A stretch of 64,000 nt of DNA from Promethearchaeota archaeon (GTDB lineage: Archaea; Asgardarchaeota; Thorarchaeia; Thorarchaeales; Thorarchaeaceae): NCBI GenBank assembly GCA_014728035.1, contig WJMJ01000062.1:23558-87557 (forward strand). Direction: 5' to 3'. Made by a program: the position numbers and the translations under genes. The notes under the pieces were generated by a model that had not been told where the DNA came from, ran no database searches, and worked only from the letters and a program-made list of their open reading frames with translations. Every line of letters starts with the position of its first letter. Within the stretch, counting starts at the first letter, position 1. Positions 1 to 64,000 of this stretch are shown one piece after another.

Positions 1-3000
1 AATGTTACAGTAACTATCTCTGTCGAGGGTAGTTGTGATTCTGGGTGAAGAGCAAAGTAAGCTGAGAGATAGTTTTTAGCCTCGCCTAGAATGGTCTCAT
101 GAGATTGGTCTATAGCAGTCTCAAAATAGATTCCTGTCTTCTGGTATCCAATGCTATTCTCTTGTGAAGCGTCATGGATCCCAAAGATCAATCGGGTGTC
201 ATCTAGCGAGTCGCCTGAAACAGATGAATCACCATCATACACAAATGCTTGCGAATCAGAAAATGCTGAATAGCTCAGTCCAAAACCGGTGGTGATATCC
301 TGAGAGGGGATTCTTATGCTGAATGAATCTCCAGCAGAGAGGGAAATGGACCTATCAAATTCAAACAAGAACACTCCTTCAGTATCAACAGTTTCTTTGG
401 ATTCGTAGCGATGTCCATTGTGGACCAGCTCTATAGAGACTTCCTGGGAAGTAATATCCACATCACTAAGAGAGAGATAGATACCAGACGCCTGTATATC
501 TTCCTTTACCTGTGCTTGTTGTTCGATCGCTCCAGCTATGGAGGGGATGGTAGCCGTGATAGGAATGGATGACAGCTTGGTGACTGTATCTTGTTCACCA
601 AGTCCACGATATCTCCATTCTCCCAACTGATACGGAGGATAGTCCCAATCATCACACAGAGGTGAACTGTCCATCAGCTCGTATCCAACCATCTGAAGTG
701 CAATAGTCTTCAGCGAACTGGAGACCGATGTGTTGAGTAAGAGGTGATGAATCCAATCGTTTTCAACTGGATTTGTCAGCAAGTCAGATGTGACAATTGA
801 CGGTAACATTTCCTTAACATTGTCGAAGTTGCCAAGTGACCAGCTGAGATACTCTGATACTAGGTCTAGGTCAATATCACCAATGAGTGGGCCTGGATCT
901 AATCTTAGGAGAAATTCAAGGCGTCTCATTCGTTCGGGTGATCGAGTGATACCGACTAACGTAAGTATTTGTGTAGCGAGTGAATTGATTCCAGTATCAA
1001 ATGCCATTCCGGTCTTCTTGTAGACATCTTCAGCTTCTGATAGAAGTGCATCTATCTCTGGGAGTAGATCATCTGGAAGAATTGCTGCGATGATCTTTCT
1101 GGCACTACTTCGTGCACCATTGAGGTATGCGGATTTTGTACAACCATCCTTGCCGAGTTTATGATCCGACCTATCAAAATATTTCTCTGCTTTGCCATTT
1201 TCGTTGATAGCTAGAGCGATTGTTTCAAACGGATGAATAGCATCCCCCTTTACTGATGATGTTCGGACGACATATACACCTTCTTTGTAGGGATGGGTAT
1301 GAACGAAGGTTTGAATATTCCCTGTAGATTTGACCCCTGTCATTTTGATGGATGTTTCACCCTCGATTACATTGATAGAGGTTAGATACTTTGCACCGAT
1401 ATCCAGAATGAATCCCGATGAGAACCACATATGTCCCTCACTATCTTTTTGAGCAAGGAGCATCAACGTTCGACTATCAGAAGCATGCTGGGCATCAAGA
1501 TAGGAACCTCCAACAGGATGTTCGATGTCAATAGGAATCCAGATACCGTCGCCTTCATCACTCTTCCAACCATCAGCTGCGTTAAAGGTTGTGTCGGAGG
1601 ATATCAATCCTCTATCTAGTAATTCATTATAGCGAGTTCTGTCAATCGAAGCAATTGCTGCAAAGGAACCATACCTTCTGTTATCAGGCCACTTCTCACC
1701 AGTATAGATATCTCCGGTACGATAGATATCACTTTTAGTATCATGTGTGTTGTGTGATCCTTCATCAACCTCAGCAATAAGTGATTCAAATCGCCATCTA
1801 CTACGTTGCAGCAGATGATATACAGGCGAAAATAAGATAACATCGATCATATTACAGAGCTTCCTGAACTCAATTCGGAATTTTTGAGGAGCTGGTGTTC
1901 CATCTATGACCAGATTCTCTTTATATGCAGGTATCGTATAGATTTCTTCATAGACACTACTGAGAGATTCCTCAACCTGTTTTAGTTCAGAATAACTCTG
2001 AGAGTTTGGTTCGGTCCTATATTTCTCTAGAGCTATTTTATAGTCGGTTATTGTTTTTATCAAAGCGCGTAACTTATCGGCGACACCCCCCTCACCCTCT
2101 TTGCCTCCCCAGAATTCGCGATTACTACTTGTCTGTATCTTTGAAGACCCTCTAAGAGGTGAAACAATGGTATCTTTATTTTCTATTTTGTTAACGATAC
2201 TCGTTAATAGAGCTTTACTAAACTCTGTAATAATGGGAACATCAGCCCTACAAAGACTGCTAAGACGACCGCCAATAAATGGAGACCCTTCATGGGTATA
2301 GCAGATCACGTAATCATCTAGACCATCTAAGGGTAATTTCGAGATTTCTATGACAATATCGTCGTATTGTCCGGATATTTCTGGTACGGTGAACAGTGTA
2401 GGAATCTCAAAATCGTTATCAATAAAAAAAGAATGTAGGACTTTCCCCGGATTACGAGAACCTAGAAGTGGAGTTTGGACAGGATTATTGGAATTGCTTC
2501 CTTTTTGCGGATAGATTTGACCAACGGGCAATTCAATCTGGATAGAAATTTCAGAAAATTTCTCCCATGACTTAAACAGAGAAAGATATCTTTCAACGAG
2601 TCGACCTGTTCTATCTTCATATTTTATCTTTTTTTTACCATATTCCGTATCGGTAAATCCAAGTGGATGAATAGTTGTACTTATTTTTTCAGTTTCTCTT
2701 TTATTCTCTTTCAGGATTCTAGACATGAAATTTTGAGCAATGTCGGCCTCATCGAGATAGATTTTTCCAAGTAGCTTGCCAGAGTCTATCCGAACCCATG
2801 AACTCCTAGTTTCAGATACTATTTTTGCACCACTCATAGGAATCTTATATTTATCGGAGTCTTCATAGCGTGCTGCCCAATAGAACAGTTTCTCAAAGGT
2901 ATCAATATTCTTAGAAGGGTTAGGACCCGATTCTGTTTTTCCTTCACATAGAGCACTAGGAAAACCTATTTCTCCAAGAATAGAATTAGAAATGCCACTC

Positions 3001-6000
3001 GTTTTAGATATATCAATGGCATGTTTCATCAATGCATCGGGGTCTATAGTAATAGCACCTTCTTCGATTCGCAGGATACCAGTTACCTCTGCATCTTTGA
3101 ACAAGTCGAGCTCCTTTGGTTCCAGATCGGATTCTTTTCGTCCAAGTAGTTTATGATATTCCTGCTTAAGATAGACTATCTTCTGGGGACGGATCTCTCC
3201 TGATTCATCTCTGGAATATAGAGCTACAAATATTGGAGGAATATCGCTTCCCACTAGACCATGCCGTTCAGATTGAGCGCTTGTGGTCTTCAGTATTTCT
3301 ACTTTCTCTGATTCTTTATTGATTCGTCTGTATTCTACCATATCACGAAGATGCTTTCCCGAAGAAGGCTTTGCAAAGTAGTGAAGTAGTGCAATCCGGG
3401 TATTCTTAACATCATCTAGCTCACCCATCTTTATTGCAAGAGTTTCAACTGCACCTCGCACCGTACCAATGAGATGAGTAAGAACCTTGTCAACATCTTC
3501 AGATATTTCAAATTCCTGTAGGATTTGTTGCGAGATAGCTATGACCACATCAGGAACACTGAGTAGACCTCTTTCACTTGAGACTGAGAGCAATCCACCC
3601 TCATGAACTTCAAAAGACGATAGTGAACTGTGAAGATGTGCCAAAGCGAGATAGAAGATATCGGTGGGTGATAATTCTAATGATTTCAGCTCCTCTGGAG
3701 AAATGCCCTTATCAATACATAGTTTGGCCAGAGCCAACCGACCAAGTTCTTGACCCAAGGTAATACCTCTCTGTCTACAGGATAATTGCCGCATCAATGA
3801 TGCGGCTCTTATGGGGGAGATGATGCTACGAGACTCAAAAGCACCGCCAATCTCGTAAGAGAGGATCTTGTCAAGAATACCATAGTCTCTATTGTCAGTA
3901 TTATCTGGAACTAGTTGAGACATGAATATGATCTCAGCAAGAATCATTGCAAATCTTACAGCTTCATCTTTAGCTGGTGTTATTAGGTCTGAGTCCTCAG
4001 ACTTACCATCTTTCTCCACTAGAGCTCGGTATGCCTTGTTCAATCTATCAATTTCAGTAGGGTCAGTAAGAAGATTCTCTATTTCTCGATGTAGACTAGT
4101 AGGCATTAATGTGACCCTAGCATATCTTCTTCCTTGAATCACCTTGTATAATTTGTCCAATCGGCCTTTCAGATCTGTGGGATTCATGTTATTAGATATC
4201 TTGATATTTGTTTCATATTCTACATCGATAATAGGATGCCCCCTTCGTTGGTATACCTCGATTGCACGAACTGCAACAGGATGCATTAGTAGAGGTAGCA
4301 GAGAGTCCATTCCCGGAGTGAAACGCGCTACAGTCAAGAAGCCTTCAATAATAAGTAGTGCATCTCTAAACGAAACTTCATCCTTCATGCGGCCCATATT
4401 AAACTCACGTAGAAGACTTGCAATCTCCGCATCCAGACGCATCGTTTGAATCTCTTGTTTGCTATGCAGAAGAACAAGATTGCGAGACAAATATTGAAAT
4501 CCAAGATTATCAAGGCTGTATTCCCCAATACTTTTTGTAGTAGTCGAGAGCATTTTTTCAACATTGATCATTTCCGAGTGAAACTGGTCTGTAAGGTCGA
4601 TTGTGACCCTAATTTCAGGGTTGTTTCCTAGAAGATTTTGGAGTAGCGGTGTCTTCAAAGTCTTCGTGAATTCTGAGGAGGTAAAATCAGGAGAAAATTG
4701 ATTCAAAAAGCTTGGAGTAAATGGGGATGATTTGTCAGCTCTACTAACGGATATGGAGAAATTCTTCAGAGTGACCTGGCCATTATATCCGGCCTCTGTA
4801 GCACGAACCTGAATGATGACCTCATTGGAGAATACCTGAGTATCTATGGGTATTGTGCTGGTCCACCGTTTTTGATCTCTTTGGGTCTCGATACATTCAC
4901 AGGTATGTCTACGAGTGGTATTGTCATAGTATAGGAGAATATCAACAGAGGAAACATCAACAGTGTCAACAGTAAGACATTCAATATCAAGTTCGGGTCT
5001 TTGTGTCATCGAATCAATGACCAGTCTTTGTTGAAAAGGCTTGACCAGCTCGATGTGGGTCTTATGGATGAAGACATTCTCATATGAGGTCCAAGGAGCA
5101 TATTCCAGACTTCCAATGGAAGATTCCCATTTTCCAAATAGCTCCTGAATCTTCCCAAATGGCAGTCCCAAGGACACAGTTGGAGATAGTTCCATCAGGA
5201 ACATGAATAGAAATACCAAAGATAGTACCATCATCGTTCTTTTAGGAGAGACAAAACTAATTCCAATCCCAACCAATGTTAATGAGAGAAACAGAAAGAC
5301 CAAATCATTGTCAGGAGTCTCAGACGTGGAAGGTTCGGAAAGAAGTTCTGCAACCGGATAGTTATATCGATCTTTTAGATTCCAACATATTGAACTATCA
5401 TTCTGTTCTGAGATTACATACGGGGTATAAGTCTGGTATATTTCTGAGGTCAGATTCAATAGGGTATCGCGAAGTAGAAGTAAAGAAAGCCCTTCTGATA
5501 GTGAAGTGGTCCGTTTTGTTTGACCAGAATACCAAGAAGATAGATCTAGCTTTACTCGTTTTAGGAGGTCTGCAATCTCCTTTGGTCCAGACTCTGTTGA
5601 AAATAAGGAGTCTAATGCATCAAGTCGTATGAGTGTGTTGATCGATTTGTAAGTAGCTTGGTGAGAGGTCATAGTGGAAGTTGGAGGGAATGAATTCGAA
5701 TCATAATCATAGAGTGACACAATTCGTTCTGCTATTGATTCAGTATCGATAAGATGAGAGATGATTGCCGAGTCATAAGAGTGAGTACCGACCATAAAGT
5801 GAAGTAGTTCCGTATATTGAACAATCGAATCCAGACCAGAATTCGCAAGTTCCTCACTCAGATCATTGAACAATACCAAATCCAAGACTAACATGTTATC
5901 TTTGCGAGCAGGCTCATAGTCCGACCACGTGAGTTTCACGTCAGAGATTTGAAAAGGAGATAGTCCTAGTTCAGAGTAGAAACCTGTTGTGTGAGCTATT

Positions 6001-6518
6001 CTCAATACCCAATAGTAGACAGCGAGGTTATCGAGGTTGCTTAGACTCCGTAAAGATACAGACCGTCTAAAAGAGGAATGGAGATAACGACGTACATCTT
6101 CCAAGACTTCTCTTGGAATACCACCTATATGATTCAAGATTTCGAGACTAAATGCAGTTGTTTCAAAATCAGGTCCAGCAGATGCATCAGTCTGAAAACC
6201 ACCCTGAATAGGCTCATGCTGGGCTAGTACATCATCCCGAACCCTATCCAATATCTCTGACAGTCTTGCATCCCATTCAGAATCGGATGCTAATTCCAAT
6301 AGCTGTAGAGCTGATAATGTGGATGATAATGTTGCATTACTCCCAGGTGTATCTCCAAATCCGTGATTCAGAGGATCGTAACAATCGACAAGATACGAGG
6401 GGATATCGATGTGTTGTTCTGAGACTTGATTCGTTGACGCGGTCATAACAACAGAACTGGATAGAATCAAGACCATCACAAGTATGTATTGACTTAGTAA
6501 CTTCGCATTGAACTGCAT
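1..6518 (-). CDS. Giant (>2172 aa, 3'-truncated by window edge) exported/membrane-anchored protein: signal peptide, prenyltransferase/squalene-cyclase-like repeats, TM hairpin, beta-rich domains, internal JAB/MPN-like domain
   Basis: Manual translation from ATG at 6518-6516 (MQFNAKLLSQYILVMVLILSSSVVMTAS...) has no stop down to base 3. GGGAG lies upstream. Motifs GFGDTPGSNATLSSTLSAL and GGFQTDASAGPDFETTAFSL; hydrophobic pair LVFLFLSLTLVGIGISFV / TMMVLSLVFLFMFLM; FVHTHP at 1290-1307. Confidence 0.9.
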   Translation of the reverse strand, partial: MQFNAKLLSQYILVMVLILSSSVVMTASTNQVSEQHIDIPSYLVDCYDPLNHGFGDTPGSNATLSSTLSALQLLELASDSEWDARLSEILDRVRDDVLAQHEPIQGGFQTDASAGPDFETTAFSLEILNHIGGIPREVLEDVRRYLHSSFRRSVSLRSLSNLDNLAVYYWVLRIAHTTGFYSELGLSPFQISDVKLTWSDYEPARKDNMLVLDLVLFNDLSEELANSGLDSIVQYTELLHFMVGTHSYDSAIISHLIDTESIAERIVSLYDYDSNSFPPTSTMTSHQATYKSINTLIRLDALDSLFSTESGPKEIADLLKRVKLDLSSWYSGQTKRTTSLSEGLSLLLLRDTLLNLTSEIYQTYTPYVISEQNDSSICWNLKDRYNYPVAELLSEPSTSETPDNDLVFLFLSLTLVGIGISFVSPKRTMMVLSLVFLFMFLMELSPTVSLGLPFGKIQELFGKWESSIGSLEYAPWTSYENVFIHKTHIELVKPFQQRLVIDSMTQRPELDIECLTVDTVDVSSVDILLYYDNTTRRHTCECIETQRDQKRWTSTIPIDTQVFSNEVIIQVRATEAGYNGQVTLKNFSISVSRADKSSPFTPSFLNQFSPDFTSSEFTKTLKTPLLQNLLGNNPEIRVTIDLTDQFHSEMINVEKMLSTTTKSIGEYSLDNLGFQYLSRNLVLLHSKQEIQTMRLDAEIASLLREFNMGRMKDEVSFRDALLIIEGFLTVARFTPGMDSLLPLLMHPVAVRAIEVYQRRGHPIIDVEYETNIKISNNMNPTDLKGRLDKLYKVIQGRRYARVTLMPTSLHREIENLLTDPTEIDRLNKAYRALVEKDGKSEDSDLITPAKDEAVRFAMILAEIIFMSQLVPDNTDNRDYGILDKILSYEIGGAFESRSIISPIRAASLMRQLSCRQRGITLGQELGRLALAKLCIDKGISPEELKSLELSPTDIFYLALAHLHSSLSSFEVHEGGLLSVSSERGLLSVPDVVIAISQQILQEFEISEDVDKVLTHLIGTVRGAVETLAIKMGELDDVKNTRIALLHYFAKPSSGKHLRDMVEYRRINKESEKVEILKTTSAQSERHGLVGSDIPPIFVALYSRDESGEIRPQKIVYLKQEYHKLLGRKESDLEPKELDLFKDAEVTGILRIEEGAITIDPDALMKHAIDISKTSGISNSILGEIGFPSALCEGKTESGPNPSKNIDTFEKLFYWAARYEDSDKYKIPMSGAKIVSETRSSWVRIDSGKLLGKIYLDEADIAQNFMSRILKENKRETEKISTTIHPLGFTDTEYGKKKIKYEDRTGRLVERYLSLFKSWEKFSEISIQIELPVGQIYPQKGSNSNNPVQTPLLGSRNPGKVLHSFFIDNDFEIPTLFTVPEISGQYDDIVIEISKLPLDGLDDYVICYTHEGSPFIGGRLSSLCRADVPIITEFSKALLTSIVNKIENKDTIVSPLRGSSKIQTSSNREFWGGKEGEGGVADKLRALIKTITDYKIALEKYRTEPNSQSYSELKQVEESLSSVYEEIYTIPAYKENLVIDGTPAPQKFRIEFRKLCNMIDVILFSPVYHLLQRSRWRFESLIAEVDEGSHNTHDTKSDIYRTGDIYTGEKWPDNRRYGSFAAIASIDRTRYNELLDRGLISSDTTFNAADGWKSDEGDGIWIPIDIEHPVGGSYLDAQHASDSRTLMLLAQKDSEGHMWFSSGFILDIGAKYLTSINVIEGETSIKMTGVKSTGNIQTFVHTHPYKEGVYVVRTSSVKGDAIHPFETIALAINENGKAEKYFDRSDHKLGKDGCTKSAYLNGARSSARKIIAAILPDDLLPEIDALLSEAEDVYKKTGMAFDTGINSLATQILTLVGITRSPERMRRLEFLLRLDPGPLIGDIDLDLVSEYLSWSLGNFDNVKEMLPSIVTSDLLTNPVENDWIHHLLLNTSVSSSLKTIALQMVGYELMDSSPLCDDWDYPPYQLGEWRYRGLGEQDTVTKLSSIPITATIPSIAGAIEQQAQVKEDIQASGIYLSLSDVDITSQEVSIELVHNGHRYESKETVDTEGVFLFEFDRSISLSAGDSFSIRIPSQDITTGFGLSYSAFSDSQAFVYDGDSSVSGDSLDDTRLIFGIHDASQENSIGYQKTGIYFETAIDQSHETILGEAKNYLSAYFALHPESQLPSTEIVTVT

Positions 6519-6892
6519 AGGAATTCTACTCCCAACCCGAACACCAATAGACAGCTATGATGGATTGATATGACATACTCCTTCATATGGACCTACTTTA
6601 CGGTGTTGCTTGAAATTTCGTTGTGACGCAATAATATAAACCACTATCGATAACTTATCATCCATAATATAATACCTCTATTCAATGTACGGAGTTGTTA
6701 TAGAACCCCACTAATGTAGATATGTTATAATAACCCGTAGAAAGAATAAACGAACGCTATTTACTCCAGTATCCTGTTTTGTTTGCTGATTCTTTTCACC
6801 CCAAGAGGCAAGATTAGAAAGAAAATGCCTCATTAGTCATCTTCTACGAGCTTAAAAGGGAAGGATATCAAGAGAGTATTGGTGGAGTCCGT

Positions 6893-8539
6893 TTGGTTGA
6901 CACAGAAGTGGTATATCTCGTGAGTGGACTGGGTCCAACAGTGGAATTCAATGTCGTGGATGTCGAATCTGACTCATTTCGACTCTCTATCCTTCGTTCT
7001 TCTACGGAATTGCCAGCGGGTAGGTTGGGCTTAGTACATATAGATCTAGAACCCCTCAGAGAGTGTAAGGATTTGGAAAAGATAGATCTGTTTGGGAACT
7101 TTTTTGAGTCAATAGATCTATCACCTTTAGCTTATTGTGAGTCTATACAAGAGGTCATCCTGGAAGAGAATGAACTCACCGAGATAGACCTCACTCCACT
7201 CTCTGCATGTAAGAATCTTAGGAAGCTAGAGATAGATGAAAACAGACTCGAACAGGTGGACCTAGAACCCATATCATCCTGCGAAAGACTTCGAAGTCTC
7301 GGTCTGGCATCCAATCGGCTAACTGAGATAGACCTGTCACCTCTGGTATCGTGCACGGACCTTACTTACCTTTTACTCAGTGGAAACAACCTACATCAGA
7401 TAGACCTGTCACCTCTGGCCTCATGTAAGAAGTTGAAGTTGGTTGGCTTAGAAATAAATAAGTTAGAACATATCGACTTGTCTTCTCTATCGTCATGTCC
7501 TGGGCTGTATCTTCTGGGTCTTAGTGATAATTTTCTGGATAGCTTTACCCTTGACGCACTAACAGGATGCAAGGACGTAGAGAGGGTGTCCATAGATGGT
7601 AATTCTCTATCATATATTGACCTATCCCTTGTGTTTTGTTTCCCCCAGCTAAAGAAATTTTCAATTTCAGACCGAGAGGGCAACCTACCTGAACTGAGAT
7701 ACATCTTCAGACCAAGTATGCCGCCAGATATTGAGGACGATTGGTACAATAGATTGACATGGAAGGATATCCCCACCATAATAGAGCAAGATGGCTGGAA
7801 GACACTCTCCAATCAACTCGTGATGAAGATACAAGAACTATCATATCTCAATAGACTCTTTCTCCAAGGAGAAGTATTGACACAGTTGGATTTAGAACAT
7901 TTTCGAATTCTCGATGCAGACCTGAGAGAGGTCATGAGAAACATCCCGGATCACAGAGATGTACACTCTATAAGACGGGAATTTCGGAAACGACTCATTC
8001 CGCTACTGCAGACTCAGATAGAAAAAGGGGGCCCAACTCATCTAATAGATATCGAAGACATCACAAGGGACGAGGGAGCTAGGCTTCTTGCACCCATATT
8101 GCGTTCACGTATGGAAGAAGACAGACATCTCTATGTCCTCAAACAAGAGAGAACTATTGAAGGTGAATGTGAAGTTGTCTACGACCTCACTCCACTCTAT
8201 TTCACTGCTCATGGATATCAACTTGTCATCAACCTCGTTGAGAGTGGCATTCTTCAAAGGCAGCAGGGGTTACGATTATCTGCAAATCAATTTCACCAGA
8301 TAGATGAACAACTGACTCAGAACGATATAGAAATAGAGATGTCCCAGTCAATACAGCCATTGCATACCGTGATATCAGAGGCACAAATGTATTACATGTT
8401 AGATTGGAACAGAGAGATAACTCTCAACAAGTATTATGTGAACCCATTCTTCGAGTCATATACCAATTACTTCTTCCAACCTGCTAGTGCAGACGCATTT
8501 CCAGACCCTCCAGAGCATTTACGACAAGCGCATCACTAG
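6893..8539 (+). CDS. Leucine-rich repeat protein (about 9-10 22-aa IDLxPL repeats) with uncharacterised C-terminal domain
   Basis: Repeats LxxLxLxxNxLxxIDLxPLxxC; GGTGGAG upstream of the TTG start. Confidence 0.9.
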   Translation: MVDTEVVYLVSGLGPTVEFNVVDVESDSFRLSILRSSTELPAGRLGLVHIDLEPLRECKDLEKIDLFGNFFESIDLSPLAYCESIQEVILEENELTEIDLTPLSACKNLRKLEIDENRLEQVDLEPISSCERLRSLGLASNRLTEIDLSPLVSCTDLTYLLLSGNNLHQIDLSPLASCKKLKLVGLEINKLEHIDLSSLSSCPGLYLLGLSDNFLDSFTLDALTGCKDVERVSIDGNSLSYIDLSLVFCFPQLKKFSISDREGNLPELRYIFRPSMPPDIEDDWYNRLTWKDIPTIIEQDGWKTLSNQLVMKIQELSYLNRLFLQGEVLTQLDLEHFRILDADLREVMRNIPDHRDVHSIRREFRKRLIPLLQTQIEKGGPTHLIDIEDITRDEGARLLAPILRSRMEEDRHLYVLKQERTIEGECEVVYDLTPLYFTAHGYQLVINLVESGILQRQQGLRLSANQFHQIDEQLTQNDIEIEMSQSIQPLHTVISEAQMYYMLDWNREITLNKYYVNPFFESYTNYFFQPASADAFPDPPEHLRQAHH

Positions 8540-8764
8540 TATGGAACCGAGAATGGGAAAGATTGTAAAATCAAATCCGGGTTCGGTAACTCCAATACTA
8601 AAACCAGCTCTTATCTGGGTGAATAGCACCATGAAAATTATTGTTGAATCAAACTCCGAATTAGCCACCCAGTATATCGCTTCTGAATCAAAATCTCTTT
8701 CACAAATATACCCTCTGCTATAAAGAATCCAGTGTCTAAATCCGGTTTTTCTCTGTGTAATCAA
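8540..8764 (-). pseudogene. Frameshifted, truncated remnant resembling the N-terminus of an ABC-2 type permease
   Basis: AGGAGG 8 nt before TTG. Joining frames gives MITQRKTGFRHWI / FIAEGIFVKEILIQKRYTGWLIRSLIQ / IIFMVLFTQIRAGF...FPILGSIL, which breaks off at the LRR gene end. Confidence 0.45.
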
Positions 8765-9044
8765 TTACCATTCCTCCTACAAATTAATCTTTGGATGTTT
8801 GTTTGAATCAAGTTATACACTGACAGATACCTCCAAATTATCATCTGTTAGAAAAAAGCATCCTCAAGAGTTGCCTCTCCAAGATTCTAAGATATATCCT
8901 AACTAATCGAGCTTCGTCAGAGAGCCTAACTGCATCAATGATATGTTTGATAGCTCGTTCCTCATAACTACATTGATATTCAAACATGTATACCATTTCT
9001 TAGAATCAAGACAAATCTTTACAGCCGAATGCTGTTGTTGATGG

Positions 9045-10844
9045 GTGATAAAATTGAGCGAAGATAATGAACACAAAACCGTCGTTATTGACCTAGAGGA
9101 AACCGAAAGAAGTAGAATCGGTGAACTCAGCGATTTGGAAGCAAGCGAAGCCTCTGGTGTACTGAGTGTTAACAACATTTCAGAAGCAAATAGAATCTGG
9201 AATGTTCGAGTACTTCTTAATGATAGCCGTACAAAAACCAGCTATTCAGAGGATGTATTGCAAGCCGGAGAGATTGATACGGGTGGAAGATGGGAGAGTC
9301 AATACACAATCACTATTGATAAACCAATTCTCACTCTAACAGAAGTATATGACACATGTCAAACAGTAGAAACAGAGTTACCACATTGGGCATATGTTCA
9401 TGGAAAAGACAATCCAGTCAAAATTACCATTGTTGTCAAGAATGAAACGGATGGGCAGATGGACAATATCATTCTAAATAAGACCATACCTCCAGAATTA
9501 ATGGATGTCAAAATAGAGAGTTCAAAATCAGGTGTAGCTGAATATGATGAGGGGACAAGACAAATCGTCTGGAAAGACTTCATCATCTATCCCAATGAAG
9601 ACTCTCAGATAGTCATTACTGCAACAGCAAATGTTGAAGATGTAGAACCGAAAAATGCAGGGGAAATAGTGGTAACATATAGAGCAGAAGGCCAGCAAAG
9701 ATCAGCGTTACTACCTGATATGACCGCGCTCACAGAATTCCTCTCTGGAATTGACACTGCTGAAACACAGCCAAATCAGTGGGAAGTCACATTAGAGTGT
9801 GGAAATGAGAGCGACCTCATGGTTAGGTTGGATAAAGCCGCTGTAATTCTAACACCTGAAGATGGTGGAGCTGATACCAAAATGATTGATGAAACGCCTT
9901 CAGCAAAACTAGCACCTGGTGAGGAATGGAGTGCATCATTTGAGATTGAAAGTAAATCACCACCTCAATGTACACCTGAAGTTACGTATACACCAATGAG
10001 AGTGATTACAAATAGGGTGCTTGGTACTGTTGAGAAAGTGCCACAAACAATTCCAGTATACAAGATAGAATATACCAAGGTATTTGATCCACCAGAAGTC
10101 AATAGCTTCGACAAAACACCTGTGGAAGTCGAAATTGAATTAAAGAATGCTGGAACTGCTAGACTGAATGAGATAATAATAATTGATCAAATGCCTGACG
10201 ACATAATGCCACCAAAAGCAGAACATGTTTCAATATGGATTCGAGGAGAAGAATACACTGGTGAGTTTGATTTAGTTATCGACCCAGATGACCAAAATCC
10301 GGAAGTTCCACACCAGATTACTATTCATATCAAAAATCTGAAAGATTCTGTAGGAGAAATTCAACCAGGAGAAGTTGTCAAAGTCAATTATGCTATCATG
10401 GCGTGGCGAAATAGACCTGAGAAGGAGTATCCGTCACCAATCCATTGTAAAGCAAATACGTTCCCACCAGGGCTCGAAGCAGAAGTTTCTAGTCCAGAAG
10501 ATGGCCATAAATTGGGAATTGTCTACAAGAAGAGACGAATCTCTGTTAAGAAGGCAATCAACAAGGGAGCGAATCCTGGAGAATATACTGTTGTACTCAT
10601 CGTGGAAAACAAGGGTGAAGTCACAGTTGAGAATGTAGAAGTGACAGATTGGATTCCAATGGGCTTTGAATTTGTATCGGTTGACCCAGCAGATGAATCC
10701 CCGACATTGAGTAATATTGCAGATGGTACCAACATGGTGTGGAAATGGACCAGGATGAACCCAGGCGACAAGACAAAACTCAGAGTTGCTGTCCAAGGAG
10801 AAGGAGAATACGAACGACGAGAGCCTGCAGTGGCTTCAGATTAA
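9045..10844 (+). CDS. Cytoplasmic all-beta protein: N-terminal mu-homology-domain-like (AP-mu/delta-COP) region plus DUF11/Ig-like domains
   Basis: No signal peptide or TM. VVIDLEETERSRIGELSDLEASEASGVLSV and NIILNKTIPPEL...GVAEYDEGTRQIVW...IVVTY...S follow the MHD strand pattern. Start may be TTG at 9054 (GGTGA SD). Confidence 0.65.
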   Translation: MIKLSEDNEHKTVVIDLEETERSRIGELSDLEASEASGVLSVNNISEANRIWNVRVLLNDSRTKTSYSEDVLQAGEIDTGGRWESQYTITIDKPILTLTEVYDTCQTVETELPHWAYVHGKDNPVKITIVVKNETDGQMDNIILNKTIPPELMDVKIESSKSGVAEYDEGTRQIVWKDFIIYPNEDSQIVITATANVEDVEPKNAGEIVVTYRAEGQQRSALLPDMTALTEFLSGIDTAETQPNQWEVTLECGNESDLMVRLDKAAVILTPEDGGADTKMIDETPSAKLAPGEEWSASFEIESKSPPQCTPEVTYTPMRVITNRVLGTVEKVPQTIPVYKIEYTKVFDPPEVNSFDKTPVEVEIELKNAGTARLNEIIIIDQMPDDIMPPKAEHVSIWIRGEEYTGEFDLVIDPDDQNPEVPHQITIHIKNLKDSVGEIQPGEVVKVNYAIMAWRNRPEKEYPSPIHCKANTFPPGLEAEVSSPEDGHKLGIVYKKRRISVKKAINKGANPGEYTVVLIVENKGEVTVENVEVTDWIPMGFEFVSVDPADESPTLSNIADGTNMVWKWTRMNPGDKTKLRVAVQGEGEYERREPAVASD

Positions 10845-10860
10845 TAAAAAATCACCCATG

Positions 10861-10891
10861 AGAATTGTGGGGCAATTAAGCCCCCAATTCT
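10861..10891. terminator. Stem-loop between convergent genes
   Basis: AGAATTG(T)GGGGC-AATTAA-GCCCC-CAATTCT. Confidence 0.6.
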
Positions 10892-10896
10892 ACACT

Positions 10897-11262
10897 TTAT
10901 TTCGAAACAGTTTCTTTTTCCAAAGCACTAATTTCTTCACGAGTTGCTTCTAGTTCCTTGTCAATATCTTCAAGAGGGATATAATCGTCATCATCTTCAA
11001 GATGGGTGTCAAGTGTATACATGACTTGAAAACCAGATAACGTCTTATGTAGAGCATTGGCGGTTTCAATTATTGCACTCCCGAGGTCAGCTTCCTCCAT
11101 CTCACCATTTGATTCATGACGATAGATGAAGTCGTATGCTCCTCTAATAGGCGTGAAGCCAAGTTCGAGAAGCTTGTTAATTACTGCTGCTGGAGATGCA
11201 CCTTCACTGTTGAACCATACTGATACACGAGTCACATAATTTGGCATGATTGTATACCTCAA
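10897..11262 (-). CDS. Conserved archaeal hypothetical protein (FNSEGASP...GF...GxYDF motif) with acidic coiled-coil tail
   Basis: ORF with gene-like composition; GAGGT SD suggests the start is at MPNY. Confidence 0.75.
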   Translation of the reverse strand: MRYTIMPNYVTRVSVWFNSEGASPAAVINKLLELGFTPIRGAYDFIYRHESNGEMEEADLGSAIIETANALHKTLSGFQVMYTLDTHLEDDDDYIPLEDIDKELEATREEISALEKETVSK

Positions 11263-11335
11263 ATTCTTTCGGATAGATTCAATCCTTTTTGATTTCCTTT
11301 AAGCCTTTTCTGACTAGCTCTTTTTCTAGATTTCC

Positions 11336-12427
11336 CTATATATGATGCATTAAAGATACATCTTCATGGGATAGAATGTGTTGCCATTCTCGTTTACAGT
11401 CACAGGATAAACTCCCAAAGACGATTGGATTTTGTTCGAGGGAAAACGACCTAATTGCTTTAACAAAGGAGGTATCACAATCTCCACAATTGTGTGTTCC
11501 TCTAGACTTGCCTGCAGCAACAGGATCACATACAATAGTTACTTGGGAATCCACTGCTTCACGAGCCTGTTTCAAAATCTCAACAACTGTCCATAACCAA
11601 GGTGGCCGATAATCCCGAGCTCTCCAGAGTTTTTCAACTAGAGTATAAGACTGTACATTGACCGGATTAACAGACACTGTCGAAACTCCGAGTTCTGCAG
11701 CTTTCACAATAGTTGAAACTGAATCAAGCAATGCATCTCGTTCTGTAAGAAAGGGAGGTTTTACAAGGACATATGCTCTAATTCCAATGTTGTATTCTTT
11801 ACAGGTTTCTAATGCTTTTGTGAAATCATCGAGAGTAAATCCTTTGTTAATACATATAGATCGAATACTATCGCTGATGCTTTCAAGTCCGATACCAATC
11901 TCAACGATTCTATCACCTAAAATGCATCGGATATCACTCATTAGAGAGTCATTAACATACTCTGGACGTGATTCAATTACTACTTGCTCAACTCGGTCAT
12001 CTTCACTTATTTTTTGAAGAATTTCGGACCTTGCACTATCCGATACTTCTCTCGAGTCTAGGAAACTACCACTTGTATACAGCTTGACGGATATAGGAGA
12101 CTCCTTGTCATCAACAGCATGCATTGCAGTTTGAAACTGGTGTACTATCTGCTCACTAGTAGGTGGCTCTTCAGTCCCATCCAGAAGATAGCTACACATT
12201 GTACAACCGCCAGACTCGCTAGAAGCATGAGAACATCCAACAGTTGAAAGAACAATAGAAAGAGCTGTACCAATCTTATTACCTAACCGAGTAGGTACAA
12301 TCCATTTTGATGCAGGACGACTGAGGTCTCGTTTCTTTCTCTTTTTAATTGAATCTTTTCTCGCTGTTCTAGCTATCTCCGCAATTGCATCACGTAGAAT
12401 ATTGTTTTGATTGGCCATGGCTATCAC
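11336..12427 (-). CDS. raSEA: Archaeosine biosynthesis radical SAM protein RaSEA
   Basis: GCSHASSESGGCTMC, KLYTSGSFLD, ESRPE, KPPFL, YRPPWLW, RGTHNCGDC; adjacent to arcS. Confidence 0.9.
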   Translation of the reverse strand: MIAMANQNNILRDAIAEIARTARKDSIKKRKKRDLSRPASKWIVPTRLGNKIGTALSIVLSTVGCSHASSESGGCTMCSYLLDGTEEPPTSEQIVHQFQTAMHAVDDKESPISVKLYTSGSFLDSREVSDSARSEILQKISEDDRVEQVVIESRPEYVNDSLMSDIRCILGDRIVEIGIGLESISDSIRSICINKGFTLDDFTKALETCKEYNIGIRAYVLVKPPFLTERDALLDSVSTIVKAAELGVSTVSVNPVNVQSYTLVEKLWRARDYRPPWLWTVVEILKQAREAVDSQVTIVCDPVAAGKSRGTHNCGDCDTSFVKAIRSFSLEQNPIVFGSLSCDCKREWQHILSHEDVSLMHHI

Positions 12428-14334
12428 TTCACTTTGTGACGGAATGAAATTGCTTCTCCGTAATCAAGTTCACACATTTCTCTACCAGACATCTCACTTC
12501 GTCCAACAGCAACAACATTGTTGTCTTCGTTCAACACAATCACCTCATCACCAGGCCGTATAGAATAATCAGCATTCTTCACACCTACTGCAAAAAGAGC
12601 GCCTCCACGAACTTTGGCTCCTTCAAATCGGGCCCAGTATTTTTCAAGAGGTTGAATCAGTTCTCCACCATAAAGGGTGAGTGAGAGAGAGCCATTGCTT
12701 GCAACAAATGCACAAGTCTGTTCTTTGTCAATTTTACTAAGAACCATCCGGTATAGTTTTCCTTTTAGTTTAGCTTTGTCAGGAATTAGGAGATTTCCCG
12801 CACTAGTTCCAAATTGAAAATCTGCAGTTGCTCTGAGTGTGTCTCTAAGTTCTGTAGAAGGACTAGGTTCTAGATTTTGATCGCGTTTCAATTTTTCGAG
12901 CGTTTTCGATAGGTTCGTCAGAGACTCCCTCCGCGTTGCTGAACCTGATATTTCTGTATAGATGATGTTTTGGCGAATTTTATTCTCCGCGAGTTCAATA
13001 ATTGATCGATAACCCCCAGTTGCATGTGCGACAACAGGAACAGATTTGTCAAATTTTCCAAGATGGTCCACTAACGTATCGGCAGCAATGTGTAACTCTT
13101 CCGCATCCCAGTTTCCAGTTACAGGTATGTCATAATTAGCTGCAGGAAATATACGTTCGAGCTCGCGAGGGACAAGACCAAGAGGTGAAGTAAGAATAAC
13201 TTCAGACAGTTGATGCTTGACAGAACCAAGTGCTGAATCAATTGCACGTTGAAACCTTTTATGGGATCTAGAATCAGAATAGGGTTTTCTAGCTGAACAC
13301 GGTAAGAGTAATACAGCTTTTTTCTGTGTGGGTGGTTGATATCGATTCTTTACAAAATCTCTGAATCGTCTAACTAAAGGAGCGAAATAAGACTCGGGAC
13401 CAATTAGTGGCACTATACCTGAACCTGCAGTTGGAGTAAATTCCTCCAGATATGAATAAAATATAGAATCAATTCTACGTAGAAATCCCACCATATTTGG
13501 ATTTGCATGAGTTAGACTCTCAATGAACCATCGAAGCCGACCATTGTTAGCCATCTGTATGCTCTGAGAAAGGATAACTCGATACAATGTAAGATTATGA
13601 TGGAAGAGAACATCAAAACGCTGCTTGTCTTGTAGATTGTTAATAATTACATCATTGCATGCAGGACATGAACAGAAACGCTCTTCGGAATGTTCATCAA
13701 AGGTTTCGGGGACAAACTTCCACAACCGAATATCTTGTGCAGCTGCTTCTTGTGCTCTACTTACATCAATTATGTCGAACCCCAAGTAAATCAAAAGAGG
13801 AAGCATGTATGGTTCAATTCTGCCCAAAGCAAATACGGTCCAAGAAAGGGGAGTTGACACTCTCAACCGAATTGAATGCAAATCTTTTTGCCCAAGGTCA
13901 CCATCAAATTGAAAGGACGATGAACGAATTCCAAACGAGTTTCCCTCAGAAATGAAAGCAGTAAATGTGTCCAATGGAAGATTCGGATTCGTCCTAAGGA
14001 CTGCACGAGAACAGGTTTCCGAGTCTGAATATTCAAGCACACTCATTTGATACTTAAGCAGTGATCTGTGCGATTCAGCATTGAACAATGAAGTGTTTGG
14101 TATTGACGGTAGGAAGAAGGGTTCAGAGCCTATTGGAACACTTGATTTTGTAGTAAGAGGGGGTAGGGCCAATAAGGAGAGAGATTCCCTGCAGAACTCC
14201 CTATCAAGTACACAGAAAGGTAGATCTGTTCCAGGCCCGGAGAGAGCAGGTAAATCTATTCTTTTATCACTGGTCTCAAATTCTCCTTGCCGTATCGGAC
14301 CATCGTGACCTTTACTAAACAAAAACCGTGTCAT
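12424..14334 (-). CDS. arcS: Archaeosine synthase subunit ArcS (TGT-like, DUF5591 and PUA domains)
   Basis: LLLPCSARKPYSDSRSH, TSPLGLVPRELE, YDIPVTGNW, C-terminal PUA (IRPGDEV). Confidence 0.9.
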   Translation of the reverse strand: MTRFLFSKGHDGPIRQGEFETSDKRIDLPALSGPGTDLPFCVLDREFCRESLSLLALPPLTTKSSVPIGSEPFFLPSIPNTSLFNAESHRSLLKYQMSVLEYSDSETCSRAVLRTNPNLPLDTFTAFISEGNSFGIRSSSFQFDGDLGQKDLHSIRLRVSTPLSWTVFALGRIEPYMLPLLIYLGFDIIDVSRAQEAAAQDIRLWKFVPETFDEHSEERFCSCPACNDVIINNLQDKQRFDVLFHHNLTLYRVILSQSIQMANNGRLRWFIESLTHANPNMVGFLRRIDSIFYSYLEEFTPTAGSGIVPLIGPESYFAPLVRRFRDFVKNRYQPPTQKKAVLLLPCSARKPYSDSRSHKRFQRAIDSALGSVKHQLSEVILTSPLGLVPRELERIFPAANYDIPVTGNWDAEELHIAADTLVDHLGKFDKSVPVVAHATGGYRSIIELAENKIRQNIIYTEISGSATRRESLTNLSKTLEKLKRDQNLEPSPSTELRDTLRATADFQFGTSAGNLLIPDKAKLKGKLYRMVLSKIDKEQTCAFVASNGSLSLTLYGGELIQPLEKYWARFEGAKVRGGALFAVGVKNADYSIRPGDEVIVLNEDNNVVAVGRSEMSGREMCELDYGEAISFRHKVK

Positions 14335-14344
14335 GTCATCATCT

Positions 14345-16981
14345 CTATACTAGTGGTTGATAACCCAAATAATCATCAATATCTACCGAGGTCTCAGTAT
14401 GTTCTAGTATTCTCTTTATACTATCTAAAGCACCATATCTGAACAGAGGACTATTATTATTTCCACAATAATACGAGTAGGTGCATAAAGGACATCCATC
14501 AACCGTCTTGCAGTCACACTCTTTGAGTATTGTTTTTGTTCTTCTTAGAGCTTCATCGAACCTTTTGAATAGCAGCTTTGAAGCACCATTTCCCCCAGGG
14601 CTTCCGTCGTACACAAAGATGATACCAGAATCCCCCATTGAAACACCCCCAATCTCTCTAGTTCCACCACCAGTTAACATGTCACTTGATTCGATTATCA
14701 CATGTTCTAAAGCATGAAAAGAACCACCATAAAGCTCAGCTGGACCCATAACAGGACCTTCTAACTGATTCAACTTTCCGGCAATGTATTCATTGATAGG
14801 TTTGACTGGCTCAGGTGCACGAAAAGCGAATCCACGAGTACTGAATTTGTACTCGATAGGGAGAGGAAGATCTAATCGTTCTAAAACCTTACCAGATCGT
14901 GTTTCTCTTTTCATATATCCATAAACGGTTTGTGTCATCTCTAGAGTACAATAGAGCATTTTCAACCCAAGAATAGTTTCTTCTTCATTAACACTGATAA
15001 TTTCTGGAAAAGTTTGATAAAGTGGTCGAGTATGAAAAGAACGGTCTTCAAGAGGAACTACTTTTGCTCTCCCAAGACCTGGAGTATATTTGAAATCAAC
15101 AGACATGAAATTCTGTCCTCCATGCAAATACACAGCTCCAGGATGCAGTTCTTGAGCAGCCATTGGCATTGACCTCTCACCAAGAGTTTTCTTATCTAGC
15201 TTGATTTGAACGGTATCCCCGATACCGCGAATGCTATAACTGCGCCATTTTTTCTGAGCGGTTTCATAGTTTGCAACTCTAACATTGCCATCAGAGTCGA
15301 TACGTAATAATCCTTCATCAACCAGTTTGTCGAGAATCTTTCCCTGTTTCGGAAATGTTGAAACATGCAGTTTGTTACTGAAAGCAGCAGCAATGAGTTG
15401 ATAATAACTCACCACTTCGTTATCAGGTTCCATATACGCCGCGTCAACATCTGTGAAATATTTGTCTGGCTTGTGTTTGTAGAAAGAAGAAATCGGATCC
15501 TTTTCACGAAGAGCTAACACTGCAACACTTTCTTGCCCTTTTCTTCCAGCTCTGCCAATTCGCTGTGTCAGTCGTGTTATTGAAACAATCATACTCACAA
15601 CACTGTCTAAATCACCAATATCTATCCCAAGTTCCAAGGTTGGTGTAGAAACCAAGACTTGAAGCTTACCAGATTTGAACTGATTCTCAACTCTATTACG
15701 ATACTTCTTTGGCAACCCAGCACGATGAACCATGGAACGAATACCAATATCGCGAAGAAGCATGTTGAGAACTTCGGCTTCCGAATGAGTGTTTCCAAAT
15801 ACGAGAGTCTTAAATCCACCAGCACGAAGCATGCGGACTAAGTTTACAATCATACCATACTTACTTCTGACCTCTGGATAAAACATCATAAAATGGATAG
15901 GCCCTCGTTTTGCAGAGGTTGATTCAATGAGTTGACAATCCGTATCAAAAAGCAAATCTGCAAACTCTTTCGGGTTTGATATAGTTGCAGAAGCACCTAT
16001 CTTCTGAAACTCGCCAGATTCCAACTCTAATCGTTTTAAGATATAGTAGACATTTGAACCCATTGACCCAGTATAGAGATGAATCTCATCAAGTACTACG
16101 TATTTGACTGTTCGAAGAAGGGGAATAAGCTGAGACCTCGTATATCCAAGATGGTAATGAAGTACATCAGGATTAGTAAGAAGTAGGTCAGGTGGTTGAT
16201 CATAGATTTTTCGTCTATCAGTCTGAGCTACATCTCCATCGAAAATACTTACTGTTAAACTGGATTTTTCGCACATCTGTTTGATTTTCTCAAATTGGTC
16301 TCGTGCAAGAGCTTTAGTTGGATATATTAGTAGAGCTCTAACTCCAGGATTCATAAAACTCTCTTGAATGGTCTCGGTTAGTTTTTGTATAATAGGAAGA
16401 ATAAAACCCTCAGTTTTCCCTTGTGCAGTAGGAGCAGCTATAACCGCATTCTTTCCAGACTGTATGGCATCGAATGCTTCTTCCTGAAACCGATAGAGGT
16501 TCCCGATTCCTTTTTTCTTTAGAAAACTTTTGAGTTGGCGAGAAATCACCAATTCATCGATAGTGCAACCATATTCAGCATCGGTTGCAGGCATGTATTC
16601 ATATTTTACAAGGTAATCTACACCTGCATCAAGGATAGAGGATATTTCTATTGGAATCTTGGAGAAGGAAGTACCTCCTTTTTCGATTATTTCTCGTATC
16701 TCTGTTTCAGATTGTACTTTGCTGTGCTTTCGTGTTTTTCTAGTTTTTCTTCCTGTTGAAGCAGGCTTAGATGGAAAATACTTTGATGATTCGGATGGAA
16801 TCTTTCCAGATTGAATAGCCTTTGTGTAGGCATCATATGCATCAAATAAATCGGTATTCTTTCCACCAATAGATAATTCAGCACCACACCCTGTGCAGAG
16901 AACAGTCCAAACTGGGCCACCCTGTTTGATATCCAGTTTTGAACCACACTTTGCACAATGTAGGACAGGCATTTTAATCAC
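14345..16981 (-). CDS. SF2 DEAH helicase, Hrq1/MrfA/SftH-like, with DUF1998 and N-terminal Zn ribbon
   Basis: APTAQGKT, DEIH, SAT, TLELGID, QRIGRAGR, C-terminal CDC...GCPLC...C. Confidence 0.9.
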   Translation of the reverse strand: MIKMPVLHCAKCGSKLDIKQGGPVWTVLCTGCGAELSIGGKNTDLFDAYDAYTKAIQSGKIPSESSKYFPSKPASTGRKTRKTRKHSKVQSETEIREIIEKGGTSFSKIPIEISSILDAGVDYLVKYEYMPATDAEYGCTIDELVISRQLKSFLKKKGIGNLYRFQEEAFDAIQSGKNAVIAAPTAQGKTEGFILPIIQKLTETIQESFMNPGVRALLIYPTKALARDQFEKIKQMCEKSSLTVSIFDGDVAQTDRRKIYDQPPDLLLTNPDVLHYHLGYTRSQLIPLLRTVKYVVLDEIHLYTGSMGSNVYYILKRLELESGEFQKIGASATISNPKEFADLLFDTDCQLIESTSAKRGPIHFMMFYPEVRSKYGMIVNLVRMLRAGGFKTLVFGNTHSEAEVLNMLLRDIGIRSMVHRAGLPKKYRNRVENQFKSGKLQVLVSTPTLELGIDIGDLDSVVSMIVSITRLTQRIGRAGRKGQESVAVLALREKDPISSFYKHKPDKYFTDVDAAYMEPDNEVVSYYQLIAAAFSNKLHVSTFPKQGKILDKLVDEGLLRIDSDGNVRVANYETAQKKWRSYSIRGIGDTVQIKLDKKTLGERSMPMAAQELHPGAVYLHGGQNFMSVDFKYTPGLGRAKVVPLEDRSFHTRPLYQTFPEIISVNEEETILGLKMLYCTLEMTQTVYGYMKRETRSGKVLERLDLPLPIEYKFSTRGFAFRAPEPVKPINEYIAGKLNQLEGPVMGPAELYGGSFHALEHVIIESSDMLTGGGTREIGGVSMGDSGIIFVYDGSPGGNGASKLLFKRFDEALRRTKTILKECDCKTVDGCPLCTYSYYCGNNNSPLFRYGALDSIKRILEHTETSVDIDDYLGYQPLV

Positions 16982-17121
16982 CGATTAGCAAAGGTTTGCA
17001 GGATACAAATCTTATCAAAGTTTGGCACTAACACTGATTCTCATTATGAATGAGAGTTTCTGAAAACTAAATCAATCTACATTTAGTTTAAGCTACACTA
17101 GTAACATTTAATCAGACTAAA

Positions 17122-18219
17122 ATGGATATACGAATATTATTTTGTGAGGGACCGCAAGTGGAAAAGCATCGAATGGTAAGTCAGATAATATCCGATAATA
17201 TGGACCAATTAGTTGAGGAACTTATCTCATGTCAATGGGAAATAGATACAGAAATAGCAGATCGATATTCTGAACCGCTCATTGAAAAATGCAAAGAGGA
17301 TATTGCATATCACCTGGAATTTTTAGCAACAGCAGTTCGAGTTCAGAGTACTGCAATCTTCAACTCGTATTTGAGATGGACAAAAGTGCTATTCTCAAAT
17401 CTTGGAGTTCCAGAAAAGGAATTTTTAGATAATCTTGAGTGTATTAAGAAAATTTTACCTGCATATCTTTCAGATGAGATTCAAAATATACCAATTGAGT
17501 ATATAGATATAGGAATCAAAGAGCTCGCTTTGGCTAGCTCAGACCTTCCCACATTGATGGGAGAAGATATCCCTATGGCTGCTATAGCAACACAGTATCT
17601 CGACGCACTCCTGAAGGGGAATCGCCGTGCTGCAAGTGCACTGATTATGGATACAGTGAATGAAGGTAGAGAGATAAAAGAGATATATCTGAATATTTTC
17701 GAAAGAACTCAATACGAAATTGGTAGACTTTGGCAAACAAATCAAATCAATGTCGCTCAGGAACACTATTGTACTGCAGCAACACAACTCATTATGGCAC
17801 AATTATATCCATATCTCTTTAGTTCGAAAAAGAAGAATCTCAATATGGTAGCAACTTGTATCTCAGGAGAATTGCATGAGATTGGAATCAGAATGGTGGC
17901 TGACTTGTTTGAGATTGACGGATGGAATACATTCTACTTGGGTGCAAGTACACCGAGAAAAGACATTATTCAAACAATAATAGATAGAGATGTTCAATTA
18001 GTTGCAATCTCAGCCACTTTGCCAACCAATATACCTGAAGTACAGGAATTGATAGAAGAAATTCGAGCTCAGGACAATCTCACACATGTTAAAATTATTG
18101 TTGGAGGACGTCCATTCGGAATGGACCCAAATCTTTGGAAAACTGTTGGAGCAGACGGAACAGCACGAAATGCTGAAGATGCAGTTAAAGTAGGAAACAT
18201 GCTTGTTCAAGGAGATTGA
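17122..18219 (+). CDS. Cobalamin-binding sensor (CarH-type B12 module) with N-terminal globin/phycobiliprotein-like domain; photocobilin-like
   Basis: W-x9-EH (WQTNQINVAQEH), GELHEIG, IIVGG; N-terminal KCKEDIAYHL. Confidence 0.8.
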   Translation: MDIRILFCEGPQVEKHRMVSQIISDNMDQLVEELISCQWEIDTEIADRYSEPLIEKCKEDIAYHLEFLATAVRVQSTAIFNSYLRWTKVLFSNLGVPEKEFLDNLECIKKILPAYLSDEIQNIPIEYIDIGIKELALASSDLPTLMGEDIPMAAIATQYLDALLKGNRRAASALIMDTVNEGREIKEIYLNIFERTQYEIGRLWQTNQINVAQEHYCTAATQLIMAQLYPYLFSSKKKNLNMVATCISGELHEIGIRMVADLFEIDGWNTFYLGASTPRKDIIQTIIDRDVQLVAISATLPTNIPEVQELIEEIRAQDNLTHVKIIVGGRPFGMDPNLWKTVGADGTARNAEDAVKVGNMLVQGD

Positions 18220-18222
18220 TTC

Positions 18223-19422
18223 ATGAGTAGGGTGAAGGCTTCAAGAGGATTCGTAATAATTACGGATAATCATGGACAAATCTCCGATGTACTCCGAGAT
18301 GACCTAGAACTCTTTGATTCAGAAAAAGACTTTCCCAAACTAATTGACATAATGGATAACGAGAGTAAATCAAAAGCAGAATCCTTTCTCTCAGCACTAC
18401 GAACTGAGCAAGCAATCTACGGATGGGAGATGAACATCTTACTTCATGGCGAGATAACTTTAGTATATTTTGTTGGAGCAAGACATCAAAACAATCTACT
18501 TCTAATTGGCTCAACAGACCCTTACGGAACCCATAGTTATTTTGATGAACTCGTTCAAATAAATAATGAACAGGTGAATGCGTTTAGAAGAGCCCTAAAA
18601 GATGTCTTCATGGCAACTTTGAGTGAAACTCAACAGATTGAAGAAATTTATACTCGATTTATGGAGCTCAATAACGAATTAGCTTCCATGCAGAGAAATC
18701 TAGCTAGAAAAAACAGAGAATTGGAAAAATTAAATGAACAGAAAAACAAATTCATTGGAATGATGGCTCACGATCTAAGAAGCCCATTAGGATCAATCTA
18801 CTTGTTAAGTGAATTCATTCTCATGAGCGGAAAAGAAAGACTGAGTGAGGATGAAAAAGAAGCTCTGGAACAAATTGTACAGATGAGCGAGTATATGTCA
18901 AATATTATCAGTGATTTGCTCGACATTTCCGTCATCGAATCTGGCAACTTATCATTAGACCTTCAAAAAGCTGATATCTCAGAATCAATTCAACGTTGTA
19001 TAAAATTGAATCAGTTGTTTGCAGATGAAAAGTCCATCTCAATCATCTCATCACAAAAAGGAGGAGATATTCCGGTGACGATGATGGATATCTCCAAAGT
19101 AGACCAAGTAATAAATAACTTACTCAGCAATGCAATAAAATATTCACCAAGATCTACAACAATACGGATAGTAACACAGGTTGTGGATAAGACAATTGTC
19201 ATAGATGTTTCTGATGAAGGACAGGGAATTCCAAAGAGAGAGTTAGGACGTCTGTTCAAACCATATGGAAAAACTAGTATCGAAACAACTGGAGGCGAAA
19301 AAAGCACAGGTCTTGGGCTAATGATTGTAAAACGGATTGTAGAAGAACATGGCGGCAATATTTGGGTAGAAAGTGTTTATGGCAAAGGCTCAACTTTTTC
19401 CTTTTCCATTCCAATTACCTAA
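18223..19422 (+). CDS. Soluble sensor histidine kinase (PAS-like, coiled coil, HisKA, HATPase)
   Basis: AHDLRSPL (H box), NLLSNAIKY (N), DEGQGI (G1), GLGL (G2). Confidence 0.93.
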   Translation: MSRVKASRGFVIITDNHGQISDVLRDDLELFDSEKDFPKLIDIMDNESKSKAESFLSALRTEQAIYGWEMNILLHGEITLVYFVGARHQNNLLLIGSTDPYGTHSYFDELVQINNEQVNAFRRALKDVFMATLSETQQIEEIYTRFMELNNELASMQRNLARKNRELEKLNEQKNKFIGMMAHDLRSPLGSIYLLSEFILMSGKERLSEDEKEALEQIVQMSEYMSNIISDLLDISVIESGNLSLDLQKADISESIQRCIKLNQLFADEKSISIISSQKGGDIPVTMMDISKVDQVINNLLSNAIKYSPRSTTIRIVTQVVDKTIVIDVSDEGQGIPKRELGRLFKPYGKTSIETTGGEKSTGLGLMIVKRIVEEHGGNIWVESVYGKGSTFSFSIPIT

Positions 19423-19498
19423 GACGTTATGCAAAGTATTTTAAGCATTTGTGCAATTGTCATGCACATACGACCCGTGCCACGGGAGATTGAATAAT

Positions 19499-19852
19499 AT
19501 GGTAGAAGAGATTAAAGCAGATGAACTTGAGAAAATTGTTTCAGAAAACAAGGTTGTCTTTCTAGACTGTCACGCGACATGGTGCGGGCCTTGTAAAACA
19601 CTAAGTCCTATACTCGAAGAGTTAGATGATAAGTTTTCAGAAAAAGGACTGAAAGTTGTCAAGCTAGATGTTGATCAGAATCGAGAGTTTAGCACGACCC
19701 ATCAAGTCACAGGAGTGCCTAGTGTCTTTGTATACAGTGAAGGGAAACAAGTAGTTTTTGATGATGGAAAAGGCAAGAAGATGGATAGATTAGTTGGAGT
19801 AATGCCTCCAGAAATCTACTCGCAGATTGCAGAAGAATTACTCGCAGCGTAA
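19499..19852 (+). CDS. Thioredoxin
   Basis: WCGPC and GVP; ATG at 19499. Confidence 0.9.
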   Translation: MVEEIKADELEKIVSENKVVFLDCHATWCGPCKTLSPILEELDDKFSEKGLKVVKLDVDQNREFSTTHQVTGVPSVFVYSEGKQVVFDDGKGKKMDRLVGVMPPEIYSQIAEELLAA

Positions 19853-19862
19853 AAAACTCGAT

Positions 19863-19883
19863 CCAAAGAGGTATCCTCTTTGG
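19863..19883 (+). terminator. Stem-loop followed by T-rich tract
   Basis: CCAAAGAGG-TAT-CCTCTTTGG then TTTCTCTTTTT. Confidence 0.6.
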
Positions 19884-19948
19884 CAATTTCTCTTTTTAGC
19901 CACTAGTAACATTCATAGGTCTTAGCGTATTCTTTGTTCATGGTTATC

Positions 19949-20308
19949 ATGGTAAAAGATGTAGGTCCAAAAGAAATAGAAGAAACAATCGGAAAAACAA
20001 GACTAGTCTTTGTTGACTGTTGGGCACCTTGGTGTGGACCCTGTAGAGCACTTGCACCAATTTTGGAAGAATTAGAAAAGGAATATGAAGATGATCCAGA
20101 TATTGAATTTTTGAAATTGAATACAGAGGATCATCGTGAATATGCTGTGGATAAAAGGATCACTGCAATTCCATGTGTGCTAGTATTTCTTGATGGCAAC
20201 CCAGCAAGTTTTGTGGATCCTGCAGGTAAAAAAGAGGAAAAAACAGATAGATTGATTGGTCTCTCCGGACCTGAAAGGTACAAAAAAGTAATTACGGATT
20301 TACTATAA
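19949..20308 (+). CDS. Thioredoxin (tandem paralogue)
   Basis: WAPWCGPC and AIP. Confidence 0.9.
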   Translation: MVKDVGPKEIEETIGKTRLVFVDCWAPWCGPCRALAPILEELEKEYEDDPDIEFLKLNTEDHREYAVDKRITAIPCVLVFLDGNPASFVDPAGKKEEKTDRLIGLSGPERYKKVITDLL

Positions 20309-20389
20309 GGTGATTCCCTAGTTGGAGTCCACCTATACATTTTATTAACCAGATAGTACACATTATCTAAAAGCTAAGAGGTTTGATTC

Positions 20390-20914
20390 ATGCCGATTCT
20401 ACCATATGGGGATAAAACACCAAAAATTAGTGAAGATGCATATATTAGTCCACAAGCTACTATTGTGGGAGATGTAGAGATATCCAAGGGAGCAAACGTA
20501 TGGCCCGGTGCTGTCATAAGAGGTGATTTAGCGTCCGTCAGAATCGGTGAGAATAGCTGTGTTCAAGATAGCGTAGTAATCCATGCCCACTCAGAAGACA
20601 ATCCAGCAATAATCGGGAATTATTCGGTAATTAGTACTGCCAGTGTTCTGCATGGTGTATATGTAGGAGACTCTACAGTAATCGGTGAAGGATGTGTCAT
20701 TTTTGATGGTGCTACTCTTGGAGAAGGTGTGATGATTGCACCAGGAAGTATTATCCCTGCAAATATTGTCATTCCACCGAGGAGTTTGAATTCCGGAGTT
20801 CCAGCATCACAAATCAGAGAGATTTCAAAGGAAGAAGTCGAAAAGCAGCAAATGAAGGCTGAAACAATATCTCAAGTATTCAAGAAAATGAAACATTGGC
20901 AACGTTCAATATGA
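20390..20914 (+). CDS. Gamma-carbonic anhydrase-like hexapeptide-repeat protein (one Zn-His missing)
   Basis: IVGDV, VWPGAVIRGD, VQD, IH...LHG. Confidence 0.88.
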   Translation: MPILPYGDKTPKISEDAYISPQATIVGDVEISKGANVWPGAVIRGDLASVRIGENSCVQDSVVIHAHSEDNPAIIGNYSVISTASVLHGVYVGDSTVIGEGCVIFDGATLGEGVMIAPGSIIPANIVIPPRSLNSGVPASQIREISKEEVEKQQMKAETISQVFKKMKHWQRSI

Positions 20915-20915
20915 T

Positions 20916-22076
20916 TCAAAAAGTTTCACGAGCAATCCCACTAATATTTCTGCATCCATCCTTTGTGACCTGTATCATCTCAGCGATTTTTACTCCACCG
21001 ACATCAGCACGATAGATAGAAGGATGTAGAGAGAAGACCATTCCCTCTCTGAAAGACAGATTATTCTCTATGGATAGTTGAGGTGGTTCTCGTAAATCTA
21101 GACCAATTGAACAGCCAATCGATTGTACATTATTCTGAATAGTAGATTCTTGATAGATTTTCGCAACAAAATCAGAAATACGTGTTTCTGGTGCTATTAG
21201 GTGCTCCGCTTGTTCACACACTTTTATCGCACTTTCAAATAACTTTCGCTGGGAGCTAGTAGGAGTCCCAAGATGAAGTGTTCGGGCAAGTTCAGCAAAA
21301 TATCCTTTATGACTTACTGTGATATCAATCACAATAGGGTCATCCATAGTTAAACGGTTCCCAGATGATTTTGTATACGGGCAAGTAATTGAAGATCCAG
21401 TTAGTACTGCTGCTCTTATTCCACGAAGTTGCCCTCCCACATTTCTTATTGCAGATTCAATTTCTATAGCCGCTTCACCCTCAGATTTTCCGGGTGCAAT
21501 AATCTCGAATGCGGTTCGGAGACCTATTTCTGCAATCTTTACCGCCTCGATAATGGCATCCAATTCTGAATTATCCTTGATCTGTCTTAGACGCCAGAAG
21601 ATATGTGAATAGTCTGCAAATCCGGCTTCAGGAAGTATCTTTTTCACATAATTAAACTCGTTTACAGAGAGGAAGTCTTGCTGCAATCCAATCATACCGG
21701 AGGTTGTTTCGAGTTCCTCAATTATATCGTGAATCTTATCCCATAGCTTTGGTGTGTGTGTGCCAAGCCACTCTTCAAGATTTGTAACAGGAATGCTTTC
21801 AATACTTGCCATAACAGATTCGATTCCGACTGATTCCATCTGGTTCTCGGATATTATTAATCGTGGTTTGTATCCTTCGACTATGACACAAGCTACAGGA
21901 AGTCGCGAGTCTGGAATATCATAACCAGTCAAATAGTGGACATCACGCGCATAAGTTACCACAATGGCATCTATCTTCTCATGACGCATAATTTGATGTA
22001 CTCTCTCAAGGCGTTGTGGCGTAAATTGCATATTATGATTAGTCTCCAGTAGTGATGCCATATAGCGACTGTGCAC
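20916..22076 (-). CDS. M24 (Xaa-Pro peptidase/creatinase fold) homologue with degenerate metal site
   Basis: Creatinase_N-like N-terminus (YLTGY), LRQIK, pita-bread-fold motifs with altered ligands. Confidence 0.85.
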   Translation of the reverse strand: MHSRYMASLLETNHNMQFTPQRLERVHQIMRHEKIDAIVVTYARDVHYLTGYDIPDSRLPVACVIVEGYKPRLIISENQMESVGIESVMASIESIPVTNLEEWLGTHTPKLWDKIHDIIEELETTSGMIGLQQDFLSVNEFNYVKKILPEAGFADYSHIFWRLRQIKDNSELDAIIEAVKIAEIGLRTAFEIIAPGKSEGEAAIEIESAIRNVGGQLRGIRAAVLTGSSITCPYTKSSGNRLTMDDPIVIDITVSHKGYFAELARTLHLGTPTSSQRKLFESAIKVCEQAEHLIAPETRISDFVAKIYQESTIQNNVQSIGCSIGLDLREPPQLSIENNLSFREGMVFSLHPSIYRADVGGVKIAEMIQVTKDGCRNISGIARETF

Positions 22077-22141
22077 TGCTCGTATTGTCGAATTAATTCA
22101 ACATTTAAGCTTCACGAACATGTCAATTCTGAAAAGAAAGA

Positions 22142-22219
22142 TGGCGGGACCGTCCGGATTCGAACCGGAGATACCCAACTCCGCAGGCTGGTGCCTTATC
22201 CAGGCTAGACTACGGCCCC
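22142..22219 (-). tRNA. tRNA-Arg(GCG), CCA encoded
   Basis: GGGGCCG...CCAGC-CT-GCG-GA-GTTGG...TCCGG-TTCGAAT-CCGGA-CGGTCCC-G-CCA cloverleaf. Confidence 0.97.
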
Positions 22220-22275
22220 ATTTCCTGCGAGTTCAAATCAACTTATAGACTCTTCGCTGTGGAATAGATGTTACA

Positions 22276-22494
22276 CTATTTCGATTGAACAAGTTCAACC
22301 GATGCGCGACCATTCAATTTGGTTATTCGTAGAACATGCTCTGATGTTTGAAGAACAAAACTCTCACCATCTTCTAAGTTCTCTAAAACTGGTCGTCCAA
22401 GCGGTCCATTCAAATATCTCTCGAAACGAGACACAACGCTATGCCGCGGAACGGTTTCTTCGATTACGCTCAACTTCAATGACCTCATGGTCAT
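22276..22494 (-). CDS. Small hypothetical protein between the two tRNA-Arg genes
   Basis: 72-aa ORF with AGGT upstream and its own TTAAATA box. Confidence 0.6.
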   Translation of the reverse strand: MTMRSLKLSVIEETVPRHSVVSRFERYLNGPLGRPVLENLEDGESFVLQTSEHVLRITKLNGRASVELVQSK

Positions 22495-22609
22495 AGCGAT
22501 ACCTATGACCTACTATTGAGTCGGTTTGAGATTATTTAAGGTCCACATAGTTTCAGATTTGAAACGCCATTAATTTTCATAGTGTGAGAGAGTATATCTC
22601 AAATATCAG

Positions 22610-22687
22610 TGGCGGGACCGCCCGGATTCGAACCGGGGATACCCAACTCCGGAGGCTGGTGCCTTATCCATGCTAGACTACGGCCCC
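22610..22687 (-). tRNA. tRNA-Arg(CCG), CCA encoded
   Basis: Same cloverleaf with anticodon loop CT-CCG-GA. Confidence 0.97.
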
Positions 22688-22757
22688 AATCAGATTGGCT
22701 CCGAATCATCTTTAAAGAATTCCTATTGAATCTCAATGAGTGGTAGGCTAACATATC

Positions 22758-23303
22758 CTAGTCCGAGATTAATTCTGGCTCTTCGATCCACCAAGCCCCA
22801 CGCTTCCCCTTGAACACACCCTGTTTAAATTGGAGAACTTCATGGCCGATTTCCTCCTCAAAACGAGAGTTCAGTCGGTTTAGTCTATCCAATATGGTTC
22901 TACGTTTGGTATCACTTCCAAGGAGGCGTTCTGCTAGCTCAGGAGTGGTAGCACCTTCATACTGTAGAAGATATGCAAGAATCCGTCGATCCAACTCATC
23001 TCTACATACCTTAGAATATGTCACATCATTAAGCCCTGCAAGATAGACGCTACTAGAACGTTCCTGTTCAAGAAATGATACACGTTCTCTTAGACTTATT
23101 ATATCTTCAAGCATTTGTGTAATAATAGGAGGGACATCATCATCCAATTTCCAAAGTAGTCGCCATCTAACTGCTTCTTCGATGAAACGTTGTCTGCTAT
23201 TATCTCCTGCGAGTAAATCTATCTTCTCAAGAATTTCCTTTGGCAGACGCAATCTGATACTTATTCTATCATCACTTTCTGTATCTGTCAAGGAATATCT
23301 CAT
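22758..23303 (-). CDS. Transcriptional regulator: N-terminal ribbon-helix-helix, coiled coil, C-terminal winged HTH
   Basis: ISIRLRLPKEILEKID...SRQRFIEEAV; DELDRRILAYL...ATTPELAERL. Confidence 0.75.
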   Translation of the reverse strand: MRYSLTDTESDDRISIRLRLPKEILEKIDLLAGDNSRQRFIEEAVRWRLLWKLDDDVPPIITQMLEDIISLRERVSFLEQERSSSVYLAGLNDVTYSKVCRDELDRRILAYLLQYEGATTPELAERLLGSDTKRRTILDRLNRLNSRFEEEIGHEVLQFKQGVFKGKRGAWWIEEPELISD

Positions 23304-23415
23304 CCTACTAAATCAAAGAAATCTGGTACATGAAAAGCATTGCTCTTCGTTCACGTTCCGACACAGTTATAAAAAGAATCGAGTGCATTGTGCTGACAAG
23401 GCAACGGTGAAGGAA

Positions 23416-23703
23416 ATGGTAAACAAATTCAAAGCCATCAAAAGAGAAAGGGCTCGCTTGAGAAATGTACAGAACCCTCAACAAGTTGATTATAGACGGA
23501 TGCGAAAAGCTCGTAAGATAAGAACTGCATATTGGAGACACAAAAAGAAGGCCGTTGCAGCTGAAGTATCAATCATTGAAGAGAAAACAGCACCAAAGAG
23601 CAAAAAACCAGCTAAAGAGCCAGAACTTGAAGAAATCGATGAAGAGCTAGAAGAGATCTATTCAATCGATGAAGATGAGTTAGAAGATTTCGATGATGAA
23701 TAG
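23416..23703 (+). CDS. Small charge-segregated protein (basic N-half, acidic tail)
   Basis: GGTGAAGGA SD then ATG 23416: MVNKFKAIKRERARLR...EEIDEELEEIYSIDEDELEDFDDE. Confidence 0.75.
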   Translation: MVNKFKAIKRERARLRNVQNPQQVDYRRMRKARKIRTAYWRHKKKAVAAEVSIIEEKTAPKSKKPAKEPELEEIDEELEEIYSIDEDELEDFDDE

Positions 23704-23806
23704 ATTTGAGAGCCAAATTTCAAATCAACTAATAATACGACTAACTCATAAGAGCAGAATGCAAGAGTAGTTTAGAAGTTTTTTTACTTCTCATTCAATC
23801 TTCAAG

Positions 23807-24631
23807 GTGTTTAGTATGACCAATCTAAGAAATGTAGTGAAATATTTGGAATCTGTCGCTCCACAAAGTCTTACGATAGGTGATCATGATAGCCGAATTG
23901 AGATTGGACCCCAAGCTGAACAAGAGCAGATCAATACAACGATTAAGCGTATTCTTATTGCAACCTACCCATCTGGAAGAGTCGTGACAAGAAGCACACA
24001 AGACAAAGCAAACCTATTGATTACCCATTTCCCAATTTTCCAGTTTCCAGTATCTCAAATTTCCGGTTTGGACTTGGTCAGAATTCGGTTACTTGCAAAA
24101 AATTACATTTCATCATATGTACTAGGCAGTGCAATCATTGGTGCTAGAAACGGGTTATCAGATGCACTTGTAGAAACATTGGGTTTGCAGCAAGTGCAGG
24201 AATTCTATACAATTGGAAAATATTCCGAAACTGTGTCATTTGGTCGTATATGTAAGATGAATGGAGAGATGAATCATTCACGATTTGCTGATTACATCGC
24301 AATGAAACTAGGACAAGATTCAGTTACGTTCACTGGTGATTTAGACCAACAGGTTAGTTCAATTTTAGTTTGTCCAGGACATCACATGGACATCCCAAAT
24401 ATTATAGCAGCAAATCACATGAATATCAACACGATTGTCACTGGAAGAATTGCTCCCGAGTGCAGACTTATCGCATCTGAACAGGGACTAAATGTAATCG
24501 AAGTAAGAGAGTTTGTTATGGAAGAGATTGGGATGAAACGCCTTCGTCACCGAATGAGTTTGGAGTTTCCAGAACTGAAAATCGAATTCACTGAATCTGA
24601 ACCAATATCCAAAACATTAAGGTCTCGTTAG
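23807..24631 (+). CDS. NIF3/DUF34 family homologue with degenerate metal ligands
   Basis: YLESVAP, LLITHFP, FGRIC, ILVCPG, GMKRL. Confidence 0.8.
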   Translation: MFSMTNLRNVVKYLESVAPQSLTIGDHDSRIEIGPQAEQEQINTTIKRILIATYPSGRVVTRSTQDKANLLITHFPIFQFPVSQISGLDLVRIRLLAKNYISSYVLGSAIIGARNGLSDALVETLGLQQVQEFYTIGKYSETVSFGRICKMNGEMNHSRFADYIAMKLGQDSVTFTGDLDQQVSSILVCPGHHMDIPNIIAANHMNINTIVTGRIAPECRLIASEQGLNVIEVREFVMEEIGMKRLRHRMSLEFPELKIEFTESEPISKTLRSR

Positions 24632-24635
24632 TCAA

Positions 24636-25517
24636 TCAGGGCCGACGGATTAGAATCACGTTCTTGTTCTTCTCAACACCAATATGTTCAGCAACGGGAA
24701 TACACTTTGTGCGAAGTATATGTACAGTTGGACATGTTGGCTCGAATTCCGTCATTGATTCATAATTCCCCATTCCTTTTGCAACAATTACTTCTGCAGT
24801 ATTCAATAACTCCTTGAATTCATCAGATGCACGGTCTAAGTTGACTCCAATAGCAGCAGCACCAGTTTCTTTCACCTCATCAGCACAATCACCTAATGCA
24901 ACCTGCTCAGCATCAATGACAGTAGCATCATTCAAAATAGGTCCAGACTTTACTACTGCAATAACACGAGGACCAAGTTTTTTGATTTCGTGGATAAGAA
25001 TCATATCCAGAACAACCTCACCTGCATTATCCATGAGGTAAACAACTTCATTCGCTTTTTGTACTAAAGTTCTAAATTCGGGAATCATATCTACAGCAAG
25101 GTCAGACTCAACATGGTCGATTATACCACGAAGTTCCTCAAGGTCAAAATCTCTTCCAGACACATCAAACTCGATTGCGTTTGCTGCTGCAGCTATCAAA
25201 GTGGCCTTTCTGAATCTTACACGGTCTTCACCAGCCTCTTCAACAATTTGCTTCAATTCATGAAGAATATCTAAAGCCATTTTATTAGATTGGATTTTCA
25301 ATTCTTCGTATGGATCCTTCCCGGTCATTTGTTGAACAAGCAAATCACGGTCAGTCCCTATATGAGAGGGTACTGAATTTTCAGTCAGATTTCTTGCCAA
25401 AAAATCCAACATCTTTGCTGCTACCTGCATCTGCAAATCAGGGTCATCTGTTGCAAGTTTTGTCTGATTAATCGCTCGTTCAAGAAGACAATGCACACAG
25501 TGAAGTCTGACTTTCAT
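24636..25517 (-). CDS. DUF89/ARMT1-like damage-control phosphatase
   Basis: CVHC, DPY, DNAGE, PILNDA, KGMGNYES. Confidence 0.92.
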   Translation of the reverse strand: MKVRLHCVHCLLERAINQTKLATDDPDLQMQVAAKMLDFLARNLTENSVPSHIGTDRDLLVQQMTGKDPYEELKIQSNKMALDILHELKQIVEEAGEDRVRFRKATLIAAAANAIEFDVSGRDFDLEELRGIIDHVESDLAVDMIPEFRTLVQKANEVVYLMDNAGEVVLDMILIHEIKKLGPRVIAVVKSGPILNDATVIDAEQVALGDCADEVKETGAAAIGVNLDRASDEFKELLNTAEVIVAKGMGNYESMTEFEPTCPTVHILRTKCIPVAEHIGVEKNKNVILIRRP

Positions 25518-25570
25518 GATATTTCAACAGGTTCTAGACAAAACAAGCTATTGAAAAATGGAACGGAAGG

Positions 25571-25594
25571 TACTAGGAGCCGAAGCTCCCAGTA
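25571..25594 (-). terminator. cUUCGg-capped stem-loop directly after the tpiA stop
   Basis: Minus strand TACT-G-GGAGC-TTCG-GCTCC-T-AGTA followed by a pyrimidine tract. Confidence 0.6.
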
Positions 25595-25595
25595 A

Positions 25596-26328
<733 letters not shown>

Positions 26329-26365
26329 CGAACAGTGCTGGTTAATAAGTTACTATGATACCAAA

Positions 26366-26974
26366 CTATCTAACAGTACCCACAAGGAGCTTCAGAATAG
26401 GAACTCGTGCGTAGCCATTTCGATTAAGTTGGCCGATGGGCTTCCTTAACTCAATTTTAACAAATTTTCCAGGTTCTGAATTCTTGTAGTACTGCATGTA
26501 AATATCCGAGAACTCGGAAAATGTTGCAGCACTCAAAAGTTCTTTCACAACATCATTTGAAATTCTGATAAAGACATCCTCATCCGAAATAGCACCAGAG
26601 CCAAATTTCACTTCATCATTGGCAGGTTTGCTAACATTGAAACGTTCACCCATTGCCATGAATTCGATTCGAAACTCATCTGGACCTTCAAGACAATCAC
26701 ATATCGTGGAATCAGCAAACATGTATTTCAAACGATCAGTAATAGAATCATGATAGGGAATTGTTCCTCCCCTTTCTGCTATAGGTGTTGAATCAACTTC
26801 TGCAGCAGCAGATTCTTCTTCAGATGGAACCGCTTCAGATTTTTCAGTTTCCTCTATGGCGTCTTCTTGTTCCTTAGCCTCAGATTCCACCTCTTCTACT
26901 TCTTCGGCAGCTTCTTCTTTCTTTTCCTTCTCATCTTCGTCTTCTTTGCCTCGTCCCAGCAATCTTCTTAGCAT
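26366..26974 (-). CDS. Hypothetical protein: short amphipathic N-terminus, acidic linker, SCP2-like C-terminal domain
   Basis: MLRRLLGRGK, E-rich stretch, ERFNV...VKFGSG...DVFIRISNDVVKELL. Confidence 0.6.
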   Translation of the reverse strand: MLRRLLGRGKEDEDEKEKKEEAAEEVEEVESEAKEQEDAIEETEKSEAVPSEEESAAAEVDSTPIAERGGTIPYHDSITDRLKYMFADSTICDCLEGPDEFRIEFMAMGERFNVSKPANDEVKFGSGAISDEDVFIRISNDVVKELLSAATFSEFSDIYMQYYKNSEPGKFVKIELRKPIGQLNRNGYARVPILKLLVGTVR

Positions 26975-27100
26975 TTTAAGCGGTCTCCGTATATTGAATT
27001 CATAAAACAAAAGTCGGTTTCCAACTTGTCCTATGAATTCATATTTTCTATGTATTGTATAAGTATGTCTTCCTTGAAAAACATAATTAGAGTGTACACA

Positions 27101-27373
27101 TTAACTGGTAGGAGATACCTGAGAAGACTGAGAGCCATTCTCAATAGCCGCTTGTTCTAGCTGTGCAACCAGAGGAAGACCACCGGATTTCGTCTTTGTC
27201 CCCCACAACTCGTCAACCAGAAGGTCGCGTATTGCAATCCTAATTACCTCTGAACGATTGGGGTACATTCCTGCATTAATTAGTTTGTCCACACCTTCAA
27301 CATAAGATTCAGGCATGCATATTGTGACTACTTTCAAAGTGTCTAGCACCACGGGCATTGTAGAATCTATCAC
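27101..27373 (-). CDS. Ribbon-helix-helix (CopG/CdrS-like) regulator
   Basis: VVTICMPESYVEGVDKLINAGMYPNRSEVIRIAIRDLL. Confidence 0.88.
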   Translation of the reverse strand: MIDSTMPVVLDTLKVVTICMPESYVEGVDKLINAGMYPNRSEVIRIAIRDLLVDELWGTKTKSGGLPLVAQLEQAAIENGSQSSQVSPTS

Positions 27374-27485
27374 TAATTAAATAGAGTCACATGCCAGTAT
27401 ACATCCACGTAACACTAGGTCGTTATTCGGGAGAATTTAAGAGAGCTTGGTCCTATGAATTCCTAAACAAAGGAGTAGCAAGTAA

Positions 27486-27782
27486 ATGGGAAAGAAAACA
27501 AGCAACAAAGGAAAAGTCCGAGCTAGTCATATCCTAGTAGAGAAACACAGCCAAGCATTGGATCTCATTCGTCGCATTCAGGAAGGAGAAGATTTCGGAG
27601 CACTAGCACGTGAACATAGTAGTTGTAGTTCAGCCAAGAAGGGCGGAGACCTCGGGTTTTTCACTAGAGGGCAAATGGTCAAAGAGTTTGAAAGGGCAGC
27701 TTATGGACTTAGTGTTGGAGCAATAACAACAGACCCAGTGAAGACTCAATTCGGATATCATGTCATTAAAAGAACAGGCTAG
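27486..27782 (+). CDS. ppiC: Parvulin peptidyl-prolyl isomerase
   Basis: ASHILV, GGDLGFF, MVKEFE, TQFGYHVI. Confidence 0.95.
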   Translation: MGKKTSNKGKVRASHILVEKHSQALDLIRRIQEGEDFGALAREHSSCSSAKKGGDLGFFTRGQMVKEFERAAYGLSVGAITTDPVKTQFGYHVIKRTG

Positions 27783-27838
27783 AACAACTAATAGATGGAT
27801 GAACCACTCTTTTCCGAGTTATAATAGATAAAAGAAAA

Positions 27839-27867
27839 TTGCTTGCGAGCAGTAAAGCTCGCAGCAA
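27839..27867. terminator. Stem-loop between convergent ppiC and fbp
   Basis: TGCGAGC-AGTAAA-GCTCGCA core. Confidence 0.55.
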
Positions 27868-27889
27868 ATCAATTTGTTTCGCAATTGAA

Positions 27890-29038
27890 TTATTCTGCAG
27901 AGTCTGAATCGTCTCTAGCTTCGCCTTTAACCACAATCTCTTCTTCAGAGAAGCGAGGTTCGCACTTTTTGAGGACACCAGGAAGTGTTGTGTACTCCAT
28001 TGCTTCTTGCTCAAGACGATGTGGTTGGAATGGTCCAGTTCGGCGGAGATAGTCAGCAATCTCCATTGCTCTCTGACGAGTGATGTCAAATGCAACATCC
28101 TTGAAGAGGTCAATTGGACCAACTAGTTGACCATTGCATATCTGGAACCCTAGACCTATGACTCGAGGAGGCCCATCGAATCGAGTACAGACCGAATTCT
28201 CTAAGTCAACTGGCATGAGGGGGCCGGTATGTGAACCTCTCATCCAACCAGATACAAGATGTGGTAGCGTGAAAGCTTCAAGAACTTCACCCATGGCGGG
28301 GAGTCCTGAATGAGCTCGAACAATTGCCACGGGGTCATCTTTTCCAACATATTTGCCAGCAATATTGTGCAGTTTGTCAGTGCTTACTGCAGCTGCGATA
28401 AGGCCATCCTTCCGGTATATCTTCTTGATTGTGTATTGACCTGTACTACCGAGTAATGCGAGTAAATCGTACATGTCTTCCGGACATTTCATTTCCACGT
28501 AACATGGAATTTCTTTCTTGATGTCCTGTACAATGAAACTGAATCCTTGGTGAAGATTTGGGTCAATTACAAGTCCCGCTGTGTTGAAAGGGTCGGCGAA
28601 CATTTTGAATAGCGGGAAGTTGAAAGCGCCGGGTTCGGTCTTGTCAGCCATGAAAATACCAAATGGCTCAGATTTTCTTTCGGTGATAGTCATTTCAGCA
28701 GATCCCGGACCCATCCCCTTTATGTTACCACTGAAGGTATCAGAGAGAATGTCTTGGCCTGCTGCGTATATCTTCATCTCACGGGCTTTCTCGGTACCTT
28801 TCATGAAGGTATCCCAAGCAAGACGGTGAACATCTTCATTTTCTTCACCTTTATCGTGGGTCATGATAAGCTCGAGGTCGTCACCGGCATGGGCAACATA
28901 GAAGTCATTGATGATTTTCTTCTCAACTCCTTCTTTCAAGGATTTCCTAGCAAGTTCGAGAATAAAATCTGGAACAACAACATGGCCAGCAAGTGAACCG
29001 ATATCAGCCTTGATCACGGTGATGGTAGTTTCAACCAT
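27890..29038 (-). CDS. fbp: Bifunctional fructose-1,6-bisphosphate aldolase/phosphatase (class V)
   Basis: IKADIGS, GDD, GQD, DKTEPGAFN, YVGKDDP, RFDGPP, MEYTT. Confidence 0.97.
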   Translation of the reverse strand: MVETTITVIKADIGSLAGHVVVPDFILELARKSLKEGVEKKIINDFYVAHAGDDLELIMTHDKGEENEDVHRLAWDTFMKGTEKAREMKIYAAGQDILSDTFSGNIKGMGPGSAEMTITERKSEPFGIFMADKTEPGAFNFPLFKMFADPFNTAGLVIDPNLHQGFSFIVQDIKKEIPCYVEMKCPEDMYDLLALLGSTGQYTIKKIYRKDGLIAAAVSTDKLHNIAGKYVGKDDPVAIVRAHSGLPAMGEVLEAFTLPHLVSGWMRGSHTGPLMPVDLENSVCTRFDGPPRVIGLGFQICNGQLVGPIDLFKDVAFDITRQRAMEIADYLRRTGPFQPHRLEQEAMEYTTLPGVLKKCEPRFSEEEIVVKGEARDDSDSAE

Positions 29039-29084
29039 TCATATTAACTCCTAATGCAACATCTAATTGAGCGAATCCGCTCTG

Positions 29085-29143
29085 AGAGGGATGAACAAGC
29101 CGAAGATGACGGTGTAATAGACGTTTCGGAAGCATCGCCCTCT
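29085..29143 (-). promoter_or_regulatory. Structured 5' leader of fbp (nested hairpin)
   Basis: AGAGGG/CCCTCT outer stem and CCGAA/TTCGG inner stem; TTATAT box about 30 nt upstream (29174-29169). Confidence 0.5.
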
Positions 29144-29276
29144 GCGTGATGATAACTATTCTACATACATATAACTGTAGCTGCTTGTCAAAATAGTGAA
29201 TGTACATAAGAGGGTAGAAATGTACCATATTTGACAAGATATGCTTTCAGGCTGAAAGTAACAAGGGAGTGAAAAA

Positions 29277-30107
29277 ATGTCAGAAGATACAGTTTCAGCT
29301 AAGAGACCTGAAACACCAGATAGAAAACAATACCATATTGAAGTCGAAAGAGGAAAAGTTGCACCCACCGTTTTGTTGCCAGGGGATCCAAAACGGGTTA
29401 AGAAAATCAGCTCGGAATGGGATGCTTTTGAGGAGGTAGGCAATCACAGACAGTATGTAACTCATACTGGCACTTACATGAAGACGCCAATATCCGCATG
29501 CTCAACAGGAATTGGTGGGCCGGGAGCTGCTATTGCAGTAGAAGAGCTTGCTAATGTAGGAGTACAGAATTTCATCAGGGTGGGATCATGTGCTACGTTG
29601 AAAAAAGATATTGAAATTGGAAACCTTATAATCTCAACAGGTGCGGTGCGATTAGAGGGAACGAGTAAACAATATATTAGAAATGAATATCCAGCCATTG
29701 CGTCATACGAGGTCATACTTGCATTGGTCGAGGCTGCGGAAAATATTGGAGTCACATATCATTTGGGGCTCTCAGCATCGACGGATTCGTTCTATCTCGG
29801 ACAATCTAGACCGGGTTTTGGGGGATATGAGCAACAATGGAGTAAAGAATTGATAGAGGAACTCACCAGAGCAAATGTATACAACTTTGAGATGGAAGCT
29901 GCAACTATCTTTACTTTGGCTAACCTTTACGGATTCCGCGCGGGGGCTGTATGTGCCGTATATGCAAATCGTCCAAGAGATGAATTTGCTGTAAAAGGAG
30001 AAAATGATGTAATAAGATGTGGAAATGAAGCCGCGAAGATTCTTGCAGAAATCGATGAGCAAAAAGAAAGTAGAAAGAAAAGATATTGGTCAAGACTTAC
30101 TAGTTGA
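29277..30107 (+). CDS. udp: Uridine/nucleoside phosphorylase
   Basis: LLPGDPKR, STGIGGP, RVGS, FEMEAA. Confidence 0.9.
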   Translation: MSEDTVSAKRPETPDRKQYHIEVERGKVAPTVLLPGDPKRVKKISSEWDAFEEVGNHRQYVTHTGTYMKTPISACSTGIGGPGAAIAVEELANVGVQNFIRVGSCATLKKDIEIGNLIISTGAVRLEGTSKQYIRNEYPAIASYEVILALVEAAENIGVTYHLGLSASTDSFYLGQSRPGFGGYEQQWSKELIEELTRANVYNFEMEAATIFTLANLYGFRAGAVCAVYANRPRDEFAVKGENDVIRCGNEAAKILAEIDEQKESRKKRYWSRLTS

Positions 30108-30132
30108 CTTGACTCAATATCTATCTTTGATG

Positions 30133-31947
30133 CTATTTTCCAACGTAGTAGTATTCACCTTCAGCTTTTTGCTGTTGGTCCAATCGGGACCCCGTCTTAT
30201 TAACACGAGGGCGTCCTGTCTGTGGATCTCTACGAAATGTAACGCCCATCTGTTTTAGAAATGCGTTCATTCCCCTACGAAGAGTGGTAACACTGTGTGC
30301 AACACCTTTCTTTCCAGGGGTGCCATCGAAGACCACCATGCTGTCACTCAAATAATCTGCCATGAGAATACTGTGTTCAACTACAAAAGCAGTCTTCATT
30401 TTAAGTTGCATCATATGACGTATTGCTCGTGAGCTAGCTAATCTCTGCTCAATATCGAGAAAAGCAGATGGTTCGTCAAAGAGATAGATATCTGCATCCT
30501 TTGCAAGACAAGTAGCAATAGCAGCTCGTTGGAGTTCACCACCACTAAGATCTCCAACACCATGATCCAGTAGGTGTTCAAGCTCTAATTTCCGTATCAC
30601 AGATGTCTTGAAATCAGATGTATCAGCAGTGGAACCTCCTGCTTCGCGTAAGAGCATACGTACAGTACCAGGATAGGAATCCTCAATGTATTGTGGTTTG
30701 TAAGCGACTTTTAGGTCTAATCCAGTTGCAGTCTTAGATGGAACTTCACCTGCATCGGGTTCCAACAGTCCTGCTAGCATCTTCACAAAGGTTGTCTTTC
30801 CGATTCCATTAGGACCCAAAATTCCAATAATTTGTCCCTTAGCAACTCGCCCACCTTTGACATGGAGTTCAAAGTCCTCAAACTCCTTTTTCATATCACC
30901 ATATTCAAGCAAAGTTTCTCCATGAGAAAAATCACTATCTTCTGCTGACATCCCCTTGAAGGATATCGAAGTGTCACGAAATCGCATGTTTTCATCTGGA
31001 ATATATCCATCAAGAAAGATGTTCACCCCAACACGAGTCCCGTGAGGATGTGATACGATACCATAGACTCCAGGATCTCCATAGAACATACAGACAAGAT
31101 CTGAAACGTAATCGAGAATTGAGAGGTCATGTTCAACCACTACTACAGTCTTACCTAATTCTGAGAGTTGACGAATAGCCCTTCCAACTCGTAATCGTTC
31201 ACGGACATCTAGGTAAGCGGTAGGTTCGTCAAAAAAGTAGATATCTCCGTCTCGAACTATAGCCGCGGTTATTGCAGTACGTTGAAGTTCTCCGCCACTA
31301 AGAAACTTGATGGGACGGTCCCAAATGCTTTCTAGGTTCATATCATTCTTCAATTCTTTAAGACGGCCAGAAGTGTCAGCTCCTTCTAAAAGATCACTTA
31401 TCGGTTTATCCGCAATCGACGATATTTTTGGTAAATCGGTTATGTTCTGTGGTTTCAGAATTGGAGTGATTTCACCAGCCTGAATACGTTCAAAGAAGGG
31501 TTGTAGTTCAGACCCACGATATTGGGTGATGATCTCATCCCATTCTGGAGGATTATCGAATCTTCCTAGATTTGGTTTCAGTTCACCAGCAAGTATTCGT
31601 AGTGCTGTGGTCTTGCCAACTCCATTGGGCCCAATTAGACCTAACACCCGGCCTTCCTTTGGAATAGGCATCCGAAAGAGTTTGAAGCCATTTGCACTAT
31701 ATCTGTGACTTGTATCGGTTTCAAGCTGTTCTGGTAGATTCACAATTGTGATTGCATTATAGGGGCACTTCTTCACACATATTGCTTCTCCTGAGCATAA
31801 TGACTCAACAATAGTAGGGGGTTTATCAGGACCCTCGGTAAAGACAACGGTCTCATCTCCAGTACGTACCCGTGGACAGAACCTTCTACATTCATGGGTG
31901 CAGTCCTTTGGTCTACAGCGAAATTTATCTAGAACAGCAATACGCAT
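30133..31947 (-). CDS. Ribosome recycling factor ABCE1/Rli1
   Basis: N-terminal FeS domain, two NBDs (GPNGVGKT, GPNGIGKT, LSGGELQR), FRRD...RPRVNK hinge. Confidence 0.97.
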   Translation of the reverse strand: MRIAVLDKFRCRPKDCTHECRRFCPRVRTGDETVVFTEGPDKPPTIVESLCSGEAICVKKCPYNAITIVNLPEQLETDTSHRYSANGFKLFRMPIPKEGRVLGLIGPNGVGKTTALRILAGELKPNLGRFDNPPEWDEIITQYRGSELQPFFERIQAGEITPILKPQNITDLPKISSIADKPISDLLEGADTSGRLKELKNDMNLESIWDRPIKFLSGGELQRTAITAAIVRDGDIYFFDEPTAYLDVRERLRVGRAIRQLSELGKTVVVVEHDLSILDYVSDLVCMFYGDPGVYGIVSHPHGTRVGVNIFLDGYIPDENMRFRDTSISFKGMSAEDSDFSHGETLLEYGDMKKEFEDFELHVKGGRVAKGQIIGILGPNGIGKTTFVKMLAGLLEPDAGEVPSKTATGLDLKVAYKPQYIEDSYPGTVRMLLREAGGSTADTSDFKTSVIRKLELEHLLDHGVGDLSGGELQRAAIATCLAKDADIYLFDEPSAFLDIEQRLASSRAIRHMMQLKMKTAFVVEHSILMADYLSDSMVVFDGTPGKKGVAHSVTTLRRGMNAFLKQMGVTFRRDPQTGRPRVNKTGSRLDQQQKAEGEYYYVGK

Positions 31948-32070
31948 TAATATGCCACCTTTGAAGTATAATTTCGGTGAACTGGATTGCTATTTAGGAC
32001 TTTGGCTCTATTCGCCTTTTTGCAAAACCTTTTCAATATAGATAAGAAACAGAATATCGGAGTGCAATAA

Positions 32071-32301
32071 ATGCGTCTTCTCGATAAGATTCTAGACATT
32101 TTTAACAGACAATCAAGTCTACAAATTGGTGCGATGAATCATCCAAATGATCTGATGAAGTATATCCAAGCAATAAGAGCTCATGCATTCCAAAAAATAA
32201 CTGGAAAAAGATTGATATTTCCAGATTTGACCTCCAATAAACCAAAGAATGTATCCGAGTCACTCTCACCGTTAAGAAGATTCGTAAGAAGAGGTTTATA
32301 G
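32071..32301 (+). CDS. Small basic hypothetical protein
   Basis: 76-aa ORF with GGAG SD, divergent from ABCE1. Confidence 0.5.
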   Translation: MRLLDKILDIFNRQSSLQIGAMNHPNDLMKYIQAIRAHAFQKITGKRLIFPDLTSNKPKNVSESLSPLRRFVRRGL

Positions 32302-32319
32302 AGTTCCGATAATTGTTCT

Positions 32320-32396
32320 ATGCGGGATGATGATATATTAAGGAAGGTGAGCGTCCATCAAGCGCTATGATCCGATAAACCGCAATCTGACCGCAT
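32320..32396 (+). ncRNA. C/D-box methylation guide sRNA
   Basis: Terminal stem ATGCGG/CCGCAT; box C ATGATGA 32327-32333; D' GTGA; C' ATGATCC; box D CTGA 32387-32390. Confidence 0.85.
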
Positions 32397-32443
32397 CTTT
32401 CCAAGAATATTGAGTTCGACACTAGATTTTGGAGTGAAGAATC

Positions 32444-32860
32444 TTGCCACCGTTCAAATGTAATCATGATGGTACTTGTACAGAAATTAGATTATGTTGC
32501 ACAGATACAGAGATGACACTTACAAAAAAAGATGCAAAACGAATAGATGCACTCGGTTATAACCGAGAAGACTATCTAATCAGGATGGATGACGGTTTCT
32601 GTCAGATACGAAACATTGAAGGACGATGTTATTTTTACAATCCCGACCAGCTAACTTGTAGGATTTATAGCCACAGACCAGAAGGATGTAAATACTATCC
32701 AATTGTATACAATGTGGAAAAAGGGAAATGTGTTGTGGATTATGATTGCCCATCCGGAAAAACGGTGACCGAAGAGGACATCGAAGAGATTTGCGATAAA
32801 GTCAAGTTTCTTGTGACTGTTTTGATGAAAGAGGCGGACTGCCGTGATGGACCGTGCTGA
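32444..32860 (+). CDS. YkgJ/CxxCxxCC Fe-S or Zn cluster protein
   Basis: C...C...CC, CYFY, CRIYSHRPEGCKYYP. Confidence 0.88.
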   Translation: MPPFKCNHDGTCTEIRLCCTDTEMTLTKKDAKRIDALGYNREDYLIRMDDGFCQIRNIEGRCYFYNPDQLTCRIYSHRPEGCKYYPIVYNVEKGKCVVDYDCPSGKTVTEEDIEEICDKVKFLVTVLMKEADCRDGPC

Positions 32861-33686
32861 TTTACATATCCATTCAACTTTTTCGGATGGGAAACTCACC
32901 CCTTCAAAGATTGTGAGAGTTGCGGAAGCAAAAGGTCTTGGTGCTATTGCACTTACAGATCATGATACATTGAATGGGATTCCTGAGTTCATTCACGCCG
33001 AATCAAAATCCAATTTGTTGCGTATTCCTGGTGTAGAAATAAGTACAGAATATAAAAACCAAAGATTCCATCTACTTGGGTATTATCCCCCTTTGGATTC
33101 AAAACCAGTGATAAACGCGCTCGAAAGATTAGAACGGTCAAGAAAAGAAAGGATTCCAAAAATGTGTGAAAAACTAGAGGAGTTAGGAATAGGGATTTCT
33201 AAGGAAGACGTCGTTGCAATCGCTAATATTGCAAGTCCCGGGAGACCTCATGTAGGTAGAGCTCTTGTTAAGATTGGAGCAGTTGATACCGTCCAAGAAG
33301 CATTTGACAAATATCTCGGAAGGGGAAAGCCAGCATATGTTGAGAAGGAGAGAATGAATACAATAGAGACAATCAAGCTGCTTAGAAGAGAACATTCGAT
33401 TCCAGTACTAGCACATCCATTACTTGAAAAAGTTCAGAATCTTGAACAGATTCTATTACGATTTAAACAAGCTGGGCTGATTGGTGTTGAGCTGGGATAC
33501 AAATATGGAAAACATGAATCGTGGAGAGATTTGCAGAATCTGGAATCTATAGCGACAAGATTAGGGTTAATTTTGACCGGAGGTAGTGATTCACATGGAG
33601 ATTCATCGCATAGTCCAATAGGCGGTATTACAGTTTCAATCAGAATTGCAAATATAATACAACAGATTCATGAAGAAGGTTATTGA
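32844..33686 (+). CDS. PHP-domain phosphoesterase
   Basis: DLHIHSTFSDG, TDHD, GVEIS, GRPH, AHP, GGSDSH. Confidence 0.93.
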   Translation: MMDRADLHIHSTFSDGKLTPSKIVRVAEAKGLGAIALTDHDTLNGIPEFIHAESKSNLLRIPGVEISTEYKNQRFHLLGYYPPLDSKPVINALERLERSRKERIPKMCEKLEELGIGISKEDVVAIANIASPGRPHVGRALVKIGAVDTVQEAFDKYLGRGKPAYVEKERMNTIETIKLLRREHSIPVLAHPLLEKVQNLEQILLRFKQAGLIGVELGYKYGKHESWRDLQNLESIATRLGLILTGGSDSHGDSSHSPIGGITVSIRIANIIQQIHEEGY

Positions 33687-33737
33687 CATCCCAAAACCTA
33701 ATCAACACCATAGTTGCTCTTAAAGAGGGATTAACCA

Positions 33738-34643
33738 ATGCGAGTGATTGATGCACACGTTCATACATGGTCGCGAGAAATAATTTCCAAGAAAGACCTT
33801 GATGCGCGAAGAATCTCTGCAAAAAGTTCTGGGATACAGCCTCAGCTTGATTCACCAGTAACGAATCTAGTAACAGCAATGAAACGTGCTCAAATTGAAC
33901 GTGCGGTTATTCTTCCTATAGATAGTGGTCTCAACCAAGATATGCCACTTTCATTACAAGAAAAGACGGACTGGCATGCTGACGAGGTCAAAGATGACGA
34001 CTCGTTGATTTCATTTGTTGGATTGGATCCGAGAAGAGGAAAAGAGGGTCTCGAGGAGCTTGAACGTGCAGTAAGAGTGAAAAACTGCAAAGGTTGGAAA
34101 ATGTATCCACCTAATGGATTCTATCCGGACAATGAAGATTTCTTCCCGTATTATGAACTTGCAGCTGAATTGAATATCCCAATTGTTATCCATCAAGGCT
34201 TTACTTCAAGATTCAAACATGTCAAATATGCAAGACCAGTCTATGTGGACAAAATTGCAGCTGAATTCCCACAACTGAAAATCGTGCTTGCACATGTTGG
34301 AATGCCATGGGTTTCTGAGGCACTTATGGTTTCAGCTAAGAATCCAAATGTTTCAGTTGATATATCTGGTTGGCAGATATTTGCCTCAAAGACTCCACAT
34401 AAGTTGTATGAGATGATTGCAGAAGCCAAGCTCTGGCATGTGTTTCCAAATCGAGTGATTTGGGGAAGCGACTTTCCCCTATTTGAATACGCAATGCGTT
34501 TAGAAAAATGGGTGAAGTATTTTGCAAACTTGAAAATGCCTGATTCATTCCTAGACCGCGGATATCAACAGATAACATCCGAGGAAATTGAGATTGTGAT
34601 GTGGAAAAATGCTGCAAGATTATTCTTTGGTGAAAATATATGA
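33738..34643 (+). CDS. Amidohydrolase family 2 protein
   Basis: IDAHVH, GWK, IH, LAH, WGSDFP. Confidence 0.9.
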   Translation: MRVIDAHVHTWSREIISKKDLDARRISAKSSGIQPQLDSPVTNLVTAMKRAQIERAVILPIDSGLNQDMPLSLQEKTDWHADEVKDDDSLISFVGLDPRRGKEGLEELERAVRVKNCKGWKMYPPNGFYPDNEDFFPYYELAAELNIPIVIHQGFTSRFKHVKYARPVYVDKIAAEFPQLKIVLAHVGMPWVSEALMVSAKNPNVSVDISGWQIFASKTPHKLYEMIAEAKLWHVFPNRVIWGSDFPLFEYAMRLEKWVKYFANLKMPDSFLDRGYQQITSEEIEIVMWKNAARLFFGENI

Positions 34644-35140
34644 AACGATTCTTTGTTGACGCAATGCTTGGAAAAGTTGCAATCTGGCTAAGATTGACCG
34701 GACATGATACGAGATTTAATCCAGACATTCACGATGATGAAATTCTTGAGATTGCAAGTGTAAAAGACCGGATTATCCTTACAAGCGATGAGGAATTAGT
34801 TTCAAGAGCGGATGCCAGAAACATAAGATCACATTTAGTGCGAGGAAGTGTTGATTCAAGAGTAGCTGAAATATTTCGAAAGTTCAATATTTCTACCAAC
34901 ATAGACCCTGAAATCTCCCGATGCACAAAATGCAATGGTGAACTTAGGAAGATTGATTCAGAAAAGAAAGCCCAAATCAAAGATATGGTCAAACGTGGAA
35001 CTTATGAGAATCATGAACTCTTTTGGTTATGCAAACAATGCGGTTCCATATTCTGGGAAGGAAGTCACTGGAAAAACATGGTGCAATACATGAAAAGGAT
35101 TACCAAATTACTTGCAATCGAATTTAATCATGATAGTTAA
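34640..35140 (+). CDS. Mut7-C RNase domain protein
   Basis: VDAMLGK, ILTSD, RCTKCNG, CKQC...WEGSH. Confidence 0.92.
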   Translation: MKRFFVDAMLGKVAIWLRLTGHDTRFNPDIHDDEILEIASVKDRIILTSDEELVSRADARNIRSHLVRGSVDSRVAEIFRKFNISTNIDPEISRCTKCNGELRKIDSEKKAQIKDMVKRGTYENHELFWLCKQCGSIFWEGSHWKNMVQYMKRITKLLAIEFNHDS

Positions 35141-35590
35141 TTATTCTGCTTCAACCTTGATGTCATAACTAATAGGAATACAATCCTTTGTTGACCGTGT
35201 AAGTGGACAATACTTCTTTGCCTGTTCAATACATCTTTCAGCGAGATACAAGTCATCTTCTGGAACAACCAGCTTTCCAGACACCTCAAATTGTGATACC
35301 GAGTAACCAGCGCCGTCAAATTGTACTAAGAGTTTTCCTTCAAGATTGAATGTAATAATTTCTAAATTTGACATTCGTTGGATGTCTAAAAATGTATTAT
35401 TAATACAACCCAAGATTCCAGCAATGAACAACCGATACGGACATAATCCCTGTCCCCGTCCACCATAAACTTCAGGGGTGTCAAAAACGAGTTCACCGTT
35501 TTTGAGAAACGCAATGCCGCCAGTCTTACCATCCCATTCCGTACGAGCCTTATACTCCATTTTCTCAGGATACCTAGACTTGACTTTCAT
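35141..35590 (-). CDS. OsmC family protein
   Basis: DTPEVYGG, P...GC, KYCP. Confidence 0.85.
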   Translation of the reverse strand: MKVKSRYPEKMEYKARTEWDGKTGGIAFLKNGELVFDTPEVYGGRGQGLCPYRLFIAGILGCINNTFLDIQRMSNLEIITFNLEGKLLVQFDGAGYSVSQFEVSGKLVVPEDDLYLAERCIEQAKKYCPLTRSTKDCIPISYDIKVEAE

Positions 35591-35701
35591 GATACGATCC
35601 TCAAATGACGGTTGGTTATTTGAACCATAAGCATTTTGGTAAAGAAAATAATCAGCAAGTCATTTAAACCATTCAGAAAGAACAAAGTTGGATGTGGTTT
35701 A

Positions 35702-36745
35702 ATGTCTCGCAAAATGATGGCTGCTATGTTTCATGACATAGGTGATGTTAGATATGAAGAAACGGACATCCCTGAAATAGGTCCACGAGAAATCTTAGTG
35801 AAGATCAAAAAAGCACTGACCTGTGGAACAGATGTCAAGACTTACAAGAGAGGACATCCACTTTTACTCAGAAATCCTCCAGCTCTATTTGGACATGAAT
35901 ATGCTGGAATTATCGAAGAGATTGGAAAAGAGGTCAAGAACTTTGAACCTGGAATGAGAGTTGTTGCAACCAACTCAGCACCATGTGGAAGTTGCTTTTT
36001 TTGCAAAAGAAATAGACCAAATCTTTGTCAGCAGTTAAAAAACACATTTGTGAATGGCGCATTTGCAGAGTACATTCGTGTCCCTGAAGCCGTAGTAAAA
36101 TGGAACACACATCAGATTCCCGACTCGCTTGCATTTGAGGAGGCTGCATTGACCGAACCACTTGCTTGTGTTGTTCACGGAATAGAAGAAGCAAATATAG
36201 AACTTGGAGATACGGTAGTAGTTATTGGTGCAGGCCCCATAGGACAGATGTTGATGATGCTTGCAAAGAAGAGTGGGGCATCAACAGTCATAGCATCAGA
36301 TCTAGCAGAATTACGACGCAACATGGCAAAGAAGGCCGGAGCAGATATTGTAATAGACCCTGCTGAAGAAGACCCTATTGAGCGAGTAAAGGAAGAAACT
36401 TCAGGATATGGAGCTGATGTTGTCATAGAAGCAGTAGGACTTCCCACTACATGGGAACAAGCTGTTAAGATGACTCGCAATGCGGGAATGACGGTTTTAT
36501 TTGGAGGTGCAGCATCAGGCACAAAATTTGAAATAGACACGGTTAGATTTCATTATGGGCAGCTGACGATAAAGGGTGTATTCCATCTTACTCCAAAACA
36601 TGTTGAACAAGCTCTAAATCTAATAATTTCTGGATCTATAAAGCCAGAGATATTGATTACTCATGAGATGCCGCTCCAGAAGATAACTGAAGCAATAGAA
36701 ATGATGGGTTCTGGAAAAAGTATGAAGGTGGCAATCAAACCGTGA
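35702..36745 (+). CDS. Zn-dependent medium-chain dehydrogenase (threonine/sorbitol DH-like)
   Basis: CGTD, GHE, CxxCxxCx7C, GAGPIG. Confidence 0.92.
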   Translation: MSRKMMAAMFHDIGDVRYEETDIPEIGPREILVKIKKALTCGTDVKTYKRGHPLLLRNPPALFGHEYAGIIEEIGKEVKNFEPGMRVVATNSAPCGSCFFCKRNRPNLCQQLKNTFVNGAFAEYIRVPEAVVKWNTHQIPDSLAFEEAALTEPLACVVHGIEEANIELGDTVVVIGAGPIGQMLMMLAKKSGASTVIASDLAELRRNMAKKAGADIVIDPAEEDPIERVKEETSGYGADVVIEAVGLPTTWEQAVKMTRNAGMTVLFGGAASGTKFEIDTVRFHYGQLTIKGVFHLTPKHVEQALNLIISGSIKPEILITHEMPLQKITEAIEMMGSGKSMKVAIKP

Positions 36746-37161
36746 TTTTTCACGGAGGAAGAAAGCTTAGAGATAATGAGAGAAAATTGATTGACCTTCT
36801 TTCTGAAATAGATAAGAAATACAACAAGCCATTGATTATCGTTGAAGGAAAAAGGGACAAGAGAGTATTGAGAGATTTTGGGATTAAAAGTCCGATTTTT
36901 CGCACTCAAGGGCCTCTTGCCAGACCGGAACTTGTTGATGAAATTGTAGAACATTCGCAGGGAAGACCAATACTCATTCTTACAGACTTTGATGATGAAG
37001 GGGTAGAGATATGCCACTTTCTTGAGAGAGAGCTTGAAATTAGAAAGATCAAGATACTAAGGAAACTTCGACGGACAATTCGGAAGCTGATGAGAGATCT
37101 TAGATGTATAGAAGAACTGGTATTTCTCTTTAAACATAAAGACTCACCAACACCAGAATAG
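36742..37161 (+). CDS. Small TOPRIM-domain protein
   Basis: IVEGKRD, LTDFDDEG. Confidence 0.88.
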   Translation: MIFHGGRKLRDNERKLIDLLSEIDKKYNKPLIIVEGKRDKRVLRDFGIKSPIFRTQGPLARPELVDEIVEHSQGRPILILTDFDDEGVEICHFLERELEIRKIKILRKLRRTIRKLMRDLRCIEELVFLFKHKDSPTPE

Positions 37162-37165
37162 ACTA

Positions 37166-38983
37166 TCACAGTTCATCATTTTTCTCCAATCTGTTTGGGA
37201 CTGCAATATCGTATATCCGAAAGGCACGTTCAATCAAAAGCATGGCAGGTAATGAGAAAAGCAATAGATATGTCCCGACCCCAATATCAATGCCAAGATT
37301 GGCTCCAAAAATCACAAAGTAGCTGTAGAAAAGTGTGAGCAGTCCCACAAAAATCAAGATTAATGGAACCCAAATTAGAACTGTTAATTTCATTGGTAAG
37401 TTATGCCTGAATGCAGAAAGTGCGTAAATGAAAGATATTGCAATAATCATGCTGGGAATGAACCATCCGTCCAATCCAAAAAGAATTCCATACTGTTCGA
37501 TGAACTCTAACATAGCAACTTCTGTTCGCTCTGATATGCTAAAGAAAGGTAAAACAAAACCACCAATTATCATAATTAAACCAAAATGGATAGGAATCTC
37601 TCGGATAATTCGTTTCTTTGTTGGACGCCAGGAATCATTGGCAATAATGACGGATAATAGCCCAATCGAAAGGAGTAATGCTACAGGAATGTAAATAGAA
37701 CCAGCAAGTCCAGAAACAACGGAAGAGGTGTATAGAATACTGTCTGCCTCATCAATAGAAACAAAGAATGATACCCTACCAACCTGAAAGGGTAAAATTT
37801 CTGTACTGTATCCATCATTTGTCTTCTCCATTTTTTGTCTGTTCCACACCGAACCAGGAGTACTAGCTCTCCACCAAACAGTCAGATTGGTCTCAATATT
37901 CGTTTCAACGTGTACATCTAAAATAACACCATAAAGAGTTAGATTCTGAGTGAAAGACACTTCTACCGAAATTTGGGGAGTATCATCAACGAACTCTCTA
38001 TTTAGCCAGTCAATAATTGTAGGTGTCCAGAGGTCAGTGACCGTGTGAGTCCAGCCAGGTTGAATTCGTAAAGATAATGGTGCTGATATTTTTTGTATAG
38101 TATCAATAAATGATGCTAACGGAAAGTACTGATCATCTGTTCCACACATGAAGAGAACAGGTTCGGATAGTTGAGTAACATAAGCAATCGGGTCGAACCA
38201 TTGAATTATTTTATCGATGTTTTCAGAGGGAAGTTCATAGTCGGGTACGATTACAGTGTTAAGAACAGAACCAGCAATGAGGCTGTTTTTGAAGTTTCCA
38301 GCTGCAATCATTGGTATCGAGCCATCTACACGTTCATCGATAGCCGAGAGAATCATGGTTTCAATAGAGCCCATTGATACGCCTCCAACAACAGTTGAAC
38401 TAGAATCAACGTAAGGTAAAGATTCGATAAACGTCATTGCACGGGCGGCTGCCCAAACAGAACGGTAAAGATGAGTGTTTTCAGGCCCATCTGTAATATT
38501 GAAAAAAGTAAAGGGGTTAAGAGGTGGGCCTGTTGAATCTCCTGAACCAGGTGCGTCAGTTCCAAGTACCACAAATCCAGCTGACGCAATTTTCCGCATA
38601 ATATTCAGGTAATCAGAATATCTACCATGATATCCATGTAGAAAGAGCAAGCAAGGTAATGGATTTGATATACTAGCGGGTCGTATCAGTATCGAGTTGA
38701 TACGAATAGAATCACCCGAGTAATTTTCGCTGAAATATGTGAACCGCCATTCAATCAAAGAAGTATCATTTTCTATTGAAGACGAATTGGATATCTCTTC
38801 AATATGTAACGGATCTGAAATTGCATCTGACAAGTCCCAATAATTCGTATAGAATTCATCAGGTGGTGGTGGTTCTGATAGGGAAGTGGGGAATTGATAA
38901 AATACTGCTAGTAATACCGAGGTCAGACTACTTGTAAGAATTGTGATCAATAGAATGACTAGGAGAGCAATCTGACGATTCAT
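37166..38983 (-). CDS. Membrane-anchored extracellular alpha/beta hydrolase (acetylxylan-esterase-like)
   Basis: N-terminal TM, LHG, GVSMG nucleophile elbow, GTDD, WTH, C-terminal TM bundle. Confidence 0.85.
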   Translation of the reverse strand: MNRQIALLVILLITILTSSLTSVLLAVFYQFPTSLSEPPPPDEFYTNYWDLSDAISDPLHIEEISNSSSIENDTSLIEWRFTYFSENYSGDSIRINSILIRPASISNPLPCLLFLHGYHGRYSDYLNIMRKIASAGFVVLGTDAPGSGDSTGPPLNPFTFFNITDGPENTHLYRSVWAAARAMTFIESLPYVDSSSTVVGGVSMGSIETMILSAIDERVDGSIPMIAAGNFKNSLIAGSVLNTVIVPDYELPSENIDKIIQWFDPIAYVTQLSEPVLFMCGTDDQYFPLASFIDTIQKISAPLSLRIQPGWTHTVTDLWTPTIIDWLNREFVDDTPQISVEVSFTQNLTLYGVILDVHVETNIETNLTVWWRASTPGSVWNRQKMEKTNDGYSTEILPFQVGRVSFFVSIDEADSILYTSSVVSGLAGSIYIPVALLLSIGLLSVIIANDSWRPTKKRIIREIPIHFGLIMIIGGFVLPFFSISERTEVAMLEFIEQYGILFGLDGWFIPSMIIAISFIYALSAFRHNLPMKLTVLIWVPLILIFVGLLTLFYSYFVIFGANLGIDIGVGTYLLLFSLPAMLLIERAFRIYDIAVPNRLEKNDEL

Positions 38984-39008
38984 ATGTTATGCTCCAGTTA
39001 TGGTTATA

Positions 39009-40031
39009 CTAGATAGTACTACCACAGTTGGAGCAAATGAACTTACCTGCTGGAATTTCTTTTCCACATACACGACATGTACGCGATTTCTTAGATACCG
39101 CAATTTCGGTCTCATCGCCTTTTCGAGGTATCAAGATGAAGCGGTCATCTTCCCAACTTATCTTGAATTCTTCAGGATTTCCAGCTAACTCAAGTAAATC
39201 TGTTGGCATAGGTAATCGATAATTGTTATCTAGTTTGATGATACGAGTCGTATCCAACGTATCAAGATCGATACCCGTTTGGTGAAATCCAGATATGATT
39301 CCATCTCGAATCTCAACTGTTACATCTGCTTTTGATGCAACTTGTTGACTATGTGTGACAATAAAGAATGAAGTACCAAGAGTTTCGTTCAATTCTTTGA
39401 AAAGTTCAAGAATTCGTTCTGCTGTTTCAGGATCTAAGTCGCCTGTAGGCTCATCACAAAGGACCAGACCCTTGCTTTCTGTATCGATTAAATTCACAAG
39501 AGCACTAGCAATTGCGATTCTAGAACGTTCTCCACCACTGAGAGTTGTGACTTTGTTTCGTTTTCTCTCTTCCAGTCCAACAAGTTTGATAAGCCGATCA
39601 ACTCGTTCTTGTCGAACTTTTCTGGGCACCCCTGCTATCCGAGCAGCTAGTTCCACATTCTGCCACGCATTTAGGTGGGGAAGAAGATTAGCAACTTGAA
39701 AAATGAAACCAATGAAGTTTCTCCTAGCCTCAGTTAGAACACGTTCACTAATCTTAGTAATGTCTGATCGGAGATTAGCCCAGTAGACTTTTCCAACGGT
39801 TGCTTTTGTGATACCACCAATGATGTTTGTAAGTGTTGTTTTGCCTGAACCAGATGGGCCAACCACACACATGATTTTCCCTTCTTGAATTTGGATAGAT
39901 ACACCACTCAATGCAACCGTTTCCAGTTCAGCGGTCTTGTAGATCTTATAGACGTTATCACAACTGACTACAATATCATCAGCGTAATCAGAATATAGGT
40001 CTAGTTCATCACTTACGGTCATAGGAGGCAC
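39009..40031 (-). CDS. LolD/MacB-type ABC ATPase with C-terminal AbrB-like and Zn-ribbon extensions
   Basis: GPSGSGKT, LSGGE, CDEPT, VTH; LDNNYRLPMP; CRVC...CSNC. Confidence 0.9.
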   Translation of the reverse strand: MPPMTVSDELDLYSDYADDIVVSCDNVYKIYKTAELETVALSGVSIQIQEGKIMCVVGPSGSGKTTLTNIIGGITKATVGKVYWANLRSDITKISERVLTEARRNFIGFIFQVANLLPHLNAWQNVELAARIAGVPRKVRQERVDRLIKLVGLEERKRNKVTTLSGGERSRIAIASALVNLIDTESKGLVLCDEPTGDLDPETAERILELFKELNETLGTSFFIVTHSQQVASKADVTVEIRDGIISGFHQTGIDLDTLDTTRIIKLDNNYRLPMPTDLLELAGNPEEFKISWEDDRFILIPRKGDETEIAVSKKSRTCRVCGKEIPAGKFICSNCGSTI

Positions 40032-40136
40032 GATATTTCTTCCAGTGGATTCATCAGATAAGGGTTTTGAACTGCGCTAAAGATTGGCTTTGTAATAATG
40101 TAGTGAAAAACACAGCATGAAAGAAAAAGGATAGGT

Positions 40137-40161
40137 CTGAGAGGAGTAAGATTCCTCTCAG
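40137..40161 (-). terminator. Stem-loop between permease and downstream ATPase
   Basis: CTGAGAGGA-GTAAGAT-TCCTCTCAG; T-tract follows on the minus strand. Confidence 0.55.
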
Positions 40162-40171
40162 CACAAGTTAA

Positions 40172-43087
40172 CTAGAGATTTCGCAATGCTGTGGCAGGAT
40201 TGACTTGTCCGGCTCTACGAGCTGGTATGTAACAACTAGCAATCATGACGAAACTTTCCAAAGATAATGTTACAATCATCATGCTTAGAGGGAATGAAAG
40301 TACTTCTCCAAGGATTGGTGAGAATGGAGATACTCCTAGAGTCAGAATAGCCATCACATATCCGAAAACCAAACCAAGAATTGCACTAATGGCAATAGCT
40401 GCAATCACGATACCAGAGAACTCTCCAAAGACCATTGATACAACCTGTCCTTTTGTTCCACCAAGTGACCGGAAGAGTGCATACTCAGATTTACGTTCAA
40501 GAACAGCTGATCCCAGAAATAGTGCAATTGATGCCAATCCCATAATAGCACACATTATAAAGGATACAACAGTTAAACCTTGGATTCCTGATAGAAACAG
40601 CTGAATCGAATACGATTCAGATTTGATATCAAATGTTTGTGGAGTATATACCTTCGTGTTTCTTTCCAGTTCTAATGTATTGATGAGAGGTGTAATATCT
40701 GAAAAGCAAGAAACATCTGCTAGAAAAGTTTCTGCTTCAACAAATCCAGCACTCTCTGATATGAATTCCAAATTAGTTAGGACAAATCCACCAGCACCTG
40801 CTTGGAAACCAAACTGGGAGCCAAAACTGGGTGCAACCAGTTCTTCTGTTGCAGCAATACCAAAACCTGGAGCACTTTTTAGTAGCCCTACTATTTCAAA
40901 ATGGAAATATCTAGATTCTTCATCATCAAATGAGCCATAATAAACCGCAACAGTCTGTCCAATGGTCTTATTCCAGTTTATTGCATGATACTCACTTATG
41001 ACAATACCATATTTGTTATCATCAAGTGCCTGAAGTACCTCTTCAGGGGTACCACTAACAAAGGAGTCTTCTTTGAAATGAGCTACCCGTAAATATGCCA
41101 GAGGATCGACCGATTCCATGAAAAGCATCTGCGAACCAACCGTAGCCCATGTTTCAACCAATGGAGTAGCTTCAATAACGCCAGGGTAGTGTAGGAGTGT
41201 TTCATTGAAGGAAAACGGCTTGGATGCAGTTTCAATTCGTATATCAGCTCCAAGTGAATAATCCAATTCATTCTGCAAGGTCGTTTCAAAAGTAGATACT
41301 TGAATTAGCATCATAGTTGTAGTGGTTAACGTCAGAGTGAGAATCACCAATAAAGGTATGAATTGACCTTTTCGCTTCCTCAAGCTTTGTGCCATGTATA
41401 GACTCTTTTCACCTAGAACGAAGCTTGTCCCACGAGAAACCCTTGCTGTAATTAGCCGCATTGCTCTAGAACCGAGATACGCCGCTGCGAATAGGACAAG
41501 TGTAGCTATTAAAATCTCTAATAGTGCGAAAACACCCAAGGGTGCAATAATCTCTGGAATAATAACAAGACTAGCAAGTAAAAGAGCTAGACCACCTGTG
41601 TATTTCCATGCACTGATATCTTCTGCACCTTCTTCTGCATCAACACCAGCAGGCTGACCAACCTCAGATACATCAATCCGGCGTGCAACGTGTAAAAGAT
41701 ATGCGGAGGGTAAATACATAGCTATTGCTCCAGCTATTACCAATGCAACGGGACTGATGGTAAGATTGGAGGAAAATGTCATGTATAATGAAACATCAAA
41801 GACGAATAGACCTGTTGATGACCCAATCAGAGGTGCCATTATAACTGAAAGTCCTAGAGCTATTACAAATCCAATGATACAAAGAAACAAGGACTCGTAC
41901 ATAAATGTGGAAAAGACTTGATTAAATGATGCGCCTTTGGCACGTAATGCACTAATCTCCACTTTCCGTCTTGATACGGAAGTTTCAGAAGTGAATAAGG
42001 TCAGCATCAAACTCATAATCATAATTGGAAATACAATAACCGAAAGAACACGACTTGCGATAAATGTGTTAATGGTGTTCTCTAACTCCCATATGGCCCC
42101 CAAGCCATCACAATCGACATCAGGAAATTGTTCCTGGAGACTCTCTTGAAATGACTCAAGATTTGTTACCAATCTATCTGTGCCCATTGTGATAAGAGTT
42201 GAAATCGATGCGCGCATGAATAGATAGCCACCGAATCCATGAACTACTAACTCATTCATATCACCCTCCGGTAATGCATCTTCATTAATTATCACTGAAT
42301 CTGAAAGGCCCAAAACTGGATCGGGAAAGCCAAATGGATCCCAATTTCTTCGCATTATATTTGGGAAAACTTGAGCAGCGATAGAGGACAAGCTCTTGGG
42401 TGTGTAAACGCCAACTACTGTAAGATTTCCAAGCGATCTCACATTTAGTTGAGTTTTGCTCCACACCTCACCCGCACCCGGAATTCGTTTAATTACGTCC
42501 AAAGAGATTTTACTACCAACCTCAATTGTTAGTCCATGAACTTGACGAGTATACTCACAAAACTGCTCTGAAACCAAAATTTCGTCAACAGATAAATCTG
42601 AAAAGTTGCCTTCAGTGATGAACTCCCGGGACCAGATGTCAATGAAATCATTTTCTGCGACTATCACCCGCATATCTTTTAGGCCAGCAAGATAGTTAGT
42701 ATTGGTTATAGCGTATGATGAATAATCCGGTAGTTCTTCACCGGTTAGTATACCAATCGTGGTCCCAACCCTTGATGAATGTTCCAGAACATTGACTGAT
42801 TCTGTGTATTCCTGTACCTGTGGCATGTCAGCTGTGAAATAGGAATTATGACCAGCTGGGTAAGCCACATACTGGAAAGCGACCTCATCAAAGTAATCTT
42901 CAATAACAATACGAGTACCAGTGTCACTCCAAATAAACACAGTCGTTGGTAAAGCAATTCCAATAGCAAGAATAATCGCAATACCCGCATTTCGTACTGG
43001 ATAATTCTTTAGGGAGCTAAGTGCATACCCTAAAGACCACCAACGATTTCCTTTCAGCATCTTAGGTTGCTTTGTCAATGATATCAA
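40172..43087 (-). CDS. FtsX/MacB-like ABC permease (two FtsX modules)
   Basis: RRKVEISALRAKGAS; ERKSEYALFRSLGG; C-terminal PARRA...ALR. Confidence 0.9.
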   Translation of the reverse strand: MISLTKQPKMLKGNRWWSLGYALSSLKNYPVRNAGIAIILAIGIALPTTVFIWSDTGTRIVIEDYFDEVAFQYVAYPAGHNSYFTADMPQVQEYTESVNVLEHSSRVGTTIGILTGEELPDYSSYAITNTNYLAGLKDMRVIVAENDFIDIWSREFITEGNFSDLSVDEILVSEQFCEYTRQVHGLTIEVGSKISLDVIKRIPGAGEVWSKTQLNVRSLGNLTVVGVYTPKSLSSIAAQVFPNIMRRNWDPFGFPDPVLGLSDSVIINEDALPEGDMNELVVHGFGGYLFMRASISTLITMGTDRLVTNLESFQESLQEQFPDVDCDGLGAIWELENTINTFIASRVLSVIVFPIMIMSLMLTLFTSETSVSRRKVEISALRAKGASFNQVFSTFMYESLFLCIIGFVIALGLSVIMAPLIGSSTGLFVFDVSLYMTFSSNLTISPVALVIAGAIAMYLPSAYLLHVARRIDVSEVGQPAGVDAEEGAEDISAWKYTGGLALLLASLVIIPEIIAPLGVFALLEILIATLVLFAAAYLGSRAMRLITARVSRGTSFVLGEKSLYMAQSLRKRKGQFIPLLVILTLTLTTTTMMLIQVSTFETTLQNELDYSLGADIRIETASKPFSFNETLLHYPGVIEATPLVETWATVGSQMLFMESVDPLAYLRVAHFKEDSFVSGTPEEVLQALDDNKYGIVISEYHAINWNKTIGQTVAVYYGSFDDEESRYFHFEIVGLLKSAPGFGIAATEELVAPSFGSQFGFQAGAGGFVLTNLEFISESAGFVEAETFLADVSCFSDITPLINTLELERNTKVYTPQTFDIKSESYSIQLFLSGIQGLTVVSFIMCAIMGLASIALFLGSAVLERKSEYALFRSLGGTKGQVVSMVFGEFSGIVIAAIAISAILGLVFGYVMAILTLGVSPFSPILGEVLSFPLSMMIVTLSLESFVMIASCYIPARRAGQVNPATALRNL

Positions 43088-43091
43088 TTCC

Positions 43092-45989
43092 TCACAGATT
43101 TCTTAGTACTATAGCAGGATCAGTCTTTGATGCTTCTCTAGCAGGCCAATATGACCCGAGTATCATCATGAATACCTCCAGCAGGAGAACTCCTGTTAGA
43201 AAACCAACTGGAAATACAATTAATGCTTGAAGAGTTCTTGCGAATGGGCTCATAGTGAAAATGACTACACTCTGTACAAACCCAAATATTGTTCCAAGAA
43301 TTAGACTAAGAGTTAGCGCTGCAAGCACTACTCCAGTAAATTCAGAAAGGACCAATTTCACAATCTGTTGTTTAGACCCACCAACTGCGCGAAGAATTGC
43401 ATAATCGCGTTTTCGTTCTCGTACAATGGAGCCCAAAAATAATGTTAGAGCAAACATACTGAGTAGAAGAGACATTGCAAAGCCAATTGAAAATAATCCC
43501 TGAACAGTACTTAAGAAAAGTGCAGTTCCAAAAGAGGTGCTCTCTAAATCAAAACTGTCTGGAGTAGTTGCAGTAACTCCTGGAAGGTCATTCAAAGCTC
43601 GTAGCACCAAATCTTCATCAGTTACACAGACGAGATCTGCAAGGAATAGTGTTGCAACAGTCATATCCGTTACACTGGATACGAATTCCAGATTTGTTAA
43701 TGCAAATCCCGCAAGACCTGTTTGATAACCAAATCCAGGACCAAGACGTGATGGTGGAATATATTCAGCTGCAGCATATCCAAAAGCTGGAGCACTATAC
43801 ACAAGAGCTACAATCTCAAATGTCACATCCATATCATCACCACGAGTGTTTACTTCCATGGTGATACTATCTCCAACTGTTTTGTTCCATCTTTCTGCAT
43901 GATAACGACTCAAAATGATTCCATTTTCAACAGATGCAAGTTTGGACAATGCAGTGGAATATGTTTCACCTTCAAAACTGGTATCGTCAAAGTCACCAAT
44001 TAGCGAATACTCTATGGCATCCACAGCCGTCAAAGTTATTCGTTCAACACCAAGGGAAGATGAAGTTCTGAGAACAGGAGTAGCTCGATTAACACCAGGA
44101 TATTCTTCAAGAGTGTCATTAAATGCAAAACCTCTGGATGTACAATCGACACGCAAATCTGCACCTATTGCATACGAAATTTCCATATTCAAATCCGCTT
44201 GAAAACTCTCCGCTTGTACAGTAAAAGCGATTGTTGAAGACATAGTAAGAGCTAAAACTACCATGAGTGGGACGATTCTTCCTCTGCGCATACGAAGATT
44301 ACCAGCAGCAACCAGATTCTTCTCACCTAGTATAAACGAGAGTTTTTGAGTCACCCGAGCAAACCCTAGACGGGAAATCCTCGACCCATTATAAGCCATG
44401 AAGAACCATGAAGCTGTTCCAAGACCCAGCTCCAAAAGTAACATGATTGGATCTGCAGGAAAGAAAATAACTGCACCTAGAACCATTGAAAGTAGCACTA
44501 CGGACATGCCAATGGTAAACCCATAAGCTTGCTTCCCCTCACTTAGAGCTTCACTAGACTCGACAAGCCCAGAACCAATCTCAGTTTTAGAAGTGCTACG
44601 GGCAGTATTCAAGATAAATAATAGAGGGGGTAATATACAAAATAGAAAAACATACACAATAGTTTCAGGTCTAACTACAGAAGCGTAGAGAAATGATAGG
44701 TATGCAGACCAATCAAATATCATAAAAGATACTACAGATGGAATCAATGCTGAGAAAGCAATACTTAGCAGAATACCAAAGAACAAACTTATGCTTGCAA
44801 TGACTATTGATTCTGAGAAGAAAATCCAGTATATTTGATTAGAGCTAGCTCCTTTTGCTCGAAGAGCGCTCACCTCTACTTTTCTCGTGGCCATAAATGT
44901 ATCTGCAGCAAATACTGAAAGAAAAAGTGCAAGTATGAAAATTGGAAGATTCAGTAAGGCCAAAGGCATAGTTTCAGTGTATGTGTCAACAATGCTTTGA
45001 AGATACATAACCTCATCTAAACCCTCCACTTCAACATCATATAATTCACTAATCCGATCCTTCAACGTCAAGAGATTATCCGCAATATTGTCAACACCTG
45101 AATTTACCAGTGCTGTTGAAGAAGCTCGAAGAAATGAGCGAGCGGGGAAGAACCCACTACTAGGAAGTGGTGCGGTATTAATTGCGCTAGAAAGTATCAA
45201 AACACTATCCCGAATACCCAAAACTGGTGTATCGAGATTATATTGTTTGTAGTTTGAGCGAAGGATTGAGGGGAACGCAGCTTCAATAATAGAGTCATAC
45301 CCCATTATCTCATAAATACCCACAACTCGAAGTGTTGTCAGACTAACTCGATCAAGAGTTGATATAGGAGCTACTGATGTTGTTCTTCTGGTCAATAGTT
45401 CGATATCAATGGTTGAATTAATTGTAACACTGAATCCATAGACTTCGTAGAAAGACTCAACAAATAACTGTGAAACAACTATCTCTCCCGCTTCGAGGGC
45501 AAACCTGCCTTCGATTTCAAACTCGGACTCGACAATATTCAGAAATTCGTTATTTACGAATATTACTTGACAATCTTTTATTCCGTCTGAATATATTGCT
45601 TTTTCCAGTCCATACGACGTTGTCCCTGGTAAATTAGTTCCATAGACTAAACCTACAGTTGAGTTAACACGATATGCAGAATCAACAAACTCGCTAGTTT
45701 TGGCATACTCTTCTGCATTTCCAATTGCTTGAGTTTCACCTACATCACCAGAAACCATAAGCTGAAAAGAATTGTCATCAAAATACCCATCAACACTAAC
45801 TGTAACTCCAGTATCAGCCCAGATCAATACAGACCCAATAAGAGAAACTCCCAAACTTAGCGTTAATGCAAGACTTAAAGCTCTGAATGGGTAAGAACGC
45901 ATCGCACTTAGAGCATACGAAAATGGATAGAGCCTACTTCCTTTTCGAAACGAAAACCCATTTGTCTTGCCTTTTGCCAAATAGTTCAC
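43092..45989 (-). CDS. FtsX/MacB-like ABC permease (paralogue)
   Basis: RKVEVSALRAKGAS; ERKRDYAILRAVGG. Confidence 0.9.
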   Translation of the reverse strand: MNYLAKGKTNGFSFRKGSRLYPFSYALSAMRSYPFRALSLALTLSLGVSLIGSVLIWADTGVTVSVDGYFDDNSFQLMVSGDVGETQAIGNAEEYAKTSEFVDSAYRVNSTVGLVYGTNLPGTTSYGLEKAIYSDGIKDCQVIFVNNEFLNIVESEFEIEGRFALEAGEIVVSQLFVESFYEVYGFSVTINSTIDIELLTRRTTSVAPISTLDRVSLTTLRVVGIYEIMGYDSIIEAAFPSILRSNYKQYNLDTPVLGIRDSVLILSSAINTAPLPSSGFFPARSFLRASSTALVNSGVDNIADNLLTLKDRISELYDVEVEGLDEVMYLQSIVDTYTETMPLALLNLPIFILALFLSVFAADTFMATRKVEVSALRAKGASSNQIYWIFFSESIVIASISLFFGILLSIAFSALIPSVVSFMIFDWSAYLSFLYASVVRPETIVYVFLFCILPPLLFILNTARSTSKTEIGSGLVESSEALSEGKQAYGFTIGMSVVLLSMVLGAVIFFPADPIMLLLELGLGTASWFFMAYNGSRISRLGFARVTQKLSFILGEKNLVAAGNLRMRRGRIVPLMVVLALTMSSTIAFTVQAESFQADLNMEISYAIGADLRVDCTSRGFAFNDTLEEYPGVNRATPVLRTSSSLGVERITLTAVDAIEYSLIGDFDDTSFEGETYSTALSKLASVENGIILSRYHAERWNKTVGDSITMEVNTRGDDMDVTFEIVALVYSAPAFGYAAAEYIPPSRLGPGFGYQTGLAGFALTNLEFVSSVTDMTVATLFLADLVCVTDEDLVLRALNDLPGVTATTPDSFDLESTSFGTALFLSTVQGLFSIGFAMSLLLSMFALTLFLGSIVRERKRDYAILRAVGGSKQQIVKLVLSEFTGVVLAALTLSLILGTIFGFVQSVVIFTMSPFARTLQALIVFPVGFLTGVLLLEVFMMILGSYWPAREASKTDPAIVLRNL

Positions 45990-46762
45990 CCCTGAGTTGT
46001 TGCATCTACAGAAGGTTCATCATCCTTAGGAGTAGTTACATCAACACCACTATGTTTGAAGAAAGCAGATACTAACTCTTCAACTAACACACCATCACGG
46101 AGAAGCATGATCTTGTCTGCCATCCTTGCCACTTCGGGGTCATGTGTCACTACAATAACTGCACGACCCTCTTTCTTTGCAAGATCCCTCATTAGCTTGA
46201 TTATTTCGCCACCCGTTTTATGGTCCAAATCACCCGTAGGTTCATCACACAACAAAATTACTGGATCGTTTGCTAATGCACGGGCCAGAGCCACTCGTGA
46301 ACGCATACCTCCAGACAATTCGTGTGGCATGTGATGTGCTCGATGGTCAACTGAAACAGCCTCAAGAAGCTTCATAGATTTGGCAATTCGTTTCTCCTGT
46401 CGAATCTCATCAAGTAGCATTGGAACCATTACGTTTTCTAATGCTGTGAAAATTGGCAAAAGGTGTTGATCTTGAAATAACACACCAATTTTATGGCGGC
46501 GCATTTCAGACATTTCATCATCATTCAGTGTAGTGATATCTACGCCATCAACAAATATTGTTCCGCCAGTAGGTCTATCAAGTCCACCTATTAGATTTAG
46601 CAAAGTAGTTTTCCCTGAACCCGATGCACCCACAATAGCAACAAAGTCACCTTTGCGGACAGTCAGATTTGTGCCTCTAAGCACTTTGATAATTCGAGTT
46701 CCGTCTTGGAATTCACGGAAGACCTCCATGCATTCTACAGCGATGTCGTTGTCTGGTGTCAA
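45986..46762 (-). CDS. LolD/MacB-type ABC ATPase
   Basis: GASGSGKT, LSGG, CDEPTG, VTHD. Confidence 0.93.
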   Translation of the reverse strand: MTPDNDIAVECMEVFREFQDGTRIIKVLRGTNLTVRKGDFVAIVGASGSGKTTLLNLIGGLDRPTGGTIFVDGVDITTLNDDEMSEMRRHKIGVLFQDQHLLPIFTALENVMVPMLLDEIRQEKRIAKSMKLLEAVSVDHRAHHMPHELSGGMRSRVALARALANDPVILLCDEPTGDLDHKTGGEIIKLMRDLAKKEGRAVIVVTHDPEVARMADKIMLLRDGVLVEELVSAFFKHSGVDVTTPKDDEPSVDATTQG

Positions 46763-46904
46763 GTGTGGTCTCTCCAGGGGAGATAGATTTCTATCATTCA
46801 GTTTTTAGCGTTGCGTCTAAAGCAACAAATCCCCAGCAGTATGAATACCTAAAAAAGGGAACTATCTAGGTAGATATCTACAAGGTTCGTCAAAGGGATA
46901 TAGC

Positions 46905-47390
46905 ATGAAGGTCTTTGCAATTTCAGGATGGTCTCAAACTGGAAAAACCACCCTCGCAAAGAAAATAATCAAGAGCCTTATTGAAAAGGGATTTGAAGTT
47001 GCTAGCTTGAAAAGTACCCATAAGAATCTAGAAGACGATATTGAATCCGACACATACCATCATCAAATAGCAGGTGCAAATCCAACAATCCTAAGAGGGA
47101 AAGATCATTCTATACTAAGATACAAAGGGAAGATAAGTTTAAAGACAATCTCTGAACTAGATGTAGATTTTTTGATTGTTGAAGGATTGAAACAGAGTAA
47201 AATCCCAAAAATTTGGTGCAGTAAAAGTGACGACGATTCATGGATAGAGTTTCCCGAAGTAAGAGCAATAGTCATTAGAAGAGCTACAAGAACTGAAACA
47301 CAGAAGAGAATACCAATTCTAACACCTAATGATACTGAACAACTGGTTTCAATTATTATTCAAAACGCTGAAGATATCCAGAATTTCTGA
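46905..47390 (+). CDS. mobB: Molybdopterin-guanine dinucleotide biosynthesis protein B
   Basis: GWSQTGKTT, KSTH, D...AGA, IVEGLK. Confidence 0.85.
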   Translation: MKVFAISGWSQTGKTTLAKKIIKSLIEKGFEVASLKSTHKNLEDDIESDTYHHQIAGANPTILRGKDHSILRYKGKISLKTISELDVDFLIVEGLKQSKIPKIWCSKSDDDSWIEFPEVRAIVIRRATRTETQKRIPILTPNDTEQLVSIIIQNAEDIQNF

Positions 47391-47450
47391 GTGGAGAGAA
47401 GATATGGCGTAATCCGTAACTTATAACTGTGGAACGGCTCTCGAAAATGT

Positions 47451-49445
47451 ATGACCCGAGACCAGATTTTCCGATATACAGCAATTTTTGCCGTAATGGT
47501 TCTAGTATTTAGTCCGGTTCTTGCTGCAGACGTTCAAATCCAGAACACATCAATATCACTAAATACACAAAGCAATATCCCAAGTTCTACGTTTGACATA
47601 ACTTCCACATGGGATTCATTATTTGGTGGTGTATCGAGTAGTTGGATGCAGAACTTCGTGCAGGAAATGTCTGAAAACTTCCCTCATCGAACATGGTATA
47701 CTTTAGATAAAGCACCATCCCCTAATTTGGAAGGAGCTTGGGGACTGGCAAATACAACACTAAAAGCTGAAACTAATAACGAGCTAAGCTTCAAAATAAT
47801 GACTCCATTTTTGAATCTGGTCGCAATCAAAAACGGTACCGAGTCAAATATAGCTCCAATTATTGTTGCAGGAACGATTGGTAGTCGTTATAGTCCAGCA
47901 GCAAATGCTTATGCTGCTTCCGTAGCTGGGGTTTTACATGTGGCATCGATATTGAAGAATGTCAACCTTACGAATGATGTCTATTTCGTTCTTGTTAATA
48001 CATATCAATCATATCATACCATAGATGATACAAATCCAGGTATGGAAGCCCTGATAGAACTCCTATTAGAGCAAGGTCGACGGCCTGCAGCTTTATTATG
48101 GTTTGACCACATCCTCTTTGAAAGTGATTACTCCAATGGAGAAAAGCTAGCAGTTCAATATGGAATGGGGGACGAGGTTCTAGATGGTAGTAAATACCTT
48201 GCATTTCTCTCCACCCAAATATCGGAACTTTCTGGTAATAATCGTGCAATAATCAAGACAAGTACAAACGATTACTGGGATGAGTCTGGTGCAGCTGAAG
48301 CAGTTACATTTGGAATTCCCTCCATTTTGTTTTCACAATACTATATAGATTACGTATCAGCTTCAGATGATGATGTATACAATTATTCAAACTACACCTA
48401 TGCTATGTTAAGGGAAGCTGCGGGAGTTGCTTCATGTATTATTTCATATCTGGGACACATCAATCAAGGGAATACTCCATTAATTCAAGACAGTGTGTTA
48501 ATTCCTGCAGGAGAGGCGAGAAACATCAAACTATATCTAACAGGCATATCAAGTTTCAATGCAAGTCTTTCGTGGAGTGACAGCACAACAATAGTAGTGA
48601 ATATAAGAAATAGATTCAATGTCGTGGTTCTCACAAATTCAAGCAGTAACAACTTGCTATTCTTGAATTATTCAAATACGTGGACAAGAGAGCATACATT
48701 ACGTATTCGAAATACGGGGACTAATAGTACAACTGTACAATATAATTACACTCATTTCTATGATTTTGATCAAGACGGCCTTACCGACAATATTGAACCA
48801 ATCTATGGTACAGATGCAATAAATAGCGATTCGGACTTTGATTTAGCAGATGACTATTCAGAAGTTATGGTATACGGTTCAGATCCGCTTATTCGCGACA
48901 CCGATTCAGACGGTGCAATTGATGGCATTGAAATCATGCTTGGGTCAGATCCGACTGTGGTAGATACTGACGGTGATACTCTAAGTGATGGATTCGAAAT
49001 TGATGCGGGTTATTCACCATCATCGAATGATACAGACGAGGATAATATTGCTGATAATATTGAGTTAGAGCTAGGGCTCAATCCTCTCTCCAATGATACA
49101 GACCAAGATGGTTTACTTGACTATCAAGAACTTGTTGCGGGAACCGATGGAACTTCACCGGATTCGGATGGTGATGGTCTCTCAGATTTGTTTGAGCTGC
49201 TTAATTACATGAATCCACTCTCACAAGATTCTGATCAAGATGGCTTATCAGATGCATATGAAATTGAACATTGTCTTATGCCAAATAATGCAGACACTGA
49301 TTCAGACTCAATTCCAGACAATATTGATTGGGCACCAAGGGAACATTGGATAAACATTGTACCAGTGGTATCATTTGGTGTGTTCCTACTTGTAATGTGT
49401 ATATGGTTATTGATGAAGAAAAGAACGTACTCTAGGGGTGTGTAG
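47451..49445 (+). CDS. Cell-surface protein: signal, degenerate M28 peptidase-like domain, beta domain, TSP3-like Ca-binding repeats, C-terminal TM
   Basis: Repeated DxDxDGLxDxxE; NLVAIKNG...IIVAG; TM followed by KKR. Confidence 0.8.
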   Translation: MTRDQIFRYTAIFAVMVLVFSPVLAADVQIQNTSISLNTQSNIPSSTFDITSTWDSLFGGVSSSWMQNFVQEMSENFPHRTWYTLDKAPSPNLEGAWGLANTTLKAETNNELSFKIMTPFLNLVAIKNGTESNIAPIIVAGTIGSRYSPAANAYAASVAGVLHVASILKNVNLTNDVYFVLVNTYQSYHTIDDTNPGMEALIELLLEQGRRPAALLWFDHILFESDYSNGEKLAVQYGMGDEVLDGSKYLAFLSTQISELSGNNRAIIKTSTNDYWDESGAAEAVTFGIPSILFSQYYIDYVSASDDDVYNYSNYTYAMLREAAGVASCIISYLGHINQGNTPLIQDSVLIPAGEARNIKLYLTGISSFNASLSWSDSTTIVVNIRNRFNVVVLTNSSSNNLLFLNYSNTWTREHTLRIRNTGTNSTTVQYNYTHFYDFDQDGLTDNIEPIYGTDAINSDSDFDLADDYSEVMVYGSDPLIRDTDSDGAIDGIEIMLGSDPTVVDTDGDTLSDGFEIDAGYSPSSNDTDEDNIADNIELELGLNPLSNDTDQDGLLDYQELVAGTDGTSPDSDGDGLSDLFELLNYMNPLSQDSDQDGLSDAYEIEHCLMPNNADTDSDSIPDNIDWAPREHWINIVPVVSFGVFLLVMCIWLLMKKRTYSRGV

Positions 49446-51510
49446 GATAATGCAAAAAGAAAGAAGGAAAAACAGACTGGGTCTTCGTGCAAGAAGGTAT
49501 CTAACATTATTACCTATCATATTACTGTTGACGGTACCAATATTCAGTACAACAATAACAAGTGAACAGTACTCAATAGATATAGTAACCGAATCAAAAG
49601 GGACACACGCAGCTTCTGGGCCCCCAACATACACCAACCTATCAGAGTATTGTGAAAATATTTGGAACACTACTTCTGAAGATAGAATTTCGAACTATAC
49701 TAAAACCCTTTCTGAAGATTATCCTGAACGAAGGTGGGATAGTACTAGTTCAACACCAACCACTCCGCTTTCAAATGCAATCATATGGGTGAACACAACA
49801 ATTCAAGCAATTACAGATGGAAACCTTGCTTTCAATAGAGAGGTAGATGAGAGATTCATCTATGCAAAACAAGATGGAATTGGAGCTGACAACGAACCTG
49901 CAATAGTCATATCGGGGATACTAGACTCAGAGGATTACCCTGGTGCAAATAGTGTTGGAATTAGTGTTGCAATGGTCTTGGAAATGATAGACATTCTCAG
50001 TGAATACTCATTATCATTCGACATATACTATGTTCTATCACTTGCGGGACGGTACAATTCACATATAGACTATGGTAGTCGTGATTTCGTTGGATGGGTT
50101 CTTGAAAATGACATTGGAATCTATACCACACTCTCATTTGACAAAATGCTATTCACTAGAACAGGTTTCATAAATCACAATAAAATAGCTATCCGGACCA
50201 TCTCTTCAGCATTATATCACGATAGGTTGCTGATTCCAGATCTATTACTTCAAACATCTAAACAGTTTGGCTCTGACATGTTTCTATTGCAAACAGATAA
50301 CGAGAAAGCTGACAGGTCCACTGCTTCTGAGATGTGGAGAGTTGGATTAGCAGGAATACACTTGGCCCAAGGATATTATCCGGATCCGAACAGTGATTCC
50401 GAAACTGATGTCTGGAATAATGACGATTATAATTATGACAAAGCAGTTGAAGCTATTTCAACAAGTGCGTCAGTTGTAATTCATCTGGGGCTTATGGATG
50501 GAAATCATGCAGCAACATATTACGATAAACAGACCATCGAAATAAGCTCAGGTATTGGTTTCTATTTCACAGTCAGTGGAAAAGAGTTCATCAATGTTTC
50601 TATATCATGGCAGCAGGGAACCGAGTTAAGGGGACGTATTGAGAATCTTGGCTCTAGCACAACTGTATACGAACGTATTGAAAACGATTCACTAATAGTC
50701 ATGAAATACAAAGCGACCAGCTTAGGCTCATACCGCATATTACTGAACAATCTAGGTTCTGTTACTGCAGAAGTTAGTTTGAACATCACCTGCCTTGAAG
50801 ATTTTGATGGGGATTCGCTCCATGGAGGAGAGGAAACTGAAATTGGAACCTCAGTTTATCAACGAGACACTGATTCTGATAACGTCAATGATAATGTGGA
50901 AGTTCAGATGGGAACATCTCCCTTGCTCCAAGATTCTGACCAAGATGGTGCAACCGATAACCAAGAGATAGAATATGGTAGCAATCCGCTTCTGAATGAC
51001 TCTGATGGTGACCAACTTTCAGATGGATTCGAAATAGCGAGAAACATGGATCCTACCGACATAGATACAGACGATGATGAACTTGGGGATTACGATGAGA
51101 TATACCTGTATTTCACGGACCCAACCAGTGAAGATTCTGACTTTGACGGGCTGGAAGATGGTTTTGAGATCAATGCAGGATTGGATCCACTTTCACCAGA
51201 TTCAGACCAGGACTCGTTAGGAGACCTCTTTGAAATTCTCAATCAACTCAACGCAACCAATAAGGATACCGATGGGGATGGTTGGTCAGATGCATATGAA
51301 GTGGAATTTTGCCTGTCACCTACAAATCCAGATACCGATGGAGATGGCATTCCTGATGGATTGGATTGGGATCCTCGTGACCACTGGATAAACGTGATAG
51401 CCCCTATCGCATTATTTGCAATTCTTATCCTTACTGGTATTTTTGGATTTCTAAAACTTAGATTATACAAAAGACTTGATGCGGAAGAAGCAAGAGAAGC
51501 CACTGCTTGA
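49438..51510 (+). CDS. Paralogous cell-surface protein with the same architecture
   Basis: ISGILDS...PGAN, DxDxDG repeats, DWDPRDHWIN shared with upstream paralogue, TM. Confidence 0.8.
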   Translation: MCRIMQKERRKNRLGLRARRYLTLLPIILLLTVPIFSTTITSEQYSIDIVTESKGTHAASGPPTYTNLSEYCENIWNTTSEDRISNYTKTLSEDYPERRWDSTSSTPTTPLSNAIIWVNTTIQAITDGNLAFNREVDERFIYAKQDGIGADNEPAIVISGILDSEDYPGANSVGISVAMVLEMIDILSEYSLSFDIYYVLSLAGRYNSHIDYGSRDFVGWVLENDIGIYTTLSFDKMLFTRTGFINHNKIAIRTISSALYHDRLLIPDLLLQTSKQFGSDMFLLQTDNEKADRSTASEMWRVGLAGIHLAQGYYPDPNSDSETDVWNNDDYNYDKAVEAISTSASVVIHLGLMDGNHAATYYDKQTIEISSGIGFYFTVSGKEFINVSISWQQGTELRGRIENLGSSTTVYERIENDSLIVMKYKATSLGSYRILLNNLGSVTAEVSLNITCLEDFDGDSLHGGEETEIGTSVYQRDTDSDNVNDNVEVQMGTSPLLQDSDQDGATDNQEIEYGSNPLLNDSDGDQLSDGFEIARNMDPTDIDTDDDELGDYDEIYLYFTDPTSEDSDFDGLEDGFEINAGLDPLSPDSDQDSLGDLFEILNQLNATNKDTDGDGWSDAYEVEFCLSPTNPDTDGDGIPDGLDWDPRDHWINVIAPIALFAILILTGIFGFLKLRLYKRLDAEEAREATA

Positions 51511-51674
51511 ACGGTGGCAATTTTCCTTTTTTAGGTAGAGCGGCTCAGATACCCCTAAAGGCCGTTCATTTGTTCCAATCACTTAAAGGTAGTTCATCAT
51601 CACCGCGAGTAATATTCTAGTACAAAGCTACTTTAGATTTCCCAAATATACGGTCTATCACAATACTAATTTCT

Positions 51675-52526
51675 TTGAATTTCAGTGTTAGTCTGATGAG
51701 GTCAATTTCGGTAACTGATTTCTCGTTAAAGGACACATTAGAATGTGGGCAGACATTCTGTTGGATAAATGAAGGAGAAGGGTATGTCAATGCAGACATA
51801 GGACAAGTAGTCTATGTGGAGCAGAAAGGGAATCAATTAGTCTATGAATCTTCGTCATCAAAAGTGGATATTGAAGAGATTCTAGGGCTTAAAGATCCTA
51901 TCGATTCCATCAAACAAGAGGTCAATAAGGATGGCCTGATGAAGCAGAGTATAGATTACATGCCAGGTCTTAGAGTAGTGCGAGACCCTTTCTTTCCCTG
52001 TCTTATTTCATTTCTTTGCTCAATCAGAAAGAACATTCCCACAATACGTCAACTTGTACAATCAATTCGAGCAAAATATGGTACGAAGACTACATTTCGA
52101 AACAAGCAATACTACAGTATGCCTACACCCAGTCAACTGGACGGAATTTCCGCAAAAGAACTTAGGACTCTTGGTCTTGGATGGCGTGCCAAATTCATAG
52201 AGGAAAGTACCAAGTTGGTAGCAAGGGGCTCGATAGAACCAAAGTGTTTACAGAAATTGGAATATGAACAAGCTCACGAACAACTGAAAACCCTTCATGG
52301 TGTTGGAGATAAAGTAGCTGATTGTGTCAGTCTTTTTTCTTTGGGTTTTCTAGAAGCTTTCCCTATTGATGTCTGGATAGAAAGGATAATCCAAGAACAC
52401 TATGATATTTTTACTTCAACTGGAAAATCGTACAAGAAGAAATCACAAGCTGCAAGAGCATACTTTGGAAGATATGCAGGTTATGCACAACAATATCTCT
52501 TTCATTTTATGAGAACAAGATGTTAG
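51675..52526 (+). CDS. 8-oxoguanine DNA glycosylase (Ogg1-type, OGG_N + HhH-GPD)
   Basis: TLECGQTF, LHGVGDKVADC, FPIDVWI, YAGYAQQYLF. Confidence 0.9.
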   Translation: MNFSVSLMRSISVTDFSLKDTLECGQTFCWINEGEGYVNADIGQVVYVEQKGNQLVYESSSSKVDIEEILGLKDPIDSIKQEVNKDGLMKQSIDYMPGLRVVRDPFFPCLISFLCSIRKNIPTIRQLVQSIRAKYGTKTTFRNKQYYSMPTPSQLDGISAKELRTLGLGWRAKFIEESTKLVARGSIEPKCLQKLEYEQAHEQLKTLHGVGDKVADCVSLFSLGFLEAFPIDVWIERIIQEHYDIFTSTGKSYKKKSQAARAYFGRYAGYAQQYLFHFMRTRC

Positions 52527-52532
52527 ATGAGC

Positions 52533-53657
52533 TTACTTCAATGTCTGTTTTCTCTTTTTCTTTCGGGAATACCAAGAATGATCATCAATATTCTTCGATT
52601 GTTCCCATGCACGGGTATTATAGAATTCTAATGGGTGAAGTACATATTCACAAAGGGCATCCCAAGCAGCTCCAAGATACACGGGACATAAGCTATTGAC
52701 CTGCAACTTTTTGCAACTAGGAGGATTATAACCTTCACCTGCGGACTTGGAAGATATATGACGGACTTGATATTCTGCCAAACTGCGCACATAATCAGGT
52801 GCAGCTTTGAATACACCCATGACATCCTGCTCAGACATCCCAATCCGTAAAAGAAAAGCTGCCAAAGCAAATCGCGCATCATGGGCTAAATTTTTTCCTG
52901 CGGTTGATTCTTTATACATAATAGAAATGCAAGGAGGGAAGGCATGGGTTGACTCTTTTTTATATTCAATAGGCTGGGTACTCTTCAATTTTCCAGCTAA
53001 TTCAGCATCTATTGATTGAACAATCTCAGTTAGTCGAGTAGGTAGAGTGGGAACTTCGTAAGAGCCTGTAAGAATCAAATCGCTGAACTTTCCAGATATG
53101 AGACGCTCTAACTCACGTTTTGCAACATAAACCATTCCTTTGTCCATATGTCGGTTTACGAGCTTCCATTTATCTACATGGAATTTAGGAGCAACCTCCA
53201 GAAAGTTCTCAAAAGCTATTTTAAACTCGAAAGGTTGAAGAATTGGAGAGAGATCACTCCTATCAAGAATCTTCCCTTGATATTCAAGTTTCCAACCAAA
53301 AGATGATTCTGCAAGATATTGAACAATATCAGAGCTTTCTCGAGATAAGTACTTCTGGACAGCTTTAGACTCAGCAACTGCTTGATAGGACCGTAATCGT
53401 GCATTGCCGATCTTCTCAACAATTAAACGAGCTGTAGGATAAATTAGTACATCCCGTTCATCATTTGTATTAACTAATCGAATCGACTGCTGGTCTAATG
53501 CTTTTACTACTCGTTCTCCAGCTTCTTCTACAATGTATCGATTCTCGCTCTCACCAAGAAATTTTGAAAGGCGACGAAAATCTCGTGCAATTGTTTGAGA
53601 TTTACGACGAGCCTCAACAGAAAACGGATATTGAAGCATCTGAATACGAGTAAGCAT
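52533..53657 (-). CDS. priL: DNA primase large subunit
   Basis: YPF, WKLVNR, FPPC, H.ARF, YQVRHI, PSC...C FeS domain. Confidence 0.92.
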   Translation of the reverse strand: MLTRIQMLQYPFSVEARRKSQTIARDFRRLSKFLGESENRYIVEEAGERVVKALDQQSIRLVNTNDERDVLIYPTARLIVEKIGNARLRSYQAVAESKAVQKYLSRESSDIVQYLAESSFGWKLEYQGKILDRSDLSPILQPFEFKIAFENFLEVAPKFHVDKWKLVNRHMDKGMVYVAKRELERLISGKFSDLILTGSYEVPTLPTRLTEIVQSIDAELAGKLKSTQPIEYKKESTHAFPPCISIMYKESTAGKNLAHDARFALAAFLLRIGMSEQDVMGVFKAAPDYVRSLAEYQVRHISSKSAGEGYNPPSCKKLQVNSLCPVYLGAAWDALCEYVLHPLEFYNTRAWEQSKNIDDHSWYSRKKKRKQTLK

Positions 53658-53676
53658 AAGACACCCTCGATGTTAA

Positions 53677-53892
53677 TCAATAAAATAGAGGTTTGTAATC
53701 GTCATAACCTTTATCGTAGAACTTACTTCCACACGATCCACATTTGAATATTTGAATTCCTCTCCTCATAGCCCATCTCTCTAGAACTCTTTGAACTCTT
53801 TCACTACCACATTTGGGGCATTTCACATCATCATCGTCATATGCCCATGGTGAATCATATCGGTTTCGTGGCAAATAATCACCTATCCTCAT
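53677..53892 (-). CDS. Small Zn-ribbon protein
   Basis: CPKC...CGSC. Confidence 0.7.
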   Translation of the reverse strand: MRIGDYLPRNRYDSPWAYDDDDVKCPKCGSERVQRVLERWAMRRGIQIFKCGSCGSKFYDKGYDDYKPLFY

Positions 53893-54545
53893 CCTTTCTT
53901 AATACCAAAGACAATCGCTCGTATAGGGTCTAGTTTAATTGATGTGATCGGAGAGAATCCAACAGCATCAAGAATATCTTCCAAGTCATTAATTGAATGT
54001 TTACACATATGGGGATATCGCTTTCGTGCTTTTTCGGCAGACATATGACCATCGGACATGATTCGGATAAATTCCTCACGATCTCCAGAAATAAAATCGA
54101 AAACTGCATAACCCCCAGCAGTCTTGATAGTTCCATATACCTGTGAAGCGAAATCAAGAGGTTTCTTGACCTCATGCATCATGTATCCCGAAAAACCAAA
54201 AGATATGGAATCAGAGGGCAAAGATATCCGTTTGATGTCAAAATCAATTTCAATTATATCAACCTGTACGTTTGTTAAGTCTGCAAGAGCTATGTTCTTA
54301 GCGTAAGCTAACATCTCAGTGCTTGCATCCATACCAATTACTTTTGTAGCACCTAATTTTTGCACTGCATCTTGTAAGAATAGTCCTGGACCACAACCAA
54401 AATCACAGACTGTGTTGATTTCTATAGGCGTAACCAATTTTGTAAGTTCTTCCCAAAAACCCTCACCGTATCGTTGCTGGTATGAAGTTGCTATACTTCT
54501 AACTCGTTCGGAATCACTCCAGTCCGCTTTTGCTAAATCAGACAC
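53889..54545 (-). CDS. Class I SAM-dependent methyltransferase
   Basis: DFGCGPG, GMDAS.EM. Confidence 0.9.
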   Translation of the reverse strand: MSDLAKADWSDSERVRSIATSYQQRYGEGFWEELTKLVTPIEINTVCDFGCGPGLFLQDAVQKLGATKVIGMDASTEMLAYAKNIALADLTNVQVDIIEIDFDIKRISLPSDSISFGFSGYMMHEVKKPLDFASQVYGTIKTAGGYAVFDFISGDREEFIRIMSDGHMSAEKARKRYPHMCKHSINDLEDILDAVGFSPITSIKLDPIRAIVFGIKKG

Positions 54546-54546
54546 A

Positions 54547-55095
54547 TTAGTGCCGTCCTAAAATGTAATCCGATCGTAGTATTAGACTCATGAATTCATG
54601 AAGACTTTGACGTAAGATTTCTGGATCGCTATATAATTTCTTTAGAGCTACTTTTCGATCCTCTAGAGACGGATTGTTCTTCTCGTTAATTAGTTTATAC
54701 ACAGTGTTTGGACGTTCTGCCCATCTACAGAGTTCTTCCAAATCTTCGTTGAGAAAAAGAACTACGGGAGTTTTTCGTTTGCCATTCACTCGAAAGTTCT
54801 GATGGAAGCGAGCATATTTATCACTATCAAGAATTCGTAATTCCACTTTTGGTGAGATAGAAACCATTCTTGCAAGCACAGGTAAATTACCAGCTGTGTC
54901 ATTACAACGGTCAGTGCCAATAACCAAGATATTAATCCTATTCTGAATGGTCCTAAGTGTTTCTTGTTCCTGTTCATTGAGCAGGAGATCGTTAAATCTG
55001 GCCTTCATAAGCTCGATATTTTCACGAGCTGTATCCAGAAATTTCTCGTATGTAATAGCTTCATTGTACTCTGTAATTTCAGACATGCGTACCAC
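54547..55095 (-). CDS. Thioredoxin-fold protein (Thioredoxin_9-like, single Cys)
   Basis: DRCND (CxxD-type), NGKRKTP, WAERP. Confidence 0.75.
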   Translation of the reverse strand: MVRMSEITEYNEAITYEKFLDTARENIELMKARFNDLLLNEQEQETLRTIQNRINILVIGTDRCNDTAGNLPVLARMVSISPKVELRILDSDKYARFHQNFRVNGKRKTPVVLFLNEDLEELCRWAERPNTVYKLINEKNNPSLEDRKVALKKLYSDPEILRQSLHEFMSLILRSDYILGRH

Positions 55096-55229
55096 TTCAA
55101 TATTCAGAGAATTCGCTGTGGGTACAGCACCTTGATGAATGGATTAATTGGATAAAAGACTTATCGGTCAAGTAGAATTTTCACCAATTCAGTATATATT
55201 AACAATTTTTCGAATATCGTCATGTCTAT

Positions 55230-55940
55230 ATGATATTTCCCCACCATAGTCATATGCCTACGTTGTCCTATGAGCAAATTGTTAGAGACCTGAGAAAATG
55301 TAGTTCAACAGAAAAAGCTAAACATATGGCAAAGTACCTAAAAACAAGTGACCTAGAATTTTATGGTCTCAAATTACCAGATATTCATAAAATTACAAAA
55401 AGTTATGCCAAAAATATGGATATTGATGAGCTAAGACATAATATGATTCGTTTGTGGGAGTTGCCAATTTTTGAAACCAGACGAGCCGCTATCAATTTCA
55501 TGACCAAATTTGCAAGAAAGGGAAATGTAGAGGTAGCAATCAGAATTGCTTCCACATGGATAGAAGATATAGACACCTGGGCACTTGTGGATCCGCTCTG
55601 TTCACCTTGTATAGGAATTATGTTGCTCAGGAATTGGAATTTAACGAGAACCTTAGAAAGTTGGCATAATAGTCCAAATTACTGGAGAAGAAGAGCATCA
55701 TTTTTGCCATACCTCTATCTTGCTCTGAAGAAAGCCTACAAGCCAGAGTACACAGAAATCATACTAGGTGCAGTACTTCCTCATATCTCAGATGAGGAGT
55801 TTTTCGTTGGAAAAGCAGTAGGATGGGTCTTACGTGAATTGAGCAAAAGAAATCCTGATGCGGTTCGCCAATTCATTAGAGAATACAAGAACAAAATGAC
55901 GAAGCTTGTAATAAGAGAAGGCTCAAAGAAACTAGAATAG
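55230..55940 (+). CDS. DNA alkylation repair protein (AlkD-like HEAT repeats)
   Basis: DTWALVD, YWRRR, FFVGKAVGWVLRE. Confidence 0.88.
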   Translation: MIFPHHSHMPTLSYEQIVRDLRKCSSTEKAKHMAKYLKTSDLEFYGLKLPDIHKITKSYAKNMDIDELRHNMIRLWELPIFETRRAAINFMTKFARKGNVEVAIRIASTWIEDIDTWALVDPLCSPCIGIMLLRNWNLTRTLESWHNSPNYWRRRASFLPYLYLALKKAYKPEYTEIILGAVLPHISDEEFFVGKAVGWVLRELSKRNPDAVRQFIREYKNKMTKLVIREGSKKLE

Positions 55941-55987
55941 TTTCGGCAATCTGTTTTATTTTTATTTCCCTTCTGGATGTATGTGAT

Positions 55988-56332
55988 ATGACTCATGATT
56001 TGACCGCATATTGTGGAATCGATTGCCAGGAGTGTCCAGCATATGTTGCAAAACGAAATGACGATAATTACTTGCGAGAAAAAACTGCAAAAGAGTGGTC
56101 ATCGGATGAATGGTCTGTCAAACCAGAGGAATTAAACTGTGATGGCTGTAAATCTGATGGCGAATTATTTAGACATTGTAGTGTATGTGAAGTGCGTTCT
56201 TGTGCAAGTGGTAAAAGAGTTCAAACCTGCGCTCATTGTGATGGATACATCTGTGACAAATTAGAATCACTTATGACAATCTTGGGAGCAGAGGCAAAGA
56301 CCAGACTAGAAAGTATGCGACCTGTTAGATAG
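55988..56332 (+). CDS. DUF3795 Cys-rich protein
   Basis: CGIDCQECP, CDGC, C.VC.VR.C, CAHC..Y.C. Confidence 0.88.
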   Translation: MTHDLTAYCGIDCQECPAYVAKRNDDNYLREKTAKEWSSDEWSVKPEELNCDGCKSDGELFRHCSVCEVRSCASGKRVQTCAHCDGYICDKLESLMTILGAEAKTRLESMRPVR

Positions 56333-56350
56333 AAAGGGGAAAATAACACG

Positions 56351-57478
56351 ATGCGACGCGGAGGAGTAGCAGACCTAAAACTGCATCCGGGAAAAGCACC
56401 ACACTGGTTAGTTAAAAGAATGATTCCTATGGCCAGTGCCGTCTGTGAGTTTATTGTGGACGAATATGGACCCGAAGTACTACTTGAAAGACTATCAGAT
56501 CCAGTATGGTTTCAAGCTCTCTCTAATGCATTGGGATATGACTGGGACTCATCAGGGTCGACAACAGTGACATGTGGGGTACTAAAAACCGCTCTTACTT
56601 TCGAAAAGCATAGAATAGTAGGAGTTGGAGGGAAAGGCCTCATTTCGAGAAAAGTTCCAGATAGACTAATAGCACTCGAAGATTTTGGTTTGGATGGTAC
56701 AAGATTAGCGTCAGTAAGTAGATCTGTTGCGAAGGTCGATAATGCTGCTATTCAGGACGGTTATCAGCTGTATCAACATGTATTCTTTGTTGACGAAGAA
56801 GAAAATTGGACAGTTGTTCAACAAGGAATGGATCAAATCTCAAATGATGCAAGACGATATCATTGGACATCTATGGGATTCAAAGAATACATAGAAGAAC
56901 CCCATTCTGGAATGATATCAGGACAGGTCAAAAGGTCAACTTTAGACCTCACAGCAAAGATTTCAGATGATTGTAGAAAAACAACTTTAGACATCGTGAA
57001 AGAAAAACCCATACGCATCCGACGGATGTTCGAAGATATCAAGCCTTATGGAGAAACCTCACTCATTCCATGGCTTGAAGGATTTGAATCCCACACAAAA
57101 CTGCCGTCCTACAAAGTAGTTCCTAGAAGAATGGAATGGAGAGCTGTAAGAAAAGCATATGAGATTCAACCTTCTAACTATGAGGAACTTCTGTTTATCC
57201 AAGGCATGGGTCCCGCTACCATACGAGGGTTATCTTTGATATCCGAGCTGATTTACGGAACGAGTCCGTCATGGGTAGATCCAGTCAGAATGTGTTTTGC
57301 CTTTGGAGGAAAGGACGGGGTTCCTTTTCCAGTCCCGAGAAAAGCATACGATAACGCAATTCAATTCATGGAAGAAGCGATACATGAGGCAAAAATTGGT
57401 AGACGAGAGAAAATTAGTGGATTAAAGAGGCTTAAAAAAATCAGCCCGCCAATAATTCATAGTCCACCAGATCAATAA
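56351..57478 (+). CDS. DUF763 family protein
   Basis: LSDPVWFQ, DWDSSGSTT, QDGYQLY, FAFGGKDGVPFPV. Confidence 0.9.
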   Translation: MRRGGVADLKLHPGKAPHWLVKRMIPMASAVCEFIVDEYGPEVLLERLSDPVWFQALSNALGYDWDSSGSTTVTCGVLKTALTFEKHRIVGVGGKGLISRKVPDRLIALEDFGLDGTRLASVSRSVAKVDNAAIQDGYQLYQHVFFVDEEENWTVVQQGMDQISNDARRYHWTSMGFKEYIEEPHSGMISGQVKRSTLDLTAKISDDCRKTTLDIVKEKPIRIRRMFEDIKPYGETSLIPWLEGFESHTKLPSYKVVPRRMEWRAVRKAYEIQPSNYEELLFIQGMGPATIRGLSLISELIYGTSPSWVDPVRMCFAFGGKDGVPFPVPRKAYDNAIQFMEEAIHEAKIGRREKISGLKRLKKISPPIIHSPPDQ

Positions 57479-57479
57479 C

Positions 57480-58937
57480 TTACGTTTCCTTTTGATCACC
57501 TGAGTCAGTTACAGATTTCTCTTCGCTATCTAAAGATGCCAAAGGTTCCGAATCCGGACCATATTCACGTTCCAACTCTTCAACACTTACTCGTGGTTCA
57601 ATACTCTTAGTGATAAGAATACCAAGAATAAAGATATTCAAAATGATAACTACATACAGCAGAGGTAACCCTTCCCAAAGTGTGTAAATGTATCCTGCAG
57701 GAATAGGACCAAAGGAAATGAATGCCAGTACTATAACCTGCGTGAGACTAAGCATTTTTCCTAAATCGGGACGGGGAAGTGATTTGAGGATATAGGTTCC
57801 TAAAACAGAGAACCAGAGAATATCATTAGTTCTCTTTATTGCAGTGGCTAGAAAAGCAAGAGAGAAGATGACCCGAAAACCAGGATAAATTTGGTCTGCT
57901 GCTTGTAGCCATTCAATTGGTGCAATGTAGGGGACTGTCTGAGCAATAACAAGAAGGAATACTGCAAAAGGCATGATTGAATAAACCGCAATTGTGAGCT
58001 TTCGACCACCCTGTTTATCAAAGACTCGACCAAGAACAAGTGTCAATGGTACTGAAAAGACAAGAGTGATGAGTTGCATAAGGTTGATTTCAGGAATGCC
58101 AAAGTCAAGGGTCTCGTTAACATAATAGAGACTTGCGAAATTATAGAAACTGTCACTGAATGCATCAAGTGCAATAATACCTACAAAAATCGGAAAGACA
58201 CGCATCAGCAACTTGAGACCTCGAACGTTTTCTCTGAAAAAATCACTAATGCCCACATCACGTTTTTGACCCTTTGTTTGAACAGGAAGGGATTCTAGAA
58301 CAGTGGCCCGGATTAGTGCTGAAATCCAGTAGAGAACTGCGGCAGCCAATAACATGTACCGCATTATCTCAACAAAACCTACTCCAACTCCTAACATCAG
58401 GGTTATCACAAAAAGAGGAACCAGCCCAAAAGTTGTTCCAAGAGTAAAAAGGCTATTTGCAACGCCTCCGAATTTTCTATCAACCTGTTGCATTGAATAT
58501 GCTTGTCCTGCTGCTCCTGTAAAAGAGGACAATCCCGCAATAATCATAGCGAAAGTGATAAGCAAGAGATTTGCACCATCTACAAAAGCCAAACCGAAGA
58601 AGGAGATACCATTTACCACCATTGTGATTACAGATAACTTTCTGCGATCAAAATTGTCAGCGAGATATCCTGCTGCAAAAGACCCCACCACATTGACAGC
58701 AAACATCAATGAGATGAACACACCAACCATAAAATAAGTCACACCAATATCTCGAAAATAGAGTGTGAAATACTGTTGTAGCACCGACATACTACTGTAA
58801 ATCCATACTGTAAGTAGATATATTGTCCAATTCCGATTACTTGTAACATGTTTTACGGATTCGAACCACGAGAGATTAGTTGGATCTTTGGATGAGGATG
58901 TTTCAGGTTCCTTTGTAGTGGTTGGTTTTTTTTCCAT
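57480..58937 (-). CDS. MFS transporter
   Basis: About 12 TM; GYLADNFDRR and GRVFDKQGGR motifs. Confidence 0.9.
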   Translation of the reverse strand: MEKKPTTTKEPETSSSKDPTNLSWFESVKHVTSNRNWTIYLLTVWIYSSMSVLQQYFTLYFRDIGVTYFMVGVFISLMFAVNVVGSFAAGYLADNFDRRKLSVITMVVNGISFFGLAFVDGANLLLITFAMIIAGLSSFTGAAGQAYSMQQVDRKFGGVANSLFTLGTTFGLVPLFVITLMLGVGVGFVEIMRYMLLAAAVLYWISALIRATVLESLPVQTKGQKRDVGISDFFRENVRGLKLLMRVFPIFVGIIALDAFSDSFYNFASLYYVNETLDFGIPEINLMQLITLVFSVPLTLVLGRVFDKQGGRKLTIAVYSIMPFAVFLLVIAQTVPYIAPIEWLQAADQIYPGFRVIFSLAFLATAIKRTNDILWFSVLGTYILKSLPRPDLGKMLSLTQVIVLAFISFGPIPAGYIYTLWEGLPLLYVVIILNIFILGILITKSIEPRVSVEELEREYGPDSEPLASLDSEEKSVTDSGDQKET

Positions 58938-59010
58938 GCTCTATTACTCTCAGAATCAAATGTGATTTCGCAATACATCTTAGCTGTCAATTAACCTTCC
59001 GAAAATGGCA

Positions 59011-59886
59011 TTAATCGGAGGGCATCCTACTTGCTGCTATTCTTTCCTTTTCAGAAATCGACGAACCAACCACATCAATTCGTCCAATAGCTCGGAGTCT
59101 TACTAGGGCGTGCGGATAGGGATCAAGGTATTCTTCTTCAACGTTTTCTTTTATTGAGGGATGAATATCGGACAGGCGTTGATAGATTGCATTTTTTTCT
59201 ACCTCTGGAGTGAACCGTGGATCTATTACTACAGCTACATGAAATGAAACTCCAGCGTTCCACAGAGATTCTACTGCTTCAAATGGCAGATCCATAAATT
59301 CTGATGCACATCCAGTTTTTGCTGTAAATTCTTCTGGGAGGCCTCCACGGATAGATATTCGAACATGACCTACAGTATCATCATCTCTTGATGCATATTT
59401 TGACAGTCGCTCAGCTAGTTCGGGTTCTTGAGAGAGAACAAATCCATTTGTTTCGATGACAAAAAGGTCAAATTCATGACGGTCACGATGAACTTGCTCA
59501 AGTACTTCACACAAATGATCCGAACATAATGTAGGTTCGGCCCCACTAATCCTTGCTCTCTTGAAACCACGTTCTTTCATAATGTTACGAAGTTTGCTAT
59601 AGACTTGTTGAGGTGTGTAGAATTCCCCATATCGTTCTGGCCAATCTCGGCTCCAATCGACCCAACAGAATATGCATCGAATATTACAACCTACTGAGTA
59701 AGCTGTAGCAATACCACCATAGACTCCAACACCGTAAAAACTAGTATACTTTCGTAAAGGAATTCCATCCACTGTCTTGCAGACCAGCTCACGAGTCTTT
59801 TGGGTGAGCTCGATGGGATCTATTGGAAATGGTGGTAAAAACTCACCATTAGGGCCTCTTGTAGCAAATCGTATATGATTGGACAT
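59011..59886 (-). CDS. Radical SAM protein (uncharacterised archaeal family)
   Basis: GCNIRCIFCW, RISGAEP, ETNG. Confidence 0.88.
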   Translation of the reverse strand: MSNHIRFATRGPNGEFLPPFPIDPIELTQKTRELVCKTVDGIPLRKYTSFYGVGVYGGIATAYSVGCNIRCIFCWVDWSRDWPERYGEFYTPQQVYSKLRNIMKERGFKRARISGAEPTLCSDHLCEVLEQVHRDRHEFDLFVIETNGFVLSQEPELAERLSKYASRDDDTVGHVRISIRGGLPEEFTAKTGCASEFMDLPFEAVESLWNAGVSFHVAVVIDPRFTPEVEKNAIYQRLSDIHPSIKENVEEEYLDPYPHALVRLRAIGRIDVVGSSISEKERIAASRMPSD

Positions 59887-59964
59887 GATATAGTATACAA
59901 GCTTGAAACCGCTTCAACCTTCCTACAACCGAATAGTACAATTATGATGATTGCATCAATAAAT

Positions 59965-60795
59965 ATGATGTTAGAAATCGAACATTTTGATGAGATAGTC
60001 TGTGTAAAGACAGCCACAGAACAGGCTGGTCAAGCAATCATGTGGGTCTATGCGTATCGGATTGGCAATCTCTTATTTGATGCAGGTTGTGGTAATGCAA
60101 GAGAAGAGGTCAGAAATTGTCCGGAATTAGAGGGAATAGAACGCATAATCATTAGTCATTATCATGAAGATCATATCGGATGTATTAGAGCCTTTGAAGA
60201 TGTTGTGATATACGCTCCAGAACAGAGTATAGAGCTAATTCAAAACCCCGATGAACTTGGAGAATTCTTCCAATATGTCTGGGGCCAACCTGAGAAGGTC
60301 GAAAAAGTTCTGCCAGTGCCAGACGTTATTATAGAGGGAGATTTTGAGTTTGAAGCAATCCCATTACCAGGTCACTGTAAGAATATGTATGGCATCTATG
60401 AACCAGAAAGGAAATGGTTATTTTCTGCAGATGCAATCCCATTACCTTCAAAAAAGACAATCGCAATGCCAGAGGAAAACATTCCCCAGATAATTGCTAC
60501 AATGAAACGAATACAAAACATGGATATTGAAGTTCTATTTGACGGGCACCGTGGACCTATCGAAAATCCAAAGGAACACATTCAAGTAAGAATAGATTTC
60601 TTGCACAAAATCAAAGACGAAATTCTGAGTTATCATGAGCAAGGGAAATCTGTTATTGAAATCCAGACAGCTTTAGAATTAGAGGGACCTTGGTATATGG
60701 ACCTCACCGAGGGACGATTTGGTATTGATCACTTCATCAATTCGGTAATCAAGGATTCCATACCTATTGATAACGAAGAAGTCCAATCAGTTTAG
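59965..60795 (+). CDS. Metallo-beta-lactamase fold hydrolase
   Basis: HYHEDH, PGH, SAD, GH; start moved to MMLEIE. Confidence 0.88.
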   Translation: MMLEIEHFDEIVCVKTATEQAGQAIMWVYAYRIGNLLFDAGCGNAREEVRNCPELEGIERIIISHYHEDHIGCIRAFEDVVIYAPEQSIELIQNPDELGEFFQYVWGQPEKVEKVLPVPDVIIEGDFEFEAIPLPGHCKNMYGIYEPERKWLFSADAIPLPSKKTIAMPEENIPQIIATMKRIQNMDIEVLFDGHRGPIENPKEHIQVRIDFLHKIKDEILSYHEQGKSVIEIQTALELEGPWYMDLTEGRFGIDHFINSVIKDSIPIDNEEVQSV

Positions 60796-60802
60796 CTGTA
60801 AG

Positions 60803-61945
60803 CTACTTTCCTTTTCGTCGTCTCGATAGAGCTTCTCGAAGGCTTCGAGTAGATTTCTCATGCTTTCTTCTAGCTTTTTCAGCTTTCTTTTGTCTTGAGC
60901 AATTAATTCTTGCAGCTCTTCCCAGTTTTTGAGTCCGTTCCGCATCATCCTTTTCCCCTCGTTTCGAAAACAACTTTCTTGCCCGGTCCCATGCTTCTTG
61001 AGCTGAGCAAAAATCATCTAGACGAGCATAACAATATCCGAGAGCATCGAAAGGTTCTGGAAAACCTCGCTCAAGCGAAGTAAAGCGACTCCACGCCTCC
61101 GCTGCCTTCTCCCACATTTCCAGTTCCATGTATATGAGACCAAGATTTCGAAGTGAATCCTTATGCTCCGAATCCACTCGCAGTGCATGTTCAAAATGCT
61201 TTGCAGCATCCTTTAAGCGTCCATCTTTGAATGCAATCATCCCCATGGTATTTCTAATAGAGGGGTTTCGAGGATCCAACTTGATTGCTTCTTTTAATGC
61301 CTTCATTGCAGAGTTATACCGCTCAGCTCTAAAACAGACATCACCAAGAACACGCCAAGACTCTATATCTTCTGGTGCAAGTTTGGTAGCCTTTCTGGCA
61401 GACTTAATCGCAGATTTCCATTTTCCAAGCATTGAAAACGCAATTGCACGATGAAGTAGAGCAGCAGGCAAATCAGATTCCAATTCTAAAGCTTTCTCGT
61501 AGTATTCCAGTGCTTTATCATATTCACTGATTTCTAGGTGCAAATCACCGATTCTTAGCCAAAGCTTCCAATCGTCGGTAACAATTTTTGTAATCTTGTA
61601 TAGACAGTCCAATTCCTCTTTTGGTTTGTTTAGCATTCTCAGCGCTAAAGACTTGTCCCGTAGAGCATCAATATTAGCAGGTTCTAACTTGAGAGCTTTG
61701 TCAAAAGATTCCAAAGCTTTCTGTACATTCTCTGGACCCAAGGCCATAAGTATACGCCCTCGATTCGTGTAGGCTGCTGCAAGCTCTGAATCAATCCGGA
61801 TAGCAGTTTCCAAACAACGGAGAGCAGCTCCAAAGTCTTCTTCACCTGCAAGAAGAACTGCTTTCATATTCCAAGCATTTGCATCATTGGGATGTTCTTT
61901 GAGATGCTCTTCGACCATACCTAAAGTGATTTTGTCGGAACTCAT
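60803..61945 (-). CDS. TPR repeat protein with basic C-terminal tail
   Basis: Multiple 34-aa W..G...A...Y..AL.L.P repeats. Confidence 0.92.
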   Translation of the reverse strand: MSSDKITLGMVEEHLKEHPNDANAWNMKAVLLAGEEDFGAALRCLETAIRIDSELAAAYTNRGRILMALGPENVQKALESFDKALKLEPANIDALRDKSLALRMLNKPKEELDCLYKITKIVTDDWKLWLRIGDLHLEISEYDKALEYYEKALELESDLPAALLHRAIAFSMLGKWKSAIKSARKATKLAPEDIESWRVLGDVCFRAERYNSAMKALKEAIKLDPRNPSIRNTMGMIAFKDGRLKDAAKHFEHALRVDSEHKDSLRNLGLIYMELEMWEKAAEAWSRFTSLERGFPEPFDALGYCYARLDDFCSAQEAWDRARKLFSKRGEKDDAERTQKLGRAARINCSRQKKAEKARRKHEKSTRSLREALSRRRKGK

Positions 61946-62127
61946 GCTATCACCATGCCCATTTGATTCACTTCATTGAAAAGGCTTGAGTTCAGCACAT
62001 TGAACAAATTGAATAATAGTAATGATAAGAATGACGATATAGATTCTGATTGGTACTATCTACAAAGACTGAAATCTTGTAACAATTAAAAGAAAATCTC
62101 TAAGAGGAGCCAATTATCTAGAAATAT

Positions 62128-62901
62128 ATGAGAGGGTGCCATATGTTCAAAAGAATTCGAATAGGACTACTGTTTCTCATTCTTTTTTCACCAACAGTGA
62201 TAGGAGTTACAGCTCAATCAAATCATAGTTTAATATGGGGAGTTAGTGTTGGCGATGAATTCACCTACTATATGGAAAAGAAAACAATTGATCCTTTTGT
62301 TCAAGGTTACCTGGAAAACATGAGTGTGCCGTTCATTGATGATGTGGAAGTAGGACAGAAAATCATTGCTCGAGTTACACAGCTTGAAAGCATTCCAGAC
62401 CAAATCAATACTACAAGCTCACGATATATACCTCAGGCAAATTGCACTCTTATTCGCGCAAACGACAGCCATGTGTTAATAGAAAACATGTCAATGCTGA
62501 TGATGCCAGTACGAGATTGGGATTTGCTGACTGAGATGAACAATTATACTGGAATGGATGGATGGACCGTAATTGATAATCTAGGAGAATGGGGAAGTAA
62601 ATTTGAGCAATCTTTTGTCTTTGCTATCTTCTTTGTAGACATATATTTGGAGATGGTTTTTGAAAAGCAGAACGGATCGCTATCGAGATTACAAATACGT
62701 GTGACCGTAACCGGTACTGAAATGGTTGATTTAATTTTTGTCAAGTGGCATCCGGACCTAACTCCAAAATATTCATTCAATTTTTGGCCAATTGTCATAG
62801 GTTCAATCATCTCGCTCGTAGTTATAATCTGGTACATTAGAAGGAGAAAAAAACATAGTCAACAAGATATTGTGGAAACATTGACTAACCAAGATGCATA
62901 A
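62128..62901 (+). CDS. Single-pass surface protein (signal, extracellular domain, C-terminal TM)
   Basis: WGVSVGDEFTY motif, TM followed by RRRKK. Confidence 0.8.
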   Translation: MRGCHMFKRIRIGLLFLILFSPTVIGVTAQSNHSLIWGVSVGDEFTYYMEKKTIDPFVQGYLENMSVPFIDDVEVGQKIIARVTQLESIPDQINTTSSRYIPQANCTLIRANDSHVLIENMSMLMMPVRDWDLLTEMNNYTGMDGWTVIDNLGEWGSKFEQSFVFAIFFVDIYLEMVFEKQNGSLSRLQIRVTVTGTEMVDLIFVKWHPDLTPKYSFNFWPIVIGSIISLVVIIWYIRRRKKHSQQDIVETLTNQDA

Positions 62902-62943
62902 ACTCTTGTAGTAGAAAGTACTGAAAAAAGCAGGCTGGTCCGT

Positions 62944-63702
62944 ATGAGTAAACAAAAGTATTTAGCAATAATTCTGACAATCATTTTTGTCTATTCCATA
63001 GTGCCAATTAGTATTGCTCAGTCAAATAATACAATGGAATGGGGGATTGAAGAAGGTGAGTCCTTCACTTATGCCCTTCAAAGAAAATTTGTAGCGGATC
63101 CAGACCAGTTATCATTTGTTGAGTCCCAGATTCCATTTATCCGCGGTTTTGATGAGGGCCAGAAAGCAACCGCATTTGTGGAATATTTGGAAGAAGTACC
63201 TCAAGAGGTTATTGATACTAATGACATACCCGTAGCAAAAATTACGTTGCGAAGAGAAAATGATTCTGAGGTCATAATCGAGAACTGGACTGCTGCAGCT
63301 GTTCCCATTAACGATTGGGACATATTGGAAGAATTATCAGGTTTTGCAGACGCTGAAGGTGTAACAATAATAGACACTGAAGAAGAGTGGGGTACCATTT
63401 CACAGGGAACTTATTCAGCAGAATCGACCAATATTGGTTATTACTTTGAATTTCGATACGAGAAGGAAAACGGTACTCTGAATTATATGCGAATAAGGTA
63501 CACATCATTGGGTAATGACCTAGTTGATGTCATCTTGGTTCATTGGTATGAGGGAATGCCAACTGTTGTATCCGGAGATATACCACTTACTACAATCTTA
63601 GGGATAAGTCTTGGATTGGTGATAGCATCCATAGTTGGATTCTTAGTCTATCGTTCATACAAATCAAAACGCAGTCCAATTGAAGAGCTTGGGAGTGATT
63701 AA
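62944..63702 (+). CDS. Tandem paralogue of the preceding surface protein
   Basis: WGIEEGESFTY, P..DWD.L, EWG, YEK.NG.L, DV/LI...W shared. Confidence 0.8.
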   Translation: MSKQKYLAIILTIIFVYSIVPISIAQSNNTMEWGIEEGESFTYALQRKFVADPDQLSFVESQIPFIRGFDEGQKATAFVEYLEEVPQEVIDTNDIPVAKITLRRENDSEVIIENWTAAAVPINDWDILEELSGFADAEGVTIIDTEEEWGTISQGTYSAESTNIGYYFEFRYEKENGTLNYMRIRYTSLGNDLVDVILVHWYEGMPTVVSGDIPLTTILGISLGLVIASIVGFLVYRSYKSKRSPIEELGSD

Positions 63703-63703
63703 G

Positions 63704-64000
63704 ATGAAACCACCAGAAACACCCATTGAAATAGATTGGCGAAACGAATCACATATCCAAGTTCAGATAGGAGAGCAATTTCGATTCAGATTTCATCGAC
63801 ATGGTTCTGTAGGAGAGGATGCTGAAGTCGAGATTTCAGATTCCGACGTGATAACACATGAGCAGACTGAAACCAAATACCTCCATCCAGAAAAGATGAA
63901 ACCAGGATGGACTGGAGGAGATGCTGAGAGAGGATTTTGGACATTCAAAGCCTTGAAACCAGGTACAGCAACAATCACAGTTCGTATCCTATTCCGTTTC
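63704..64000 (+). CDS. Partial ORF (runs off window), chagasin/I42-like Ig fold
   Basis: MKPPETPI...IQVQIGEQF...SVG...GGD...WTFKALKPGTATI; not in ORF track because there is no stop. Confidence 0.6.
   Translation, partial: MKPPETPIEIDWRNESHIQVQIGEQFRFRFHRHGSVGEDAEVEISDSDVITHEQTETKYLHPEKMKPGWTGGDAERGFWTFKALKPGTATITVRILFRF

Follow-up and report, generated by a model that had tools for sequence, protein, structure and literature searches.

Asgard MAGs, including those of Thorarchaeota, carry giant genes of thousands to more than 10,000 amino acids (aa) that are largely devoid of known domains (Wu et al. 2022, PMC8813620; West-Roberts et al. 2023, bioRxiv 10.1101/2023.11.21.568195). The giant described here, from the genome that we call G000 (the other G-numbers denote the genomes of relatives), resembles them in size and in the scarcity of known domains, and its body weakly and collinearly matches, in three places, a 14,439-aa giant from another Asgard family (29% over 371 aa at best, with E = 6e-14). 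Neither paper, however, describes the combination of a toroid head, a transmembrane (TM) hairpin, a variable module free of N-glycosylation sequons, and a [D/N]PG junction. Unlike the aloposons of Wu et al., whose giants are Otus and Ephialtes, the window (the whole stretch of DNA analysed, 64,000 nucleotides) was seen to lack a tandem giant pair, a tRNA integration site, and an upstream MinD/ParA gene.

Bacterial polymorphic toxin systems (CdiA, Rhs, and MafB) share with this locus a very long exported carrier, a motif-bounded exchangeable module, standalone copies of the module, and, next to it, a small gene from a repeat family. Their variable part lies at the C-terminal tip, whereas that of the giant (aa 453-1873) is N-proximal and adjoins the membrane, and the C terminus is conserved. 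Furthermore, no toxin fold was found in the giant, its leucine-rich repeat (LRR) neighbour follows the head and not the module, and its host is an archaeon without a known delivery route. Giant bacterial adhesins (the RTX-type LapA/MpIBP, and SiiE) and halomucin-like archaeal giants have in common with it size, acidity, anchoring at the N-terminal end, and a carbohydrate-binding-like beta-sandwich at the start of the body. In contrast to these, the G000 giant is almost non-repetitive, with a sole repeat zone at aa ~6795-7480, yields zero Pfam matches to RTX, Ig-like, or cadherin domains, and is anchored by a TM hairpin instead of an outer-membrane plug. Finally, the self-processing module of FrpC is reported to cleave a specific Asp-Pro bond (PMC7078468). 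Both are cases of a very large exported protein in which a conserved Asp-Pro marks the N-terminal border of a conserved domain and acidic residues come next, but the giants lack sequence similarity to this module, one of them has Asn in place of Asp, and their cleavage is putative.

Extent and layout of the giant

The ORF reported in the earlier note as exceeding 2,172 aa is real. On the minus strand, the frame is uninterrupted from window position 6518 to the window edge (3..6518, 2,172 codons), and the remainder was recovered from the contig to the left of the window (C28:148-23559). The full ORF, which continues to C28:148 with no N and no stop, encodes 9,975 aa, and the window holds its first fifth (aa 1-2172). 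In other Thorarchaeota MAGs (G094 and G042), contig ends truncate the open frames of related giants, which reach 9,749 and 10,138 aa and are collinear with the G000 giant from the junction to the end. From the N to the C terminus, the chain comprises a signal peptide, a prenyltransferase-like toroid, a two-helix membrane hairpin, a 1,421-aa Lys/Arg-rich module, the [D/N]-P-G junction, an acidic body of ~7,800 aa, and a conserved basic tail, and for ~95% of it zero profile, PDB, or Atlas matches were obtained. We reasoned that the protein is probably a giant cell-surface fibre peculiar to one Thorarchaeota family, N-glycosylated and anchored in the membrane near its N terminus, in which the module next to the membrane can be exchanged. 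By its signal peptide, membrane anchor, and secreted-like enrichment in sequons, it would fit an archaeal exported N-glycosylated surface protein, a placement drawn solely from hydropathy, composition, and sequon statistics.

Both topology features named in the earlier note, a signal peptide and a TM hairpin, were found again, and they are conserved across four heads. The signal peptide or signal anchor (aa 1-30; 6429..6518, minus strand; hydropathy, 2.14), with its signal-like segment at aa 5-30, was present in all heads compared and would export the prenyltransferase-like alpha/alpha-toroid head that follows (aa 31-403; 5310..6428, minus strand). The match between a profile built from eight heads and Rab geranylgeranyltransferase beta (6o60_B) has E = 1.6e-6 but spans no more than ~110 of 370 positions, and PF00432 is matched by 4 of the 8 heads below its cut-off (15.9 to 22.5 bits versus 26.5). 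The hairpin (aa 404-452; 5163..5309, minus strand), which is conserved in G094, G042, and G012, contains the short basic loop PKR. If this loop is cytoplasmic, as the positive-inside rule predicts, the hairpin would anchor the chain and restart export, so that the whole downstream chain would be extracellular.

The variable module and its sequons

The slot between the hairpin and the junction accommodates three mutually unrecognisable module types of 1,257 to 1,421 aa. Similarity between types A, B, and C was absent by BLAST and by hhalign (probability ≤10%), with shallow profiles that leave room for very distant homology. The right boundary of the slot sits exactly at a conserved short motif, [D/N]PG[P/S], which sets the variable module apart from the conserved part and at which similarity between giants with differing modules resumes. 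The G000 giant carries a type-A module (aa 453-1873; 900..5162, minus strand), for which just 7 relatives were found among 1.84 billion representative proteins. Type A occurs in 10 of 86 genomes of the family and in 0 of 314 other Asgard genomes, and it is also encoded by standalone genes. The standalone type-A proteins of genus g6 lack a signal peptide, which indicates that this module family can live in the cytoplasm too; the standalone copy in G023 has one. The homologues that the earlier note had proposed to collect show conserved flanks and a variable core, as that note had predicted. A plain structural role leaves the signal-less standalone type-A proteins unexplained, and a simple adhesin does not explain the replacement of unrelated modules at a sharp motif boundary; unrelated sequon-free modules in one fixed slot are unusual.

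Within the type-A module, the AT-rich stretch noted earlier is present but mild. This Lys/Ile-rich segment (aa 1171-1420; 2259..3008, minus strand) has a GC content of 0.376 and a GC3 of 0.284, below those of the remaining gene (0.41 to 0.44 and 0.33 to 0.40); set against a genome average of 0.395, this is a modest dip, owed for the most part to coding rich in Lys and Ile. The module ends in a conserved C-terminal domain (aa 1610-1873; 900..1691, minus strand), in which W1610, G1617, D1675, D1681, K1710, E1721, S1784, H1786, and Y1798 are among the residues invariant in alignment A2. An AF2 model of this domain predicts a beta sheet and a helical bundle, the last helices at pLDDT ~85-96. Overall confidence in the AF2 models is low (pLDDT 63.5 and 52.1, built on 11 and 7 sequences).

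The same domain contains the HTHP motif (aa 1740-1743; 1290..1301, minus strand) from which a JAB-like domain had been proposed. The motif exists but is a chance match and not a JAMM site. The giant has 4 HxH against 4.2 expected, HxHP being expected 0.15 times, and neither H1740 nor H1742 is matched by a His in any of 10 homologues. The likeness to JAB/MPN amounts to the letters H-x-H-P in one sequence, that of G000. The JAMM spacing H-x-H-x7-S-x2-D is not followed in G000, in which Val1750 occupies the Ser position and the nearest pair is S1755-x3-D1759. Pfam JAB, Prok-JAB, and RadC gave no match for aa 453-1880 even at E ≤10, and the A2 profile retrieved no MPN protein from PDB sequences. 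The AF2 model has pLDDT <50 around the motif; with this model, Foldseek returned nothing at E ≤0.001, and the best VIA-align matches (Z 6.5) were helical bundles only. On these grounds, a JAB/MPN (JAMM) metalloprotease is not supported and was excluded as a feature of the family. The fold and profile searches detected no enzymatic fold, and the motif is probably devoid of catalytic meaning.

All modules are purged of N-glycosylation sequons, with 4 seen versus 28.7 expected in total. The observed/expected counts are 2/7.25 for the type-A module of G000 (0 versus 5.1 over aa 701-1856) and 1/5.6, 1/10.4, and 0/5.4 for the others, whereas among 32 cytoplasm-like ORFs for which 4.5 or more sequons are expected, a single one had one or none. 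The bodies are enriched, at 102/69 in G000 and 89/48, 126/97, and 27/14.7 in relatives. In a control on the genome, the body ratio of 1.48 compares with 1.41 for signal-bearing ORFs (n = 36) and 1.04 for cytoplasm-like ORFs (n = 317). Because the depletion goes far below the level of cytoplasmic proteins, the module appears to meet the glycosylation machinery and to have been selected to stay bare. The first ~1,400 aa outside the cell would then be an exchangeable, Lys/Arg-rich module free of N-glycosylation sites.

The junction, the body, and possible self-processing

The junction motif of the G000 giant reads DPGP (aa 1874-1877; 888..899, minus strand), and similarity among all giants resumes here. 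Seven sequences share the motif, with P and G invariant and D/N conserved, also behind modules that are unrelated to each other. The C termini of the standalone module proteins lie immediately before it, and an acidic stretch, DIDLDL, lies downstream of it. The junction may be a site of Asp/Asn-Pro self-cleavage or a hinge. If the [D/N]-P bond were cut autocatalytically, the head and module would be split from a fibre that stays non-covalently attached, is cross-linked, or is shed. Such a giant self-processing adhesin, the second proposal of the earlier note, has in its favour that the [D/N]-P-G junction is invariant across unrelated modules; the standalone proteins that stop at the motif, the acidic residues that follow it, and, by analogy, the precedent of FrpC are consistent with it. 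Asp-Pro cleavage occurs in clip-and-link modules, and Asn-Pro cleavage occurs in FlhB/EscU. However, the junction region has no sequence similarity to any solved self-processing module, it was modelled by AF2 at pLDDT <50, and the conserved D-P-G may be a mere domain-linker turn. We regard self-processing of the giant as unlikely.

The junction is followed by the start of the conserved acidic, sequon-enriched body (3..887, minus strand), which includes a DDWxYPPYxxxEW motif and a jelly-roll/CBM-like domain (aa ~1986-2119; window 162-563, minus strand). The latter was assigned by structural likeness, the body start resembling jelly-roll, CBM, and lectin-like domains at Z 8 to 9.8 (e.g., 9euf_0 and 4ci7_A). 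In an anchored surface fibre, which is the reading that we prefer, the ~7,800-aa body would most likely serve adhesion or spacing, and the chain would end in a conserved basic, amphipathic tail. Conservation of the C-terminal ~600 to 1,400 aa extends to the very last residues in G007, G045, G023, G101, G019, and G054, which represent five genera, and a homologous gene for a ~250-aa single-TM protein lies directly downstream of the tail in G007, G019, and G054.

The LRR gene and a possible effector role

The LRR gene placed head-to-head with the giant in the earlier note was confirmed at 6893..8539 (plus strand), beyond a 374-nt divergent intergenic region (6519..6892) that contains no notable inverted repeats. 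It encodes a cytoplasmic LRR protein of 548 aa with the repeats at aa ~50-260 and a 290-aa C-terminal domain of no known family. The gene matches LRR_8 (71.3 bits, cut-off 27, E = 5.8e-20) and LRR_4 (48.3 bits) and, partially, internalin-type profiles; the LRR proteins have neither signal peptides nor TM segments. The broken gene bounding the locus is a stop-riddled ABC transporter fragment (8495..8965, minus strand), with stops in all frames. It is 83% identical to C45:114416-114881, where the 3′ end of an ABC ATPase gene meets the next ORF, putatively that of the permease. Beyond the LRR gene, the neighbourhood is one of housekeeping genes and not the conflict island that had been suggested.

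Linkage of LRR genes across genomes was found, as the earlier note had predicted, but it is tied to the head and not to the module. An LRR gene lies in the upstream flank of 8 of 15 toroid-head genes, versus a background that in G000 is ~1.6% for each flank of 1.5 kb, and in the downstream flank of 0 of 15. It follows the toroid head even where any module is lacking (G001 and G005), whereas it is absent from the 10 kb upstream of the start of the G094 giant and from the vicinity of standalone modules, and LRR type shows no pattern with module type. Since LRR genes track module-less heads and are absent at standalone modules and G094, the proposed role of the LRR protein as immunity partner of the module is unsupported. 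The gene, one of 29 LRR loci in G000, would be one member of a recurrent pair, an LRR gene upstream of a toroid-head gene, inverted at the G000 locus, the only one with the divergent orientation.

These data bear on the idea of an archaeal polymorphic effector system of inverted layout, in which the exchangeable, sequon-free module of cytoplasm-like character would be a payload, set free proteolytically or at the [D/N]-P junction and acting on or in other cells, with the LRR protein as immunity or handling partner. Such a system would account for three unrelated, sequon-purged module types in a single slot that a conserved motif sharply delimits, for the standalone type-A genes, for the invariant polar D, D, K, E, S, H, and Y in the type-A C-terminal domain, and for an LRR gene at the 5′ end, adjoining the module. 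The boundary motif is also reminiscent of VENN and DPxGL, which demarcate the variable part in CdiA and Rhs. However, the module lies next to the membrane, where a fibre of ~7,800 aa has its base and not its tip, and the distal C terminus is conserved instead of polymorphic. The distribution of LRR genes over toroid-only genes, the G094 giant, and standalone modules, and the lack of pattern between LRR and module types, argue against it as well. Nor was a toxin, peptidase, or nuclease fold or profile found in Pfam, PADLOC, NCBIfam, PDB, and Atlas, and arrays of orphan cassettes were not seen. We consider this system unlikely, and an effector/immunity role is unproven. Taken as a whole, the observation of the earlier note is partly confirmed and its interpretation partly supported.

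Very improbable is an outside-in link in which the head and body are outside and the Lys/Arg-rich module is cytoplasmic, where the LRR protein could bind it: the cytoplasm-like composition of the module, its signal-less standalone homologues, and LRR proteins without signal peptides or TM segments agree with it, but three membrane passages precede the module, the basic loop of the hairpin puts it outside, its sequons are depleted far beyond what neutrality in the cytoplasm would give, which speaks for contact with the glycosylation machinery, the standalone copy in G023 has a signal peptide, and the sequon-rich body could not be exported if the module were cytoplasmic, since the two are not separated by any hydrophobic segment.

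In the anchored surface fibre that we favour, the stretch from the hairpin to a self-cleaving [D/N]-P junction might be a cassette slot, in which unrelated, unglycosylated modules of cytoplasmic type are swapped and from which they are released at the surface as effectors on neighbouring cells or partners, with cytoplasmic LRR proteins as handlers or antidotes. We hold this to be quite unlikely; if true, it would represent an archaeal counterpart of polymorphic toxin systems on a new scaffold.

Extent, anatomy and relatives of the giant gene

The minus-strand reading frame that starts at window position 6518 remained open across the window edge, and a reading of the contig placed its stop at C28:148-150, giving 9,975 uninterrupted codons with zero N; the window itself corresponds to G000:C28:23558-87557. 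It is the largest ORF of the source genome (G000; 4.33 Mb, 173 contigs), and the earlier note, which had proposed an ORF of more than 2,172 aa, was largely right, but the gene is far larger than was visible to that reader. Hydropathy analysis delineated a signal-type segment at aa 5-30 and a hairpin of two helices and a short basic loop at aa 404-452, with no further strongly hydrophobic stretch past the hairpin. Between the two sits a head domain (aa 31-403), for which a profile of eight homologues partially matched the alpha/alpha-toroid of Rab geranylgeranyltransferase beta (E=1.6e-6). The hairpin is followed by a module of 1,421 residues (aa 453-1873) rich in Lys, Arg, and Glu, a DPGP junction at aa 1874 (window 888-899, minus strand), and a body of ~7,800 aa that is acidic, Ser/Thr-rich, and Lys-poor; the last ~270 residues form a net basic tail with four weakly hydrophobic helices. 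The sole internal repeat zone lies left of the window at aa ~6795-7480, in ~115-aa units of 28-47% identity.

Almost no part of the chain was recognized by Pfam, NCBIfam, PADLOC, PDB sequences, or the ESM Atlas. Pfam returned only sub-threshold scraps (TSP3_bac, BNR, and Reelin) over all 9,975 aa, the PDB sequence searches with all three thirds of the giant and a PADLOC search gave no match, and the ESM Atlas held no usable match for the module or the C-terminal 600 aa. A foreign origin for the AT-rich stretch of the module was rejected, since its GC dip is small and lies nearer the genome average than does the rest of the gene.

Relatives were sought by six-frame searches of 86 species genomes of the family. 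The C-terminal 1,783 aa were matched in 21 genomes, the head in 11, and the junction with the body start in 6, while the conserved domain of the module was found in 10 of the 86 and in 0 of 314 other Asgard genomes. Open frames of 9,749 aa (genome G094) and 10,138 aa (G042), each truncated by a contig end, are collinear with the G000 giant from the junction through to the C-terminus (25-53% identity) and differ from it by insertions in the repeat zone, which is enlarged and relocated in both. An assembly chimera was rejected because independent MAGs agree in the open frame and in the order of domains. A word-indexed protein search revealed no longer relatives among proteins of 3,802-5,000 aa. 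The final residues of the giant are kept in six genomes of five genera, and its C-terminal tip is therefore not polymorphic. In G001, a genome of the same genus that is 97% complete, no match to the body was found, and its LRR-plus-toroid pair is orthologous to a different G000 locus, C157; thus, the giant is an accessory gene. Another Asgard family contains an ORF of 14,439 aa (G221, loci L079-L081, C5:999863-1043179) with a Lys-rich N-terminal region and several TM segments. This ORF was rejected as a member of the same family, since it showed only three weak collinear body matches, a different head, and no LRR gene within the 60 kb examined.

At the other end of the gene, an ORF for a TM protein begins one base after the stop of the giant (TAAGATG) and is truncated by the contig end (G000:C28:1-147). 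Homology searches identified a gene for a ~250-aa single-TM protein after the equivalent C-terminal domain in three genomes, G019, G054, and G007 (L034:6031-6804, L033:9972-10826, and L035:1170-1898; 33-35% identity), and no copy of this partner elsewhere in G000. Standalone counterparts of the final ~580-930 aa of the giant also exist (L034:4271-6019 in G019, L033:8291-10030 in G054, and L032:7320-10106 in G023); these end in the same hydrophobic helix and R-[IM]-P-V-[LM] motif, a combination that possibly serves as a signal for C-terminal sorting or anchoring.

A variable slot between the hairpin and the junction

Conserved flanks around a variable core, as expected of the exported carrier in the earlier note, were indeed observed among the homologues: the heads and bodies of the giants align, whereas the stretch from hairpin to junction does not and holds one of three module types. 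Type A modules of G000 and G094 share ~21% identity, and neither BLAST nor hhalign (probability ≤10%, from shallow profiles) related types B (G042:C81) and C (G012) to type A or to one another. Slot lengths are similar across the types (1,257-1,421 aa), and in every comparison similarity restarts within a few residues of [D/N]PG[P/S]. Judged from these alignments, the types could possibly represent one ancestral module that has diverged extremely, instead of unrelated modules. G042 carries two giants, each with a different module. Relatives of type A numbered only 7 among 1.84 billion representative proteins. Standalone type-A proteins of ~1,200 aa terminate exactly before the junction motif; the copies in genus g6 are devoid of a signal peptide, and the G023 copy has one. 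On G012:C20, a head, a hairpin, and a type-C module occur with no body.

Several other arrangements were noticed. The standalone type-A gene at G023:C277 (L015:1868-5695) contains one in-frame stop, both halves being homologous to the giant; gene splitting, pseudogene formation, or an error in sequencing could each account for the stop. A smaller version at G012:C40 (L014:6442-16748) consists of two ORFs overlapping by 31 nt: one of 880 aa covers the head, the hairpin, and the first part of the module, and the other, of 2,564 aa, the remainder of the module, an NPGP junction, and a short body. A frameshift may be involved, whether genuine or programmed. In genus g6, the 1,200-aa standalone gene immediately precedes rpoA' and rpoA'' and shares their strand (L048:5113-13189 in G077:C3; L049:271-8089 in G065:C340), in the position usually occupied by rpoB in archaea. 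A divergent RpoB was rejected as the identity of this protein, as no Rpb2 profile matched even at E≤10.

The module and the body also differ in N-glycosylation sequons, which were counted and compared with shuffles of the same segment. Body sequons are enriched in G000 (102 observed versus 69 expected) and in relatives (89/48, 126/97, and 27/14.7), whereas those of the modules are depleted (2/7.25, 1/5.6, 1/10.4, and 0/5.4; in total, 4 versus 28.7). In the G000 control, cytoplasm-like ORFs were neutral (ratio, 1.04; n=317) and signal-bearing ORFs enriched (1.41; n=36), and of the 32 cytoplasm-like ORFs in which at least 4.5 sequons were expected, just one had one or fewer. Because its sequon ratio falls far below this neutral cytoplasmic level, the module seems to be exported and yet selected to stay unglycosylated. 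Export is also what the topology predicts. Standalone type-A proteins are far less depleted (16 sequons versus 28.6 expected). The apparently kept-bare state of the module in the giants is the most distinctive result of the analysis.

At the junction, the Pro and Gly are invariant and are preceded by Asp in six sequences and by Asn in one; a DDWxYPPYxxxEW motif follows ~85 residues downstream. Asp-Pro and Asn-Pro bonds are sites of known autocatalytic cleavage. The self-processing module of FrpC is an example (PMC7078468). The giant resembles it in its conserved Asp/Asn-Pro bond but shows no sequence similarity to FrpC-type or other self-processing modules, and the junction profile A4 gave no match against PDB sequences. 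By analogy, we hypothesize that the giant could undergo autocleavage at this site. The model of the junction region is poor (pLDDT 52 overall); its better-modeled parts resemble, at aa ~1986-2119, a sandwich of the jelly-roll/CBM/lectin type (Z 8-9.8) and, at aa ~2201-2291, a flavodoxin-like domain (Z ~6), weak matches that would fit a binding fibre.

The JAB reading, the LRR gene, and the surroundings

The HTHP motif (aa 1740-1743) had been read as part of a JAB-like domain, a reading that found no support. None of the ten aligned homologues keeps either His, the Ser and Asp of the G000 sequence are off the canonical JAMM spacing, and HxH occurs in the giant at the chance rate (4 seen versus 4.2 expected). 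JAB-type profiles did not match the module even at E≤10, and a module-family profile retrieved no MPN protein from PDB sequences. An AF2 model of aa 1560-1880 (pLDDT 63.5 overall, <50 at the motif) had no Foldseek match, and its similarities, at this low confidence, were limited to generic helical bundles (Z≤6.5). The JAB reading should be dropped together with the ubiquitin link resting on it, which averts a false lead. The type-A domain may nevertheless have an activity, since its polar residues D1675, D1681, K1710, E1721, S1784, H1786, and Y1798 are invariant.

The LRR protein (548 aa) combines a clear LRR region with a 290-aa C-terminal domain outside any known family, and its sequence features include no signal peptide or TM segment. 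G000 contains 29 LRR loci, so that the chance of a 1.5-kb flank touching one is ~1.6%. An LRR gene lies directly upstream at 8 of the 15 toroid-head loci of the family and downstream at none of the 15; the two genes are co-directional in seven of the eight pairs and divergent only in the window. The proposed LRR linkage thus holds as a recurrent upstream neighbour, but it tracks the head and not the module. LRR genes adjoin toroid-only genes in G001 and G005, no LRR gene was found within 10 kb upstream of the start of the G094 giant, and none stands beside any standalone module. A dedicated immunity gene for the module, as suggested in the earlier note, is therefore a poor fit, and no evidence for that role was obtained.

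The broken gene said to bound the LRR gene was found: a stop-riddled fragment of an ABC-transporter operon follows it, 83% identical to an intact counterpart at C45:114416-114881. A 90.6% copy of the 3' end of the LRR gene lies at a contig edge (G000:C115:1-339). The two copies suggest that duplication or rearrangement took place recently, or that strains are mixed (contamination estimate, 8.5%), and no inverted repeats of note that could explain the LRR inversion were found. Elsewhere, at G020:C3 (L066:1-9000), a cluster of five LRR genes surrounds a decayed toroid-head fragment that contains in-frame stops, all within 9 kb.

Genes beyond the LRR gene encode a DUF11-repeat protein, a DUF5591/TGT_C2/PUA protein taken as archaeosine-synthesis-like, a radical-SAM protein, a DEAD-box helicase, and a B12-binding sensor with a histidine kinase, along with housekeeping enzymes. 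The first (window 9045-10844) has 599 aa with C-terminal DUF11-type repeats (PF01345, E=1.6e-14) and no evident signal peptide; at window 17122-19422, Pfam matches indicated a phycobilisome-like and B12-binding protein and then a soluble histidine kinase. No integrase, toxin, or defence gene was present in the surroundings examined, which are of a housekeeping nature and are not a conflict island.

A candidate surface fibre of Asgard archaea

Of the proposed effector carrier, the long exported chain, conserved flanks, variable core, and recurrent LRR neighbours stood, but the JAB domain, the immunity gene, and the island did not. The best-supported reading of these sequence features would make the giant a lineage-specific surface fibre that is glycosylated, carries next to the membrane an exchangeable module kept bare, and has a candidate site of self-cleavage at its junction; that the module acts as an effector is a minority possibility.

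The literature examined on Asgard giant genes lists such genes with no description of the present architecture, and to our knowledge it does not explain them. The junction, the module, the LRR protein, and glycosylation of the body give direct experimental handles, and the sequon contrast offers a cheap, general way of locating stretches of archaeal surface proteins that are kept bare. Among known prokaryotes, Asgard archaea are the most closely related to eukaryotes, and models of eukaryote origin give a central place to the molecules on their surface and to contacts between their cells. One Asgard giant gene is now a defined family with a toroid head, a hairpin, a variable slot, a junction, a fibre, a tail, and a partner gene.
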